This document shows positions 1 to 64,000 of a stretch of DNA of 64,000 bases, piece after piece. The position numbers were made by a program, and so were the translations under genes. This stretch comes from Acidimicrobiia bacterium (GTDB lineage: Bacteria > Actinomycetota > Acidimicrobiia > Spongiisociales > UBA11373), in NCBI GenBank assembly GCA_036478235.1, contig JAZGDZ010000040.1, positions 12,841 to 76,840 of the forward strand, given 5' to 3'. Under the pieces are notes generated by a model, which was given only the letters and a program-made list of their open reading frames with translations, had not been told where the DNA came from and searched no databases. Numbering within the stretch: position 1 is the first letter of the stretch; each line of letters starts with the position of its first letter.

Positions 1-937
1 GGATGGCGAAATTGTTGAAAACCGCCTTCTCGGCGAGAGATTCCCACTCGACATGGGACAATCGCCCATCGCTGAAGATCGACGGGTCGAACGACGGCAG
101 TGAGGCCATCGCGATCACGGACCCGTCCTGGGGATCGAGCACGACGACCGAGCCCCGCAGCACCGGCTCCCCGTCCTGACGGGCGAGCTTGATCGCCGAC
201 ACGAGCGTGTCTTCGACGAAGCGCTGAGTGTCGAGGTCGATCGTCGTGATGATCGAACCTCCCGGCTGCGGAGGAATCTCCTCGAGGATCCCGAGGATGT
301 CTCCATCGGCGTTCACCCGGTAGGTGACCCGCCCCGGGGTGCCTCGCAGCAGGCGGTCGTACCAGCCCTCGACGCCGAACTTGCCGACCTTGTCGTTGAT
401 GTTGATCTCGGGCCGTGCCAGGTCGGAGTCGTCGGGTGCGCCGATGTAGCCGACTATGTGGGCCGCCGTCTCCCCGAGCGGGTAGACCCGGAACGGAACC
501 GGCGCGACGGTCACACCCGGGAAGTCCTCGATGTTCTCGAGCACGAAGATCCCTGTGGACTGCGTTATCTGGTCACCGAGCGGGAACCGCCCTCCCGGGC
601 CCTGCCTCTCGAACTCCTGCCTGATCTCGGAGGCCGGCATGGCGAGCAGGGCAGAGAGGTTCTGAATGAGAAAATCCTCGTCCTCGACCTCGACGAGCTT
701 GCGATCCACCACAACCCGTAGCGTGGCGACGGTGCCGACCATCAGCTCCTTCCCGAAGCGATCAAAGACGTCCCCGCGGGGCGCCTCGATGGTGACGACG
801 CGTATGCGCTGATCGGCGGCAACCTGGAGCGACGATTCGATGTCGGTGACCTGGAGGAACCACATTCGAAGCACCAGAATCCCAAACAGAGCCGCTACGA
901 ACATCCCGACGACGACCAGCCGCCAACCGAACGTCAT
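1..937 (-). CDS. mrdA: Penicillin-binding protein 2 (peptidoglycan D,D-transpeptidase MrdA), N-terminal part; the gene runs past the window start
   Basis: Hand translation of the minus strand from ATG 937..935 gives MTFGWRLVVVGMFVAALFGILVLRMWFLQ...VTIEAPRGDVFDRFGKEL...VVVLDPQDGSVIAMASLPSFDP. That is a TM anchor followed by PBP dimer/transpeptidase motifs. No stop before position 1. ATGA start/stop overlap with mreD. Confidence 0.8.
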   Translation of the reverse strand, partial: MTFGWRLVVVGMFVAALFGILVLRMWFLQVTDIESSLQVAADQRIRVVTIEAPRGDVFDRFGKELMVGTVATLRVVVDRKLVEVEDEDFLIQNLSALLAMPASEIRQEFERQGPGGRFPLGDQITQSTGIFVLENIEDFPGVTVAPVPFRVYPLGETAAHIVGYIGAPDDSDLARPEININDKVGKFGVEGWYDRLLRGTPGRVTYRVNADGDILGILEEIPPQPGGSIITTIDLDTQRFVEDTLVSAIKLARQDGEPVLRGSVVVLDPQDGSVIAMASLPSFDPSIFSDGRLSHVEWESLAEKAVFNNFAI

Positions 938-1455
938 ACCTCGTAGGGGGACGCGCTCAAACGGCCGGCCCCAAGCGCCCGGGTGGCAAATGGGAGCACG
1001 ACTCCGGCGAGAACGAGGTTGTAGATGGAGGGCAAAAGGATCTTCCTCACGAGTCCCGCATCGGCCAGCGTCTTCTCACCGAAGATCGTACCGAGGACCA
1101 CAAACAGTGTGATACCGCCGACGGTGAGCCCGAAGGCGAAGGGAACCAGCAGGCTGAAATCCGCCTCCATCCGGGTCCTCGTGCGGACCACTACATAGGC
1201 GACCGCTGTGAGCGTCAACGCCCAGAGTCCGAGAGCGGATTGGGAGAGGAGGTCCTCCAACAGTCCGGCGGCGAAGCCCGTGAAGATGGCGAACTCGGCC
1301 GAAAGGTGGCGTGCCAGGGCCACGACCACCAGCAACACGAGAGCGGGCGCGGTGTCGAAGGGCCGCACCCTCACGAACAGCGTGGTCTGCAAGGCGGCGG
1401 CCGCGATGACGATGGCGGCCGTCACGGCGGCCCGCCGGTATTTGGCGAGGTTCAT
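934..1455 (-). CDS. mreD: Rod shape-determining protein MreD
   Basis: 173-aa polytopic membrane ORF immediately downstream of mreC. 4-nt overlaps on both sides. Confidence 0.7.
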   Translation of the reverse strand: MNLAKYRRAAVTAAIVIAAAALQTTLFVRVRPFDTAPALVLLVVVALARHLSAEFAIFTGFAAGLLEDLLSQSALGLWALTLTAVAYVVVRTRTRMEADFSLLVPFAFGLTVGGITLFVVLGTIFGEKTLADAGLVRKILLPSIYNLVLAGVVLPFATRALGAGRLSASPYEV

Positions 1456-2447
1456 CCTCCTCCCCCGCCTCCGCCGCCCCCGGTGACCCCTTCGCCCTCG
1501 CCCTCTCCGGTCGGGATGCTCGTCTCGGTGGGCGGGCCTTCGTCGGATTCGCCTTCGGCGGGCTCGGCATCGTCGGGGATGATGACCGGGGCCCGCTCGA
1601 ATTCCTCGAGGTCCTGGATGCCGGCTTGGTCCCGGGTGAACACGAGCACCCGTACGAAGTCGATACGGGTCAGCTCGGCAGTCGGCTCGGCGGTGGTCCG
1701 AAGCGAGAAGCCGACCTCGGACCGAGCCGGCTCGAGAACGCGGGCCACGGGAATGCCGGCCGGGAACCTCCCGTCGGCCGTGACGAGTCGGTCGCCCTCG
1801 ACGACGGCGGCATCAGTGTTGAACATCTCCAACACCATCGGCCCCGAACCGCGCCCGGTGAGAACTCCCGTCTCCCCGGTCCGTTCGACTCGCACGGCGA
1901 CCCGAACGGTCGGATCGGTGACGAGGCGGACCCGGGCCACCTCATCGGTGACGGCAACGACCCGACCCACCAGCCCGCCTTCGTCCACAACCGGCATGTC
2001 GACCGTGATGCCGTCACCGCGGCCCTTGTCGATCACCCTCGTGTGATCGAACTCGGAGACACCCACCGCGAGAACCTGGGCCGTGATCGAGTCGAGCTCC
2101 TCTGGAGGTTCGATGCCGAGAATTGCCTCGAGTTCGCCAACCCGGATCTCCAGGCCCTCGGCCTCGTTCAGTTGGCGCTCGAGCTCGGCGACCTGACCGC
2201 GCAGACGACGATTGTCACCACGAAGGCTGAAGATGTCCGACAGATCTTCGAAGAAGTCCGCCACCGGGCGTGTTGCCGACGACACAACCCTCTGCACGGG
2301 GGTGAACACCGACTGCACGCCCTCGCGCAGTGTGCCGCCGATCCCTGCTCCGCTGGCGCGCAAGTCCACGGTGATCAAGGCGAGGGCAACGATCACCAGA
2401 CCGATGAACACTCCCGTCGGCCGGTCGACGTTTGAGGGCCGCCACAC
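1452..2447 (-). CDS. mreC: Rod shape-determining protein MreC
   Basis: N-terminal TM, a coiled-coil (RRLRGQVAELERQLNEAEGLE) and a beta-rich C-domain. Position between mreB and mreD. Gly-rich C-terminus. Confidence 0.8.
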   Translation of the reverse strand: MWRPSNVDRPTGVFIGLVIVALALITVDLRASGAGIGGTLREGVQSVFTPVQRVVSSATRPVADFFEDLSDIFSLRGDNRRLRGQVAELERQLNEAEGLEIRVGELEAILGIEPPEELDSITAQVLAVGVSEFDHTRVIDKGRGDGITVDMPVVDEGGLVGRVVAVTDEVARVRLVTDPTVRVAVRVERTGETGVLTGRGSGPMVLEMFNTDAAVVEGDRLVTADGRFPAGIPVARVLEPARSEVGFSLRTTAEPTAELTRIDFVRVLVFTRDQAGIQDLEEFERAPVIIPDDAEPAEGESDEGPPTETSIPTGEGEGEGVTGGGGGGGGG

Positions 2448-2459
2448 TGCGGCCTCCCC

Positions 2460-3491
2460 TTAGAGGCGGCCCGCGGTCGTCGTCAGGATGTCCTGGAGCA
2501 TGTCGAACTCCTCCAGGCACCGACCCGAGCCGATCACCACCGAGTGCAGCGGCCGATCAGAGGTGACGACCGGGGTGCCGGTCTCGTTGGCGATCCGAAC
2601 ATCGAGGCCGCGCAGCAACGCGCCGCCACCGGTGAGGACGATCCCGCGTTCCATGGCATCCGCCGAGAGCTCCGGCGGGGTCTTGTCGAGGCAGTACTTG
2701 ACGGCGTCGACCATCCCCTGGACCGGCTCCTCGATCGCCTCGCGCACCTCGGCCGCCGTGATGATGACGGTCTTGGGGAGGCCGGTGACGAGGTCACGTC
2801 CCCGAATCTCCGCATTTGGCTCGTCACTGAAGGGCCAAGCCGAGCCGATGGCCATCTTGAGCTGCTCCGCTGTGCGGTCCCCCAGCAGGAGGTTGTACTC
2901 CTTCTTCACGAAGTCGACGATCGACTCGTCGATCTCGTCACCGGCGATGCGAGAAGTGCGGGCGACAACGATGCCCCCGAGGGAGATCACCGCCACCTCG
3001 GTCGTGCCTCCGCCGATATCGATTATGACGGAGCCGGCCGGCTCGTGGACCGGGAGGTCCACACCGATCGCCGCAGCCATCGGCTCCTCAATCGTGTAGG
3101 CGCGACGGGCGCCGGCGTGATAGGCCGCCTCCTCCACCGCGCGGCGCTCCACGCCGGTGATCCCGGACGGCACGCACACGATGATGCGGGGACGGGCCCA
3201 ACGACGCGGCTGCACCTTCTTGATGAAGTAGCGCAGCATCTTTTCGGTGATGTCGAAGTCGGCAATGACACCGTCGCGCAGCGGCCGAATCGCCTGGATG
3301 TGAGACGGAGTGCGACCGATCATCCGTTTGGCCTCGAGGCCCACCGCCAACGCGGAGTTGTCGCGCGTGTTGATGGCCACCACCGACGGTTCGTTGAGCA
3401 CGATGCCTTGTCCGCGGACGTAGACGAGCGTGTTCGCCGTTCCGAGGTCGATCGCCATGTCACGGGTCGCCAGCGACATCAATGAGGACAT
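2460..3491 (-). CDS. mreB: Rod shape-determining protein MreB (actin homologue)
   Basis: 343 aa with MSSLMSLATRDMAIDLGTANTLVYV...DIGGGTTEVAVISLGGIV, the actin/Hsp70 fold motifs of MreB. Confidence 0.92.
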   Translation of the reverse strand: MSSLMSLATRDMAIDLGTANTLVYVRGQGIVLNEPSVVAINTRDNSALAVGLEAKRMIGRTPSHIQAIRPLRDGVIADFDITEKMLRYFIKKVQPRRWARPRIIVCVPSGITGVERRAVEEAAYHAGARRAYTIEEPMAAAIGVDLPVHEPAGSVIIDIGGGTTEVAVISLGGIVVARTSRIAGDEIDESIVDFVKKEYNLLLGDRTAEQLKMAIGSAWPFSDEPNAEIRGRDLVTGLPKTVIITAAEVREAIEEPVQGMVDAVKYCLDKTPPELSADAMERGIVLTGGGALLRGLDVRIANETGTPVVTSDRPLHSVVIGSGRCLEEFDMLQDILTTTAGRL

Positions 3492-3538
3492 GAGGAAGAG
3501 CCCCTATAGAATCTGGGGAAGTGTAACCACTGCGGTGG

Positions 3539-3937
3539 CTATGCGAAGAAAAGCCGGATTTCGCGCTCCGCGCTGTCGAGCGAATCCGATCCGTGCACGA
3601 TGTTCTCCGTGATGACGGTGCCGAAGTCGCCGCGAATCGTTCCGGAAAGTGCCTCCCCGGGGTCGGTTGGACCCATCAGCGACCGGACCACGGACACGGC
3701 GTCCGGGCCGGACCATTCAATGGCCACGACCGGGCCGCTCGTGATGAAGGACACGAGGTCGGCGAAAAACGACTTGTCGGTGTGCTCGGCGTAGTGGCGC
3801 CCGGCGAGATCCTCATCGATGGTGAGCATCCGCATCCGCTCCAGGCGCAGGCCCTCGTTTTCGAAGCGGCCGATCACCTCGCCGACCAACCCGCGCCGAA
3901 CACCATCGGGCTTGACCATCACGAAGGTGTGTTCCAT
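3539..3937 (-). CDS. ndk: Nucleoside diphosphate kinase
   Basis: [26 protein letters not shown]...NIVHGSDS. The ORF track extends to 3985 (MTDDYSP...), but the conserved NDK N-terminus begins at MEHTF. Confidence 0.9.
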
Positions 3938-3980
3938 CGCTGTGCTCTCTTCGGTGGATCCGGCGGGAGAGTAGTCATCG

Positions 3981-4080
3981 GTCACCAGTCACCAGTCACC
4001 AGTCACCAGTCACCAGTCACCAGTCACCGAAGAGCCATAACGCGTTCTGGCTGGGGACTGGAAGCTGGAGACTGGAGACT
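3981..4080. repeat. Heptanucleotide tandem repeats: (GTCACCA/CAGTCAC)x~7 at 3981-4027, then GACTGGA-like x~4 at 4056-4080. Together they form an imperfect inverted pair
   Basis: Read directly: ggtcaccagtcaccagtcaccagtcaccagtcaccagtcaccagtcacc...ggactggaagctggagactggagact. Sits between the folC stop and the ndk start. Confidence 0.9.
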
Positions 4081-4082
4081 CT

Positions 4083-5363
4083 TCAGAGCCCCAGCGCGGT
4101 CCGCGCCTCCCCGGCCACGTAGAGCGAGCCGGTCACGAGCACAGGGGCCCCCGATTCCCGCGCCGCGGCGACGGCTTCGGCCACCGATCCGTGGGCCTCG
4201 GTCGGCAAGCCGAGGCTCCGTCCTGCCACGGCTGCGACTTCGCCGGCGTCCCGGGCTCGCCCGGACCGGGCCGCCGCCGCATGGACCCGTTCCACCAGGC
4301 CGTCGAGATGTTCGAGCATGCTCTCAACGTCCTTGTCGGCCATGACACCCAATACCAGGACCCACCGCTTGGAAGGGAACTCGAGCCGTAGCGAACCGGC
4401 CAACGCGGCCATCGCATCCGAATTGTGAGCACCATCGATCATCAGCAATGGGTCATCGTCCAGGATCTCCATCCGGCCGGGAGTCGTGATCGTTGCTGCC
4501 GCCTCGCGCACACCGGCCTCATCGAGGGAGCGGCCGAACAGGGCCTCCACCGACGCCACCGCGACCGCAAAGTTGTCTACCTGATGACGGCCCCGGACTC
4601 GCAGTTCGACGTCGCTGTACTCGTCGAAGGCCGACCGCAGATCAAAGGCCCAGCCTCTCGAAGCCCAGCGCAGGTCGGTGACCTCGAACTCGACACCTTG
4701 CCGAAACCACCGGCCGGCGCGTTCTGCGGCTATGTGTTCTGCCCTCTCCAGGGCCTCCGGGGGCAGATCCCCCGTTACCAGCGCAGCGCCCTCGTCGAGT
4801 ATCGCCAGCTTCTCCCCGGCGATTTCTCCCAGCGAGTCTCCGAGGTACTCGGTGTGCTCGAGCCCGATAGTCGTCACGACCGCCACCTCCGAGTCCGCTG
4901 CGTTGGTGGCATCGAGCCTTCCGCCGAGCCCGACCTCGATCACGGCCACATCGACCGACCTCTCGGCGAACCAGGAGTGGGCCATCGCCGCGGTCAGCTC
5001 GAAGTACGTGGCACCATCGCCGGTGCGCTCCGCGAGCATGTCGGCGATGGGGGCGATCTCGGAGATGACCGCGGCGAGCTCGTCGCCTGTCATGACCTGC
5101 AGCCCGTACTCGTATCGTTCTTCGACACGTTGCAGGTGGGGTGATGTAAACGTCCCCGGGGTCAAGCCGTGGCCCGATAGCAATTGGGCCGTCATCCTCA
5201 CCGCACTGGTCTTTCCGTTGGTCCCGGCGACATGGACGATCGGATAGCCGAGTTCGGGGTTCGCCAGCGCGTCGAGCAGCGCGGTGATCCTGTCCAGACC
5301 CGGCTTGAGGCCCCGGCCGATATGGCGATCGAGGAAGGCGATGGCTGCTGTGTAGTCCGTCGT
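4083..5363 (-). CDS. folC: Folylpolyglutamate synthase/dihydrofolate synthase
   Basis: Mur-ligase family. The ORF-track start (5201) is a GTG downstream of the P-loop. Hand translation upstream in frame gives ...YTAAIAFLDRHIGRGLKPGLDRITALLDALANPELGYPIVHVAGTNGKTS, open up to the valS TAG at 5364-5366 with no ATG/GTG/TTG. The 5' boundary is therefore uncertain. Confidence 0.75.
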   Translation of the reverse strand, partial: TTDYTAAIAFLDRHIGRGLKPGLDRITALLDALANPELGYPIVHVAGTNGKTSAVRMTAQLLSGHGLTPGTFTSPHLQRVEERYEYGLQVMTGDELAAVISEIAPIADMLAERTGDGATYFELTAAMAHSWFAERSVDVAVIEVGLGGRLDATNAADSEVAVVTTIGLEHTEYLGDSLGEIAGEKLAILDEGAALVTGDLPPEALERAEHIAAERAGRWFRQGVEFEVTDLRWASRGWAFDLRSAFDEYSDVELRVRGRHQVDNFAVAVASVEALFGRSLDEAGVREAAATITTPGRMEILDDDPLLMIDGAHNSDAMAALAGSLRLEFPSKRWVLVLGVMADKDVESMLEHLDGLVERVHAAAARSGRARDAGEVAAVAGRSLGLPTEAHGSVAEAVAAARESGAPVLVTGSLYVAGEARTALGL

Positions 5364-7955
<2,592 letters not shown>

Positions 7956-8215
7956 GCTCGTTCATCTGCAGTCGAAGATGATAGGCCGAGTCCCGGCACG
8001 GGTCGAAGATCGGAGCCTGCAGACCTGCGACCGCCGGACAGGCACGAGGCCGGCGCAGCTGCGCCGGCCTCGAGATCCCTTCCTCTGGTCCGGAGCGGAT
8101 GATTCCGGACCACGAATTAATGAGGAGATAGCCCGCTAAGACCATAAGCCGAACCGCGACGCGCTACAACGGCCATTTCCCGCGGTACCGACGGACTAGT
8201 CAAGCGGCGTGACCA

Positions 8216-8580
8216 AGAGCGTCCGCAAATAGGCGGACGCTCTTTCGCGATGTTGATGGCTCTTCGCCGTACGGCTCATCGCTGGTTTGGCTACGGCTTT
8301 CGGGATTTGGCTCCGTATTTGGCTGCGGCGTTCGGGTCCTATCCGGCCCCGAGACGCCTCCGCATGGATGAGCCGCCCTGCGGGCGGCGCTCCGTTCTAC
8401 GTTCGAGTCCTGCTCGGCCTGGAAACGCCTCCGCATGGTGGATCCGCCCTTCGGGCGGACAGCGTTCTACCTGTTCGGCCCCGAAGAGCCTCCGCATGGT
8501 TGTGCCGCCTTGTAGGCGACGCAGTGCTCTACTGCCCGAGGGCCCCAGCCCCAGGCCGCCGAGTCCGCGCCTATCGGCGC
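8216..8580. repeat. Array of modular intergenic repeats. A hairpin module (AGAGCGTCCGC-loop-GCGGACGCTCT, 8216-8243), then an ATGGCTCTTCGCCGTACGGCTCATCGCTGG module, then three tandem ~60-bp units (8338-8527) each with a GCCGCCC-TGC-GGGCGGC hairpin, then a GGCCGCCGAGTCCGCGCCT module
   Basis: Direct reading. The same modules recur at 12048-12179, 36378-36600, 40323-40670 (reverse complement), 50955-51085 and 51923-52092. Confidence 0.9.
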
Positions 8581-8585
8581 GCCCT

Positions 8586-9860
8586 CTAAGCGCTGCGCTC
8601 TTCGGGCAAATCCTTGCCGATGTCCTGCATCGGGATGAGCGTCGGATTGACGCGCTCGCGCACCACGTCGCCGTCGATCATCACCCGGGCCACGTCCTCG
8701 CGACCCGGCAGCTCGTACATCGTGTCGAGAAGGACCTCCTCGAGGATGGCCCTCAACCCTCGGGCCCCGATGGCACGCAGCATCGCCTGATCGGCCACGG
8801 CCTCGAGAGCGTCGTCGGAGAAGACGAGCTCCACGCCGTCCATCTCGAAGAACTTGGCGTACTGCTTGACCAGGGCGTTTTTCGGCTCGAGCAGCACCCT
8901 TATGAGCTGCTCGCGGTCCAGATCGTGCACCGTCGTGGTCACCGGGAGCCGGCCGATGAACTCGGGGATCAGGCCGAAGGTCATCAGATCCTCGGGAAGC
9001 ACGTCCGAGAGGGTGTCTGCGTCCCGGTCCCGGTCGCTGTGAACGTGAGCGTCGAAGCCGATGGCGCGCTTACCCACCCGACGCTCGATGATGTGCTCCA
9101 GCCCCGAGAAGGCCCCGCCGCAGATGAACAGCATGTTCGTGGTGTCGATCTGCAGGAACTCCTGGTGAGGATGCTTTCGCCCACCCTGGGGCGGGACGGA
9201 GGCGACGGTTCCCTCGAGGATCTTCAGGAGCGCCTGCTGAACGCCCTCGCCCGAGACGTCGCGGGTGATGGACGGGTTCTCCGCCTTGCGAGCGATCTTG
9301 TCGATCTCGTCGATGTAGATGATCCCCGTCTCGGCTCGCTTGATGTCGTAGTCCGCCGCCTGAATGATCTTCAGCAGAATGTTCTCGACGTCCTCACCGA
9401 CGTACCCGGCCTCGGTGAGCGCCGTGGCGTCGGCGATGGCGAACGGGACGTTCAGCGTCCGCGCCAGAGTCTGGGCGAGCAGGGTCTTGCCCGAACCCGT
9501 CGGCCCGATGAGCAGGATGTTGGACTTCTGCAGCTCGATGTCGTCCTTTGATCGCTGCCCGACCCGCACCCGCTTGTAGTGGTTGTAGACCGCCACCGAG
9601 AGGACCTTCTTGGCCAACTCCTGCCCCACCACGTAGTCCTCCAGGAAGGTGTAGATCGCCGCGGGCTTGGGAAGCTCGTCGAAGGGCGTCTCCTCGGTCG
9701 TGGCGAGTTCCTCCTCGATGATCTCGTTGCAGAGATCGATGCACTCGTCACAGATATAGACACCCGGACCGGCGATGAGCTTCTTGACCTGCTTCTGCGT
9801 CTTGCCGCAGAAGGAACACTTCAGAAGGTCACCGCCGCCGGTCTCACCGAATTTCGACAT
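8586..9860 (-). CDS. clpX: ATP-dependent Clp protease ATP-binding subunit ClpX
   Basis: N-terminal C4 zinc finger (CSFCGK...CDEC), Walker A GPTGSGKT, and ClpX motifs. Confidence 0.95.
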
Positions 9861-9877
9861 CCGAGTCTCCCTTCGGC

Positions 9878-10495
9878 TCAGCCGGCCACTGCCTTGAGTT
9901 CGCGACCTTCGAGCACCGTGTCGACCACTCCGTACTCCTTCGCCTCCGGGGCGGTCATCCAGAAGTCGCGGTCGGTATCGGTACTGATCCTCTCGAAATC
10001 CTGGCCCGTGTGGCTTGCCAGTATCTGGTTCATCTCCTCCCGCACTCGCAGGATCTCGCGGGCGTGGATCTCGATGTCTGTCGCCTGCCCCTCGAGACCA
10101 CCGATGTGGGGCTGATGGATCATCACCCTGGCGTGCGGCAACGCAAAGCGCTTCCCGGGAGCGCCGGCGGCGAGCAGCACCGCCGACGCCGAGGCGGCCT
10201 GCCCCATGCAGTAGGTGGCGACGTCGGGCTTGATGAAGTGCATCGTGTCGTAAATGGCCATGAGGGAAGTCATCACGCCACCGGGTGAGTTGATGTACAG
10301 CGCTATGTCCTTATCGGGCTCGTCACCCTCGAGATGGAGCAGCTGGGCCATTATGAGATTGGCCACGGTGTCGTCGATCGGAGTCCCGAGAAAGATGATC
10401 CGCTCGCTGAGCAGCCGGCTGTAGATGTCGAAGGCGCGTTCACCGCGACTCGTCTGCTCGACGACCGTGGGGACGAGATAGCTGTTGTTGATCAT
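9878..10495 (-). CDS. clpP: ATP-dependent Clp protease proteolytic subunit
   Basis: 205 aa with a ClpP Ser-His-Asp fold (GQAASMAS-like GQAASAS). ATGA overlap with tig. Confidence 0.93.
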
Positions 10496-11952
10496 TCGTC
10501 GACCTCCGCGGACACCCCCCCGTCAGTGGGGCGGTCCTTTTGATTGATTTGGTTGCTTGATTCGGCCGCGTCCCTCGCCTCGCCCGACCGCTCTCCGTCC
10601 CCGTCGGCCTCATCGGCCGCTCCCAGCGGTGCGGGCTCGTCGATTTCGATCTCCAGATCGATCTCGTTGCCGCCGACGTCGACCGGAACCGCCAGCTCGA
10701 GGACACGGTCGACAGCCTTGCGGCGTAGGATATCACCGGATAGAGCCTGTTCTCGATCACCTTCGGCGAGCGCGCTGCGATACTCCTCCACCTCCATCCC
10801 CGACACGCCGGCCAGCTGAGTGATCGCCTCTTCCACTTCTGCGTCATCGACCTCGATCTTCTCGAATTCAGCCACGGCTTCGAGCATGACCCGCGTCTTG
10901 AGGTTGAGTTCGGCCTGTGACCTGAGATCGGCGAGGAACGATTCTTGATCCTGCCCGGTGAGTGCCAGGTACTGGCCGAATTCGACCTCCTGTTGCTCGA
11001 GCCGGTGAGCGAAGCGATGAAAGACTGAGTCCATCTCCACCTGGAGCAGTGCCTCCGGAATGGTCAGATCGAGGTCGTCGAGCAACTCCTGGAGCAGCAG
11101 TCGCTCGTAGTCGGCGCGGAGACCGGAAGTGCGAATCCTGATCAGCTGCTCCTCCAACTCCCGCCTCATCTCGGTGGCGGTCTCGAACTCGGTCATGTCG
11201 TCGACCCACTCGTCGGTGAGCTCGGGAAGCCGCTTCGCCTTCACCTGTTTGACCAGCACGCGCACACTGACCTCGGTCCCGCCGTCGTCGCCGAACGACG
11301 GCGGAAGAGTCGTGACGAACTCCTCGATTTGCCCGGCGGCCTTGCCGCGAAGCGCGTCGTCCATGCCGTTCAGAAACATCCCCGATCCGACCTCGAACAG
11401 CATGTCGTTGGCCGATCCGGCGGCGAACTCCTCGCCGTCCTTGGAGGTCGCCACGTCGACGATGGCGAAGTCACCGTCGAACGCCTCACGGTCCACGTCT
11501 TCGAGCTCGGCGAACTGGTTGCGTATGCGCTCGATCTGATCCTCGACGGCGGCGTCGTCCACAGGAGGGGCGTTCAACTCCACCTTGCGCTTCCGGTACT
11601 TCGGAAGCTTCTTGACGGTCGGCCACAGGGTGACGAGAACATCGACCTCGACGCCCCCATCCCGATCCCTGATGTCTTCGAGCTTCGGCATGACCGCCGG
11701 GGCGAGTTCTGTCTCGGCAATGGCGTCCGTGAGCACGGCCGGAAGGGCATCGTCGATTGCCTCTCGCCGCAGGGTGTCCGCCCCCACCGCTGATTCGATC
11801 ACCTTGAGCGGCGCCCTGCCGGGGCGGAAGCCCTTGATCTTGACCTCACCGGCGAGCCGTCGCGCCGCCGTCTTCTTGGCGGCGTCGATCGCAGCCTCTT
11901 CGATGGTCAGCGTGAGGATCCGCTCGAACGGACCGGCCTTTCGCACCTTCAC
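10492..11952 (-). CDS. tig: Trigger factor
   Basis: PPIase chaperone architecture with an acidic C-terminal tail. Start assigned to GTG 11952, preceded by GGAGGAG. The ORF-track N-terminal extension covers a repeat element. Confidence 0.85.
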
Positions 11953-12047
11953 TTCTGCTCCTCCATCGAACACAACAGAGCGAGACGGCGCCCATGCCGC
12001 CTCGCCGAATCTCATCGCCCTTCACCATACGGCCCATCACCAGTCTG

Positions 12048-12179
12048 GCTCCGACGCTCGGGATCTGGCTCCGAGACGCCTCCGCACGGTGGTGCCGCCC
12101 CAAGAGGCGGCGCCATATTCTACGACCCGGGTCCCGGCCCAGGCCGCCGAGTCCACGCCTGTCGGCGTGTGCTCTTCGG
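12048..12179. repeat. Copy of the modular intergenic repeat (GGCTCCG...GAGACGCCTCCGCACGG...GCCGCCGAGTCCACGCCTGTCGGCG)
   Basis: Sequence similarity to 8280-8580. Confidence 0.8.
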
Positions 12180-12256
12180 GGTGACCGAGGGGATTTGAAC
12201 CCCCGACATCCGGGACCACAACCCGGCGCTCTAACCTGACTGAGCTACGGCCACCA
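12180..12256 (-). tRNA. tRNA-His (GTG)
   Basis: Reverse complement GGTGGCCGTAGCTCAGTCAGGTTAGAGCGCCGGGTTGTGGTCCCGG...GGTTCAAATCCCCTCGGTCACC. Anticodon loop TTGTGGT. Extra 5' G typical of tRNA-His. Confidence 0.85.
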
Positions 12257-12270
12257 TGACAGAGAGCCTG

Positions 12271-12343
12271 TGCCCCCGGAAGGATTCGAACCTCCGACCA
12301 AGAGCTTAGAAGGCTCCTGCTCTGTCCACTGAGCTACGGGGGC
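12271..12343 (-). tRNA. tRNA-Arg (TCT)
   Basis: Reverse complement GCCCCCGTAGCTCAGTGGACAGAGCAGGAGCCTTCTAAGCTCTTGGTCGGAGGTTCGAATCCTTCCGGGGGCA. Confidence 0.8.
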
Positions 12344-12371
12344 GATAGTCCGACCGTGCCGGTCTCTCTGG

Positions 12372-12442
12372 AGCGGGTGAGGGGAATCGAACCCCCGTAG
12401 CCAGCTTGGAAGGCTGGAGCTCTGCCGTTGAGCTACACCCGC
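12372..12442 (-). tRNA. tRNA-Gly (TCC)
   Basis: Reverse complement GCGGGTGTAGCTCAACGGCAGAGCTCCAGCCTTCCAAGCTGGCTACGGGGGTTCGATTCCCCTCACCCGC. Confidence 0.85.
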
Positions 12443-12521
12443 ACAGCGATCGGGAGATTAGCTCGGCACCTGCACGTACCAACTCAACGCCAGTCTCCAG
12501 CCTCCAATGCGGGGTTGGCCG

Positions 12522-13361
12522 CTATTTGGGTGGTCCGGCGGCGACTCGATCGAAGGCTTCGTCGTAACTGCCTCGTCCCCAGTCGATGAGTTCAACCCAC
12601 CAGGTCGCACCCGCCTGCCTGTAACTCTCGACCTTTTCTCCGTCGTCGGGTTGGGATACGTCGGCCCAGGCAATGTCGTAGGGCTGGTCAGTGTCTCTCT
12701 CGGTCTCGATGGTTCCACGGAAGGAGGCCAGGTCATTGGGGGTCCATTCTTTACCCCAAGGATCAGAAGGACCGATCCAACCATCCCAGCGTGCTGCCCG
12801 GCGGAGGGCTGCGGGGCTGTCTCCGCCAACCCATATCGGAACCCGAGGCTTCTGCACGAGGTTGAGATCGACTGCTACCCCAGCCACCTCGTAATGAGTG
12901 CCTTTGTGGTTGACCTCATCGCCGGACCACAGTCGGGTCACGACATCCAAACTTTCGTCGAGCATTTCGCCGCGAACGCGTGGGTTGCCGGATTCGCCGA
13001 ACACCTCGAACTCGTCGGCAAAGAAACCGATGCCGACTCCCAACGTCATCCTGCCCTCCGAAAGAACATCGAGACTCGACACGGTGGTTGCGAGAGTCTG
13101 CGGTTTGTAGCGAGGAACGATCGCTACGCACGTACCGATCCTGATGGTCTTCGTGGCAGCAGAGACCGCACTCAGAACGACCCAAGGGTCATAGACCGAC
13201 GGAACGCCGTCCCGCCAGAAAAACAAAGAGTCCCACGTGAAAAAGCCGTCCCAGCCGGTTTCCTCAGCGGTCCGCGCTAGGGAAGCAGCGTCGCGTGGAT
13301 GACCAAACCTCTCGGTGTTCGGACAACAAACAGCGAACTTCAATCGCGGTGCGTCAGACAT
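12522..13361 (-). CDS. LLM-class F420-dependent oxidoreductase (luciferase-like monooxygenase family)
   Basis: TIM-barrel LLM motifs (MSDAPRLKFAVCCP..., GIGFFADEFEVFG). The window also carries fbiA/cofE. Start taken at ATG 13361. Confidence 0.75.
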   Translation of the reverse strand: MSDAPRLKFAVCCPNTERFGHPRDAASLARTAEETGWDGFFTWDSLFFWRDGVPSVYDPWVVLSAVSAATKTIRIGTCVAIVPRYKPQTLATTVSSLDVLSEGRMTLGVGIGFFADEFEVFGESGNPRVRGEMLDESLDVVTRLWSGDEVNHKGTHYEVAGVAVDLNLVQKPRVPIWVGGDSPAALRRAARWDGWIGPSDPWGKEWTPNDLASFRGTIETERDTDQPYDIAWADVSQPDDGEKVESYRQAGATWWVELIDWGRGSYDEAFDRVAAGPPK

Positions 13362-13668
13362 CGCCGTGCCAATCTTATCCCCCGCCAGACACCCGATCGG
13401 GCTCGCCATGTGCCAGGAAGACAACCCTTCTCCGCGTCGGGCGTGACCCTTCTCCGCGACAGCCAACGCCTCGCGATGCTGCTCCACTACGAAGAACTAG
13501 CACGAGCCGCCAGATAGGAGGGAAGCAACCCGGAACCCGTAGCGTGACCGACCCGTTCGAGACCGAGCAGGCTCGAACGGGGTCGGACCCCCCAACCAAT
13601 CGAGCTCCGCTCGATTGACTCCCCTCGAGCGGTTCGAGACCGGGTAGGACTCGAACCCGCGAGATGAG

Positions 13669-13742
13669 TCGGGCTGGCCGGATTTGAACCGGCGACCCCC
13701 TGCTCCCAAAGCAGGTGCGCTGCCAAGCTGCGCCACAGCCCG
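13669..13742 (-). tRNA. tRNA-Pro (TGG)
   Basis: Reverse complement CGGGCTGTGGCGCAGCTTGGCAGCGCACCTGCTTTGGGAGCAGGGGGTCGCCGGTTCAAATCCGGCCAGCCCGA. Confidence 0.8.
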
Positions 13743-13764
13743 TTGAACGGCATTGTGCCAGCCA

Positions 13765-13835
13765 CTCGTGCGGGCGGTGGGATTCGAACCTTCTCCGCGC
13801 CACCGGCGAGCCGCGATGCTCGCTCCCTCAAGAGA
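13765..13835 (-). pseudogene. Degenerate duplicate of the tRNA-Leu 3' half (T-arm and acceptor 3' strand) fused to a shared GGAGCGAGCATCGCGG...CGCGGAGAAGG module
   Basis: Reverse complement ...GGGAGCGAGCATCGCGGCTCGCCGGTGGCGCGGAGAAGGTTCGAATCCCACCGCCCGCACGAG. The last 24 nt equal the 3' end of tRNA-Leu at 13937-13960. No 5' half. Confidence 0.6.
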
Positions 13836-13936
13836 GTGAGGACGAGAGTAGCTGGGGATGAGGGGAGTGGGGCGTTGTGGCGAGGGGAGCTTCGAGGCCG
13901 AGCAGGACTCGAAGTTCTCCGACCTCGTATGCGTCC

Positions 13937-14025
13937 TGGTGCGGGCGGTGGGATTCGAACCCACAGCGGGTCTGAGACCCACCGGATCCTAAGTCCGGCG
14001 CCTATGCCGGTTCGGCTACGCCCGC
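13937..14025 (-). tRNA. tRNA-Leu (TAG), class II with a long variable arm, CCA encoded
   Basis: Reverse complement GCGGGCGTAGCCGAACCGGCATAGGCGCCGGACTTAGGATCCGGTGGGTCTCAGACCCGCTGTGGGTTCGAATCCCACCGCCCGCACCA. Confidence 0.85.
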
Positions 14026-14084
14026 GCAGATCCCAGGGTATCGGCAGACGATCTCACCGTTTGCCAAAACGCTATTCTCGCCGC

Positions 14085-14157
14085 GGGTCGCTAGCTCAAC
14101 CTGGCAGAGCAACGGACTCTTAATCCGCAGGTTCGGGGTTCGAATCCCCGGCGACCC
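14085..14157 (+). tRNA. tRNA-Lys (CTT)
   Basis: GGGTCGCTAGCTCAACCTGGCAGAGCAACGGACTCTTAATCCGCAGGTTCGGGGTTCGAATCCCCGGCGACCCA. Confidence 0.8.
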
Positions 14158-14264
14158 ACCGGCTCGCGAACGAATCCCGCGGCACATCGCCGCCGACTGG
14201 CGGCGACGCTTGCTCCCCACCAATCGACGAGAACCTCATCCCCCGCGGCTCGCATCGGCGCCTC

Positions 14265-14331
14265 CGGACGGAGCGAGCATCGCGGATCGCGAGAACGCGG
14301 AGAAGGTTCGAATCCCCGGCGACCCACCGGC
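14265..14331 (+). pseudogene. Duplicate of the tRNA-Lys 3' half preceded by the same GGAGCGAGCATCGCGG...CGCGGAGAAGG module
   Basis: cggagcgagcatcgcggatcgcgagaacgcggagaaggttcgaatccccggcgacccaccggctcgcgaacgaat. About 65 nt are repeated directly from 14130-14198. Confidence 0.6.
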
Positions 14332-14363
14332 TCGCGAACGAATTCCGCGGCACATCGCCGCCG

Positions 14364-14389
14364 ACTGGAGACTGAGGACTGGTGACTCT
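14364..14389. repeat. Heptamer tandem repeat GACTGGA GACTGAG GACTGGT GACTC
   Basis: Direct reading. Adjacent to the USP gene stop. Confidence 0.8.
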
Positions 14390-14400
14390 TGCGGCCAGTC

Positions 14401-14844
14401 TTACGGCACGACCATCAGCGCACAGGGGGCGTGGTGGGCCAACCGATCGGCCACGCTACCGAGCACGAGGCGCTCGACCAAGCCGGCGCCGCGCCGACCG
14501 ACGACGAGCAGGCCTGCGCCCACCTGTTCGCAATAGGCCGACAGGGCGCTCGCCGGATCGCCGATCTCCTCGGTGACGACAACGTCGAGCCCCTCGGTGT
14601 CGATGGCGCTCATGGTCGTGTCGAGCACCGAGCGCTGGGCCCGCTCCATGGAAGCCGACAACGCATCAGCCGGCGGAGGGGATCCCACGACGCCCCACCA
14701 TCCCTCCGGAGGGCGGACCACGGTGATCACGTCGAGCTTCGATCCGTGCAGCCTCGCCATTCCGGCGGCGACCCGGGCGGCCCTGATGCTCTGCTCGGAC
14801 CCATCGACGCCGACGACGATTCGAACCGGATCCCAAACGGTCAT
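14401..14844 (-). CDS. Universal stress protein (UspA family)
   Basis: 147 aa. VRIVVGVDGSEQS ... GSVADRLAHHAPCALMVV is the USP fold signature. Confidence 0.85.
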   Translation of the reverse strand: MTVWDPVRIVVGVDGSEQSIRAARVAAGMARLHGSKLDVITVVRPPEGWWGVVGSPPPADALSASMERAQRSVLDTTMSAIDTEGLDVVVTEEIGDPASALSAYCEQVGAGLLVVGRRGAGLVERLVLGSVADRLAHHAPCALMVVP

Positions 14845-14895
14845 AAGGGACCTCCCCGTCTGTATCTCCAGGATACGCTCGGGGTGCCGCCACGG

Positions 14896-15495
14896 CTAGG
14901 GCAGATGGTCCTCCGAGAGCGCGGTGAGCGCCGCGGCCAGGGCCTCGAAGGCCCTCCTGCGATGGCTCATCTGATTCTTTCCTGTACCGCTGATATCGGC
15001 AAGCGTGTGCTCGTCGTCCACTTCGAAGACGGAGTCGTACCCGAAACCGCGCTCGCCGTGTTCGGCCAGGGCAATCCGCCCCTCGAGCACCCCCTGCACC
15101 ACGAGGCTGAAACCCGCGGGGGTGACGATGGCCACCGCGGTGCGAAAGCGGGCGGAGCGATCATCGACTTCGTCGAGCGCCCGCAGCAATGCGGACCGGT
15201 TCTCCGCATAGGTGGCGTCGGGCCCGGCAAATCGGGCCGTGTGGACACCAGGAGCCCCTTCCAGGGCGTCCACCTCCAGACCGGTGTCGTCGGCGATGGC
15301 GGGATAGCCGGTGGCCTCCATCACAGCCCGAGCCTTCAGGAGGGCGTTCTCCTCCAACGTTGCACCCGTCTCCTCTACATCGGGCCAGACGACGCCCTTC
15401 ACGATCGTGATGCCCGGCAAGACCTCGCCGAGAACGGCTTCCATCTCGACCACCTTGTCCGGATTCTTGGTGGCGATGACGACGTCGGCGATCAC
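14896..15495 (-). CDS. rdgB: Non-canonical purine NTP pyrophosphatase (dITP/XTP pyrophosphatase, Ham1/RdgB)
   Basis: [10 protein letters not shown]...FGYDSVF are Ham1 motifs. ATGA overlap with rph. Confidence 0.9.
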
Positions 15496-16190
15496 GCCAG
15501 GGCGGCCTTCTGGTACCCGACCAACTGCTCGATGCCGGAAGCGGCCAGATCGAGCAGCGCGGCGAGATCGGCGCGGCTGAACGGCTCCCCCTCCGCGGTT
15601 CCCTGGATCTCGACGAGTCCCCCCGAGCCGGTCATGACGACATTCATGTCCACCTCCGCGCCGGCATCCTGTTCGTACGCCAGGTCCAGGCAGGGCTCGC
15701 CGGCGACTATCCCCACGCTGACCGCGGCCAGGTGATCGCGCATGGGATCAGCAGCAATCATCCCCTCGGCGAGACCGTGATTGAAGGCGTCGCGCAGCGC
15801 CACCCACGCTCCGGTTATCGCCGCGGTCCGGGTGCCGCCGTCCGCCTGGAGGACATCGCAATCAAGCCTGACGGTCGTCTCTCCCATCGCCTCAAAGTCC
15901 ACAACTGCTCGAAGAGACCGGCCGATCAAGCGCTGAATCTCCTTCGTGCGGCCGCCGCTGATGGCGCCCCGGGGGACCCGCTCCGGGCTCGAACCCGGCA
16001 GCATCGAGTATTCGGCCGTGACCCAGCCCCGACCCTGATCGCGCAGCCAACGCGGGACTTCTTCGGTGATCGATGCGGTGCACAGCACCCTGGTACGGCC
16101 CACATCGATGAGGACCGATCCGGGCGTCATCTCGGTGTAGCCGCGGCTGATGTGAACCGGCCGCAACTCGTCTCGGCCTCGCTCGCTCAC
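15492..16190 (-). CDS. rph: Ribonuclease PH
   Basis: RNase PH motifs ([17 protein letters not shown]...[14 protein letters not shown]). GTG start overlapping the MBL stop (GTGA). Confidence 0.9.
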
Positions 16191-16927
16191 ACCTCGACCT
16201 CCATCCCCGGAATCGCATGCACCACCGGCCCTTCGAATCGACCGGCCGCCTCGGCCACCGAGACGCTCGGATCAAGAGTAGGGGCCACGTGCGTCACGAT
16301 CAGACGGCCGACGCCGGCACGCGCCGCCAACTCCCCCGCCTCCACCGCGTGGAGGTGAAATGGGAATCTGTCAGGCGGAGGCTCACCCTGGTGGGTCGCC
16401 TCGCACAGCAGGACATCGGCGTCGCCCGCCAGCGTGGCGAGGTCCCCGCCGGGACCGGTGTCGCCGCTGTAGACGAGCGCCTTGGTCCCGTCGGTGACGG
16501 CGACGCAGACCGCAGGAACGGGATGGGCCGCGGCTCCAAAGGTCAAAACCAGATCGCCGAATCGGATCGAATTCCCCGGGGCGACGACCTCGGGGGCGAA
16601 CACCTCGAAAAAGGCATGGTCCGGTCCCGCCCCGATGAAGGAGGCAAGACACTCGACTACACCCCTCGGTGCCAGCAGCGGGATCCGGCGCACATCGGGG
16701 CGGTCGAATCGCAGGTGATTGAAGAGCGGCAACAGGTCCAGGCAGTGGTCGCCGTGCCGGTGGCTCAGGACGATCGCATCCGGCGTCACCCCGCGCTCCA
16801 GCAGAACGGGGAAGGTTCCCGGACCCAGGTCGAGCACCAAGTCGACATCGGCCCGCACGAGATAACCCGATGCGGGCCGGCCTGCTGTTGGATAAGTCCC
16901 GCTCGAGCCGAGAACCGTCAGACGCAC
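16187..16927 (-). CDS. MBL-fold metallo-hydrolase
   Basis: HxHxDH motif ([10 protein letters not shown]). Conserved partner of rph/rdgB in actinobacteria. GTG start assumed 3 nt after the permease stop. Confidence 0.7.
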
Positions 16928-16929
16928 GG

Positions 16930-17700
16930 CTACGAGATGACCTTGCGAAATGCAGCGGTGGCTGCAGTGAAGGTGACGACGGCCAGCCCGGCGGTGACGC
17001 CTAGAGCCTTGCCGATGGCGCCCCAGTCCCACCCCACATTCACCAGTGCCCGAACCGCCTCGACGATGTAGGTGATCGGGTTGAACGTCGCCACCGTGTC
17101 CAGCCAGCCGGGGAGAAGGCTGCTGGGCATGAACGAGGTCGAGAGGAACAGCACGGGGAAGGTGATGAGAATGCCGATCATCATCGTGACCTCGCCGTTG
17201 CCAGTGAGAAGGGCAATCACGTTCGACAGCCCGGCCCAGGCGATTCCGAAGAACACCGCAAGCACGATCATCATGGCGACTCCGAGGACCCCGGTCTCGA
17301 ACCTGGCCCCCATTGCCAACGACACTCCGACGATGATCGTCGCTTGCAGGGCCATGCGGGTCGCATCGGCCATGACCTTCCCGAGGAGGATGCTCGAGCG
17401 GCGGATAGGAGCGATGAGGAACTTGTCGAGCAGTCCGTCCTCTATGTCCGTCACCATCCCGATCCCGGACTGGAAGGCCGAGTTGAGCGCGGTGAGAGCG
17501 ATGATGCTGGGCACGAGGAACTGCAGATACGAGTCGTAGGCAAATCCGGGCAGCTGGTCGAGCCGAGCGAATACCTGGCTGAACAGAAAGAGGAAGAGCA
17601 GCGGCTGGAACAGCGCGAAGAAGAGCAGGAGCCTCACCCGCACGATCTTCTTGAGCAGCCGACCCCACAGCACCGTGGACTCCTGCAGTGTCCTGATCAT
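16930..17700 (-). CDS. ABC-2 family transporter permease
   Basis: 256 aa with 6 TM segments, ABC-2 type. ATGA overlap with the upstream ATPase. Confidence 0.8.
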   Translation of the reverse strand: MIRTLQESTVLWGRLLKKIVRVRLLLFFALFQPLLFLFLFSQVFARLDQLPGFAYDSYLQFLVPSIIALTALNSAFQSGIGMVTDIEDGLLDKFLIAPIRRSSILLGKVMADATRMALQATIIVGVSLAMGARFETGVLGVAMMIVLAVFFGIAWAGLSNVIALLTGNGEVTMMIGILITFPVLFLSTSFMPSSLLPGWLDTVATFNPITYIVEAVRALVNVGWDWGAIGKALGVTAGLAVVTFTAATAAFRKVIS

Positions 17701-18693
17701 CGGCGGCTGAATCCCGGCATTCGGCTGCGCTGCTTGACCTCTTCCACCCGCATCTTCGCCCCCGTGTGGCGCAGGAACACGTCGTCGAGCGTCGGCTCGG
17801 AGACTTCCAGGCGGGCCACCGAGATCCCCTCACCGTCGAGGGCACGCACGACGTCGGCGAGACGCCCGGCCGCGTCGTGGGTGAACACCCGGACGGCGTG
17901 ATCGTAGGTCCGGGCGGTCCCGGCATCCGAAAAGCGGCTCAACAACCCCGAAATCCGCTCCACATCGCCCGGAGGGGTCTCGGCGCCGAGCGTCACGGTT
18001 ATGGCGTCGCCACCGAGGTCGTCTTTCAAGGCAGTCGGAGTCCCCTCGACTGCGATCTTGCCGTTGTCGATTATCGCCAGCCGGCGCGCCAGTGTGTCGG
18101 CCTCCTCCAGGTACTGGGTGGTGAGAAAGATCGTGACCCCGCGGTCGTTGAGCTCCCGTAGATAGGCCCAGAGCGCCCGGCGATTCTGTGGATCGAGCCC
18201 GATTGTCGGCTCGTCGAGGAACAGCACCCGCGGATCATGGGCCAGAGCCTGGCCGAGGTCGAGTCGACGGCGCATCCCCCCGCTGAAGGTCCCCGCGCGG
18301 CGATCTGCGGCGTCCGTGAGCTGGAGGATCTCGAGCAACTCATCACCTCGAGCCTTCGCCTGGGCCTTGGAGAGGCCGTGCAGCCGTCCCTGGAGAACCA
18401 GGTTCTCGCGGCCCGTCAGGTCGTCGTCGACACCGATGAACTGGGCCGCGTACCCGACCCGCTTGCGCACCTCCTCGGGGTCCTCGGCCACGTCGATGCC
18501 GTCCACCCGAGCCGTTCCCGACGTCGGGGTGAGGAGGGTCACGAGAATCCTGATCGTGGTCGTCTTTCCGGCCCCGTTGGGTCCGAGGAATCCGAAGATC
18601 TCCCCCTCGTCCACACCGAACGTGATGTCGTCGACCGCTCGGATATCCCCGGGATAAACCTTGACGAGGTCGATGACCTCGATGAGAGCCATG
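17697..18693 (-). CDS. ABC transporter ATP-binding protein (DrrA-like)
   Basis: Walker A GPNGAGKTTT, signature FSGGMRRRLDLG, Walker B VLFLDEPT. Start at ATG 18693 (MALIEVIDLVKVY). The longer ORF-track N-terminus is an artefact. Confidence 0.85.
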
Positions 18694-18915
18694 AGCAACG
18701 AGGTTAACCCGCGGCGAGGCGGGCGCCGACGCCGGCTTGATCGCGAGCAAGGCCACAACCGACCGCTGGGTCGAGCGGCGCCACTCCGCGGATTGGCGAG
18801 GATGGTCCCGAGGAGGCCGATCCACGGCAGGCCGTGACCGAGAGCGCGAGGATTGCGACGAACAGCCGCATCGGTTCGACGGTTCAGGTTTCCCGATGCA
18901 CACTTGACGCCCGCA

Positions 18916-20901
18916 ATGAGGAGAGCAGTGACGACCGACCCGACCCGGCCCCACCAGCAGGTCGCCGGACACGAGTGGTTCCGGGTCGATCCCGGTGACC
19001 TCGAGATCGGGGAGGTAACCACGGTCATAGCCGCCCAGCGAGCCGTCGCCATCACCCGGACCGAGGCCGGCTACGGAGCGCTCGACAACCGCTGCCCGCA
19101 CCAGGGCGGTCCGTTGGGTGACGGCCAGATCGAGGGGACCTGCCTGATCTGCCCCTGGCACGGCTACGAGTACGACCCGCTCACCGGCCGGCCCCCGGAC
19201 GACTACTCGGACGCCGCCACCCCCTATGACATCGAGGAGCGCGACGACGGGCTCTACGTGCGGCTCCCGGTGGTCGAGCGGATGCCGACCGTGATGGATC
19301 AGATGGTCGACACGATGACCGAATGGGGGGTGGACTCCGTGTTCGGCATGGTCGGGCACAGCAATCTCGGTCTCGCCGATGCATTGCGCTTGGCGCAGGA
19401 AGACGGCCGCCTCGAGTACTTCGGAATCCGCCACGAGGGGGCGGCAGCATTCGCAGCCAGCGCATACGGGAAACTCACCGGGAGACCGGCCGCCTGCTTC
19501 TCGATCGCCGGACCGGGTGCCACCAACCTCCTCACCGGCCTCTGGGACGCCAAGGTCGATCGCGCCCCCGTACTCGCCCTCACCGGCCAGGTGGACACCC
19601 AGGTGCTCGGCCCGGGTGCCTTCCAAGAGCTACCGCTCGCCGAGGCCTTTGCCGCCGTCGCCGAGTGGAGTCAGACGGTGCTGCGCCCCGAGAACGCCAC
19701 CGAGTTGATGGCGCTCGCCCTGAAGCACGCCATCGTCAATCGCGATGTCGCCCATCTGATCTTCCCCGATGAAGTGCAGAATCTGCCGGGACTAGCCGAT
19801 CCTCCGAGGCGACCGATGGAGGGCCGGCTGGCGACTACCCGGATCGCTCCCCCGCGCCATGAGCTCGAGGCCGCTGTCCGGCTGCTCGAAAGGGCAGAGC
19901 GCCCGGCAATCATCGCCGGCAACGGCGCACGCCAACACCGGGAGGCGGTCATCGCCCTGGCGGAGCACCTGGACGCCCCGATAATCACCACCTTCAAGGC
20001 CAAGGGCCTCGTGGCGGACAGCCACCCCTTGGCGGCGAGCGTCCTGGGACGCTCCGGGACCCCGGTCGGTTCCGCCGTGATGGGGCGAAGCGACGCATTG
20101 CTGGTGCTGGGGGCGTCGTTCTCCGATCACACCGGGATCTCTCGCAACAAGCCGACCATCCAGGTGGACTTCGATCGGATGACGCTCGGCAAGTTCCATC
20201 CGGTCGACATCCCCCTGTGGGGCGAGATCGAAAGAACCGTCGCCGAGCTGATGGCCGCCGTCCCCGGGGTCGACCGACCCGACGTCAGGAGAGATCTTGC
20301 GGCGCGGTGGGAGAGGTGGCGGAAAGAGAAGCGACGTCGTGCCGGTCTGACCGATGAGCGGGGCCGCCTCCATCCCGCAGCCGTGTTCGACGTGATGAGC
20401 GAGGTGGTACCGGGCGATGCAATCCTCCCGGTCGACGTCGGCAACAACACCTATGCCTTCGGCCACTACTTCGAGAGCGGGCCGGACCAGGACGTTCTCA
20501 TGTCGGGGTACCTCGGATCGATCGGGTTCGCCCTTCCGGCGGCGATCGGCGCCTGGGCCGCCACCCGAGGCAGCCGGCCGATCGTCTCGATCTCCGGCGA
20601 CGGCGGGTTGGGGCAGTATCTCGCCGAGATCACCACCCTCGTCAAGTACGACATGGACGTGACCCACGTCGTGCTCAACAACTCGGAGCTCGGCAAGATC
20701 AGCCGCGAGCAGGTGTCGGCGATCCGCCCGGTGTGGCAGACATCCCTCGTCAACCCCGACTTCGCCGCATTTGCACGGTCTGCCGGGGCGATGGGACATC
20801 GGGCCGAAACCGCCGAGAAATTTCGGTCGGCACTCGAGGAATCCCTGGCCCACCGGGGCCCGGCACTGGTCGAGGTGGTCACCTCGCCCATGGAGGTCTG
20901 A
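18916..20901 (+). CDS. Rieske [2Fe-2S] domain fused to a thiamine-diphosphate enzyme (pyruvate oxidase/acetolactate synthase-like)
   Basis: N-terminus has CPHQGGPLGDGQIEGTCLICPWHGYEY (CxH...CxxH Rieske). Then a TPP PYR domain (GIRHEGAAAFAASAYGKLTG...AGPGATNLLTGLWDAKVDRAPVLALTGQ), a middle domain, and a PP domain with GDGG...NNSELG. Confidence 0.8.
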   Translation: MRRAVTTDPTRPHQQVAGHEWFRVDPGDLEIGEVTTVIAAQRAVAITRTEAGYGALDNRCPHQGGPLGDGQIEGTCLICPWHGYEYDPLTGRPPDDYSDAATPYDIEERDDGLYVRLPVVERMPTVMDQMVDTMTEWGVDSVFGMVGHSNLGLADALRLAQEDGRLEYFGIRHEGAAAFAASAYGKLTGRPAACFSIAGPGATNLLTGLWDAKVDRAPVLALTGQVDTQVLGPGAFQELPLAEAFAAVAEWSQTVLRPENATELMALALKHAIVNRDVAHLIFPDEVQNLPGLADPPRRPMEGRLATTRIAPPRHELEAAVRLLERAERPAIIAGNGARQHREAVIALAEHLDAPIITTFKAKGLVADSHPLAASVLGRSGTPVGSAVMGRSDALLVLGASFSDHTGISRNKPTIQVDFDRMTLGKFHPVDIPLWGEIERTVAELMAAVPGVDRPDVRRDLAARWERWRKEKRRRAGLTDERGRLHPAAVFDVMSEVVPGDAILPVDVGNNTYAFGHYFESGPDQDVLMSGYLGSIGFALPAAIGAWAATRGSRPIVSISGDGGLGQYLAEITTLVKYDMDVTHVVLNNSELGKISREQVSAIRPVWQTSLVNPDFAAFARSAGAMGHRAETAEKFRSALEESLAHRGPALVEVVTSPMEV

Positions 20902-20905
20902 CCCT

Positions 20906-20960
20906 CAGTCTTCCTCTTCCTGCTCTTCTTTTTCTTCTTCTTCCTCCTTTCTTCTTGTCG
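20906..20960. repeat. 55-nt polypyrimidine (CTT/CTC-rich) tract, locally low GC
   Basis: cagtcttcctcttcctgctcttctttttcttcttcttcctcctttcttcttgtcg, with only 3 purines. Confidence 0.9.
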
Positions 20961-21481
20961 CTCAGGGACCCGAGAAGGACGCCCTGCTCGACGACGTCGA
21001 GCTGGTCGAGCGGGCCGTCGATCGCGTCATCTCCGATGCGCGTTCCCGCGGGTCCGACGCACCCCGCAGCGCCGATCTGAGGGCCATTGCCCGCGAGCGC
21101 GCCGCTTTCTGGAGCGCGCTCGCCGTCGATCAGCAGCGCAGGCTGAAGATCGACGTGCCGACCTCAGTGCTGAACGTCCACGCCACGAAGGACGACATCG
21201 GTCGCGTCCTCGACACCCTCATGGAGAACGTCTTCGCCCACACCGAGCCCGGTACCGAGATCTCGATCACCGTCACCTCGACTGGAGTGCTCCTCATCGA
21301 GGACGGCGGTGCCGGATTCGAGCCATCGGCGGCGGAGCGCGGTGCGAGCGGAGGCGGCTCCACCGGGCTCGGCCTCGACATCGTGCAGCGCATCACCGAT
21401 CGCAATGGAGGGACGTTGACGATCGATGCCTCGTCGCTGGGCGGCGCCCGGGTCAGCGTCGCCTTCCGGACCCGCCCGTAG
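20954..21481 (+). pseudogene. Histidine-kinase remnant: HATPase_c domain with the tail of the dimerisation region, no sensor, no H-box and no usable start
   Basis: ...LDTLMENVFAHTEPGTEISITV...IEDGGAGFEP...GGGSTGLGLDIVQRITDRNGGTLTIDAS are the N/G1/G2 boxes. The in-frame region upstream is the polypyrimidine tract and the end of the TPP gene. First in-frame ATG/GTG lie inside the ATPase domain. Confidence 0.6.
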
Positions 21482-21519
21482 CCCGAGTGCGGGGCCCGCA
21501 AGGGGCCCCCGCCCGATGA

Positions 21520-23223
21520 TCAGCCCTGCGGTCGCCTCTCGGCCCTAGCGACGCCACCCCGGACATGATCGCGCAGGACGTCGAGACCGACGGCCCCGAC
21601 CTCGAGCAGCCGCGAGTGGAAGGCCTTCTGGTCGTACCCGGCACCGAGCCGTGCCATCTCCTCGCTGCGCAGGTCGCGGATCGCCTGCTGCCCGACCTTG
21701 TAGGAGATCGCCTGCCCGGGCCAACCCAGGTAGCGATTCATCTCCGAGACGGACATGGCGTGATCCTGAGCGGCGTAGGCGTCGAGCATCTCGACTCCGC
21801 TCTCGAAGGTCCAGTGCTCGCCCGGGTGGAAGGGCTGCCCCTGAGGAATCTGCAGCTCGAGGTGGGAGCCGATGTCGATCACCACGCGGCACGCCCGCAG
21901 CATCTCCGATGCGAGCTTGCCCATCACGTAATCGGGCTTTTCGAGATAGCCGAGCTCTTCCATCAGGTCCTCGGCATACAGCGCCCAGCCCTCGCCCGAT
22001 CCCGAGTACCAGATCAAGAGCTTCTGCATACGAGAGACGCGGTCGCCGGCCGTCAGCTGCAGGCCGGTCTGCAGGTGGTGCCCGGGAAACCCCTCGTGGT
22101 ATGCGGTGCTGATCTCGTCGAACAGGGGAATCTGCTGCTGGTCCCCCTTCGACCAGTAGATGGTTCCGGGCCGCTTGAAGTCCTCGCTCGGCGAGTAGTA
22201 ATAGGCGCCGAGCGAGCCCCCCGGCGGCGTCATCTTGACGTCGATCGATTTGATCTCGTCCGGGACGTCGAAGTGCTCGCCGTCCAGCTCCCGCAACGCG
22301 ATCATCTGGCGTTGCAGCATGAGCTCGGAAAACTCGTCCTGGCTCTTCGCCGCCCTCCCCGGGTCCGTCAGCAGCAGCTCCAGGGCGGCCGCGAGACCGC
22401 CTCCGGGAAGGATCTCCTCGGCCAGATCGGCCATCCTCGCCCGGAGGCGCTCGACCTCTTCCCATCCCCACTCGTAGGTCGCGACGGGATCGATCTGCGC
22501 GCCGAGGAACCTGGCGGCCAGGTGGGCGTACCGTTCCGGCCCGACCGCGTCCCGCTCGGCGGCCGCCGGCAAGTACTCCTGCTCGAGATAATCGGCGATG
22601 CGGCCGAATCCGGAGCGGGCGAGTTCGACTCCGGCTGCCAGCCGCCGCAGCAGAGCGGCGTCTCCAAGGCCCGACTCGGTGAGCGAGGCGGGGTACGTGG
22701 TGAAGTGGGAGTCTGCTCCTGCGTGATTGCGCGCCTGTCTGACGACCTCCTCCACCTGACGCCGAGCCACGGTCGATCCGCGCCCCTTTCCCGCGTTCAT
22801 GCGAGAGACGTACTCCTCGGCAGCGGCCGGGAGCCGCTCCAGCCGCGAAGCAATGTTCTCCCAGCCCTCGGCGCTCGACTTGTCCATCTGATCGAACGTG
22901 TCGCGTAGATCCTGCGGCGTCGAGGCAATGCTGTTGAGGTCGAGATAGTGCTCACCGAGATCGTGATCGGCGAGATCGCGCTCCAACTCGGCGACCACGA
23001 CCTCCCCGGCAAGCTCGGCCCATTCGTCGTCCGCGTCGGGCAACGACCGCACCCGCCGAATCTGATCCCTCATCATCCCGGCGACGGCGTCGTATCCCTC
23101 GACCGAGAAGTCATTCCACAAGTGGTCGTATCCGGGAATGCCGAGATAGGTGGCGAGTATCGGGACGGCCGCCACGATCTCGTCGACGATGTCGCTGCTG
23201 AGGGAGTAGATGTCCTCGTTCAA
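21520..23223 (-). CDS. DUF885 family protein
   Basis: 567 aa with the DUF885 signature ...AYHEGFPGHHLQ.... Confidence 0.7.
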   Translation of the reverse strand: MNEDIYSLSSDIVDEIVAAVPILATYLGIPGYDHLWNDFSVEGYDAVAGMMRDQIRRVRSLPDADDEWAELAGEVVVAELERDLADHDLGEHYLDLNSIASTPQDLRDTFDQMDKSSAEGWENIASRLERLPAAAEEYVSRMNAGKGRGSTVARRQVEEVVRQARNHAGADSHFTTYPASLTESGLGDAALLRRLAAGVELARSGFGRIADYLEQEYLPAAAERDAVGPERYAHLAARFLGAQIDPVATYEWGWEEVERLRARMADLAEEILPGGGLAAALELLLTDPGRAAKSQDEFSELMLQRQMIALRELDGEHFDVPDEIKSIDVKMTPPGGSLGAYYYSPSEDFKRPGTIYWSKGDQQQIPLFDEISTAYHEGFPGHHLQTGLQLTAGDRVSRMQKLLIWYSGSGEGWALYAEDLMEELGYLEKPDYVMGKLASEMLRACRVVIDIGSHLELQIPQGQPFHPGEHWTFESGVEMLDAYAAQDHAMSVSEMNRYLGWPGQAISYKVGQQAIRDLRSEEMARLGAGYDQKAFHSRLLEVGAVGLDVLRDHVRGGVARAERRPQG

Positions 23224-23302
23224 GCTGCTCTGCTCCGGGGAAGGCCCGGAGCGACGATAGCCCCGAAGAGTGCAAGAGACGGGCCGTTATCGTCTCCGGT
23301 TC

Positions 23303-23992
23303 ATGTCACCGCGACCGCCGGCACGGCCATCCATTGCAGGGATCGTCGATATCGCCCCCATCCTCATCGGAGTGGTCCCGTTCGGGATCATCGCCGGCAT
23401 CGCTGCGGTGGAGGCCGGACTGGGAACGTTCCAGGCGTATGCCGTTTCGCCTCTGGTCTTCGCCGGCGCCGCCCAGTTGGCGATGACGGACCTGATCTCC
23501 CGCGACGCGGCCGCGATCGTCGTCGTCGCAACCGCCCTCGTGATCAACTCCCGTTTTGCGATGTACAGCGCGTCGCTGGCGCCGACATTCGGGCGGGTGG
23601 GCGCGATGCGCAAGGCGGTGGCGGCGTACCTATTGACCGATCAGGCTTTTGCGGTGAGCGTCGTCCGCTTCGACCGGGTCGACGAACCGATTTCAGCGCG
23701 CTACGCCTACTACCTCGGGGCGGGGATGGCCCTGTGGGTCACCTGGCTGGTCTCCTCGGCCGTCGGAGTGGTGGTGGGCGCGGGCGTTCCCGCTGAGTGG
23801 TCGCTCGATTTCGCCATTCCTCTGGTCTTCATCGCCTTGCTCTTCGCGGCGGTCAACGACCGGGGAACTGGGATCGCCGCCGTCGCAGGTTTTGTTGCCG
23901 CGGTGGCTTTCGCCGGACTCCCCCTGAACCTGGGACTGCTGGTGGCATCGGGTGTGGGTATCGCCGCCGGGGTCGTCGGACAGAGACGATGA
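23303..23992 (+). CDS. azlC: AzlC family branched-chain amino acid permease subunit
   Basis: Polytopic membrane protein, AzlC-like. Immediately followed by azlD with an ATGA overlap. The start could instead be GTG 23270. Confidence 0.7.
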   Translation: MSPRPPARPSIAGIVDIAPILIGVVPFGIIAGIAAVEAGLGTFQAYAVSPLVFAGAAQLAMTDLISRDAAAIVVVATALVINSRFAMYSASLAPTFGRVGAMRKAVAAYLLTDQAFAVSVVRFDRVDEPISARYAYYLGAGMALWVTWLVSSAVGVVVGAGVPAEWSLDFAIPLVFIALLFAAVNDRGTGIAAVAGFVAAVAFAGLPLNLGLLVASGVGIAAGVVGQRR

Positions 23993-24318
23993 CGACCCAC
24001 TCGACGGCGACGATATGGCTCCTCATCGGTGTGACCGCGGCGGGCACGTGGCTGATCCGCATCTCGTTCATCGCCCTGCTGGGGCGGGTATCGGTGTTCC
24101 CCGACCTGGCGATGCGGGTGCTGAGGATGATCCCTGCGGCGGTGCTCGCGGCACTCATCGGCCCGTCGCTTACGCAGGCCGAGGGTGCTTTCGACCTCGG
24201 AACCGAGCGATTCCTGGCCGGGCTGCTGGCGGGCCTGGTCGCATGGCGCACCAGGAACGTCCTGGCGACCATCGGGGTGGGAATGGGAGGGCTCTGGCTC
24301 TTGCAGGCGGTCGGCTAG
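23989..24318 (+). CDS. azlD: AzlD family branched-chain amino acid transport protein
   Basis: MTTHSTATIWLLIGVTAAGTWLIRISF... 109 aa, 3-4 TM. ATG 23989 overlaps the azlC TGA. Confidence 0.7.
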   Translation: MTTHSTATIWLLIGVTAAGTWLIRISFIALLGRVSVFPDLAMRVLRMIPAAVLAALIGPSLTQAEGAFDLGTERFLAGLLAGLVAWRTRNVLATIGVGMGGLWLLQAVG

Positions 24319-24430
24319 TCGATCCGAGAACGATGAGCAGCCGCTCTTGTTCCACGGTCCATACGCCCGAGATTGGGCCCCAAGCCCGGCACCGGCGTTA
24401 TCCTCGAAATCACCCTCCCCCGGAGTCCCG

Positions 24431-25579
24431 ATGCTGATCGCAGCACTGGATCCAGAGATCTACTTGAAGTCGCAGCGCACTCAGCGGCGAATGGTCGGCG
24501 CCCTCGTGTCGGCCATCACGGACTCGTTCGGAGGCGACGTTGAGCTCAGGCGTCTCGCCGGCCACCGGCTGGCGGTAGCCACCGAGCGCTCCGATGCAAT
24601 CGACCGGCTCGCTCACATCTTCGGTATCCGCGCCGTCGAGACCGTCGAACCGGTCCAGATCACCACGGTTCGGCAGCTTGCCGAGACCGTAGCCGAACGG
24701 TTCGCCGACCGGGTCGAGGGAAAGACCTTCGCCGTTCGCCCGACCCGCATGGGGTCGCACGACTGGTCGTCACAGGATCTGGCCGTGGCTGCCGGATCGC
24801 TGCTCGTCGAGGCGGGCGGGTCCGTCGACCTCAGCCGGCCCGAGTACACGGTTGTCGTCCGGGTGGTCGACGACGTGGCGTACCTGACCCTCGACGTTGC
24901 GCCCGGGGTCGGGGGGCTGCCCCCCGGGACCCAGGGCAAGGCCCTCATGCTCTTCTCCGGAGGCATCGACTCGCCGGTGGCCGCCTTCCTCATGGCGCGC
25001 CGCGGAGTCGCCCTCGACTACCTCCACTTCTCGCTCGGGTGCGGCCAGGCCGATCACGCCGCCGGTGTCGCTCACCTACTGACGGATCGCTACGGGGCGG
25101 GTACGGACCCGATGCTGCACGTCGTCGATCTGGAACCGGCAGTCGCCGAGATCCAGCACCGGGTCCCGGCGCGGGAACGGCAGATGGCTCTCAAGGGGGT
25201 CATGTACCGGGCATCCGCCGCCGTCGCCGGTGCCGACGGGACGGTCCGAGCACTGGTGAACGGCGAGTCGCTCGGACAGGTGTCGACACAGACGCTCGAC
25301 AACGTCGCCGCACTGGATCGACTGATCAGCATCCCGATGCTGCGCCCCCTCATCGGGCTCTCCAAGGAGACGATCATGACAAAAGCCCGCGAGATCGGGA
25401 CGTTCGAGGTCTCGTCCCGCACCAGGGAGCTGTGTGACATCGCCGGAGGCGCCAGGGTGTCTGTCTCGACGAGGCCGGCCAAGCTGGCAGTCATCACCGA
25501 AGGGCTCGGCGATCTCGTGGACCACGCAGTGATGACGACGAAGTCGATGCGCCTGACCGACTGGATGCCCGGAGGCTGA
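24431..25579 (+). CDS. thiI: tRNA 4-thiouridine synthase ThiI (THUMP + PP-loop ATPase)
   Basis: PP-loop LFSGGIDSPVAAFLM. The THUMP region is upstream. Start at ATG 24431 preceded by GGAG. Confidence 0.85.
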   Translation: MLIAALDPEIYLKSQRTQRRMVGALVSAITDSFGGDVELRRLAGHRLAVATERSDAIDRLAHIFGIRAVETVEPVQITTVRQLAETVAERFADRVEGKTFAVRPTRMGSHDWSSQDLAVAAGSLLVEAGGSVDLSRPEYTVVVRVVDDVAYLTLDVAPGVGGLPPGTQGKALMLFSGGIDSPVAAFLMARRGVALDYLHFSLGCGQADHAAGVAHLLTDRYGAGTDPMLHVVDLEPAVAEIQHRVPARERQMALKGVMYRASAAVAGADGTVRALVNGESLGQVSTQTLDNVAALDRLISIPMLRPLIGLSKETIMTKAREIGTFEVSSRTRELCDIAGGARVSVSTRPAKLAVITEGLGDLVDHAVMTTKSMRLTDWMPGG

Positions 25580-25706
25580 GATACCGGGGATGTGGACATC
25601 CCGAAAACCACCGAGCCGGACCCGTCGAAGTCGAACCTGCCCACGCTCTTAGAGGGGTATCGACCAGAAGCGTTCCATCACTTGGGGGCACTACCGTATC
25701 CGCCTC

Positions 25707-26633
25707 ATGGCCGAAGCACTGGTGCACGCCCGCGACCTCAAGAAGGAGTTCGGAGAGCTCGTCGCTGTGGACGGGATCGACTTCGAGGTGAGGGTCGGCG
25801 AGGCGTTCGGATTCCTCGGCCCCAACGGGGCGGGCAAGTCGTCGACGATGAAGATGATCGGCGCCGTATCCCCCAAGACCGCCGGGGAGCTGACGGTGCT
25901 CGGGATGGATCCGGGCGTGGACGGGCAGAAGATTCGGGCCCGGCTCGGAGTCATCCCCCAGGAGGACAACCTCGATCTCGAGTTGACCGTCTACGAGAAC
26001 CTCCTCATCTACGGCCGCTACTTCGGGATGAGCCGGAAGGTGATCAACGAACGCATCGACGACCTGTTGGCATTCACGCAGCTGGATGAGCGGCGCAACA
26101 GCCGGGTCGAGCCTCTGTCGGGCGGGATGAAGCGGCGGCTCACGATCGCCCGCGGGCTCATCAACACGCCCGAGCTCCTCATCCTCGACGAGCCGACCAC
26201 CGGACTCGACCCCCAGGCCCGCCATCTCCTCTGGGACCGCCTCTACCGCCTCAAGCAGGAGGGAGTGACGCTCATCATCACGACCCACTACATGGACGAA
26301 GCCGAACAGCTTTGCGACCGGCTCGTGATCATGGACAAGGGCAAGATCGTCGCCGAAGGGTCACCCGACGAGCTCATCGAAAAACACACCAAGCGGGAGG
26401 TCCTCGAACTTCGATTCCCGGTGGGAGCGCAGGAGAAGCATGTCGACGTGCTGAATGACCTGGCGGCGCGGGTCGAGGTGCTCCCCGACCGCGTGCTGCT
26501 CTACACCGACGACGCCGACAAGACGGGCGACGAGATCCACGAGCGAGGAATCTTCCCCGAGTCCACGGTCAGCCGCCGCTCAACGCTCGAGGACGTGTTC
26601 CTCAGGCTGACGGGCCGAACCCTGGTCGACTGA
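25707..26633 (+). CDS. ABC transporter ATP-binding protein (DrrA/NodI-like exporter)
   Basis: Walker A GPNGAGKSST, signature LSGGMKRRL, Walker B LILDEPTTGLD. Confidence 0.9.
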   Translation: MAEALVHARDLKKEFGELVAVDGIDFEVRVGEAFGFLGPNGAGKSSTMKMIGAVSPKTAGELTVLGMDPGVDGQKIRARLGVIPQEDNLDLELTVYENLLIYGRYFGMSRKVINERIDDLLAFTQLDERRNSRVEPLSGGMKRRLTIARGLINTPELLILDEPTTGLDPQARHLLWDRLYRLKQEGVTLIITTHYMDEAEQLCDRLVIMDKGKIVAEGSPDELIEKHTKREVLELRFPVGAQEKHVDVLNDLAARVEVLPDRVLLYTDDADKTGDEIHERGIFPESTVSRRSTLEDVFLRLTGRTLVD

Positions 26634-27409
26634 TGCTCCTCGCCCATCCCGGACGTGTCGTCGAAGCCTCCGCCCGGGTCTACCGCCGCACCTGGCGCGG
26701 CAGCGTGATCAGTACCTTCTTCAATCCGATCCTGTACCTGCTGGCGATGGGCGTCGGCCTGGGAAAGCTGGTGGACGAGGGCGCCGGTACCACATCTCTG
26801 GATCTGCCGTACCTGACGTTTCTGGCGCCGGGTCTCCTTGCGGCCACTGCGATGATGACCGGCGCTGGCGACGCCTCGTGGCCGGTGATGGCCGGGATCA
26901 AGTGGCGCAAGACCTACGAGGCGGTGCTAGCCACTCCCGTCGGGGTCGGCGACCTCGTCATCGGCCATCTGTCCTGGGTGGGAGTGCGCCTGGTCTTCGT
27001 GACCGTCGTGTACTCGGGTGTGATGACGGCCTTCGGGGCGACGACCGTGGCCGAGGGCCTGCTCTCGATCCCACCGGCCGTGCTCACCGGCCTGGGGTTC
27101 GCAGCCGTCATCACCGCCTACACCGCTCGGCTCAAGGACGAGCAGGGCTTGGCGGCCTTGTTCCGATTCGCCGTGATGCCGCTGTTCCTCTTCTCGGGCA
27201 CGTTCTTCCCCCTGGACCAGCTGCCGGCCTGGGCACAGCCGGTCGCCGCGGCCACACCGCTGTACCACGGCGTGTCGCTGTGTCGGGGCCTCGCCCTCGG
27301 AACCGGCTTCGAGGTTCACCCCGCCGTCAGCGTCGCCTATCTCGTCGCCATGGTCACGCTCGGGACGATCCTGGCGATCCGCCTGATGGCCAGGAGGCTG
27401 GTCACATGA
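26633..27409 (+). CDS. ABC-2 type transporter permease
   Basis: 258 aa, 6 TM. TGATG junction with the ATPase. Confidence 0.8.
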   Translation: MLLAHPGRVVEASARVYRRTWRGSVISTFFNPILYLLAMGVGLGKLVDEGAGTTSLDLPYLTFLAPGLLAATAMMTGAGDASWPVMAGIKWRKTYEAVLATPVGVGDLVIGHLSWVGVRLVFVTVVYSGVMTAFGATTVAEGLLSIPPAVLTGLGFAAVITAYTARLKDEQGLAALFRFAVMPLFLFSGTFFPLDQLPAWAQPVAAATPLYHGVSLCRGLALGTGFEVHPAVSVAYLVAMVTLGTILAIRLMARRLVT

Positions 27410-28221
27410 GGGATTCGGCCACGCTGAGCGCCCGGGTCATTCCGCCTCCCGTTCTCGCCGGAGGTGGGGCCACCAAGATTCTGGAGAGGAACTTCCTCGT
27501 CTACCGCAGGATCTGGCTGATCGTCTTCTCAGGCTTCTTCGAGCCGATCTTCTACCTGTTCTCGATAGGGATCGGTCTCGGCAAACTGATAGGAGACGTC
27601 GCCGGTCCCGGAGGGGAACCGATCGAGTACGCCGCCTTCGTCGCCCCGGCGCTCCTCGGGGCGTCGGCGATGAACGGCGCCATCTACGAGTCCACCTTCA
27701 ACATCTTCTTCAAGCTGCGATACGGCAAGGTGTACGACGCGATCCTGGCCACTCCGATGCTGCCTCGCCACATTGCGGTCGGCGAGATCTCCTGGTCGCT
27801 CGGCCGCGGCGCCCTCTACGCGAGCGCCTTCCTGGTCGTGATCACGGCCTTCGGCTACGTGCACTCGACCTGGGCTCTCATGGCGATCCCGGCCGCAGTC
27901 CTCATCGGATTCGCCTTCGGAGCCGTCGGGATGGCGACGACGACGTTCATGAAATCCTGGCAGGACTTCGATCTGGTCAACATGGTCGTGCTGCCGCTCT
28001 TCCTGTTCTCGGGAACCTTCTACCCCCTCGAGGTCTACCCGGACATCTTCCGGGTGCTCACCAGGTTCTCCCCGCTGTACCACGGTGTCGAGCTGATCCG
28101 AGCCCTCACCCTCGGCGTCTTCGACTGGAGCCTGGTCGGCCATATCGGGTTCCTTGTCGCAATGGGAGCGATCGGCGTGGCCATCGCCTCGCGCCGCCTC
28201 GACAAGCTGCTGCTGGCGTAG
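27406..28221 (+). CDS. ABC-2 type transporter permease (second subunit)
   Basis: MRDSATLSARV... 271 aa, 6 TM. ATGA overlap with the preceding permease. The ORF-track version is fused to an upstream frame. Confidence 0.8.
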   Translation: MRDSATLSARVIPPPVLAGGGATKILERNFLVYRRIWLIVFSGFFEPIFYLFSIGIGLGKLIGDVAGPGGEPIEYAAFVAPALLGASAMNGAIYESTFNIFFKLRYGKVYDAILATPMLPRHIAVGEISWSLGRGALYASAFLVVITAFGYVHSTWALMAIPAAVLIGFAFGAVGMATTTFMKSWQDFDLVNMVVLPLFLFSGTFYPLEVYPDIFRVLTRFSPLYHGVELIRALTLGVFDWSLVGHIGFLVAMGAIGVAIASRRLDKLLLA

Positions 28222-28290
28222 TTGGTGGGTCCCCAGGGACCCCCCTCCGGCAGCGGCGGCAAAGCCGCCTCCGCCCTCTCCCCCCTCAGG

Positions 28291-28325
28291 GAGGAGAGCA
28301 CACAAAGACCCGCCCATCGAGGGCG
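28291..28325. terminator. Bidirectional intrinsic terminator hairpin serving the ABC operon (+) and tmRNA (-)
   Basis: caaagacccgccc-tcgat-gggcgggtctttg, a perfect 13-bp stem with U/A-rich flanks. Confidence 0.8.
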
Positions 28326-28333
28326 GGTCTTTG

Positions 28334-28683
28334 TGGAGGTGCGGGGAGTCGAACCCCGGTCCTCTGAGGCTTCGGCGTCGGCATCTCCGAGCGCAGCCGA
28401 TAGCGAGCTTCGGAACGCGGGGCCCTATCGGCGGGTGGTCCTGCGCCCTAGCCGGAGTTGGTCTTGACCCGCCGGTCCCGGCATCCCGGCGGAGGCATCC
28501 CCTATTGCGACGCCCGGACCTGGTGAGAGGGGAACCCTCCAGACGGACGGACTGCGTTGTTAGGCAGCCAGTGCGAAGTTGTCTTCGGCACTTGGTTTGT
28601 TTCCCGGCTCTTTAACGAGGACTCCGGGGACCTCGGCTCGCTTCCGACGCTTCAACCCTCAAAGTCGAAACCATGTCACCCCC
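28334..28683 (-). ncRNA. ssrA: tmRNA (ssrA)
   Basis: Reverse complement starts GGGGGTGACATGGTTTCGACTTTGAGGGTTGAAGCGTCGG and ends GACCGGGGTTCGACTCCCCGCACCTCCA. Tag ORF ...GCCGAAGACAACTTCGCACTGGCTGCCTAA gives (A)EDNFALAA*. Adjacent to smpB. Confidence 0.9.
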
Positions 28684-28751
28684 GTGAGGGTGCGCAAAGC
28701 GCACTCGCAAGATACAACGATCGGCAGGCGAAGGTGGATTCCTGAAGGAGG

Positions 28752-28905
28752 GAAAGTCTCCAGTCTCCAGCCAGCGTCGCTGTCGATCGCCCGCCCCACG
28801 ATCGCCCGCAAAGCGATTGCCCGCCGAGCCCAGCGAGGCGATTGCCGGAGGCTCTCTGGGAGCCGACGCTTAGCAAGTTGCCAGCTGCCAGCTGCCAGTA
28901 GCTTC
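28752..28905. repeat. Cluster of short tandem repeats: (TCTCCAG)x2, CGATCGCCCGC/GCGATTGCCCGCC family x3-4, (GCCAGCT)x3
   Basis: gtctccagtctccag...cgatcgcccgccccacgatcgcccgcaaagcgattgcccgcc...gaggcgattgccgg...ttgccagctgccagctgccagtagc. Confidence 0.85.
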
Positions 28906-28919
28906 TCAGTCCACGCTCC

Positions 28920-29077
28920 TGTGCCGCATCGCCCGTTGCATCCCCATGCCCATGGCTCTTCGGCTCACACCTCATCGCAGTGTCGCCCGGGTCCCTGCCC
29001 GGGCGACCGAGATGCAACGATGTGCCACCGCTACATCACATCAATCGATGTCCTTGTGCCGCATCGCCCGTTGCATC
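28920..29077. mobile_element. 112-bp hairpin-containing insert (repeat-family module ATGGCTCTTCGGCTCACACCTCATCGCAG + GTCGCCCGGG-tccctg-CCCGGGCGAC hairpin) flanked by a 23-bp direct duplication (TGTGCCGCATCGCCCGTTGCATC) at the smpB 3' end
   Basis: Copies at 28920-28942 and 29055-29077. The second copy encodes MQRAMRH of SmpB, and the insert supplies the final KDID* codons. The outer copy would encode ...MQRAMRHRSVD*. Confidence 0.7.
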
Positions 29078-29499
29078 TCTCTGTCGGCCTGGCGGCGCCT
29101 GAGGGTCTCGCGCTTGTCACGATGCGCCTTGCCCTTGCCGAGGCCGAGCTCGATCTTGGCCTTGCCGTCCTTGAAATACAGCTTCGTCGGAATGAGGGTC
29201 AAGCCGCGTTCGGCGAGCTTCGACGCGATCTTGCTGATCTCGCGCTTGTGCAGCAGGAGCTTTCGCTCGCGCTCCGGCTCGTGCCCCCCGTCCCTGGCGA
29301 ACTCGTACGGCGCGATGCGCAGGCCGACAAGCCACAGCTCGCCGCCACGCACGACGCCATAGGAATCCTTGAGGTCGGCGCGACCCATCCGCAGACTCTT
29401 GACCTCGGAACCGAGAAGAACTATCCCGGCCTCGAAGGTCTCCGAGATCTCGTAGTTGAAGCGGGCTCTGCGGTTGGTGGCAATCGTCTTGACGCTCAT
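29041..29499 (-). CDS. smpB: SsrA-binding protein SmpB
   Basis: MSVKTIATNRRARFNYEI...GSEVKSLR...KLLLHKREI, a canonical SmpB. Start ATG 29499. Confidence 0.92.
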   Translation of the reverse strand: MSVKTIATNRRARFNYEISETFEAGIVLLGSEVKSLRMGRADLKDSYGVVRGGELWLVGLRIAPYEFARDGGHEPERERKLLLHKREISKIASKLAERGLTLIPTKLYFKDGKAKIELGLGKGKAHRDKRETLRRRQADREMQRAMRHKDID

Positions 29500-30680
29500 C
29501 ACAAGTACGGTGCCGGGTCGACCGGGGTCCCGCTGAGCCTCACTTCCCAGTGGAGATGGCACCCCGTCGACACCCCCGTAGTCCCGACAAGCCCGATCTG
29601 CTCGCCGGTGCCGACCATCTGCCCGTAGGAGACACCGAGCGATGATTGGTGGGCATACAGGGTCGCGAGTCCTCCGCCGTGGTCGATCATCGTGGCGAGT
29701 CCGTACCCGCCTTTCCATCCGGCGAAGATCACCCGGCCGGCACCGGCGGCCACGATCGGTGAGCCGCAGGAGCCGTGCATGTCCCAGCCGGTGTGGAGGA
29801 GCTGCGTGCCGTAGATGGGATGGATTCGGTAGCCGAACCCGCTCTCGACCGCCCCGGGCACCGGCCGGAGCAGGACTCCGGGAGCCACTCCGCCAATGCT
29901 CTGCTCCTGTGCGATCAGCAGACGGATCGCCTCCTCGTCCCGTGCCAGAGCGACCAGCTCGCCCTCGATCTCTCGAATACGGCGATCCATCTCATGCAGC
30001 AGGGCGTGCTGCTCGACCAGGCGAGCCTCGACCTCGGCCGCCCTCACAGCGACTGCGGCCGCGGCGGCCTTTCGCTCCTGCTCCTGCGCGGCCAGAGTGG
30101 TGCGATAGTCCTCGGCCCGGGCCCGATCAGCGGCGAGCCGATCGGCCTCCTGCTGCTCCTGATAGCGGTGGAGCTCGTACTCGGCGATCACCCGGTCCGC
30201 CACGTTCTGGACACGATTGGCGTACACGAGACCAACACCGGCATCGGGACTGTCCCCGCCGGCAAACACGACCGACACATCAGCGTGGGCGGACATGTAG
30301 ATGTCGACGGCTCGAGCCAACGCCGCTTCCCGTTCGACCCGGGCCCTGGCGCGGAGATCGATGATGATCCCTTGACGCTCTTCGATCCTCTCGACCAAGT
30401 CGCTCAACAGCGTCTCGGTGGCACCGATCTCCGCCTCGGTGGCGGCCAGTTGCTGCTCGGCCGCGGCCAGCTCGGCGACCACCGCTTTCAGCGCCCGGGC
30501 CGTCTCGAGTACTTCGGCAGCGAACTCGGTGCGTGCACCCTCCGCCGCTGCAATGGCAGCCTCGAGGTCCTCGATCTGCAATTCGACCTCGGCCAGGTCC
30601 GAGTCGAGGTCGGCAGCGGCCGGAGCCGCCAGCAACAACAGGACGACGGCGGCGACTGCCGGCGTCAGGAAACGCCGCAT
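29499..30680 (-). CDS. M23 family metallopeptidase with an N-terminal coiled-coil (EnvC/PcsB-like murein hydrolase regulator)
   Basis: Signal/[25 protein letters not shown], long coiled-coils, C-terminal LysM-less M23 domain (HTGWDMHGS...GLVGTTGVSTGCHLHWEV). Start ATG 30680 overlaps the ftsX stop. Downstream of ftsEX as in other Gram-positives. Confidence 0.85.
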   Translation of the reverse strand: MRRFLTPAVAAVVLLLLAAPAAADLDSDLAEVELQIEDLEAAIAAAEGARTEFAAEVLETARALKAVVAELAAAEQQLAATEAEIGATETLLSDLVERIEERQGIIIDLRARARVEREAALARAVDIYMSAHADVSVVFAGGDSPDAGVGLVYANRVQNVADRVIAEYELHRYQEQQEADRLAADRARAEDYRTTLAAQEQERKAAAAAVAVRAAEVEARLVEQHALLHEMDRRIREIEGELVALARDEEAIRLLIAQEQSIGGVAPGVLLRPVPGAVESGFGYRIHPIYGTQLLHTGWDMHGSCGSPIVAAGAGRVIFAGWKGGYGLATMIDHGGGLATLYAHQSSLGVSYGQMVGTGEQIGLVGTTGVSTGCHLHWEVRLSGTPVDPAPYL

Positions 30681-31567
30681 CAGTCCCGGAGGAATCCCCA
30701 CATCCCGAAGACGCTCCCTGCGAGACCGGTCGCCGCACCGAAGCCGAGGATGAGAAGGCCGTTGCGCACCAGGAAGTCGACCGGGACCGCGAGAGCACCC
30801 GGGCTGGTCGAAGTAGAGAACAGTTCCGCGATCGACCCGCTCACACCCCAGACGAGTGCCACCGAGAGAGCGGCGCCGACCAACCCCTCGACGATGCCCT
30901 CGAGAAAGAACGGTATCCGCACGAACCAGTTGCCGGCACCGACGAGTTTCATGATCCCGATCTCCTCGCGTCTGGCGAAGACCGCTATGCGAATCGTGTT
31001 GGCGATCAGGATCACCGCGGCTGCTCCGAGGACCACCACGATCCACACCGCGAACGTCCTGAGCCGGTCGGAACGAGCCACGAGGGCATCAATCGCCTCA
31101 TCGGCCGCCGACACCTCCCTGATACCCGGGATGACGACAAGCCGATCGGTGATCGCCGAGTAGTCCGCGGCCGCCGTCGGCCGGATCCTGAGGGAAGCCG
31201 GCAGGATCGACGGGTCCTCCTCCACTACATCGATCAAAGACTGCTGGTCCGCGAAGAGTTCCCTGAACTCGTCGAGCGCCTCGGCCTTGGAAAAGTACTC
31301 GACCCCTTCGACCTGCTCCCAAACCTGGAGGTCGCGCTGCAGCGAATCAATCTCTTCGAGGGTCAGCTCATCACTGAGAAAGGCGATCACGCGGACGTTG
31401 TCGTCCCACCTTCCGATATCCTGGTCGATCGACCACCTGAGCACGATCGTCCCAAACACCAGGGTGAGCATCACGAGAACCGCCACGACCGCGGAGAACA
31501 CGACCAAGACATTCCTGCGGAGATTGGCGGCCGCCTGCCCGAGCAGGTATTGGAACCTCATGCTCAA
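30680..31567 (-). CDS. ftsX: Cell division ABC transporter permease FtsX
   Basis: 295 aa, 4 TM with a large extracellular loop. Paired with ftsE. Confidence 0.88.
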
Positions 31568-32268
31568 GCCTCGACGATCGGCTGGTCCGAGGTCTCATAG
31601 GCACCGCGCGACTGGTCGCGCACAACTCGCCCGCGCTCCAGGGCTATCACCCTGCGCCTCATCGCATCGACAATCGCATGATCGTGAGTGGCCATGACGA
31701 CGGTGGTCCCCGTACGGTTGATCCGATCGAGCAAGCGCATGATCCCCACCGAAGTCGCCGGGTCGAGATTCCCGGTCGGCTCGTCGGCGAGGACGATCAG
31801 CGGCCGATTGACGAATGCACGCGCGATCGAAACACGCTGCTGCTCACCGCCCGACAGCTGGTTCGGCAGGCGGTCGGCCTTCGCCGCCAGGCCCACGAGC
31901 TTGAGTACCTGCGGCACCTGATTTCGGATCACGTGCCGGGGCCGGCCGATGACCTCCAGCGCAAAGGCGACGTTCTCGTAAACCGTCTTGCTCGGAAGGA
32001 GCTTGAAGTCCTGGAAGACCGTCCCCACCGAACGGCGCAACAGCGGCACCTTCCAGGACGGGAGCTTGGAAGTCTGCTTGCCGGCCACCCAAATCGCCCC
32101 ATCCGTCGGCAGCTCCTGGCGCAGAATGAGCCGGATGAGCGTCGACTTGCCGGAGCCCGACGGGCCAACGAAGAAGACGAACTCACCCTTCTGGATCTCG
32201 AGTGAGACGTCGCTGACCGCGACGGTGACACCGTCGTATACCTTGGTCACGTCTTGCAGGCGGATCAT
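31564..32268 (-). CDS. ftsE: Cell division ATP-binding protein FtsE
   Basis: [11 protein letters not shown]...[10 protein letters not shown]...[14 protein letters not shown]...ADEPTGNLD. Confidence 0.92.
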
Positions 32269-32380
32269 GAAGCCTCTCGGGCACCTTGCGGGAATCTCGG
32301 CGGCTCCCCCTCTAATCCGTCGACGCCCAGGCGAGATTACTAGGGGTCCCGTTTAGTTCCGCGTATCTCCGAAACGGCCG

Positions 32381-33488
32381 TCATGCCCCGGCCGCGGCCC
32401 TCCTCCATTGCAGATAGGCGTCGGAGAACCCCTCCAGGCTCCCGTCGAGCACGGCCTGCACGTTCCCCACCTCGAGGTCGGTGCGGAGGTCCTTCACCAT
32501 CTGGTAGGGCTGCAAGACGTATGACCGGATCTGGCGTCCCCAGGCGGCTTCACCCTGCTCCCCGCGTATCTCATCGATCTGCTCGATCTGCTCCTGCCGA
32601 GCCCGTTCCGCCAACCGAGCCGCGAGGAGGGCCATCGCCCGATTGCGATTCTGCAGCTGCGATCGCTCCGCCTGGCAGGCCACGACTATGCCTGTCGGCT
32701 CGTGAGTGATCCTGACGGCCGAATCGGTCACGTTGACGTGCTGGCCTCCCGAGCCCGACGAACGAAAGACATCGATGCGCAGATCGTCCGGATTGATCTC
32801 GACCTCCTCCACCTCCACTTCGGGTATCACGTCCACGCCGGCAAATGAGGTGTGACGCCGCGAGGCGGCATCGAATGGGCTGATTCGCACCAGACGGTGC
32901 ACGCCCCGCTCCGACTCGAGGACCCCGTAGGCGTGGTCACCGCGCACTGTCAACGTTGCCGATCGAATGCCGGCCTCCTCCGCTGGGAGTACCTCGTCGA
33001 CCTCCACCTGGAGCCCACGCCGATCCAGGTAGCGCAAGTACATCCGAAGCATCATCTCCGCCCAATCGGCGGCATCGACTCCCCCGGCGCCGGCGTGAAT
33101 GCTCAGAATCGCGGCTCGATCGTCGTACTCCCCGAAGAAGAGGCTCTCTCTCTCCAGTTCGCCGAGATCGGAGGCCACCGATTCCAGTTCCGCTGCCACA
33201 TCGACGGCGGCGGCCGCATCCTCCTCTTCTGCGGCCAAGTCGAGCAGGACCTCGGCGTCGTCGATGGCGCCCGCCAAACGCTCCACCCGATCGATGATGC
33301 CTTCGTACTTGGCGAGGGTGCGAGTCACCCGGAGCGCCCGCTGCTGGTCGTCCCACAGGTCGGGCGCGGCCGCCTGCTCGTTCAGGCTCTCGAGAGCCTC
33401 GAGCTTGCCCGGCACGTCAAAGGAACCTCCTGGCGTCGTCGAGGCGCGCTCGCAGGGATGAGATTGTGGCTCGGGGGTCCTGGTCCAT
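32381..33488 (-). CDS. prfB: Peptide chain release factor 2, expressed via programmed +1 frameshift (frame 0: 33488..33422, then 33420..32381)
   Basis: Frame-0 reading MDQDPRATISSLRARLDDARRFL then CTT TGA C, preceded by the AGGAGG SD-like element. The downstream frame carries DVPGKLEALES...SGSGGQHVNVTDSAVRITH (the GGQ motif). Confidence 0.9.
33418..33429 (-). promoter_or_regulatory. prfB autoregulatory +1 frameshift site (AGGAGG-TTC-CTT-TGA-C)
   Basis: Minus-strand sequence ...gccaggaggttcctttgacgtg.... A UGA stop in frame 0 after 23 codons. The shifty CUU U motif and the internal SD match the classical prfB site. Confidence 0.85.
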
Positions 33489-33523
33489 GGCGCGGCGGAG
33501 GATAACCAGTTGGCCATTGGCCA

Positions 33524-33596
33524 GGCATCAGGCATTAGGCACCAGTCACCAGTCACCAGAAGGATGACGCGCCCTGACTGGAAACTGGAGACTCGA
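33524..33596. repeat. Heptamer tandem repeats (AGGCATY)x3, (CACCAGT)x3, (GACTGGA-like)x3 in the prfB upstream/secA downstream spacer
   Basis: aggcatcaggcattaggcaccagtcaccagtcaccaga...gactggaaactggagactcga. Confidence 0.85.
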
Positions 33597-33703
33597 AGGG
33601 TGCAGGGGACCCGCCGGGAAAAGACAACACGGCCGCGGTGGGCCAACGGGCCCCACCATGCGGAGGAGGCGGGGTGCAGTGGACCCGCCGGGAAAAGACA
33701 CGG

Positions 33704-36331
33704 CTACGTGACTGCTCCATGACACTTCTTGTACTTCTTGCCGCTGCCGCAGTGGCACGGATCATTGCGGCCGATCTTGTCGCCGGCGTTTGCCTGACGC
33801 TTGAAGGCGGCCCCGCCGGTGCCGCCGAGCCTCACGACGGGGTCGGGACGGTTCTGCTGTTCGACCACCTGGCTGTGGAACAGGTACCGGACACTGTCGA
33901 CCTTGATGCTGTCCACCATGTCGGCGAACATGTCGTAGGCCTCCCGCTGATACTCGGTCAGAGGGTCGCGCTGCCCCATGGCGCGCAACCCGATGCCCGA
34001 CCGCAGGTAGTCCATCTCGGCGAGTTGCTCCCGCCACTTGGTATCGACGATCGACAGCACCACGGTTCGCTCCAGAGTGCGCAGCAGTTGGGCCCCGAGC
34101 TGCTCGCCTCGAGCCGTGTACACCTCCTGGGCATCCTCCGCCACCCGGTCCACGACGGCCTCACGGTCGTCGCCCGGCTTCACCAGGTCGCCGACCTCCA
34201 GCCGAATGGGATAGATGACCTCCAGCCTTCGATGCAGCTCCTCGGCTTCCCATTGCTCCGGAGCGATCTCATCCGAGATGGCGTTGCCGGTCTCGATGTC
34301 GATCACCTCGTCGACCCAATCGCGCACCAGCTGTTCGGTGTCGCGGCCGGTGAGAACCCGCTGCCGCCAGTCGTAGATCACCTCACGCTGACGGGTCATC
34401 ACCTCGTCGTACTTGAGGACGTTCTTGCGAATCTCGAGGTTCTGCGACTCCACCTGGCGCTGGGCCCTTTCGATGGCGTTGGTCACCATCTTGGCCTCGA
34501 TCGGGACGTCTTCGGGGATACGCAGCCGTTTCATGATCGATTGCACGCGATCGGTGGCGAAGCGACGCATGAGATCGTCCTCGAGCGAGAGGTAAAAGCG
34601 CGACTCGCCCGGATCGCCCTGGCGCCCCGACCTTCCCCGGAGCTGGTTGTCGATGCGACGCGCTTCGTGCCGCTCGGTGGCGAGCACGTAGAGCCCGCCG
34701 AGTTCGATCACCTTCGCCATCTCGGCGTCGGTCTCGGCCTTGAGAGTCTCGAAGGCCTCGGAATAGACCCCTTCGTACTCTTCGTCGTCGGGGGAGGTCC
34801 CGCGTTTGCTCATCTCCTGAACGGCCATCGCCTCCGGGTTGCCGCCGAGCCGGATATCGACGCCGCGTCCCGCCATGTTCGTGGCCACGGTGATCGCGCC
34901 CAAGCGACCAGCCTGGGCGATGATCGGACCCTCTCGTTCGTGTTGTTTGGCGTTGAGGACTTCGTGGGGAATCCCCTTCTTCTTGAGGACCGCGGACAGC
35001 CGCTCGGAGTTCTCGATGCTGATCGTGCCGACGAGCACCGGCTGCCCGCTGGCGTGACGCTCCACGAGGTCCTCGGTGAGAGCATTGAACTTGGCGTCCT
35101 CGGTCATGTAGACGAGATCGGGCTGGTCGAGGCGGACGATCGGCTCGTTGGTCGGAACCACCACGACGTCGAGACCGTAGATCTCGTTGAACTCACCGGC
35201 CTCTGTGATCGCCGTCCCGGTCATGCCCGCCAGCTTGTCGTACAACCGGAAGTAGTTCTGCAGCGTGATGGTCGCCAGCGTCTGGTTCTCCTCCTTGATC
35301 CGGACGCCCTCCTTGGCTTCGATCGCCTGATGAAGGCCCTCGCTGTAGCGCCTCCCTTCGAGGATCCTGCCGGTGAACTCGTCGACGATCTTCACCTCGC
35401 CGTTGGCTACCACGTAGTCGATGTCCCGCTGGTAGAGAGCCTTGGCTTTCAAGGCCACGTCGAGATGGTGGATGAAGTCCACGTTGGTGTGGTCGTACAT
35501 GTTCTCGATGCCCAGGAAGCGTTCGACCTGAGTGACTCCCCCCTCAGTCGTGATCACCTGCCGCTTCCCTTCGTCCACCTCGTAGTGGGTCTCGGCGTGG
35601 AGCCTTTGAGCCATGCGGGCGAAGTCGCGATACCACTTGGCAGTCTCGCCAACCCGGCCGCTGATGATGAGCGGAGTCCTCGCCTCGTCGATGAGGATGG
35701 AGTCCACCTCGTCGACGATCGCGTACTGGTGCCCCCTTTGCACCATGTACTTCGGGTCCATGGCCATGTTGTCCCGCAGGTAGTCGAAACCGAACTCGTT
35801 GTTGGTGCCGTAGGTCAGGTCGGCCGCATACGCCGGCCTGCGCTCCTCCGGCTGCATGTCGGCCTGGATGAGCCCGACGGTCAGCCCAAGGAACAGGTAC
35901 ACCCCGCCCATCCACTCGGCGTCCCGCTTGGCGAGATAGTCGTTGACCGTTACGACGTGTACGCCCTTGCCCTCCAAAGCGTTGAGGTAAACCGGCATGG
36001 TGGAAACGAGCGTCTTGCCCTCCCCGGTGCGCATCTCGGCGATCGCATGGCGGTGAAGGGCTGCCGCGCCGATGACCTGGACATCGAAGTGGCGCTGGCC
36101 GAGCACCCGCCGGGCGGCCTCGCGTACGACGGCAAACGCCTCGGCCTCGATGTCGTCCAGCGTCTCCCCGTCCGCCAGCCGCCTGCGAAACTCATCGGTC
36201 TTGGCCTTGAGAGCCTCGTCCCCGAGAGCCTCAATCTCGGGCTCGAACCCGTTGACGGCGTCGGCGACCCTCTCGAGCTCTTTGAGCTTCTTGCCCTCGC
36301 CCGCGCTCAGGATCTTCTTCAGCAGGGCCAT
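33704..36331 (-). CDS. secA: Preprotein translocase ATPase SecA
   Basis: [20 protein letters not shown]... DEAD motor and a C-terminal Zn finger [14 protein letters not shown]. The ORF-track N-terminal extension ([12 protein letters not shown]...) is encoded by an intergenic repeat module, so the start is set at ATG 36331. Confidence 0.93.
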
Positions 36332-36377
36332 GAGAACGCCATCATATCGGTGGGGTCGCGCTGCGGAATAGAGGGGT

Positions 36378-36600
36378 AAAGAGGGCGCACCGACAGGCGC
36401 GGACTCGGCGGCCTGGGGCTGGGGACCCCGGGCCGTACAGCGATGAGCCGTAAGGCGAAGAGCCATCGACAAAGAGGGCGCGCCGCTAGGCGCGGACTCG
36501 GCGGCCTGGAGCGAGCGCCGTAGCCAAACCAGCGATGAGCCGTAAGGCGAAGAGCCATCAGCATCGGTTGAGAGTCCGCTTCATAAGCGGACACTCAACG
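36378..36600. repeat. Two tandem ~94-bp copies of repeat module (AGAGGGCGCRCCG-AGGCGCGGACTCGGCGGCCTGG...CAGCGATGAGCCGTAAGGCGAAGAGCCATC) plus a terminal hairpin (TTGAGAGTCCGC-ttcataa-GCGGACACTCAA)
   Basis: Direct reading. Homologous to 50955-51085 and, in reverse complement, to 8216-8300. Confidence 0.85.
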
Positions 36601-37920
36601 CTCTATGCGCTCGCCGTGTTCCAGGGACTCGAGAAGCGATCCGGGATCCACTCCGGCCTCTTCCGCCATCATCTGCGACACCACCGTGACGCCGGTCAGA
36701 TCGATCGGTTCAGGCGTCTCCAGCACCTCACCCTCGGCCGAACGCACCACGAACCCGCGGCGCATTCCTTCGCCGACGGCGCTCACCAGCACCACCCGTC
36801 CCCCCGGGATCTGCAGCAGCGATCCCGGCGGGTATTCGCCGGTCATCTGGATGAAGAGCCTGAGCAGGTCCGGGTCGTAAGCGGTCCCGGCGCCCTCGAG
36901 GAGCACCCGCAGCGCCTCGTTGGGGGTGCGGGCCGAGCGATAGCTGCGGAAGGAGGTGATCGCATCGTATGAATCGGCGATGGCCACGATCCGGCTGAAG
37001 AGGTGCGGCCTCCTGCCGGCGAGGTCCGGATAGCCCGTGCCATCGATTCGAGCATGATGCTCGAGCGCGATAATCGCAGCTTTCTCCTGTCCGCTGCCGG
37101 CCGCGGCCATGATGGTCGCCGCGCCCTCCTGCGGGTGCAGCCGGACCTGGGCCCAGTCCTCGTTCGACAGCCGGCCCGGGTTGCGCAGAGCGGCCTCGTC
37201 GACGATGACCCGGCCGATGTCGTGAAGCAGCGCCCCGAGGCCGAGCTGCCTCACGTCCTCGCGCTGGAAGCCGGCGAACCGGCCCAGAGCCATCGAAAGA
37301 AGGCACACATTCACCGAGTGGTAGTAGGTGACCTCGTCGTGGTTCTGCACAGTTGCCAGGAGCATGGATGAGCCGGCGTCAGCAGCTCCTCCATCGATGA
37401 ATTCGTCCACCGCCTCCATCACCCCGTCGAGGTGGAGAGACTCACCGCGCGAAACACCCCGCAGCGTGTCGAGGGAGAAGGCGTACGACCGGCGGAGGCC
37501 GTGCAGCGGCCGAATCTCGAGGTCAGACGGGCGTAGCGACCGTTCGTTGAGCCGAACGGTCCCCTCGGCCGGAAGGTCCTCCGAAACCCCCGCCACCAGC
37601 GCTGCCAGATCGGCGAGGTCGTTGCTGCTCGTGCCCCGCAACATGGTGATCGAGTCAATCTTGAGATCCTTGAGGTCGGCCAGCATGGAATCGAACTCGG
37701 TGCTCGCATGGGCCAGCATCTTGCGACCGAGATAGAAGGCGTCCCCGACTATGGACAGCACCGCCTCGTCGGGACCCGCCACGAGGACTTCGGCTGAGCC
37801 ACTCAAGGCGGCGACGGCATCCTGAACGGCGGATTCCGAGTCGCCACGGGCCATCCGCTGGGAAGCGTTGGACAACGCCCTCAGGAAGTTGCGCCCCAGA
37901 AGTTCACTCATTCCGGCCAC
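36595..37920 (-). CDS. HD-GYP domain c-di-GMP phosphodiesterase with an N-terminal uncharacterised sensor domain
   Basis: HD...ALLHDIGRV...ALEHHARIDGTGYPD are the HD-GYP signatures. 441 aa. Confidence 0.8.
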   Translation of the reverse strand: MAGMSELLGRNFLRALSNASQRMARGDSESAVQDAVAALSGSAEVLVAGPDEAVLSIVGDAFYLGRKMLAHASTEFDSMLADLKDLKIDSITMLRGTSSNDLADLAALVAGVSEDLPAEGTVRLNERSLRPSDLEIRPLHGLRRSYAFSLDTLRGVSRGESLHLDGVMEAVDEFIDGGAADAGSSMLLATVQNHDEVTYYHSVNVCLLSMALGRFAGFQREDVRQLGLGALLHDIGRVIVDEAALRNPGRLSNEDWAQVRLHPQEGAATIMAAAGSGQEKAAIIALEHHARIDGTGYPDLAGRRPHLFSRIVAIADSYDAITSFRSYRSARTPNEALRVLLEGAGTAYDPDLLRLFIQMTGEYPPGSLLQIPGGRVVLVSAVGEGMRRGFVVRSAEGEVLETPEPIDLTGVTVVSQMMAEEAGVDPGSLLESLEHGERIER

Positions 37921-38960
37921 CTCTCGAGTTCGGCCCGAGCCGCGTCGCGTACAGCCTTGGAGGCTCCGAGCGCAAACTTTCTCGAGGAAAGCCGCTCCAG
38001 GGCCTCACGCACCTGCGGGCCGCGCCGCTCGGCGATGATGTCCACCAGTCGGCGGGCGTCGTCGGCCGAACCGGTCCCTGCCTCGAGTGCCTCGACGATT
38101 CCGGGCACCACCGAGTCTGCCGCGCTCGCCCTGAGGAGGGAGGCCGCCGCCTGGCGGACCCGGGGACTCGAGTCGCTCAGGAATCGCAGCACCCCGGGCA
38201 CCGCACCGTCGCCCTTGAGAGCGGCAATGGCCCGGATCACCTCGACCCGCACACGATCGTCCTCGTGGTCGGCGATGGATTCGAGAGCCGGCAGCGCCGA
38301 GACCCGGCCAGCCTTTCCGATCGCGGTGGCGACGTTGCGAACGACAAACCAGCGCGAATCCGCCAACCGCGCAGTGAGATGGCGGGCATCACCCCTCCCT
38401 GCCATGCCGAGGAACTCGACGATGTGACGACGGTTGACGATCGATTCTTCGACAACGATCTGTCCGATCAGGTACTCGACCAGCGGCTCGCCCCAGGCAG
38501 CCAGTACCGGAGCCGCCGAAACGGGGCTGTCCGTCTCGACCAGGCCGGTGACGAGATCGGAGAACAGCTCGTCGCCGGAGAGATCGCGCCGCGCCTCGGC
38601 CACCAGGTGGGAGAACTCCTCGGCGAAGACCGGAGCCGAGGCGAGCGCTCGCATCCACATCCCCGCCTTCTCGTACTCACGGGCACGGACGGCGCCTGCC
38701 ACCTTGCCGGTCCAGATGCGCAACAGCCGTCGAAAGCGGTCGGCGCGATGCTCCACGCGGAGTAGATCCCGGAACACCCCGATGCTGGCCACGAGATCCT
38801 CCGGCCCATCGGGAAGCTGGGCGAGAACCTTGTCGCGTAGGTCGGCATCCGCGGCCGCGGTATCCACCGAGTCGAAGACCGCCCGAACGCGCTGCAGTTG
38901 TTCGTCGTGCCAGTCGACGCCGACAGTATCGAGTTCCGCCGAGCCGTTGCCGCCGGCCAT
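37908..38960 (-). CDS. HEAT-repeat domain protein
   Basis: 350 aa of repeated ~30-aa alpha-helical units (VRNVATAIGKAGRVSALPALESIADHEDDRVRVEVIRAIAAL...SPRVRQAAASLL). Overlaps the HD-GYP start by 13 nt. Confidence 0.6.
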   Translation of the reverse strand: MAGGNGSAELDTVGVDWHDEQLQRVRAVFDSVDTAAADADLRDKVLAQLPDGPEDLVASIGVFRDLLRVEHRADRFRRLLRIWTGKVAGAVRAREYEKAGMWMRALASAPVFAEEFSHLVAEARRDLSGDELFSDLVTGLVETDSPVSAAPVLAAWGEPLVEYLIGQIVVEESIVNRRHIVEFLGMAGRGDARHLTARLADSRWFVVRNVATAIGKAGRVSALPALESIADHEDDRVRVEVIRAIAALKGDGAVPGVLRFLSDSSPRVRQAAASLLRASAADSVVPGIVEALEAGTGSADDARRLVDIIAERRGPQVREALERLSSRKFALGASKAVRDAARAELERWPE

Positions 38961-38962
38961 GG

Positions 38963-39610
38963 CTACAGCTCGATCAGTTTCTCGCGGACGGCGTACAGAA
39001 CCGCTTCGTTGCGGGAATGCAATCCGAGCTTGTCGAGGATGTTTCGCACGTGGTTCTTCACGGTGTTCTCACTGATGAATAGCACGTGACCGACTTGCTT
39101 TGATGTCATTCCGCGGGCGACATGCTTGAGCACCTCGATCTCGCGACCGGTCAGAGTGGGCTTGCGCGGGGCCAGAAAGTCCTGGTGCCGGAGCAGCTGG
39201 TTGAGGACATCGAGCAGCTTGCCGGTCATCGTCGGCGAGATCGACGCTCCGCCGTCCGCCACATCATGGAGGTCGCGGGCGAGGTCGGAGAAGGGAACGT
39301 CCTTGACGAGGTAGCCGCGGGCACCTGCCTTGATGCACGCCAGGAGATCTTCCTCGGACTCGCTCGCCGTCAGCATCACGATCGCCGTTGCCGGAGCCAC
39401 GGCGAGGATCTTCTCGACCGCCTCGAGCCCGGAGACGCCCGGCATCAGGATGTCGAGCACGACTAGATCGGGCTGTTCGGCTTCGGCCAGCGACACGGCG
39501 TGCTCGGCGTCCGCCGCCTCACCGCACACCGTGAAGCCCGCCCCGGAGAGGGCGGCCGAGAGACCGGTCCGGAACAGGTCTACGTCGTCTACGACTATTA
39601 CACGGCTCAC
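38963..39610 (-). CDS. NarL/LuxR-family response regulator (REC + HTH), orphan
   Basis: MSRVIVVDDVDLFRTGL...DLVVLDILMPGVSG... then GREIEVLKHVARGMTSKQVGHVLFISENTVKNHVRNI. ATGA overlap with hpf. Confidence 0.88.
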   Translation of the reverse strand: MSRVIVVDDVDLFRTGLSAALSGAGFTVCGEAADAEHAVSLAEAEQPDLVVLDILMPGVSGLEAVEKILAVAPATAIVMLTASESEEDLLACIKAGARGYLVKDVPFSDLARDLHDVADGGASISPTMTGKLLDVLNQLLRHQDFLAPRKPTLTGREIEVLKHVARGMTSKQVGHVLFISENTVKNHVRNILDKLGLHSRNEAVLYAVREKLIEL

Positions 39611-40159
39611 TGTGGTTCGATCAGCCCGAGCGTGCCTCCGCGGCGCCGGTACAACACTCCGTACCGGTCTGTCTCCGCGTTGAGGAACAGATAGAAGCTG
39701 TGTCCAAGCGTCTCCATCTGAAGGGCTGCCTCCTCTGGCGTCATCGGCTTGACGGCGAACTGCTTGATCCGCTCGATGCGGAGTCCGCGGTCTTCATCGT
39801 TGGTTACTTCGACGCCAGAGGCGGGGCCATTGAGTCGTTTCTCACCGCGCCGGTGCCGGGAGATGAGCCGCTCCTTGAGCCGCCGCAAGGTTCGCTCGAA
39901 TTTGTCCACAGCCCTGTCGAGAGCGGCACGCTCGTCGAACTCGGCCGCTTCGACTCTCACCGTGTGACCTGCCGCCGCTGCGGTGATCTCGACGCGGAAT
40001 CGTTCCGAAGCGATTCTGGGGTTGTGCTCCTCGGAGAATTCGACGTCGGCGAACGCAGCATCGTCAAACACCCTGGACGCATGGATGACCTTCTCTTCGG
40101 CAAGGATCCTCAGGTCGTCGTCGAGGGACATGTGATTGCCGTGGATACGAACCTCCACC
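39607..40159 (-). CDS. hpf: Ribosome hibernation promoting factor, long form
   Basis: VEVRIHGNHMSLDDDLRILAEEKV... plus a C-terminal dimerisation domain. GTG start 40159 with AAGGAG 5 nt upstream. The ORF-track 5' extension was rejected. Confidence 0.8.
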
Positions 40160-40322
40160 GTGTCTCCTTTCGCAGACGCGTCAGAACACCGTTTGGGCGC
40201 GGTCGGTGTGGCGAGCGTTGGGCCGGTAACGATGCGGGGCTCTTGGCACCCGTCCTCCCGTAGCTCTCGGTCCCCGTCTCGGGGGCTCACTACATCCTAC
40301 GGATGATCCGGGAGTTGCGTTG

Positions 40323-40670
40323 GCCAGGAGTCTGCTGAGTGATGCCGTTGCTCAGATCGTGGAACACAGCGCCGCCCGCAGGGCGGCTCAATCATGCGGA
40401 GGCGCTTCGGGGCCGAGCAGGACCCGAACGCCGCAGCCAAACCGGGCCAGGCGCGCCAGTCGCCAGGATCTCGGGTTCGCCACTCCTCGCGCAGGAATGG
40501 CGGGACCGTGGACACCGCTAGTGGCGATGTAGATCACAGCGCCGCCCGCAGGGCGGCACGTCCATGCGGAGGTGCTTCGGGGTCGAGCAGGACTCGAACG
40601 CCGCAGCCAAATACGTAGCCAAATACGGAGCCAAATCTGGACGTCGAGATGAGTGACATGTATTGCTCAG
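40323..40670. mobile_element. MITE-like non-autonomous element (~350 bp) with ~17-bp imperfect terminal inverted repeats (GCCAGGAGTCTGCTGAGT ... TGCTCAGCGGGCTCCCAG) and an internal tandem duplication of a ~130-bp hairpin unit
   Basis: Termini read directly. Interior is the reverse complement of the 8280-8420 modules. A shorter derivative lies at 51923-52092. Confidence 0.7.
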
Positions 40671-40681
40671 CGGGCTCCCAG

Positions 40682-41704
40682 TCAGCAGGGTCCCACCGCA
40701 CACGAGGGAGGCGGTACCGGGGCCCGGGCAACATGATCGACGAACCTCTTGATCGACGACACGAGGGATACGTCGATTTTCACCCGGTGACCCTGGGGCA
40801 GCCATATGTACCGGACGCTGGTACCCAGGTCACAACCGAACCAGAATCCCGCCTGGCCGCCCGTGTGCGTGGTCGTGATCGGATCCTCTGCGGAGCAGCC
40901 ATTCCGATCGACCCAGCGCCGGACGGTCTCTTCGGCAGACGGATATGGCGCCCACACCTCGTTCAAGACTGACAGGCTGCCGCCTCTGAAGGAGACGGCT
41001 CGATCGTAGATGCCGTGAACGTGCAGGACGCTCACGGGGTATGACGGGGTGCAAGCGGAGGGGTCCCAGGGTTCGACACCCGAGATGGCAACCACCGCGG
41101 TGACCAGATCAGAGATGTCGCAGGCGAGCCGGTAGGCCATGAAGGCGCCGTTGGAGAGCCCCACAACGATCACCCGGCTGGGGTCTACGGGGTAGCGCTC
41201 GATGGCCTCCGTGATGAATTGCCGAAGATAGGACACGTCGTCGTTGCCCCGCAGATAGCGATCGCAGCAGGTCGGAGTCGCGTTCCAGTACGGCCGCCCC
41301 AGAGCGTCGGTCAGACCGGCGGGGGCGACGATGATCCAGCCCGATGTCACCGCGACCTGCCCGATGGCAAAGTTGTTGACGACGTCCTCGACGCGTCCGG
41401 AATACGAATGCAGCAGCACGATGAGGGGCCGCTCCCGGTCTCCCAGATCCGGCGGCAGCAGCTTTCCAGGGATCCGCTCCTCGGAAGAGGCCTCCACGGG
41501 CGCGGCGCTCTCTGGTTCGCTCTCACCCCGCAGGATGACAGGATCCTGACGGCCACCCCGGTCCTCCTCTGCCCCGGCACTCTCGGGGATGGAGGCAGCA
41601 CCCGGACGCGGCGCCACCACCAGGCCGATCGTCGCGGCACAGACCGCCAAGACGAGTGCGGAGCGAACCTTGCGATGGTGAGAAAGAAATCGCATGGGTG
41701 TCAT
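40682..41704 (-). CDS. Secreted alpha/beta-hydrolase (PHB-depolymerase/LpqC-type esterase)
   Basis: Signal peptide, GLSNGAFM nucleophile elbow, and an esterase_phb-like fold. Confidence 0.75.
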   Translation of the reverse strand: MTPMRFLSHHRKVRSALVLAVCAATIGLVVAPRPGAASIPESAGAEEDRGGRQDPVILRGESEPESAAPVEASSEERIPGKLLPPDLGDRERPLIVLLHSYSGRVEDVVNNFAIGQVAVTSGWIIVAPAGLTDALGRPYWNATPTCCDRYLRGNDDVSYLRQFITEAIERYPVDPSRVIVVGLSNGAFMAYRLACDISDLVTAVVAISGVEPWDPSACTPSYPVSVLHVHGIYDRAVSFRGGSLSVLNEVWAPYPSAEETVRRWVDRNGCSAEDPITTTHTGGQAGFWFGCDLGTSVRYIWLPQGHRVKIDVSLVSSIKRFVDHVARAPVPPPSCAVGPC

Positions 41705-41713
41705 CCCACCCTA

Positions 41714-42286
41714 TTACACACCCGGATCACGGCCGAGCCGACGGCACGCGGCCGTCGCGGTCACCGCCCGGACAACCCCGGATACGGCTGTGGCCGCCCT
41801 GATGGTGGATCCGGTCGTGACGACATCGTCCACGAGCACCGATCCCGGAGGGATCGGCGCGGCCCGGGCGAACCCGGGCACACCGCGCCGCTGACCGCTT
41901 GCCGATCCGGCTCGTCGCCGGCGCCACAGGCCCGGCCGTAACGCCCGCACGACCGGGAGACCCGACAATGCAGCCACGGCCTCGGCCAATTCGACAGCCG
42001 AATCGACGCCGTAGCGGCGGCGGCGCACAGAGACCCGGGGAAGCGGGATCAGCGCCGTACAGTCCGGAGGAAGCAGCGGCACCATCGCCCGAGCGAGTCG
42101 TTCGGCGACACCTGACACCGCCTCGTATTTCAGTCGGTGAACGAGTCTCCTGGCCGCGCCCTCGTGCGCAAAGGCACTCCGCACCAAGACACGCCCGACG
42201 AGCCGGTCCGGAGCCGGCGCCAGAGTCGCCAAGCAATACCGACACAGGGAGTGCGCAGAAGCTCGGCGGCAGGCGACACACGTCAT
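41714..42286 (-). CDS. comF: ComF family protein (phosphoribosyltransferase-like)
   Basis: N-terminal Cys cluster (CVACRRASAHSLCRYC) and a C-terminal PRT motif VLVDDVVTTGST. Conserved upstream of hpf/secA in actinobacteria. Confidence 0.75.
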   Translation of the reverse strand: MTCVACRRASAHSLCRYCLATLAPAPDRLVGRVLVRSAFAHEGAARRLVHRLKYEAVSGVAERLARAMVPLLPPDCTALIPLPRVSVRRRRYGVDSAVELAEAVAALSGLPVVRALRPGLWRRRRAGSASGQRRGVPGFARAAPIPPGSVLVDDVVTTGSTIRAATAVSGVVRAVTATAACRRLGRDPGV

Positions 42287-42445
42287 GCGGCACCAGGTTG
42301 AGCTTCCGATGTGACATGCCTGCGCGATGACTAGTCACCTGCGCCGCGAGACAATGACCCGACTCCAAACGCGTAGCGCGTTGAGCGACCACGGAGCGTG
42401 ATCTAGGGTGGGCTCCCTGGAGGAGACAGGAGAAAGGGAGGGCGG

Positions 42446-44233
42446 ATGCCGCTCGACGTTCAGGTGACGCGGGAACGGCAGCGGCGACGCCGGCTGCGCC
42501 GAATCGCATGGCTTCTCGCCCCCTTGGTGACCTGGCTGTGGCTACGCCTGATCTTCGACACCCCGGTCTCGCCCGGATGGCCCGAACTCCCGCCGGAGGC
42601 CATGTTCTGGCTTCCCGGGGTCCTCATCATCCTGCTCCTCGGTGTGGTGCTGATTGCTCCGATGATCGGCAACGGACGGTCTCCGGAGGTCGTGTTCCTC
42701 CCGGAGCAGATCGACGTCTCGTTCGAGGACGTCAAGGGACTCGGGCCGGTGCTGACGGAGGTTCGTCACACGCTCGACGTCTTCTTGAACCATCAGCAGT
42801 TTCGCGATCAGATGGGCGGGCAGCCGCGTCGCGGCATCCTGTTCGAGGGCCCGCCGGGCACGGGCAAGACCCACACCGCCAAGGCGCTTGCCAGGGAAGC
42901 GGGGGTGCCGTTTCTCTTCGTCTCGTCGACGGCATTCCAGAGCATGTGGTACGGCGCCACCGCCCGCAAGATTCGGGCGTACTTCCGCCGCTTGCGCAAG
43001 GTCGCCCGGCAGGAGGGCGGAGCGATTGGGTTCATCGAGGAGTTCGACGCCATTGGAGGACGCCGCGGCAGCATGCAGCGGGCGCTACCGGCGGAGGACC
43101 GGCTGAATCGGGCTGCAATCTCCGAAGGTATCGGTGGAGTGGTCAACGAACTGCTCGTGCAGATGCAGTCGTTCGACGACCCTCCGCGTAGCGTCCGGTT
43201 CGGTAACGCCCTCAAGCGAACGGTAAACAAGTTGCTGCCGTCCCACCGCCACTTCAGGACGAGCAAGCCTCAGTTCGCCAACATCCTGCTCATCGGTGCG
43301 ACCAACCGGGCCGAGGCGCTCGATCCCGCCCTGCTGCGTCCCGGCCGATTCGATCGCGTGTTTCACTTCCCCCTCCCGGCCCGCAAGGAAAGGCGCGAGC
43401 TGATCGACTTCTTCCTGACGACCAAGGCCCACGACGACACGGTCGATGACACAGCCCGCGACGATCTCGCCGCGACCACGATGGGGTACTCGCCGGCTTC
43501 CCTGGAGCGGCTCTTCGACGAGGCACTCCTCTTCGCGTTACGGGAGGACCGCGACAGCCTGGGGGTGACCGATCTGCACAGGGCGCGCCTGGATGTGGAG
43601 ATCGGTCTGGCCGAGCCCACCGAGTACACCGAGGAGGAGCGGGAAAATATCGCCGTCCACGAAGCCGGGCACGCGGTAGTCGCCTATTTGGCGGGCAAGG
43701 GCCGGAAAATGAACTTCCTGTCGATCGTCAAGCGCAAGGATGCCCTCGGGCTGCTGGCTCACAGCGAGACCGAGGAGCGCTACACGAAGCGGCGAAGCGA
43801 GACTCTGGCACTGATGCAAATAGCGCTCGGCGGCATGGTGGCAGAGGAGCTCTTCTTTGGAGAGTCGGGAACCGGCCCGGTGAACGACTTGGCGACGGCG
43901 ACCAACATCGCGGTCGAAATGGTCGGATCCATGGGTCTCGGATCCTCTTTGATCTCCTTCCGAGCAGTCGATCAAGGCATGGTCGGCGGAAATCTCGTCG
44001 CCAAGGTTCTGGCCGACGACAAGGCCCGGGACGCGGTGGACGCGCTGCTACACGAACAGAAGGCAGTGGTTGTCGCCCTGCTGAGGGATAATCGGCATCT
44101 CATCGAGGCGTTGCGCGACGCCCTTGTCGACGGTGACGAACTCGCCGGACGCGAGATCGTCGAAGTCCTCGACGCGGCGCGCGATGGGCAGGAAGCAACG
44201 ATCGATCTGAGGGAGGAAGGTGTTAGGAGTTAG
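42446..44233 (+). CDS. Divergent FtsH-family AAA+ zinc metalloprotease (short periplasmic loop, insertion in the AAA module, M41 HEAGH site)
   Basis: 2 TM, Walker A GPPGTGKT, Walker B IGFIEEFD, SRH IGATNRAEALDPALLRPGRFDR, HEAGHAVVAY. Strong RBS GGAGGAGACAGGAGAAAGGGAGGG. Confidence 0.8.
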   Translation: MPLDVQVTRERQRRRRLRRIAWLLAPLVTWLWLRLIFDTPVSPGWPELPPEAMFWLPGVLIILLLGVVLIAPMIGNGRSPEVVFLPEQIDVSFEDVKGLGPVLTEVRHTLDVFLNHQQFRDQMGGQPRRGILFEGPPGTGKTHTAKALAREAGVPFLFVSSTAFQSMWYGATARKIRAYFRRLRKVARQEGGAIGFIEEFDAIGGRRGSMQRALPAEDRLNRAAISEGIGGVVNELLVQMQSFDDPPRSVRFGNALKRTVNKLLPSHRHFRTSKPQFANILLIGATNRAEALDPALLRPGRFDRVFHFPLPARKERRELIDFFLTTKAHDDTVDDTARDDLAATTMGYSPASLERLFDEALLFALREDRDSLGVTDLHRARLDVEIGLAEPTEYTEEERENIAVHEAGHAVVAYLAGKGRKMNFLSIVKRKDALGLLAHSETEERYTKRRSETLALMQIALGGMVAEELFFGESGTGPVNDLATATNIAVEMVGSMGLGSSLISFRAVDQGMVGGNLVAKVLADDKARDAVDALLHEQKAVVVALLRDNRHLIEALRDALVDGDELAGREIVEVLDAARDGQEATIDLREEGVRS

Positions 44234-44273
44234 GAGTCAGGTTTTCCTAATACCTAATACCTAATATCTAGGT
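44222..44273. terminator. Bidirectional terminator hairpin built from heptamer repeats (GTTAGGA x2-3 / CCTAATA x3) between the convergent ftsH-like gene and ahcY, with both stop codons inside it
   Basis: tgttaggagttaggagtcagg-ttttc-ctaatacctaatacctaatatctagg. The arms are near reverse complements. Locally AT-rich. Confidence 0.7.
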
Positions 44274-45515
44274 CCCTTGCTCCCAGCTCGCCAGATACTC
44301 CTCCTGCTCCGGCGTGAGCGTCTCGAGCCCTCCACCGATCGCTTCGAGGGCGATCGCAGCCACCTCGACATCGATGCTCTCGGGTAGCCGATGAACCCTG
44401 TTCTCAAGTGCGGCACCTTCGCTGATCAGCCACTCGGCCGCCAGCGCCTGATTGGCGAACGACATATCCATGACCTCGGCAGGATGTCCCTCGGCCGCAC
44501 CGAGGTTGACGAGGCGTCCTTCGGCGATCACGTGGAGTCGCCGGCCGTCGGGCATGGTCCACTCGTCGAGCTCGTGGCGCATCCGACGCTTTCCGGTCGC
44601 GGTGGCTTCGAGGTGGCCCAGATCGAGCTCCACGTCGAAGTGGCCGGCGTTGGCGAGAATCGCACCGTCCTTCATCAGATCGAAGTGCTCGCCCCGCAGC
44701 ACCCGTAAGTTCCCGGTGACGGTGATGAACACGTCGCCCGATCGGGCGGCCTCATCGGCCGTAGCAACGGTGTATCCCTCCATCGCGGCGGAGAGCGCCC
44801 GCACCGGATCAATCTCGACCACGACGACTTTCGCCCCCAGGCCCGCTGCTCGAGCAGCCACCCCGACCCCACAGTCACCGAACCCGACGACGACGACAGT
44901 CTTACCGGCAATGAGGAGGTTGGTGGCCCGGATGATCCCATCCATGGCGGACTGGCCGGTCCCGTGACGATTGTCGAACAGATGCTTGGTGGCCGAGTCG
45001 TTTACGGCGACGACCGGGAACCGGATGACCCCGTCCTGTTCCATAGCGCGCAAACGAATGACTCCGGTCGTGGTCTCCTCCGTGGATCCAATCGGTTGCT
45101 GATCGGGACGCTCCTTGAGCAGCATGGTCACAAGGTCAGCGCCGTCGTCCATAGTCACGTGAGGGCCTGCGTCCAGGACCGCCCGAAGATGTGAGTAGTA
45201 CGTTTCGTTGTCCTCGCCGCGGACGGCGAACACCGGAATCCCGTCGGCCACCAGCGCAGCGGCGACGTCATCCTGGGTCGAGAGTGGATTCGAGGCGCAC
45301 AGCATGACCTCCGCCCCTCCGGCGCGCAGCGTGGCCATCAGGTTGGCGGTCTCCGAGGTCACGTGGAGACAGGCCCCGATCCGCTTCCCGGCGAGCGGAG
45401 TCTCCTTTTCGAATCGCTCCCGGATGGAGGCCAGGACGGGCATCCTCCCCCGAGCCCACTCGATCCGGAGGGCACCCGCTTCGCCCAGGGACAGATCGGC
45501 TATGTCGTAGTTCAT
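44268..45515 (-). CDS. ahcY: Adenosylhomocysteinase
   Basis: 415 aa, NAD-binding GFGDCGVG, strong SAHH similarity throughout. Confidence 0.95.
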   Translation of the reverse strand: MNYDIADLSLGEAGALRIEWARGRMPVLASIRERFEKETPLAGKRIGACLHVTSETANLMATLRAGGAEVMLCASNPLSTQDDVAAALVADGIPVFAVRGEDNETYYSHLRAVLDAGPHVTMDDGADLVTMLLKERPDQQPIGSTEETTTGVIRLRAMEQDGVIRFPVVAVNDSATKHLFDNRHGTGQSAMDGIIRATNLLIAGKTVVVVGFGDCGVGVAARAAGLGAKVVVVEIDPVRALSAAMEGYTVATADEAARSGDVFITVTGNLRVLRGEHFDLMKDGAILANAGHFDVELDLGHLEATATGKRRMRHELDEWTMPDGRRLHVIAEGRLVNLGAAEGHPAEVMDMSFANQALAAEWLISEGAALENRVHRLPESIDVEVAAIALEAIGGGLETLTPEQEEYLASWEQGT

Positions 45516-46507
45516 TCGGACTCTCCTGCGAGACGGATCTTGAAGTCTTCGATGATGTCGACCGGCATCGGGTCGGACGCCGATCGCTCGGCGAGAGCGA
45601 GCGATACGAGGTCGCCCACGACGGTCAGCGAGAACAGGCGGGCAACAGTACTGATTCCGCGCGAAGCCACAACTTCCGCCCCATCGACCATTCCTTCCAT
45701 CAGCCTTCTGGTCAGCCGGCCGCGAAGCGAGACGCGGGGATGGTCACCGGAGTCGCTGAGGAACACCGCCCCGAACGAGCCGGCCGAGAAGTCGGGGTGG
45801 GCCGTCCATCCGACGATGTCGTTGTGATCGGCTTCGGGGAGCGGCACCCAGGCCGCCGGGGCCTTGGCGTTCTCGTTGATCTGGGTCTTCCACCGGTTGG
45901 CGGCTACCGATGCCGGGCCGCTTCCCCCGTATACCACCGTCATCCGGCCTGCCAGAGCCTCGGCCAGGCGGGCTGCAGTCTCCGGCCCCTCGCCGTCGAG
46001 GATCGCCCCTGTGACGTCTGCGGCCTCCCGCAAGTCTTCCGATTGCGGCCCGACTATCCCGGCAGATTCCAATACTCGGAGGGTGGCTCCGACCAAGTGA
46101 CCGAAGGCGGCGCGCGGCTGGGGGCAGGGAGGGACCACGACCGTCGAAAACCCCACTTCCGCGGCCCGCTCTGCCATCGCTCCTCCCGTCGTCACCCCCA
46201 CGAGCGCGAACCCTCCGGCGAGGGCGGCCGACACCGAAGTCGCCGTCTCTTCGGTATTGCCGCTGTGTGACACCGCGACGACCAGATCCTCCGATCCCAC
46301 CCAACGAGGCAGGTCATAGGACTTGTGAACGACGACCCGGCGACCGGCCTCCTCGGCGACGACCGCGGCGACATCGCCGGCGATCCCGGACCCACCCATG
46401 CCGGCGACTATCGCTGCCTCGGCCGAGGGCGTGTCAGGAATCTGGAGATCGGCCGCCCAGCGGAGCTGCTCGGGGAGCTGCTGCACGAGTTGCAGCATCG
46501 TCGTCAT
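45512..46507 (-). CDS. SIS-domain bifunctional phosphoglucose/phosphomannose isomerase
   Basis: Two SIS domains (GMGGSGIAGD, SHSGNTEET). Position is equivalent to manA next to manB. Start ATG 46507 (MTTMLQL). Confidence 0.75.
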   Translation of the reverse strand: MTTMLQLVQQLPEQLRWAADLQIPDTPSAEAAIVAGMGGSGIAGDVAAVVAEEAGRRVVVHKSYDLPRWVGSEDLVVAVSHSGNTEETATSVSAALAGGFALVGVTTGGAMAERAAEVGFSTVVVPPCPQPRAAFGHLVGATLRVLESAGIVGPQSEDLREAADVTGAILDGEGPETAARLAEALAGRMTVVYGGSGPASVAANRWKTQINENAKAPAAWVPLPEADHNDIVGWTAHPDFSAGSFGAVFLSDSGDHPRVSLRGRLTRRLMEGMVDGAEVVASRGISTVARLFSLTVVGDLVSLALAERSASDPMPVDIIEDFKIRLAGESE

Positions 46508-46673
46508 TCGGGGTCGGGGCGGTAGGCGGATTCGAGCAACATCACCGGGATCCCGTCCACGACCGGGAAGTGCAGTCCGCACCCGGTGCAAACGAGATCC
46601 CCCTCGCCCGCTTCGAGCGTGGAACGGCACTCGATGCATCGCAGGATCTCGAGCAACTCCTCAGGAACCGCCA
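46504..46673 (-). CDS. Trm112-like small zinc-ribbon protein (DUF343), 56 aa, not in the ORF track
   Basis: Hand translation (GTG 46673) gives MAVPEELLEILRCIECRSTLEAGEGDLVCTGCGLHFPVVDGIPVMLLESAYRPDPE*. ATGA overlap with the downstream gene. Confidence 0.7.
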
Positions 46674-48013
46674 CTCTCGACCTCCTCGATCAGGGACCGG
46701 ACCCGGGAGATCAGTTCGTCGAGGCCCTTGCGGTCTGCCGCCTCGACGTTCAGCCGGAGTACCGGCTCCGTGTTCGAAGGCCTCAGGTTGAACCACTTGT
46801 CGCCCAGATCGACCGTGATGCCGTCGAGCCTATCGCCACCCGAGAACACCTTGGCGACCCTTTCGATCTCGACTTCGGGGTCGGCAACTCTCATGTTGAT
46901 CTCTCCGGACTGGACATACGGTTCGAATCCCCGGCGCAGTTCCGAAAGTGGGGTCCCGGCCTCGGAGAGCAGGCGCATCATCACCAGCATGGTGAGCAGC
47001 CCGGAGTCTGCCCCATAGTTGTCCCGGTAGTAATAGTGGCCGCTGTGCTCACCGCCGAAGACCGCCCCCGTTTCCCGCATGATCGCCTTGATGTACGAGT
47101 GCCCGACCCGGGTCCGAACCGGCAAACCGCCGGCGGCCTTCACGGCCTCGGGCACTGCCCGCGAGCAGATCAGATTGTGGACGATGCTCTCCCCGGGGTG
47201 ATCCTTCAGGAACCAGTCGGCAACCATGGCGGTCACGGTGCTGCCGGGGAGGGCGACGCCCGTGTCGTCGATGAAGAACGCTCGATCGGCGTCGCCGTCG
47301 AAGGCGACCCCTAGGTCGGGTTTCTCGCGGCTCATGAGCGTCGAGAGATCGATGAGGTTCTCGGGCCGCATCGGATCCGGATGGTGATGCGGGAAGGTCC
47401 CGTCCGGCTCGAGGTAGAGGCCGATCAGGTCGGCGTCGATCAGGTCGAAGAGTGACGGCACCGCGACCCCGGCGACGCCGTTCCCGCCGTCTACCGCCAC
47501 GCGGAGACCGGCTATCGCCCCGGCTCCGGACACATCGATCAGGTGCTGCACATACGAATCGAGGAGCGAGACAGGAGCGGTTTCTCCACCGGAGAGGCGC
47601 GGGGGCTCGTCGGCGGCGAGCGCTCTGACCTCACCGAGGCCTGAATCTGCTCCGACGGGAGCGGCACCCGACAGACACAGCTTGATGCCGTTGTGACCCT
47701 TGGGGTTGTGAGAAGCCGTGATCATGGCGCCCGGCTCGTCCAGATGCCCGGCGGCGAAGTAGACCATGTCCGTCGTGATCATCCCGAGGTCGTCCACCGC
47801 TACCCCGGCGGCGTGGATTCCGTCGATGAGCGCCGTGGCCAGGATGGGCGATGACAGTCTGGCGTCGCGGCCGACGGCGATGCGTTCGGCCCCGGCGAAT
47901 CGGGCGAAGGCGTGGCCGATCCGGCGCGCCGCCGCCTCGTCGAGCTGGTCCGGTACGACACCGCGCACGTCGTACGCCTTGAAGATCGCGTCGAGGTCCA
48001 TGAATCGCGACAT
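46661..48013 (-). CDS. manB: Phosphomannomutase/phosphoglucomutase
   Basis: MSRFMDLDAIFKAYDVRG... with TASHNP active-site Ser and GGEHSGH. Confidence 0.92.
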   Translation of the reverse strand: MSRFMDLDAIFKAYDVRGVVPDQLDEAAARRIGHAFARFAGAERIAVGRDARLSSPILATALIDGIHAAGVAVDDLGMITTDMVYFAAGHLDEPGAMITASHNPKGHNGIKLCLSGAAPVGADSGLGEVRALAADEPPRLSGGETAPVSLLDSYVQHLIDVSGAGAIAGLRVAVDGGNGVAGVAVPSLFDLIDADLIGLYLEPDGTFPHHHPDPMRPENLIDLSTLMSREKPDLGVAFDGDADRAFFIDDTGVALPGSTVTAMVADWFLKDHPGESIVHNLICSRAVPEAVKAAGGLPVRTRVGHSYIKAIMRETGAVFGGEHSGHYYYRDNYGADSGLLTMLVMMRLLSEAGTPLSELRRGFEPYVQSGEINMRVADPEVEIERVAKVFSGGDRLDGITVDLGDKWFNLRPSNTEPVLRLNVEAADRKGLDELISRVRSLIEEVESGGS

Positions 48014-48052
48014 TCTACGGGTCGCAACCCCATCCCTAGACTTCACCGGCCG

Positions 48053-48775
48053 ATGCCCGATTCTCCCGCCATCAGTGCCGTGATCCCGGTCCACAACGAG
48101 GCGAGCTTCATCGGCGGCGCACTCCCCCGTCTCGTCGCAGCCCTCGAGAGCGTCGACCGGTCGTTCGAGGTCATCGTGGCCGAGAACGGGTCGAGCGACG
48201 ACACCGCCCGCATGGCGACCGAGGCGACGGCCGGTGACGACCGGATCAGCGTGATGCGCCTCGCCGAGGCAGATTACGGCGCCGCCATGCGGGCCGGGTT
48301 TCTCGCCGCGAGCGGAGACTGGGTGGTCAACTTCGACATTGACTACTTCTCGGCAGAGTTCCTCAGGGCGGGATTCGAAGTGGCGGATTCGGCGGACCTG
48401 ATCCTCGCCTCCAAGCGGGTGCACGGCGCCGACGATCGCAGATCGGCCTTGCGGCGGCTCGGCACATGGGGGTTCACCCTCATGGTTCGGCTGCTCCTCC
48501 GGTCGAAGGTGACGGACACCCACGGCATGAAGATGGTGCGGAGGTCGGTAGTGGATCGGGTGGTGCCTTCCGTGCGCTCGACCGAGGACCTGTTCGATAC
48601 CGAGCTCGTCGTGCGTGCCGAGCGTCAGGGCTTTCGCATCGCCGAGGTTCCTGCCGTTGTCGAAGAGATGCGGACGGCGCGCTCCTCACTCATCGGCCGG
48701 GTCCCGCGCACCGTTTGGGGACTGCTGCGAATCCGGAGGCAGCTGCGCAAGGAAGCGCGGTCAGGCGACCTCTAA
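48053..48775 (+). CDS. GT2 polyprenyl-phosphate glycosyltransferase (Ppm1/GtrB-like dolichyl-phosphate mannose synthase family)
   Basis: ISAVIPVHNEASFIG...IVAENGSSDDT...DIDY are GT-A DxD motifs. 240 aa soluble catalytic domain. Confidence 0.8.
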   Translation: MPDSPAISAVIPVHNEASFIGGALPRLVAALESVDRSFEVIVAENGSSDDTARMATEATAGDDRISVMRLAEADYGAAMRAGFLAASGDWVVNFDIDYFSAEFLRAGFEVADSADLILASKRVHGADDRRSALRRLGTWGFTLMVRLLLRSKVTDTHGMKMVRRSVVDRVVPSVRSTEDLFDTELVVRAERQGFRIAEVPAVVEEMRTARSSLIGRVPRTVWGLLRIRRQLRKEARSGDL

Positions 48776-50914
48776 TCCCACCCGGCGTTTGCGGCGAACG
48801 GCCCACACAGCCAGACCGACGATCGTGCCCAGCGACAGCAGCTTCCCGACGGTCTCAAAAATCCGATCCTTGAACTCGATGACCACATCCGGTTCAGTGG
48901 GCACGACGATCATGAGGGAAGGAGCCGCCCGATAGGGACCGCTCGCCCCTGTGGCCACCCAGTTGGGGAACCAGGAGACCTTCACCAGGTGGGGCACACC
49001 GATCGCCGTCGTCGTGAACGAGATTCGGTGGTCGTCGAGGACCACGTCGGTGACCGCCGTCGCGGCGGAGAGGCGCCGGCGGCTCAGCAGGGCGACGTCG
49101 TCGATGCGCCTCCACGCCTCGGGCCCCGACTCGACGATCCACCTGTCGAGCCCGTTGACGTTGTCGTACCACTCGAGGGCCGCATCGACGAACGACTCTT
49201 CGCCCGCCCACACCACAGGTTCGAACGCCCCGATCTCGACCAGAGGGGTCTCCGGCAACCGGAACACCGTGAAGGGCTTCGAGAGGGCCGCGACGTCGAG
49301 GCCGTACTCGTGAGCGGCTTGTGTGGCGGATTCGGTGAACGAAACGTAGTAAGCGACGTCATACACCGCCAGGTGCTTGACCGCCCGATCGAAGTCCATC
49401 CCCGAGTATGGAAGTCCCGGGATCGGGTTGGAGGGTCGCTGGCTCACCTCCGAAGCATTGACGAAGTGAAACGGTGTTGTGAGCGACGACTCGAAGAGCA
49501 GGCCTTCCATCGACGGATGCCCCTCCGACCAGTACCCGGTCAGCATGAGCGCCATCGGAGTGCCGTATCGGTTGAGATCGCTGTTGGCCTCCCACATGAC
49601 CCTCCCATCGGGGAGCCGGTCGAGCGTCGCCATCAGCCCGGAGTACTCGGACCAGCAGTCGCCCTGGATCTGCTCGCCGTCTTCGCCGCATTCGATGGCG
49701 GCCTTGTCCTCGTACCCGCTGAAGTTCCAGCCCGCCCACTTGGGCGCCTTGTTGATCCCGAGCCCGGCTGCCGTGAGGAAGAAGACCGCGCCGATCGCGG
49801 CTGCCACCCACCTCACCTCGGGGCCACCACGCAACCGCACCGCCATCGACCGCGCCGCCGCACCGACCGCCACCCCGGCGAGAACGAAGGCCGTGAAGTA
49901 CCAGAACGGGAGGAGACGAGCGTTGTATAACTTTCGGAAGTCGAGGTACTCGATGATGAAGTAGCCGGCGACCGGCAGCACCAGCAGGGCGATCGTCGGC
50001 CCGAGCGTGGCCCGCCGCCATATCGCGTAGATGACGCCGGCCGCAGCGAGGACCAGCACCGGCCACAACTCCCGCGGAAAGACGGCCTCGAAGCCCTTCA
50101 CCGGAAACCATTTCATGTCGGTCGTGTACGACAGCGTCGCCAACAGCGGAAGGGCCCAGAAAGCGGAGATGCCGAAACCGACCGCCCAGCCGCCGGCGAG
50201 CGTTGTGGGACCGCGACGCTTGAACAGGAGCGGGAGAGAAACCAGCACGATGACCGCGGTCGTGATCAAGTGACTGAGCGCGGTGAGGGCAAGAATGATG
50301 CCCGTTCCGACCGTAAACCCTCTCCCCTCCCTCAGGTTGCCCATCAGCATCCCCAGGTAGAGGAACGCGAAGGCAAACGACCAGGAGAACGAATACTCCC
50401 CGGCCAGCGTCGACAAGGTATTCCCGCCGAAGATCGAAAACGACTCCATGAAGACGAACGTTCCGCCGGCGACTCCGGCTACCACAGCCACCGATCGGGC
50501 GAATCCCATCCCCCTGGCGAACACGTAGGCGGCGAACGGGAGCGCCACCAGCCCGGCCACCGTCACGAGTTTGAAGGCGACTCCATAGGGCAGGAACACA
50601 TCGAGCAGCACGATGGTGAACGCCGGCAGCGGGAAGTAGAAGTAGAGGACCGGAAAGCCGGCGTACCAGTCGTTGCTCCACCCCAGAAGGCGCCCACCGG
50701 GGAGCAGGCTGTCGCGCACATAGGCCGGGACCAGAACGTGAGCCCCCATGTCGCCTCCGGCCGGAGTGTTGGCGAGGAAGATGCGATCTGGGCGCATGTA
50801 CCCGAATGCCATCGCCGCGCCGAGCGCCAGGATCGCAGGCACGACGAACCTCAGCCACGGCCTGGTCGAGTCGGGCCGGGTCAGACGCGGCGGAGCCTGA
50901 GTCGAGGCGGTCAC
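48761..50914 (-). CDS. Large polytopic membrane protein (717 aa), candidate GT-C fold glycosyltransferase using the lipid-linked sugar made by the adjacent GT2
   Basis: About 11 N-terminal TM helices, then a ~330-aa extracytoplasmic domain, then a C-terminal TM anchor. Convergent with the Ppm1-like GT2. No recognisable named family at sequence level. Confidence 0.5.
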   Translation of the reverse strand: MTASTQAPPRLTRPDSTRPWLRFVVPAILALGAAMAFGYMRPDRIFLANTPAGGDMGAHVLVPAYVRDSLLPGGRLLGWSNDWYAGFPVLYFYFPLPAFTIVLLDVFLPYGVAFKLVTVAGLVALPFAAYVFARGMGFARSVAVVAGVAGGTFVFMESFSIFGGNTLSTLAGEYSFSWSFAFAFLYLGMLMGNLREGRGFTVGTGIILALTALSHLITTAVIVLVSLPLLFKRRGPTTLAGGWAVGFGISAFWALPLLATLSYTTDMKWFPVKGFEAVFPRELWPVLVLAAAGVIYAIWRRATLGPTIALLVLPVAGYFIIEYLDFRKLYNARLLPFWYFTAFVLAGVAVGAAARSMAVRLRGGPEVRWVAAAIGAVFFLTAAGLGINKAPKWAGWNFSGYEDKAAIECGEDGEQIQGDCWSEYSGLMATLDRLPDGRVMWEANSDLNRYGTPMALMLTGYWSEGHPSMEGLLFESSLTTPFHFVNASEVSQRPSNPIPGLPYSGMDFDRAVKHLAVYDVAYYVSFTESATQAAHEYGLDVAALSKPFTVFRLPETPLVEIGAFEPVVWAGEESFVDAALEWYDNVNGLDRWIVESGPEAWRRIDDVALLSRRRLSAATAVTDVVLDDHRISFTTTAIGVPHLVKVSWFPNWVATGASGPYRAAPSLMIVVPTEPDVVIEFKDRIFETVGKLLSLGTIVGLAVWAVRRKRRVGLEVA

Positions 50915-50954
50915 GGTCTCAGCAGGCTAACGCCGCGGCCTGCCAAAGGGTTCA

Positions 50955-51085
50955 GAGAGGGCGCGCCGACAGGCGCGAACTCGGCGGCCTGGGGCTGGGG
51001 CCCCCGGGCCGCACAGCGATGAGCCGTATGGCGAAGAGCCATCGACAATGCTGAGAGCGTCCGCCTATTTGCGGACGCTCTCAGC
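50955..51085. repeat. Copy of repeat module (AGAGAGGGCGCGCCGACAGGCGCGAACTCGGCGGCCTGGGGCTGGGG...CAGCGATGAGCCGTATGGCGAAGAGCCATCGACAA) plus a 15-bp-stem hairpin GCTGAGAGCGTCCGC-ctattt-GCGGACGCTCTCAGC
   Basis: Direct reading. The hairpin abuts or overlaps the stop codon of the 51081-51278 gene, so it is a likely terminator. Confidence 0.85.
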
Positions 51086-51278
51086 GGCGTCGGGCCTTCT
51101 CCAGGACGGTCGTCAGGTCCAGGACCTTGGCGCCCGACTTCCACCAGCGATGCTCACACCGGTGGCAGGAGTTGAACGTCACATCAGACTCGTCCGGAAG
51201 AGTGATCTCGATCTGGATCGCATCGGTGGCCCCACACTCGGAGCACTCGATGGTCACGGGCTCGCTTCTCGGGCTCAT
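51081..51278 (-). CDS. Small 4-Cys zinc-ribbon protein (65 aa)
   Basis: MSPRSEPVTIECSECGATDAIQIEITLPDESDVTFNSCHRCEHRWW... CxxC-x22-CxxC. ATGA-coupled to the upstream gene. Confidence 0.55.
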   Translation of the reverse strand: MSPRSEPVTIECSECGATDAIQIEITLPDESDVTFNSCHRCEHRWWKSGAKVLDLTTVLEKARRR

Positions 51279-51604
51279 TCCCTTCCTCCTGTGTCTGCAA
51301 TCCGGGCAGGCTCGGCATCGAGAACCCGGTCATCGTCTCGCTCATCCTCCAGCTTCCCCACGTAGCGGGAATGCCGCCTTCCGCCTTCGCGCCAGAACGC
51401 GTACCAGTACGGACCGTGAGGACATTTTGTGCACGACTCCTTGCCGCACCGCACCCACTGTTGCCGCAAACGTACGCTCGGCCCTCCGGTTTCGAAGGCC
51501 ACCCCGTGGTTCTCGAGCCGCGCCTTGGCGAGGATGACGAGCCGGCGCAGATCGTGCTCATCCATCTCGCGGACGGCCTCGAGGACGTCACGATCGATCG
51601 GCAC
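51275..51604 (-). CDS. Hypothetical protein with a CGKESCTKCPHGPYWYAFWREGGR zinc-finger-like motif
   Basis: 109 aa. A conserved-looking C-x4-C-x2-C-x-HGPYWY segment. Confidence 0.55.
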   Translation of the reverse strand: MPIDRDVLEAVREMDEHDLRRLVILAKARLENHGVAFETGGPSVRLRQQWVRCGKESCTKCPHGPYWYAFWREGGRRHSRYVGKLEDERDDDRVLDAEPARIADTGGRE

Positions 51605-51607
51605 CGG

Positions 51608-51835
51608 TCAGGCGACTTCGAGCGAGACGAACAGCGGCCGTACCGCGGTCCGGCGATCGACCAGGGTCCATCCGACCGGCGGGGTCAGACGGCCGGCATG
51701 CTCCTCGCACATCGGATAGCCGGCTCCGGGCATGATCGGATCGGCCAGGTCGTCAAGCCACAACAGCCGATCGTCGTAGGCGAACGACATGACGATTCCG
51801 GCCGGGGCGGCGCAACGGACGCAGTGCTCGGTCAT
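51608..51835 (-). CDS. DUF3499 family protein
   Basis: MTEHCVRCAAPAGIVMSFAYDDRLLWLDDL...PMCEEHAGRLTPPVGWTLVDRR. Resembles the conserved actinobacterial small protein encoded near manB. Confidence 0.65.
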   Translation of the reverse strand: MTEHCVRCAAPAGIVMSFAYDDRLLWLDDLADPIMPGAGYPMCEEHAGRLTPPVGWTLVDRRTAVRPLFVSLEVA

Positions 51836-51922
51836 AGCCGGGAAGATTAATCACATAGATGTGATTAGCGGTGGAGGCAACCCGATCGCGGGCCCGCCCT
51901 CCGAGAGAATGTCGGTCAGCCC

Positions 51923-52092
51923 GCCAGGAGTCTGCTGAGTAATGCCGTTGCTCAGATCGGCGGCCAGACGCGCCACTCGCCAGGACCTCGGATTCGCCAC
52001 TCCTCGCGCAGGAATGGCGGGACCGAGGACACCGCGAGCGGTGATGGATGGTCGCCGAGATGAGTGACATGTATTGCTCAGCGGGCTCCTAG
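51923..52092. mobile_element. Short (~170 bp) derivative of the 40323-40670 MITE-like element with the same termini
   Basis: gccaggagtctgctgagtaatgccgttgctcag...gagatgagtgacatgtattgctcagcgggctcctag. Its right end supplies the last 5 codons and the TGA of the 52078-52458 gene. Confidence 0.7.
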
Positions 52093-52458
52093 CCTCACCG
52101 CGCTCCGCAGCCTGCGCCTTGAAACCTTCCCGGCGAGACGAGCCAGTTCGACGCCGTCCGCATCCCTCACCACGACCAGTGGTACCCCGATCACCCCAAC
52201 GCGGCGCTGCAGGTCGGGGGAATCCGAATAAGAGATCTCCCTGTAGTCGACACCGAGACGGTCGAGTTCGGCCCGCACCGCGTCGCATCTCGAACACACG
52301 GAGTCGCTGAAGAAGAGGATGCGCCCCTCGACACCGGTCAGATGAAGCGCCGTCCGCAGCACATTTCGCCGATCTCGGCTACGGGCGGCCGCGGCGACGA
52401 GCAGGGCGACACCAAGTGCCCCGCCCACCAGCGCCACCCGGGGAAGGAGCTCAATCAT
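52078..52458 (-). CDS. Membrane-anchored glutaredoxin/thioredoxin-like protein
   Basis: N-terminal TM (LLPRVALVGGALGVALLVAAAA), CxxC (FFSDSVCSRCDAV), glutaredoxin-like fold. Confidence 0.65.
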   Translation of the reverse strand: MIELLPRVALVGGALGVALLVAAAARSRDRRNVLRTALHLTGVEGRILFFSDSVCSRCDAVRAELDRLGVDYREISYSDSPDLQRRVGVIGVPLVVVRDADGVELARLAGKVSRRRLRSAVRLGAR

Positions 52459-53782
52459 CGACGACGGGGAGGCCCCCCGAGAAAGCGGCCCCCGACGGTC
52501 CTTGGATCGACCATGCCGCGGTGAAGGGATCCGAGGCCTCGACCAACACACCCAGGGCATCGGGCTCGACGATCTGGATGGCTACCTGCGTCCCGGGCTC
52601 GACGAGAATCTGGGTGTTGATTGCGGCGACGCCGGTCAGCTCACTGACCGTGACTGAAATCTGCTCGAAGCTCGAGTTGAGCAGCCACAGCGTCCCCTCG
52701 TTGAGGCCGAGGGTGCGCAGACCGGGCAAGAGCCAGGTCCGCGCGGTGACCGGGGCGCCGCCCGTCACGGCGGTCCCGGCTCCTCCCGCCGCCACCACAC
52801 CGGCAACGACCGGGGTGGAAGCCGCCACCCGGACGCCGACCACGTCGTCGGTCACTTCACCGAGGCCGATCCGCAGCGGGGCCTCCGGGGGCACGGTGAA
52901 CTCGAATGCAGCCCGCTGTGGTCCCTCGCTGGTGTACAGATCGACGGTGACGGTGACATCGACGAGATTGGGGTTTCCGACGACGATCGCAGCGTCTTCG
53001 AGACCAGCGACCCGAGCAACGGGAAATTCCCACTCTGTGGACAGGTCGGTTCCCAACCACCAGGCCTCGTCCTCTCCCGCGGTGTAAGACATGGCGGGCA
53101 CCACCAGCCCTTCGTCGACCCGTACCGAGATGATCAGAGCCTGGCGCTGACGCAGCATCTCCTCGAAGTCGATATCGCGCCACGACCGCGGGTTGATCGA
53201 GATCGACCGCAACTCGCCCAGTGCCTCGACCCCGATCTCACTGAATCCCGTCACCGTGACCTTCGCCGTCTCCGGGAACGGGTTGAAGAGGCGCAGCCTC
53301 ATCTTCTCCCCGACGAGTGTCGAACCGCCCGCAAAGAACCACTCGTCGGGCCCCTGGGCGACACAAGTGTCCGCCGTGACAACGTCGCCGATGACCGTTA
53401 CGCCGACCGCCGCAGGCCCATCGCTGAACTCCACGAAGCCCGGCGAATCCCCCCGCTGGGCGATGTCCGACAGGGTCACCACTGCTGCTCCCGGCCCCAA
53501 CGTCTCGACCGAGGCCTCGTCCGGTGGTTCACCCGGAATCGCCACCGGAAGTGTGAATTCGGCGTCGGCATCGGTCAGCGTCGCCACACCGAAGAACGAG
53601 TCTCGAGATGCGTTTGCTTGGGCCCACGGGCAATACCAGATGCTGGCGTCGACCGGTGACTCGATCCCGGGCCGGATGATCACCAGGCTGGCGAGAGGAT
53701 CGGGCGGTGCCTCAGGAGCCGGCAGGATCGCCGCGATCCCGCCGAGACCGAGGACTAGCCCGACAACGAGAAGGCGCCTCAC
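52451..53782 (-). CDS. Secreted or anchored hypothetical protein (443 aa)
   Basis: N-terminal signal-anchor MRRLLVVGLVLGLGGIAAIL, beta-rich. GTG start overlapping the stop of the upstream GT gene (GTGA). Confidence 0.5.
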   Translation of the reverse strand: MRRLLVVGLVLGLGGIAAILPAPEAPPDPLASLVIIRPGIESPVDASIWYCPWAQANASRDSFFGVATLTDADAEFTLPVAIPGEPPDEASVETLGPGAAVVTLSDIAQRGDSPGFVEFSDGPAAVGVTVIGDVVTADTCVAQGPDEWFFAGGSTLVGEKMRLRLFNPFPETAKVTVTGFSEIGVEALGELRSISINPRSWRDIDFEEMLRQRQALIISVRVDEGLVVPAMSYTAGEDEAWWLGTDLSTEWEFPVARVAGLEDAAIVVGNPNLVDVTVTVDLYTSEGPQRAAFEFTVPPEAPLRIGLGEVTDDVVGVRVAASTPVVAGVVAAGGAGTAVTGGAPVTARTWLLPGLRTLGLNEGTLWLLNSSFEQISVTVSELTGVAAINTQILVEPGTQVAIQIVEPDALGVLVEASDPFTAAWSIQGPSGAAFSGGLPVVDD

Positions 53783-56586
53783 ATCCTCCCCCTCGCCGTC
53801 CGTCGCACTGCAACCCCGGCCCCGATGAGGAACAGCCACACAAGCGCACCGATCGCGGCCGCTCGTCTCGGACGGTAACTCGCAAAGGACACTTCGTCGC
53901 CCGCATCCGACACCCGGTTGCCCCAGTCGGCCTGCGACCACTCCCCGGGCCCCCACCTGAAGTCGGCGTTGGCCGCCACAAATACCTCCCCACCCGACCT
54001 TCCCGACGGCGCGGCGAACCCTGAGCCGGACGGCGACCACACGTCCCCGTCGGGCGAGATCGCAATCGCCGCTACGACCTCGTTCCTGAACACGGGGAAG
54101 TCGAGGGACCGAAGCGTGACGAGATCGAGCTGGGATTCGAACACCTGCTCGAGCGGGCTGGGCTCGGTGAATGCGATCCACCCGATCCCGAAGCCGGCCA
54201 GTTCCGCTCCGGCGCGGCGCGAGCGGCCGTCGACGATGTCCTCGAGGGCGCCGTGCAGCGCCTCATCGCCGATCCGCTCCTGGTTGAGGTAGGCCTCCCA
54301 AGAAGCGGGGAAAGGGGGGACGAACACCCGGTAACCGATGCCGTCGAGGTCGCGGGCCGTGCCGGGCAGACCCTCGGCAGGGCCGAACAAGAGCACTCGG
54401 CTCGGTGGCACCCCCTCGGGGGCGGCGAAATTAAATTTTCCGGTGAGCTCGTCCTCCGGTAGGCCGGCGCGGCCGGGGCCGGCCAGCGCCAGAGTCCCCA
54501 GGATCAGGACCACCGCTCCAGCTCCGGCCACCACTGCGGCCACCGGGCGCAGACCCCCGAAGTCGCGCCTTCGCACCGCTGCCTCGAACGCCGCTCCGGC
54601 CGCGACCGCCACCCCGAGCCCGTTGAGAACGAGCCCCGCCAGCAGCGTGTCGACCCCGGCACCGAGTTCCCCGCTCCGCGCCACCAGCGCGCCGCTCACC
54701 GCCATCACCGCTCCCCACGAGCCCACGGCCGAGATCGTCCGGTCACCGGCCAGGACCGCACCGAGCGCTGCCGCCGCCACCGCCGCCACCGCCGGCCAGG
54801 CCGGCTCCCAGAAGGCGGGGGAGCCGGATTGCAGGAGCCGAGCCGGGTCCACGTAGAGCACCCAGGGCAGCAAGAAAGGAAGGGCAAGAGCGGTCGCCAC
54901 CGCGGCCCTCCCGACGGCGGCGAATCGGTCGCCGACGCCGAGCATTGCCCACAGTGTTACTGCAACCAGCGGAACGACGAGCGCGACCGGCGCGAACACG
55001 GCGACCACGCCTACGGCAAACGTCACTCCGGCGAGGGCTGCAATCCGATCTATCAGCGATTTCCGCGGCGGGGCGAGGGCCGCACGCACCGCCCAGGGTG
55101 CCGCCGCCATAGCCGGGATGATCGTCCAATGGCTGGCTCCGGTGGCCGCGATGATCGCCGGCCCTGCCATGAGGATCGTGCCGGCGAAGTAGCCCGAAGC
55201 CGAGCCGATTCCCCACGTACGCAGCAACCGCCCGACGCCAAACGCTCCAAAGAGAAAGGACGAGACGGTGACGACTGCCACCGCCAGCCCTCCGCTCCCG
55301 AAGGCGACGAGCTGCACGAGCGCCACGGCCCCGATCGCCGGGCGCATCGCCTCAGGCGAGCCGAGCCCGGCCGGGTTCCATCCCCCCGCATACGCCTGCA
55401 GGGTGTCGCCGGCAGAATCGGGCGGGGGGAGCGAGAAGCCGACCAGCGGAAGATGATCGGTCCAGACCTCTCGCGTGGCGACCAGAGCAAACAGCACCAC
55501 GAGAAACCCGACGAAGAACGCCGGGTGGCGGATCCGCTGCTGTCCCGCCTCGACCGCTTCGGCGAACCCGGAGAGGATTCCCTCCGGGAACCGATCCCGC
55601 ACCCGCGTCAGGGTCTCGTCCCAGAGCGCCCGCAACCGGGCAGAACCCGCCACCTGGTATCGAAACAGCTCCTCGTCACCGCACTCCCGTCCCCGACGCG
55701 CCTGGATGCGTTGCCGGACCGCGCTCGGCAGGCGGGGAATGTTCCAGAGCCACGCCGCGAGGACTCCGGGAAGGAGGAAGCGACCGAACAACACTCCAAC
55801 GGTCCCCTCGACCAACCCGACCAGCAACGTGAGCGGAAGGGCCCACAACAGAGTGATTGGGCTGTACGCCTTGATCATCGCCCTGATTTCGCCGGCGCGC
55901 TCCCTCCAGTCGTGAGCTTGGTCCGAGCCGGCGAAGCCGACCACCGCGCCGGGAACGACGACCACCCGAGCGCCCCGCAGCCGGGCCCGCTGGCAGAAGT
56001 CGATCGCCGCCGCCGTCGGAGCCATCGACTGGTCGATCCCCCCAAGACCGTGGTAGAGATCCCGCCTGATGAGCACCGATATTCCCGATACCGCGGCGAC
56101 GTCTCGAATTACGTCGTATTGGGCCTGATCCACCTCGTCGGGCTGCAGCCCGCTGTAGGGGGCATCGAAGACGTCGGTGGCGTAACCCACCGCCACCAGC
56201 CGCTCCGGCTCGTCGATGTCGACGATCTTGGAACCCGCCACGGATGCATCCACCCGGATCGAGTCCTGGACGAGCACCCGCAGCGCCTGCGGATCGGGGA
56301 CGGCCTGCTGCCGCAGCGCCCAGACGAAGGTGAACTCCGGCCCGACCGACGAAACGGCCGCACGAAGGTTCGGCCGCCACATCGCTTCGAACTCCCCCGC
56401 CACATGGCGAACGTCATCGTCGCCGCCAACGACGAAGACACGGGCGGCCCCGTACACTTGCTCGCCGATCGAGGTCAGGCAGCGCCGCAGGGCAACGGGG
56501 TCGGATGCGGAAACGACCGCAGCAACCTGAGGCGCGACGTGACGTTCAGCCGGCACGGTGGAGTCGTTGGACATTCGTCCCAGCAT
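53779..56586 (-). CDS. Fusion of an N-terminal GT2 glycosyltransferase domain with a large C-terminal polytopic membrane domain (935 aa)
   Basis: GT2 region AAVVSASDPVALRRCLTSIGEQ...DQAQYDVIRDVAAVSGISVLIRR, followed by more than 12 TM helices. Confidence 0.7.
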   Translation of the reverse strand: MLGRMSNDSTVPAERHVAPQVAAVVSASDPVALRRCLTSIGEQVYGAARVFVVGGDDDVRHVAGEFEAMWRPNLRAAVSSVGPEFTFVWALRQQAVPDPQALRVLVQDSIRVDASVAGSKIVDIDEPERLVAVGYATDVFDAPYSGLQPDEVDQAQYDVIRDVAAVSGISVLIRRDLYHGLGGIDQSMAPTAAAIDFCQRARLRGARVVVVPGAVVGFAGSDQAHDWRERAGEIRAMIKAYSPITLLWALPLTLLVGLVEGTVGVLFGRFLLPGVLAAWLWNIPRLPSAVRQRIQARRGRECGDEELFRYQVAGSARLRALWDETLTRVRDRFPEGILSGFAEAVEAGQQRIRHPAFFVGFLVVLFALVATREVWTDHLPLVGFSLPPPDSAGDTLQAYAGGWNPAGLGSPEAMRPAIGAVALVQLVAFGSGGLAVAVVTVSSFLFGAFGVGRLLRTWGIGSASGYFAGTILMAGPAIIAATGASHWTIIPAMAAAPWAVRAALAPPRKSLIDRIAALAGVTFAVGVVAVFAPVALVVPLVAVTLWAMLGVGDRFAAVGRAAVATALALPFLLPWVLYVDPARLLQSGSPAFWEPAWPAVAAVAAAALGAVLAGDRTISAVGSWGAVMAVSGALVARSGELGAGVDTLLAGLVLNGLGVAVAAGAAFEAAVRRRDFGGLRPVAAVVAGAGAVVLILGTLALAGPGRAGLPEDELTGKFNFAAPEGVPPSRVLLFGPAEGLPGTARDLDGIGYRVFVPPFPASWEAYLNQERIGDEALHGALEDIVDGRSRRAGAELAGFGIGWIAFTEPSPLEQVFESQLDLVTLRSLDFPVFRNEVVAAIAISPDGDVWSPSGSGFAAPSGRSGGEVFVAANADFRWGPGEWSQADWGNRVSDAGDEVSFASYRPRRAAAIGALVWLFLIGAGVAVRRTARGRM

Positions 56587-56603
56587 TCTATGGAGGGTCC
56601 CCG

Positions 56604-57524
56604 ATGAGCCGAACCACTCTCCTCGCCGGTGGAGTCGGAGGAGCGCGGCTCGCCAGGGGACTCGCTGCCGTTCTCGAACCGGCCGAACTCACAGTCATCG
56701 TCAACGTGGGCGACGACGACATGATCTACGGGACCTACGTCGCCACCGACCTCGATACCGTGACCTATACGCTCGCCGGCCGCCAGGGACCGCATGGCTG
56801 GGGACTGACCGACGACACGTTCACGGTGATGGCTGCGCTCGAGGCGCTCGGGCTGGACACCCGCTTCAGGTTGGGCGACAACGACCTCGCCACTTGCCTC
56901 TTGCGCACAGCCGCACTCGACGGAGGCGAGCCGTTGTCGAGAGTGACCGCAACGATCTGCGACGCCCTGGGAGTGCGTTCGCAGGTGCTCCCGGCGAGCG
57001 ACGATCCGATCCGCACCAAGCTGCTGTCGGCAAGCGGGGAATGGCTCGACTTCCAGGAGTACTTCGTGCGACGCGGCCACCAGGACGAGATAACTTCGAT
57101 CCGGTACGAGGGAGCCGCCACGGCGACCCCGGCTCCCGGCGTGCTCGAAGCCACCACGGACGCCGATCTAGTGATCATCGCTCCGTCGAATCCACCGCTC
57201 TCGATTCATCCCATCCTGGCCGTTGATGCCATCTCCGCAGCGGTGCGGGCCGCCGAGCGAGTCATCGCGGTGAGTCCCCTCTTTGGAGGTAAGGCGCTCA
57301 AAGGTCCGGCGGACCGCGTCATGGCCTCTCTCGGGCTGCCGGCGGGCAATGCCGGGGTGCTGGCCGCCTACGAGGGACTGCTCAGCGACCTCGTGGTCGA
57401 CATCGGTGACTCCGATGACGTCGACGAGCTGGGAGGAATGGTGGCCGTCCACGCCACAGACACCCGGTTCGCAGAAGCCGGGGCCGCGGCTCGGTTCGCA
57501 ACGTGGCTGCTGGGCCTGCCGTGA
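56604..57524 (+). CDS. fbiA: 2-phospho-L-lactate transferase (CofD/FbiA)
   Basis: MSRTTLLAGGVGGARLARGL...VIVNVGDDD...SNPPLSIHPIL. Confidence 0.88.
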   Translation: MSRTTLLAGGVGGARLARGLAAVLEPAELTVIVNVGDDDMIYGTYVATDLDTVTYTLAGRQGPHGWGLTDDTFTVMAALEALGLDTRFRLGDNDLATCLLRTAALDGGEPLSRVTATICDALGVRSQVLPASDDPIRTKLLSASGEWLDFQEYFVRRGHQDEITSIRYEGAATATPAPGVLEATTDADLVIIAPSNPPLSIHPILAVDAISAAVRAAERVIAVSPLFGGKALKGPADRVMASLGLPAGNAGVLAAYEGLLSDLVVDIGDSDDVDELGGMVAVHATDTRFAEAGAAARFATWLLGLP

Positions 57525-58225
57525 CGCTCTGCATCCACCCCCTGGAGGGCATCCCGGAGATCCAGCGGGGTGATGACCTGGCCACAGTGATTCTCGACTC
57601 CATCGAGCGGAGCGGGCTGCATCTTCAAGATGGAGACGTGCTGGTCGTCACGCACAAGATCGTGTCGAAGGCCGAGGGCGCGGTGGTCGCACTCGGGAAA
57701 GGGGATGACGACGCCTACCGCCGGATTGTCCTTGATGAGGCTGCTGAGATCCTGCGGCGCCGAGGGAATCTGGTGATCGCCCGAACCAGGCACGGGTTCA
57801 TCTGCGCCAATGCCGGGGTCGATCGATCCAACGCCGCCGACGGAACCGCGGTGCTGCTTCCCTCCGACCCGGACCGATCAGCCCACGCCATCCGGATGGC
57901 GCTCCAGGCGGTGACCGGAGCCCTCGTGGCCGTGATCGTCTCGGACACATTCGGGCGCCCATGGCGGCGCGGGCTGGTCGATGTCGCCATCGGCCTCTCC
58001 GGGATCGACGCCCTCCTCGACTTGAAGGGCACACCCGACGCCTCGGGCCGGGAGCTCCACGCCACCGAGATCGCCCTCATCGACGAGATCGCTGCGGCGG
58101 CGGACCTAGTGATGGGCAAGGCGGCGGCGATTCCCGCAGCCCTCCTCAGAGGGCTGGCGATTCCTCCCGGCGACGGCCGGGCGACAGACCTGGTGCGACC
58201 GGCCGAAGAGGACCTGTTCAGGTAG
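57521..58225 (+). CDS. cofE: Coenzyme F420-0:L-glutamate ligase (CofE domain only, no nitroreductase-like FbiB C-domain)
   Basis: GTG start in a GTGA overlap with fbiA. ...LVVTHKIVSKAEG...ICANAGVDRSN. Confidence 0.8.
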   Translation: MTLCIHPLEGIPEIQRGDDLATVILDSIERSGLHLQDGDVLVVTHKIVSKAEGAVVALGKGDDDAYRRIVLDEAAEILRRRGNLVIARTRHGFICANAGVDRSNAADGTAVLLPSDPDRSAHAIRMALQAVTGALVAVIVSDTFGRPWRRGLVDVAIGLSGIDALLDLKGTPDASGRELHATEIALIDEIAAAADLVMGKAAAIPAALLRGLAIPPGDGRATDLVRPAEEDLFR

Positions 58226-58230
58226 CGATT

Positions 58231-58305
58231 GGCAACTAAATTCCCGGCCGTGACGCCATTAGCCGTTAGGCGCTAACCATTAGCACTTGCAGCTTGCCTT
58301 CGAGA
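58231..58305. repeat. Heptamer-based repeats and a near-palindrome (CATTAGC/CGTTAGG/CGCTAAC/CATTAGC, ACTTGCA/GCTTGCC) in the fpg upstream region
   Basis: ggcaactaaattcccggccgtgacgccattagccgttaggcgctaaccattagcacttgcagcttgcc. Confidence 0.75.
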
Positions 58306-58325
58306 ATGGCGCCAGACTCAAGAGG

Positions 58326-59210
58326 ATGCCAGAACTCCCCGATGTCGCCGTCTACATCGAGCGGCTCGAAGCCCGGATCGTGGGCGAGCCTCTCGAGCGG
58401 ATCAGGCTGGCCAGCCCTTGGGTGCTGCGTACCTTTGACCCACCCGTGTCTGCCGTCGAGGGAAAGACGGTCACCGGACTGCGGCGCATCGGAAAGCGGA
58501 CCGTCCTGGAGCTGAACGACGATCTGTTCCTGGTGATCCATCTCATGGTCGCCGGCCGCCTCCGCTGGCGGGACCGGGGAGCCGCCGTACCGAAGAAGCG
58601 CGGGCTGGCCGCATTCGACTTCCCTTCCGGGACGGTCCTCTTCACAGAGGAGGGGACCAAGAAGCGGGCGAGCATCCATGTCGTCGCCGGCGAGGACGGG
58701 CTTGCCGAGCACGACCGCGGCGGGCTCGAACCGCTGGAAATGACCGTTGCCGATTTCACCGGTGCCCTGCGGCGAGAACGTCACACGCTCAAGCGCTCCC
58801 TAACCGACCCACGCCTCGTTTCAGGCATCGGTGGCGCCTACGCCGACGAGATCATGCACCGTGCCCGCCTGAGCCCGATCGTGATGACGGACCTGCTCTC
58901 CGACGCCGATCTCGAACGGCTGTACGGCTCGATCGGCGAAGTGCTGGTCGAATGGACGGATCGCCTGCGCGCCGAGGTCGGCGATGGATTCCCCGAAAAG
59001 GTGACCGCATTCCACGACGAGATGGCGGTGCACGGCAAGTTCGGGTCGGAGTGCCCGGTCTGCGAATCTCCGGTGCAGCGGATCGTCTATGCCTCGAACG
59101 AGACGAACTACTGCCCCGGATGTCAGACGGGCGGCAAGATCCTGGCCGACCGAGCCCTCAGCCGGCTGCTGAAGGACGACTTCCCGAGGACTCTCGAAGA
59201 CTTGGAGTGA
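58326..59210 (+). CDS. Formamidopyrimidine/endonuclease VIII family DNA glycosylase (Fpg/Nei)
   Basis: [10 protein letters not shown] (catalytic Pro2/Glu3), H2TH, and a C-terminal zinc finger CPVCESPV...CPGCQ. Confidence 0.85.
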
Positions 59211-59237
59211 GGGACGCGAAGACGGCCGCCGGCGGGG

Positions 59238-59441
59238 TTGGGGCCCCGCTCGGCGGAGGAGGGCCGACCATGTCTTCTCGAGGCGTCTCGACCCCACTCG
59301 GTCTCGAGCCGCCTCTCAATGGAGCCTCGCCAGGCTCGGCGCTCCCCGCTACGCCTGTTCGGCTCGAGCGAAGCGAGGGACGAAGTCGGCCCGGGTGAAG
59401 ACAAGGACGACTTTCCGCGGACACTAGAGGACCTCGAGTAG
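59238..59441 (+). other. In-frame downstream ORF (TTG start in the track) ending in a synonymously recoded copy of the last 12 Fpg codons ([12 protein letters not shown])
   Basis: 59405-59440 aaggacgactttccgcggacactagaggacctcgagtag versus 59172-59210 aaggacgacttcccgaggactctcgaagacttggagtga. Same frame as fpg. Confidence 0.3.
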
Positions 59442-59444
59442 CGA

Positions 59445-59660
59445 CTGGCCGTTGGCCGTTGGCGTCCGGCGATCCTCGCTTCGCTCGGGGCCACCGAAAC
59501 GGGCGATCCGAGCTTCGCTCGGAGCGATCCCCCGGCGAGCACAGCGAGGCGATTGCACGTATGCGATCGCCCGCCGAGCGCAGCGAGCCGATTGCACGTA
59601 TTCGATCGCCCGGCGAGCACAGCGAACCGATTGCCACGGCTCTTGGCTACTGGCTACTGG
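59445..59660. repeat. Repeat block: (GGCCGTT)x2, CGAGCGAAGCGAGG/TCGCTTCGCTCGG motifs, 2.5 tandem ~41-bp units (CGAGCRCAGCGARSCGATTGCACGTATKCGATCGCCCG), (GGCTACT)x2
   Basis: Direct reading. The (GGCTACT)2 repeat overlaps and supplies the stop of the galE-like gene (…SSQ*). Confidence 0.85.
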
Positions 59661-60591
59661 ACCGATACCACTCCACGGTACGCGCCAGCCCTTCGTCGAG
59701 CGAGGTCCACGCCTCCCAGCCGAGAACCGACTTCGCCTTGGAGGCGTCGATCACCGAGCGGGCCACGTCCCCGGGCTTGGGGTCGTCGAACTGGGGAGGG
59801 TCGGCGAAGCCGATGGCGGTGGCGATGGCACCGTAGAGGTCGAGGATCGAGGTCTCTTTCCCGCTGCCGGCGTTGAGCAGGGCTCCCGAGCCGGCGTCGG
59901 CAGCCCGGAGGAAGGCATCGCAGATGTCGGCAACGAAGACGAAATCCCGCGTCTGCGTCCCGTCACCGAAGATCGTCGGCCGTCGCCCCCGGAGCATCGC
60001 CTGCGAGAAGATGGCGACCACCCCGCCCTCGAGGCCCGGGTCCTGGCGCGGCCCGTATATGTTCGCCGGAGCGATGAGGGTGAAGTCCAATTCGTACATC
60101 TCCCGAAACCATCGGAAGTAATCCGAAACGATCTTCTTGGAGATCCCGTAGGGCGACTCCGGCTTCTTGGTCGCAGACTCCTTGACGGGGAGCTTGACGG
60201 CCCCGCCGTAGATCGCGCCCCCGGATGAGGCGAATACGACCTTGCGCACGTCGGCCGCCGCCGCCGCCGAAAGCACCCCGACGGTGCCCAGGACGTTCAC
60301 CTCGGCGTCGTGGAGGGGATCGTCCACCGACGGTCGGACCTTCGACTGGGCGGCGAGGTGGAAAACGACCTCGGGTCCGAACCGCCCGACGACATCGCCG
60401 ATCTCCGGGGCCACGATGTCCGTGATGTGAACGCCGATCTTGGCCCGCTGTCTCACCTCGGCGAGATGATCCATCTTGCCCGAGGAGAGGTCATCGAGCA
60501 CGAGAACGTTCCACCCCCGATCAACAAGCAGGTCGACCAGATGACTGCCGACGAATCCGGCCCCTCCGGTCACGATCGCCTTGCGTGTCAT
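59647..60591 (-). CDS. NAD-dependent epimerase/dehydratase (UDP-glucose 4-epimerase GalE-like)
   Basis: GGAGFVGSHL Rossmann, YxxxK (SPYGISKK), 314 aa. Confidence 0.85.
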   Translation of the reverse strand: MTRKAIVTGGAGFVGSHLVDLLVDRGWNVLVLDDLSSGKMDHLAEVRQRAKIGVHITDIVAPEIGDVVGRFGPEVVFHLAAQSKVRPSVDDPLHDAEVNVLGTVGVLSAAAAADVRKVVFASSGGAIYGGAVKLPVKESATKKPESPYGISKKIVSDYFRWFREMYELDFTLIAPANIYGPRQDPGLEGGVVAIFSQAMLRGRRPTIFGDGTQTRDFVFVADICDAFLRAADAGSGALLNAGSGKETSILDLYGAIATAIGFADPPQFDDPKPGDVARSVIDASKAKSVLGWEAWTSLDEGLARTVEWYRSSSQ

Positions 60592-60598
60592 GCCTTCC

Positions 60599-61639
60599 TC
60601 AGTTCGGGGGGAAGAAGGTTACGTCGCCCTCACCGAGCGTCGCACCGGGGCGGATCTTCATCCCATGATCCAACTCGCACCCGGCGCCCACGGTGGCCTT
60701 CGCCCCGATGACGGATGCCCCGCTCACGATGGTCCCCGGTCCTATCCGGGCACTCCAGCCGACCACCGCGTGCCTGACGACGGCGTCGGCGCCGATCTCC
60801 GCACCCGGAAGCACCACCGACTCCTCGACGACGGCACCGGCGGCCACCGACGCCTCCCGGCCCACCCAGGACCAGGCTCCGGAAACCGAACCCGAGACGT
60901 CGCCCTCGACCAGATGCGGTCCGGCCGGCCTGTGCAGGGCGGTCGCGCCCCTCAGCGTGGCCCCGGTACATTCGAGGTAGAGCTCGGGAGTTCCGATGTC
61001 GAGCCACCGGCCCTCGATCACGACGCCACCCAAGGCCGCGCGCTCCGCCAGATCGGGAAAGACGACTTGCTCGAAGGACAGCGGTCCGGGCGAGTACGGC
61101 TCGATGGCCGACCTGCTCATCACATACATCCCGGCGTTGACGGTTCGGGCCGGCGCTTCGTCCCGCGGTGGTTTTTCGACGAATCGCTCCACGATGCCCA
61201 TGTCGTCGACGACCACGACTCCGTACGCGCTCGGATCATCGACCTCCACGAGGCCGAGCGTCGCCTCGACTTCCTCTGAAGTCGCATCAAGGTATGCGGC
61301 CAGATCGGCCTCGACAACGACGTCGCCGTTGAGAACCATGAAGCGGTCTTCGAGGAGGTCCAACGCTTGGCGCACCGGGCCGGCGGTATCGAGAGGCTCA
61401 TCCTCAACCACCAGCCGGACTCCGTCACGGTTGGAGGAGAAGCCCTCCCAAGCGGCGAGATGGGTACGCCCCACGGCCAGCAGGACATCTGTGATTCCGG
61501 CCGCCGCCAGCTGCCGAAGCTGGAAGTCGAGGAAGGGCAGACCGGCGACCGGAATGAGTCCTTTGGGAACCTCGGCGGTCAACGGCCACATCCGGGTTCC
61601 CCGCCCGCCGACGAGCAGCACGGCCTGGTTCACCGTCAC
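60599..61639 (-). CDS. manC: Mannose-1-phosphate guanylyltransferase (nucleotidyltransferase + left-handed beta-helix)
   Basis: LLVGGRGTRMWPLTAEVPKGL and C-terminal hexapeptide repeats. Confidence 0.85.
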   Translation of the reverse strand: MTVNQAVLLVGGRGTRMWPLTAEVPKGLIPVAGLPFLDFQLRQLAAAGITDVLLAVGRTHLAAWEGFSSNRDGVRLVVEDEPLDTAGPVRQALDLLEDRFMVLNGDVVVEADLAAYLDATSEEVEATLGLVEVDDPSAYGVVVVDDMGIVERFVEKPPRDEAPARTVNAGMYVMSRSAIEPYSPGPLSFEQVVFPDLAERAALGGVVIEGRWLDIGTPELYLECTGATLRGATALHRPAGPHLVEGDVSGSVSGAWSWVGREASVAAGAVVEESVVLPGAEIGADAVVRHAVVGWSARIGPGTIVSGASVIGAKATVGAGCELDHGMKIRPGATLGEGDVTFFPPN

Positions 61640-61654
61640 GCGGGGCCTCCGCGG

Positions 61655-62974
61655 TCAAGGAAGTGGGGCATCGGACCCGACGATAACGACAAGCTCGGCA
61701 CCCGCCGGAATTCGCCCGGTGGTCGCTTGCCCATATCCGAGAAGGGCGACGACCCGGCGCGCCGCATCCAGCAGTGTGGGCCTGGTCACGACGAGGGTGA
61801 GCTGATAGTCGGACCTCCCTGAATTGATGGTCGACACCACGTCGTAGCCATCCGCCGCCAGGGCCTTCACGATCGATGCCGCCGCGCCCGCACGGCCGTT
61901 CCCGTTCTGGACCTCGATGCGCAACACGTTGCGTTCAAGGACCAGTGACTCCCCGGCTCGGAAGGCGTCGATCGTCGCGTTGGCCTCGGGCTGGCGCTCC
62001 ACGACGTAGGAGACACCGCCCTCGCTGACCACGTTCACCGGAAGCGTCACGGAGTCGAGATCGTCGGCATCAACGGAGCGCATCTCCCAGGCGAGCTGGA
62101 ATATGTCGTCGGGATCCAGAGCGTTGTCGGTGATCACGAACTCGCCGAGTGCGTCGAGCAGCTCGCGGTAGCCCGCCACGGTGCTCGGACGGTCGATCTG
62201 GGTGATCATCGCCATCAGGAGATCCTGCTGGCGACCGGTCCGACCTATGTCGTCGGCGTCGATGGACACCCAGCCCTCGCCGCGCAGTTCCTGGTAGCTG
62301 CGCGACCGAGCGAGGGCGAGCGCCATCTCGCCATCCAGCACTCGCGTCCCGGCGGCGACCTCGAAGCCCGACTTCAGGTCCCGCGCCGCGAACGGAAACG
62401 TCATCTGGACCCCGCCCACGGCGTCCACGATTCCGGCGAAACCACTGAAGTCGACCTGGATGTAGTGGTGGACGGGGAGACCGGTCTCGCTCTGCACGGC
62501 TGCGATGATCCCGGCGGCCCCGCCGAGCGAGAACGAGGCGTTGAGCTTCCGCGATTTCCCTTCCCAGACGATCTTGAGATCGCGCGGCAGGCTGAGAAGC
62601 TGGAGCCGGCCCTCCCCTGGATGAACCTGAACGAGGATGACCACGTCGGCGCGCTCACCGCCGGCATCCCCGAAGTGGTCCGTCAGGTCGCCGAGGTTCT
62701 CCCTGCTATCGCTCCCGATGAGCAGAAAGGTGCGAGGTTGCGACAGCTCGGGCTCACGAGCCAGGTCGAGAGTCTCGGCCGGGATCGTCGACACGGACGA
62801 AGCGACCTGCCTCGCCGCCAGCCATATGACCCCGAGCGCGCCGAACAAGACGACATTGGCCGCGACCAGGAACCCGACGAGCAGGCGACGCACGCGATTG
62901 CGCCTTCGGTCGCTCGGCGGTACTGGCGGAGTTGAGGGGGGCAGCGGCACACTGGCGCGCGATTGTGAATCCAT
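61655..62974 (-). CDS. LCP family (LytR-CpsA-Psr) cell-envelope glycopolymer transferase
   Basis: N-terminal TM, LCP domain (LLIGSDSRE...DVVILVQV...LPRDL), C-terminal LytR_C. Confidence 0.85.
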   Translation of the reverse strand: MDSQSRASVPLPPSTPPVPPSDRRRNRVRRLLVGFLVAANVVLFGALGVIWLAARQVASSVSTIPAETLDLAREPELSQPRTFLLIGSDSRENLGDLTDHFGDAGGERADVVILVQVHPGEGRLQLLSLPRDLKIVWEGKSRKLNASFSLGGAAGIIAAVQSETGLPVHHYIQVDFSGFAGIVDAVGGVQMTFPFAARDLKSGFEVAAGTRVLDGEMALALARSRSYQELRGEGWVSIDADDIGRTGRQQDLLMAMITQIDRPSTVAGYRELLDALGEFVITDNALDPDDIFQLAWEMRSVDADDLDSVTLPVNVVSEGGVSYVVERQPEANATIDAFRAGESLVLERNVLRIEVQNGNGRAGAAASIVKALAADGYDVVSTINSGRSDYQLTLVVTRPTLLDAARRVVALLGYGQATTGRIPAGAELVVIVGSDAPLP

Positions 62975-63047
62975 GAAAACCCGAAGCCGGGGGACGATAC
63001 AACAACTGGGGAGTTCCGCCGTCGCCGCCGGCTAGTGCCTCTCCGGC

Positions 63048-63728
63048 TTAAGCCGCGGCGACCGGGCGCAGAAGGTGGTCGAGGAAGCCGACGATGCGAC
63101 CGAGCCCGTCGGCAGCTGCCTGCGGATCGTGGTCCTCCGACCCGTCGTCGAAGAACCCGGCGCCAACGCCCCCGTACAGCACCCACTCCCCTCTTCCGAC
63201 GGCCTGCTGAGCGGCGCGGACCTCGTCGGCCGGTACCACTTCGTCGGCGGCCCCGTGAAGAACGAGCAGAGCCCCGGAGTAGGCACTCAGGATGTCGGGA
63301 TCCGGTGATGAGCCGACCAGGACCAGCCCGGCCACTGCCGCCTCGGCGGCGACCACCGAGGCGGCAACCCCACCGGCGCCCAGGCCGAGCAGCGCGATGC
63401 GGCGCCCCGACGCCCACTCCGTGCCCGGGATACGGGCGCTGTCGACGGCGTCGACCAGATCGGAGACGTCCCACTCGAAGCCGTCGGGGCCCGCGGCGGA
63501 GCCGCGCATCAGGTCGGGAACAAGCACGGCGTATCCGTGGCGGGCAAGATGTCGAGCGACCGCCTTGGAGGCGGGCGTGATGCCAGCGGCGTCGTGGGCG
63601 ATCACCGTCGTCGGGTGCTCCCCTTCGACGTCGGGCCGGGCGATGTACGCCGAGCGGTGGGGTGGCACCGCCAGGGCGAGCGACCCGAAGAGGATCGGAA
63701 CCCGCCCTTCACCCTTCAATACGCTCAC
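63048..63728 (-). CDS. Dienelactone hydrolase family alpha/beta hydrolase
   Basis: 226 aa, DLH fold (HGYAVLVPDL ... LGLGAGG nucleophile region ... LVLHGAADEVVP). Confidence 0.7.
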   Translation of the reverse strand: MSVLKGEGRVPILFGSLALAVPPHRSAYIARPDVEGEHPTTVIAHDAAGITPASKAVARHLARHGYAVLVPDLMRGSAAGPDGFEWDVSDLVDAVDSARIPGTEWASGRRIALLGLGAGGVAASVVAAEAAVAGLVLVGSSPDPDILSAYSGALLVLHGAADEVVPADEVRAAQQAVGRGEWVLYGGVGAGFFDDGSEDHDPQAAADGLGRIVGFLDHLLRPVAAA

Positions 63729-64000
63729 GCTTCTCCCGATCGGCTGCTGGCAGCGTACCGCTCCCTCTCGACCTCACCTCGGTGATCGCCCCCGAGTGCA
63801 GCCGCCGCCGGCCGGCACCCGTATCCACCAGCAGTGAACCGTCCTCGCCCACGCCCGTCGCCATTCCCGCACCCTCGGGAGCCCAGGTGATCGCCGTCCC
63901 GATGGTCACGCATCGCCTCAGGTATTCCTCGCGACCCCAGTCGTCGGGACCTCGAGCAACTCGTTCGAGGACTGCACCGGCCCAGTGTTCCGCAAGGCGT
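63709..64000 (-). CDS. C-terminal fragment of an unidentified gene running past the window end
   Basis: Minus-strand frame open from 64000 (…AEHWAGAVLERVARGPDDWGREEYLRRCVTIGTAITWAPEGAGMATGVGEDGSLLVDTGAG…) and stopping at 63709. Could equally be high-GC noise. Confidence 0.3.
   Translation of the reverse strand, partial: RLAEHWAGAVLERVARGPDDWGREEYLRRCVTIGTAITWAPEGAGMATGVGEDGSLLVDTGAGRRRLHSGAITEVRSRGSGTLPAADREKRERIEG

What the first reader, a model, noticed from the sequence alone, without database searches (positions are those of the whole stretch)
40323..40670. MITE-like element with terminal inverted repeats; two copies, one a deletion derivative, both supplying 3' gene ends
40323-40670 and 51923-52092 share termini GCCAGGAGTCTGCTGAGT...TGCTCAGCGGGCTCC(C/T)AG, an imperfect ~17-bp TIR. 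The long copy holds an internal tandem duplication of a ~130-bp hairpin unit that the short copy lacks. The right end of the short copy encodes the last five codons and the TGA of the thioredoxin-like gene (52078-52458). The long copy ends 12 nt before the esterase stop. This suggests a small non-autonomous transposable element that has remodelled gene 3' ends.
Basis: seen in the sequence. Interest (0 to 1): 0.55.

Follow-up and report, generated by a model that had tools for sequence, protein, structure and literature searches.

The report
Hairpin MITE family of uncultured Acidimicrobiia
The two sequences are copies of a roughly 170-base mobile hairpin repeat (a MITE) found in many uncultured Acidimicrobiia genomes; it sits on the rare CTAG tetranucleotide, often at a gene's stop codon, and the long copy carries two insertions of a second small repeat, so this is a new family of a well-known kind of element.

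Summary
The repeat is real. The termini are right, but the long copy ends at 40681, not 40670, so it abuts the esterase stop codon.

- **Family.** The canonical element is about 169 nt and the whole of it folds into one hairpin. An exact 20-mer scan found it at 47 loci in 16 species-level assemblies, nearly all labelled Acidimicrobiia or Actinomycetota. One MAG holds 19 loci.
- **Ends.** The ends read N-CTA|GGAGTCTGCTGAGT…GCTCAGCGGGCTCC|TAG-N, so the target is CTAG. CTAG is 2- to 8-fold under-represented in the window. In about half to two-thirds of copies a neighbouring ORF ends in or against an element end.
- **Mobility.** Orthologous sites in relatives lack both window copies.
- **Long copy.** It is not a tandem duplication and the short copy is not its deletion derivative. 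It is the canonical element plus two nested copies of an independent ~85-nt structured module. That module also occurs elsewhere in the window and in metagenomes.
- **Gene ends.** The short copy does supply the last four codons and the TGA of the glutaredoxin-like gene.
- **Open points.** No transposase was found. All 36 copies fold much better on one strand (13 G·U and 0 A·C pairs in the consensus), which a plain double-stranded DNA transposon does not explain.

Verdict: new member of a known kind, moderate interest.

The parts
51924..52092 (+). Short, canonical copy of the hairpin MITE. Core GGAG...CTCC is 51927-52089. It is flanked by CCA on the left (a CTA variant) and TAG on the right.
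   Evidence: nhmmer gives 172 bits on the sense strand against 44 on the antisense strand. It folds as one hairpin at -117 kcal/mol, z = -9.5.
40324..40681 (+). Long copy: the same MITE backbone (core 40327-40678) flanked by CCA...CAG, carrying two nested modules.
40327..40358 (+). Backbone segment A of the long copy: left terminus and outer left arm.
   Evidence: Alignment to the short copy.
40359..40444 (+). Nested module 1. It begins GTGGAAC and contains the GCCGCCC-GCA-GGGCGGC hairpin, CATGCGGAGG and a third hairpin. It sits in the left arm after ...CAGATC.
   Evidence: the repeat finder family D1. Module HMM hit at 75 bits. Alignment of 46 distinct module copies.
40445..40528 (+). Backbone segment B: inner arms and tip of the hairpin, also present in the short copy.
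   Evidence: (MITE HMM positions 39-124).
40529..40642 (+). Nested module 2 (40529-40613) plus its 3' tail, three 12-nt repeats CGNAGCCAAATA (40602-40637). It sits in the right arm after GGCGAT, the site most often occupied in other copies.
   Evidence: D1, D2; 82 bits.
40643..40678 (+). Backbone segment C: outer right arm and right terminus.
40682..41704 (-). Esterase (PHB-depolymerase-like, Abhydrolase_2) gene. Its stop codon (40682-40684) directly abuts the right end of the long copy.
39607..40158 (-). Ribosome hibernation factor (S30AE/HPF) gene. The likely GTG start is at 40158. A conserved 164-nt leader (40159-40322) lies between it and the long copy.
   Evidence: Pfam. The ortholog in L057 is 184 aa. 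The leader is conserved in L056 and L057.
52078..52458 (-). Glutaredoxin-like gene. Its last four codons (CTA GGA GCC CGC) and the TGA (52078-52092) are MITE sequence.
   Evidence: Orthologs end differently and lack the element.
51608..51835 (-). DUF3499 gene downstream of the short copy. The palindrome TAATCACATAGATGTGATTA (51839-51858) lies between the gene and the element.
   Evidence: The palindrome is conserved in L051 and L053.

Best explanation
Both sequences are copies of a non-autonomous mobile repeat, a MITE of about 169 nt whose two halves pair along its whole length.

**Most likely mechanism (inferred).** A transposase encoded elsewhere moves it by cut-and-paste into the palindromic target CTAG. 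Either the central TA is duplicated (IS630/Tc1-like) or all of CTAG is duplicated (IS5-like).

**Why it sits at gene ends.** CTAG is rare in these 66% G+C genomes, and a sizeable share of the sites are C-TAG stop codons. Insertions inside genes are presumably removed by selection. The surviving copies therefore pile up exactly at gene 3' ends. There they keep the TAG, or they supply a nearby TGA/TAA when the TAG has mutated.

**The window copies.** The short copy landed in a CTAG three codons before the stop of the glutaredoxin-like gene and replaced the last residues. The long copy landed just after the esterase stop. It carries two copies of a second, independent ~85-nt structured module in internal loops of the hairpin.

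**Likely effect.** Once inserted, the element is probably transcribed with its neighbours. Its very stable hairpin then probably acts as a 3'-end barrier or processing site. Pairing has been maintained on one particular strand.

**Shown:** the repeat family, its ends, its absence from orthologous sites, the nested modules, conservation of the hairpin and the strand asymmetry. **Inferred:** the transposase type, the target duplication and any RNA function.
For: **Dispersal.** An exact 20-mer from the left end hits 47 loci in 16 species-representative assemblies, 19 of them in one MAG, plus 3 chance hits. The flanks are unrelated. Many copies lie at contig ends, as expected for a multi-copy repeat.

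**Ends.** Among the 36 full copies the left flank is CTA in 25 and the right flank is TAG in 26. The bases beyond these are variable.
- Head-to-tail tandems share one CTAG (L001, L021, L036, L093, L111; three copies in L040).
- Copies with right flank TAA or TAT (L011, L024, L041, L036) fit a TA duplication in a non-canonical target.

**Target rarity.** The window has 26 CTAG, against 201 expected from base composition and 52 from a Markov estimate. About 8 of the 26 coincide with the stop of a long ORF.

**Stop-codon position.**
- An upstream same-strand ORF ends in the left CTAG in 12 copies.
- It reads 15-19 nt further to an element stop in 5 copies.
- A convergent ORF ends in or against the right end in about 8 copies.

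**Absence at orthologous sites.**
- The Grx-like to DUF3499 spacer is 38 nt in L051 and 47 nt in L053, against 242 nt in the window genome.
- In L056 (esterase 67% identical) 18 nt replace the 359-nt element, and both flanks align.

**Hairpin conservation.** 96.5% of cells are paired. Ten pairs show changes on both sides (reached by 2 of 500 shuffles). The covariation score is 0.192 against 0.125 for shuffles.

**Derivatives.** There are truncated copies and a 52-nt terminal-only copy in L035.

**Literature.**
- Bacterial MITEs are under 200 bp, have TIRs and terminal TA, and give long stem-loop transcripts. RUP is attributed to IS630-Spn1, and ERIC has orientation-dependent effects on mRNA (PMC2229807).
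- IS630 prefers the TA in CTAG (Tenzen and Ohtsubo 1991, listed in PMC2170065).
- An IS5-related MITE duplicates CTAG (PMC3189936).
Against: **No transposase.** No transposase gene and no longer element with these termini was found.
- The window has only the two left termini.
- About 880 kb of related loci hold no pair of inverted termini 450-3500 nt apart, apart from one chance match in L029.
- The ORFs beside the solo or truncated left ends in L043 and L027 include no evident transposase, read from their translations only, since no family search was run on them.
- Plasmids and viral contigs gave nothing.
- A 41-aa peptide read from the left arm matches only short ORFs of 35-99 aa.

**Duplication unproven.** TA and CTAG duplication give the same string, so the target duplication itself is not demonstrated. 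The available empty sites come from relatives too distant to show the exact pre-insertion sequence.

**Strand asymmetry.** A plain double-stranded cut-and-paste element does not predict it.
- All 36 copies fold better on the same strand, by 30 kcal/mol on average.
- The consensus has 13 G·U and 0 A·C pairs.
- The asymmetry persists with DNA energy parameters.

**Other points.**
- All three independent tandem junctions are head-to-tail.
- Both window copies are antisense to their neighbouring genes, so a read-through transcript would carry the weaker version of the hairpin.
Confidence: 0.7

Rival explanations
1. The element is mobilised as single-stranded DNA, in the manner of REPIN/RAYT or IS200/IS605. 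One particular strand folds into the hairpin and is cut and inserted next to CTAG by a tyrosine/HUH-type enzyme. The 'TIRs' are then just the foot of that hairpin.
For: - Every one of 36 copies is much more stable on the same strand. The consensus has 13 G·U and 0 A·C pairs.
- One-sided variants that keep sense-strand pairing outnumber those that would keep antisense pairing, 23 to 10.
- The asymmetry holds with DNA parameters.
- All tandem copies are head-to-tail.
- Copies between same-direction genes are co-oriented with them 12 to 5.
- A CTAG on the left flank plus a CTAG at the element's 3' end gives the same string as a duplication.
Against: - No Y1/HUH gene was seen. Only 18 window proteins were scanned against Pfam.
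- The hairpin element has no GTAG tag at its foot, which defines most RAYT-associated REPs (PMC3733652).
- IS200/IS605 derivatives have separate subterminal hairpins at each end, not one hairpin across the whole element (my own knowledge).
- The orientation and tandem counts are small. The 12:5 split gives p of about 0.14.
- The G·U excess could come from RNA-level selection, or from strand-biased C-to-T change in a master copy.
Confidence: 0.15
2. The copies are maintained mainly because the transcribed hairpin is useful, whatever moves them. It could act as a terminator-like barrier, a 3' stabiliser or an RNase III-type processing site for the upstream gene. The element would then be a domesticated regulatory RNA module. 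This is compatible with either mobilisation route.
For: - The strand-specific pairing includes conserved G·U pairs and compensatory changes across 16 species.
- Copies lie immediately after stop codons. Only 1 of 26 classifiable copies lies between divergent genes.
- One orthologous insertion is retained in six assemblies (L001, L021, L036, L093, L111, L024).
- ERIC and Correia provide precedents (PMC2229807).
Against: - There are no expression data.
- No promoter-like or U-tailed terminator-like site is found at either window copy.
- Both window copies are antisense to their neighbouring genes.
- The position after stop codons is already explained by the CTAG target plus selection against insertions inside genes.
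- In the retained orthologous copy the element diverges faster than the adjacent coding DNA (82-97% against 93-99.7% identity).
Confidence: 0.3
3. The long copy arose from the short form by an internal tandem duplication, or the short copy arose by deletion from the long form.
For: Two direct repeats lie 170 nt apart inside the long copy.
Against: - The repeated unit is only about 85 nt. Beyond it the sequences do not match, and the 84 nt between the two units is backbone that the short copy also has.
- The same unit occurs without any MITE at 8316-8532(-) as three tandem copies, at 12042-12123(-), in L006 and at 39 metagenome loci.
- It sits at different backbone positions in other MITE copies. 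At one orthologous locus different species carry the left module, the right module or both.
Confidence: 0.02
4. The similarity reflects conserved gene 3' ends or a chance match, not a repeat family.
For: None beyond the position at gene ends.
Against: - The two flanking genes are unrelated.
- The 18-mer match has a chance expectation of 0.06.
- Orthologs lack the sequence.
- 47 further loci carry it next to unrelated genes.
Confidence: 0.01

Closest known systems
RUP (Streptococcus pneumoniae) and other IS630-related MITEs; IS630 target choice
   Same: Small size (RUP is 107 bp), terminal inverted repeats, TA at both ends and a transcript predicted to form a long stem-loop (PMC2229807). IS630 prefers the TA inside CTAG (Tenzen and Ohtsubo 1991, cited in PMC2170065). 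The flanks seen here are C-TA...TA-G.
   Different: RUP's termini match those of a known IS630-Spn1. Here no IS with matching termini was found. The host phylum and the sequence are unrelated. The strong one-strand pairing bias was not something I found described for RUP.
MITEPsy1 / IS5-group elements (Pseudomonas syringae)
   Same: A 100-nt MITE with 18-nt TIRs that inserts at CTAG (or YTAA) and duplicates it (PMC3189936). The string CTAG|GAG...CTC|CTAG seen here fits that model equally well.
   Different: The terminal sequence differs (GGAAGGTCTGAAAAAGCC). MITEPsy1 has a candidate parent, ISPsy2. The element here is a full-length hairpin and has no candidate parent.
Correia/NEMIS (Neisseria) and ERIC/IRU (enterobacteria)
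   Same: - They are dispersed 100-160-bp imperfect palindromes with TA at the termini.
- They are co-transcribed with neighbouring genes and form long RNA stem-loops.
- They have size variants that differ by an internal block (Correia 107 against 155 bp).
- They fuse with ORF ends.
- ERIC has an orientation-dependent effect on mRNA stability (PMC2229807).
   Different: No RNA evidence exists here. The internal block here is a separate repeat family that also lives outside the MITE, which is not described for the Correia 50-bp block in the text I read.
GTAG-tagged REPs / REPINs and BIME-like mosaics (relevant to the nested module, and to the single-strand rival)
   Same: The module starts with GT(A/G)G followed by a G+C-rich palindrome. 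It lies downstream of genes, occurs singly or in short arrays and combines with other intergenic repeat motifs. REPs show the same genomic habits (PMC3733652).
   Different: - In REPs the tag directly adjoins a 20-40-bp palindrome. Here about 8 nt separate them.
- The module is about 85 nt with two further conserved hairpins and invariant loop sequences.
- No RAYT gene was identified.
- The hairpin MITE itself has no GTAG tag.

Membership tests
Bacterial MITE (generic; traits as listed in PMC2229807) | Small (about 100-200 bp) with no protein-coding capacity | tested here: met
   The canonical length is 168-171 nt, or 187-190 nt in one MAG. The longest internal reading frame is 41 codons and matches only short spurious ORFs.
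Bacterial MITE (generic; traits as listed in PMC2229807) | Terminal inverted repeats | tested here: met
   GGAGTCTGCTGAGT pairs with GCTCAGCGGGCTCC, and pairing continues through the whole element.
Bacterial MITE (generic; traits as listed in PMC2229807) | Many dispersed copies in unrelated contexts | tested here: met
   47 loci in 16 assemblies, 19 of them in one MAG. There are two copies in the 64-kb window. The rest of the window's own genome could not be scanned.
Bacterial MITE (generic; traits as listed in PMC2229807) | Filled versus empty orthologous sites | tested here: met
   Both window sites are empty in relatives. These relatives are distant (45-67% protein identity), so the exact empty-site sequence is not recoverable.
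Bacterial MITE (generic; traits as listed in PMC2229807) | Target-site duplication | tested here: inconclusive
   TA or CTAG is present at both ends in most copies. Because CTAG is a palindrome that also extends the hairpin, duplication cannot be separated from element sequence.
Bacterial MITE (generic; traits as listed in PMC2229807) | Cognate autonomous IS with the same termini | tested here: inconclusive
   Not found in the window, in about 880 kb of loci, in plasmids or in viral contigs. Whole genomes of the hosts were not available to search.
IS630/Tc1-mariner-derived MITE | TA duplication, with a preference for CTAG | tested here: inconclusive
   The flanks are C-TA and TA-G. Four copies have TA-A or TA-T on the right, which fits TA duplication better than CTAG duplication. 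This is not decisive.
IS630/Tc1-mariner-derived MITE | Termini matching an IS630-family transposase gene's inverted repeats | tested here: inconclusive
   No such IS was found.
IS5-group-derived MITE | 4-bp duplication of CTAG/YTAR and termini matching an IS5-group IS | tested here: inconclusive
   The string is compatible. The left and right tetranucleotides differ in 17 of 36 copies, which needs later mutation under this model. No matching IS was found.
IS481-type insertion (6-bp NCTAGN duplication; my own knowledge of the family) | Identical 6-bp repeats NCTAGN at both ends | tested here: not met
   Under this model the left copy of the 6-mer ends in the element's first G and the right copy begins with its last C. 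The base before the left CTAG would then have to be C and the base after the right CTAG would have to be G. Both are variable.
REPIN / GTAG-REP with RAYT | Unpaired GTAG (or CGTC) tag at the foot of the palindrome (PMC3733652) | tested here: not met
   The hairpin element starts (C)TAGGAG and has no GTAG or CGTC tag. The nested module does start with GT(A/G)G, but with an 8-nt spacer.
REPIN / GTAG-REP with RAYT | Associated tyrosine transposase gene flanked by the repeats | not tested
   Only 18 window proteins were scanned against Pfam and none was a transposase. Host genomes could not be searched.
Any Rfam RNA family | Covariance-model match at the gathering score | tested here: not met
   The whole window gives only tmRNA and six tRNAs. 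Permissive scans of both repeat regions give only chance-level hits.

The most novel reading that the evidence does not exclude
The hairpin element and the ~85-nt module nested in it are parts of a strand-specific, modular system of structured mobile repeats. They would be propagated or selected as single-stranded nucleic acid (ssDNA or RNA), not as ordinary double-stranded transposons. Modules are gained and lost precisely in loops of other structured repeats, and no classical transposase is involved. This would be an actinobacterial counterpart of REPIN/BIME biology with a new mobilising activity.
Probability: 0.2. Interest if true: 0.7.

Novelty: new member of a known kind. Interest (0 to 1): 0.4.

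Why it matters
**Practical consequences**
- The family changes annotated gene ends, as with the glutaredoxin-like C-terminus here.
- It spawns spurious short ORFs in protein databases.
- It breaks MAG assemblies. Many copies sit at contig ends.
- It can flag mislabelled or mis-binned contigs. Copies occur in bins labelled Gammaproteobacteria and Acidobacteria, and the Acidobacteria-labelled contig has flanks orthologous to Acidimicrobiia loci.

**Biological interest**
- It shows cleanly how a CTAG-seeking element in a CTAG-poor, high-G+C genome ends up on stop codons.
- The uniform one-strand pairing bias and the precisely gained and lost nested modules are not explained by textbook MITE biology. 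They could be tested with existing metatranscriptomes and long-read assemblies.

Tried and rejected
- **Known RNA family.** Rfam found nothing at the gathering score for the whole window, nor in permissive scans of 8150-8650, 40250-40750 and 40120-40330.
- **tRNA-derived module.** The reverse complement of the module resembles a T-arm, but ARAGORN and Rfam find only the true tRNAs and the would-be T-stem does not pair. I dropped the idea.
- **Tandem duplication in the long copy.** Rejected.
- **6-bp NCTAGN duplication.** Rejected.
- **Search for an autonomous partner.** All of these were negative:
  - ORFs next to the solo or truncated left ends in L043 and L027, read from their translations only.
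  - Scan for inverted termini 450-3500 nt apart in all held loci. The single hit, in L029, lies inside ordinary dehydrogenase-type genes.
  - blastn against plasmids.
  - Viral contig scan.
  - A 41-aa peptide from the left arm searched against 1.84 billion representative proteins, which matched only short ORFs.
- **Module in viral contigs.** The two hits are both chance matches in coding DNA.
- **Promoter and terminator scans.** None at either copy.
- **Closer empty sites.** An all-against-all comparison of flanks found no new empty site.
- **Failed look-ups.** Exact-sequence look-ups of the esterase failed twice.

Full report
**1. Checking the observation**

The two stretches exist and lie on the same strand.
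- The 18-mer GCCAGGAGTCTGCTGAGT occurs only at 40323 and 51923, even allowing 3 mismatches. Chance would give 0.06 matches.
- TGCTCAGCGGGCTCC occurs at 40664-40678 and 52075-52089.
- An alignment splits the long copy into three backbone segments shared with the short copy and two extra blocks. With the extra blocks removed, the copies agree at 149 of 159 aligned bases.

Three details in the finding are wrong.
- The long copy runs to 40681 (…GGGCTCCCAG), not 40670. It therefore touches the esterase stop codon, TCA at 40682-40684 on the minus strand.
- The extra DNA is two direct copies of an ~85-nt unit (40359-40444 and 40529-40613; 74 of 83 bases identical). The second copy has a 12-nt x3 tail. 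Between the two units lie 84 nt of backbone that the short copy also has. This is not a tandem duplication of a 130-bp unit.
- The short gene end holds four codons plus the TGA, not five codons plus the TGA.

**2. What the element is**

The short copy folds into a single hairpin that uses almost every base (-117 kcal/mol, z = -9.5).

A scan of one genome per bacterial and archaeal species with the 20-mer GGAGTCTGCTGAGTNATGCC returned 50 loci.
- Three are chance matches in unrelated organisms.
- The other 47 lie in 16 assemblies, almost all labelled Acidimicrobiia or Actinomycetota. Nineteen are in one MAG.
- The window's own proteins are named as coming from an Acidimicrobiia MAG.

I extracted 36 complete copies, counting the two in the window.
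- 30 have the module-free form: 168-171 nt, or 187-190 nt in the copy-rich MAG, which has an extra small hairpin in the left arm.
- One is a 52-nt terminal-only derivative (L035).
- Five are longer.
- Truncated copies also exist (L015, L038, L043, L045). So do head-to-tail tandems that share one CTAG (L001, L021, L036, L093, L111; three copies in L040).
- Many copies sit at contig ends, as expected of a repeat that breaks assemblies.

**3. Ends and target**

The copies read N-CTA|GGAGTCTGCTGAGT … GCTCAGCGGGCTCC|TAG-N. The outermost N positions are variable, so the insertion site is CTAG.

Three models give the same sequence string and cannot be told apart by sequence alone:
- a TA duplication inside CTAG, as shown for IS630 (Tenzen and Ohtsubo 1991, listed in PMC2170065);
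- a 4-bp CTAG duplication, as for the IS5-related MITEPsy1 (PMC3189936);
- a strand-specific insertion next to CTAG.

Four copies have TAA or TAT on the right, which leans toward TA duplication. A 6-bp NCTAGN duplication is excluded, because it would require a C before the left CTAG and a G after the right CTAG, and both positions vary. Variants CCAG and CTGG are common at the left end (10 of 36 copies). The window's long copy has CCAG at both ends.

**4. Why the copies sit at gene ends**

- CTAG is scarce in the window: 26 sites, against 201 expected from composition and 52 from a Markov estimate.
- About 8 of the 26 coincide with the TAG stop of a long ORF (loose criteria).
- With a heuristic ORF caller, an upstream same-strand ORF ends exactly in the left CTAG in 12 copies. 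It reads 15-19 nt further to an element-borne TGA/TAA in 5 copies whose CTAG has mutated. A convergent ORF ends in or against the right end in about 8 copies.
- Only 1 of 26 classifiable copies lies between divergent genes.

**5. The two window sites in relatives**

*Short copy.* In two relatives the glutaredoxin-like gene is 54% and 45% identical to the window's.
- There it is followed after 38 and 47 nt by the DUF3499 gene, with only a conserved palindrome between them.
- The window genome has 242 nt at this position, and the same sequence is present in a second assembly.
- Reading across the element, I infer the pre-insertion C-terminus as …SAVRLAG*. It now reads …SAVRLGAR*.

*Long copy.* In a relative with a 67% identical esterase, the stop codon is followed by 18 nt and then by the same conserved hpf leader as in the window.
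- The 359-nt element is missing while both flanks align.
- A 47% identical relative also lacks it.

These relatives are too distant to show the exact empty site.

**6. The extra blocks in the long copy**

A profile built from five copies of the block finds it elsewhere:
- at 8316-8532(-), three in tandem downstream of clpX;
- at 12042-12123(-), between tRNA-His and the trigger-factor gene;
- in L006.

A metagenome scan with a module pattern gave 69 loci, of which 39 hold true modules, 57 in all. Their contexts are:
- inside a third intergenic repeat with a conserved leader and trailer;
- inside MITE copies;
- other contexts.

Inside MITEs the module is always co-oriented with the hairpin's better-folding strand. 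By my reading of the consensus fold it sits in internal loops. The right arm after GGTGATG is the usual site. The left arm after CGCAAG is used in several copies. The left arm after CAGATC is seen only in the window.

At one orthologous locus different assemblies carry both modules (L093), the left only (L021) or the right only (L001, L036, L111). The module is therefore gained or lost cleanly. It matches no Rfam family. Forty-six distinct copies share near-invariant CCRTGCGGAGG and GCCGARYAGGA stretches.

**7. An unexpected property of the hairpin**

- All 36 copies fold better on the same strand, by 30 kcal/mol on average.
- The consensus structure has 13 G·U pairs and no A·C pair. These G·U pairs occur in both polarities.
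- 96.5% of cells pair on this strand, against 79% on the other.
- Ten pairs show compensatory double changes (reached by 2 of 500 shuffles).
- One-sided variants that keep sense pairing outnumber those that would keep antisense pairing, 23 to 10.
- The bias also appears with DNA energy parameters. It therefore points to a single-stranded form of one strand, RNA or DNA, without saying which.
- Strand-biased C-to-T change in a master copy is a possible non-selective contributor.

**8. Mechanism**

My best explanation (0.7) has two parts.
- The element is a non-autonomous transposon moved in trans by a DDE transposase that targets CTAG. It accumulates at stop codons for the reasons given in section 4.
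- It is co-transcribed, and its hairpin acts as a barrier or processing site.

The main weaknesses are the absence of any transposase and the strand asymmetry. The transposase searches are listed under what was tried and rejected.

The rivals are:
- mobilisation as single-stranded DNA (0.15);
- retention mainly for an RNA function (0.3), which is compatible with either mobilisation route;
- the tandem-duplication reading of the long copy and the chance or conserved-gene-end reading, which are both refuted.

**9. Comparison with known elements**

The element behaves like RUP, Correia/NEMIS, ERIC and MITEPsy1 (PMC2229807, PMC3189936). It is small, has inverted-repeat ends, has TA or CTAG at the termini, forms a long stem-loop, fuses with ORF ends and has size variants.

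It meets the generic MITE criteria that I could test. Membership in an IS630-derived or IS5-derived group stays open, because the defining match to a parent IS could not be shown. It fails the defining GTAG-tag criterion of REP/REPIN elements (PMC3733652). The nested module, though, has a REP-like GT(A/G)G start.

I found no paper describing this family in two literature searches, one aimed directly at Acidimicrobiia repeats. That is weak evidence of novelty.

**10. Verdict**

This is a real, dispersed, previously unannotated MITE family: a new member of a known kind. Interest is moderate (0.4). It comes from the strand-specific hairpin and the precisely inserted nested modules, not from the MITE itself.

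Noticed in passing
window 8316-8532(-), 12042-12123(-), 40359-40444(+), 40529-40642(+); L006:1249-1331; 39 of the loci L061-L129: This is an ~85-nt structured module. It begins GT(A/G)GA and contains the hairpin GCCGCCC-GNA-GGGCGGC, a near-invariant CCRTGCGGAGG, a third hairpin with the loop GCCGARYAGGA, and an AGCCAAA tail that is sometimes repeated. It occurs singly or in arrays of 2-3, downstream of genes, inside MITE copies and inside another repeat. There is no Rfam match. Its way of spreading is unknown.
   Followed up: partly
window 36371-36600(+), 8215-8592(-), 11975-12183(-); L006:1195-1385: This is a third intergenic repeat. It has the leader AAGAGGGCGCGCCGnnAGGCGCGGACTCGGCGGCCTGGGG and the trailer GCGATGAGCCGTAAGGCGAAGAGCCATC, followed by a terminator-like hairpin. 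Two module-free units lie in tandem at 36.4 kb. At 8.3 kb, at 12 kb and in L006 the module sits between leader and trailer. The arrangement resembles a BIME-like mosaic or an sRNA family. It is not in Rfam.
   Followed up: partly
window 40159-40322(-): A 164-nt leader upstream of the ribosome hibernation factor gene is conserved in L056 and L057 (…GGATCATCCGTAGGATGT…GAGCCCCCGAGACGGGGACC…GGGAGGACGGGTGCCA.GAGCCCCGCA). It may be a structured 5' UTR. No Rfam match was found, including no raiA motif.
   Followed up: partly
window 51839-51858; L051:3389-3410; L053:3393-3411: A perfect or near-perfect palindrome, TAATCACA-N4-TGTGATTA, lies just upstream of the DUF3499 gene and is conserved in two distant relatives. 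It looks like an operator for an unknown regulator.
   Followed up: no
whole window; element ends in L004, L006, L013, L022, L029, L032, L046, L047, L049 and both window copies: CTAG is 2- to 8-fold under-represented in the window (26 sites). At the left end of the element the CTAG is often replaced by CCAG or CTGG (10 of 36 copies), against 1 of 36 at the right end. That is the kind of change a T:G mismatch-repair bias would produce. The left-right difference is unexplained.
   Followed up: partly
L032, L037 (CAXMPS01, labelled Gammaproteobacteria); L036 (JACZWZ01, labelled Acidobacteria): Full-length copies occur in bins carrying other phylum labels. L036's flanks are 88-93% identical to Acidimicrobiia loci L001 and L021, so that contig or bin label is probably wrong. 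The element could serve as a lineage marker for checking bins.
   Followed up: partly
L002, L003, L005, L007-L009, L013, L016, L022, L030, L047, L048, L050 (MAG CAZEHO01): A subfamily of 187-190 nt has a small extra hairpin (GTGGCGTGCCCGCCGGGCACGTT) replacing part of the left arm. Its copies are nearly identical to one another, which suggests a recent burst in that genome.
   Followed up: partly
L024:1020-1260(-): This copy lies at the same orthologous gene end as L001, L021, L036, L093 and L111. At the usual right-arm site it carries a different ~70-nt insert that does not match the module profile.
   Followed up: no
window 28333-28683(-) and 12178-14160: There is a tmRNA with the short tag peptide AEDNFALAA, and a cluster of six tRNA genes. 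Weak partial matches to the module (E = 0.003-0.06) lie in the spacers next to tRNA-Pro and tRNA-Leu.
   Followed up: no
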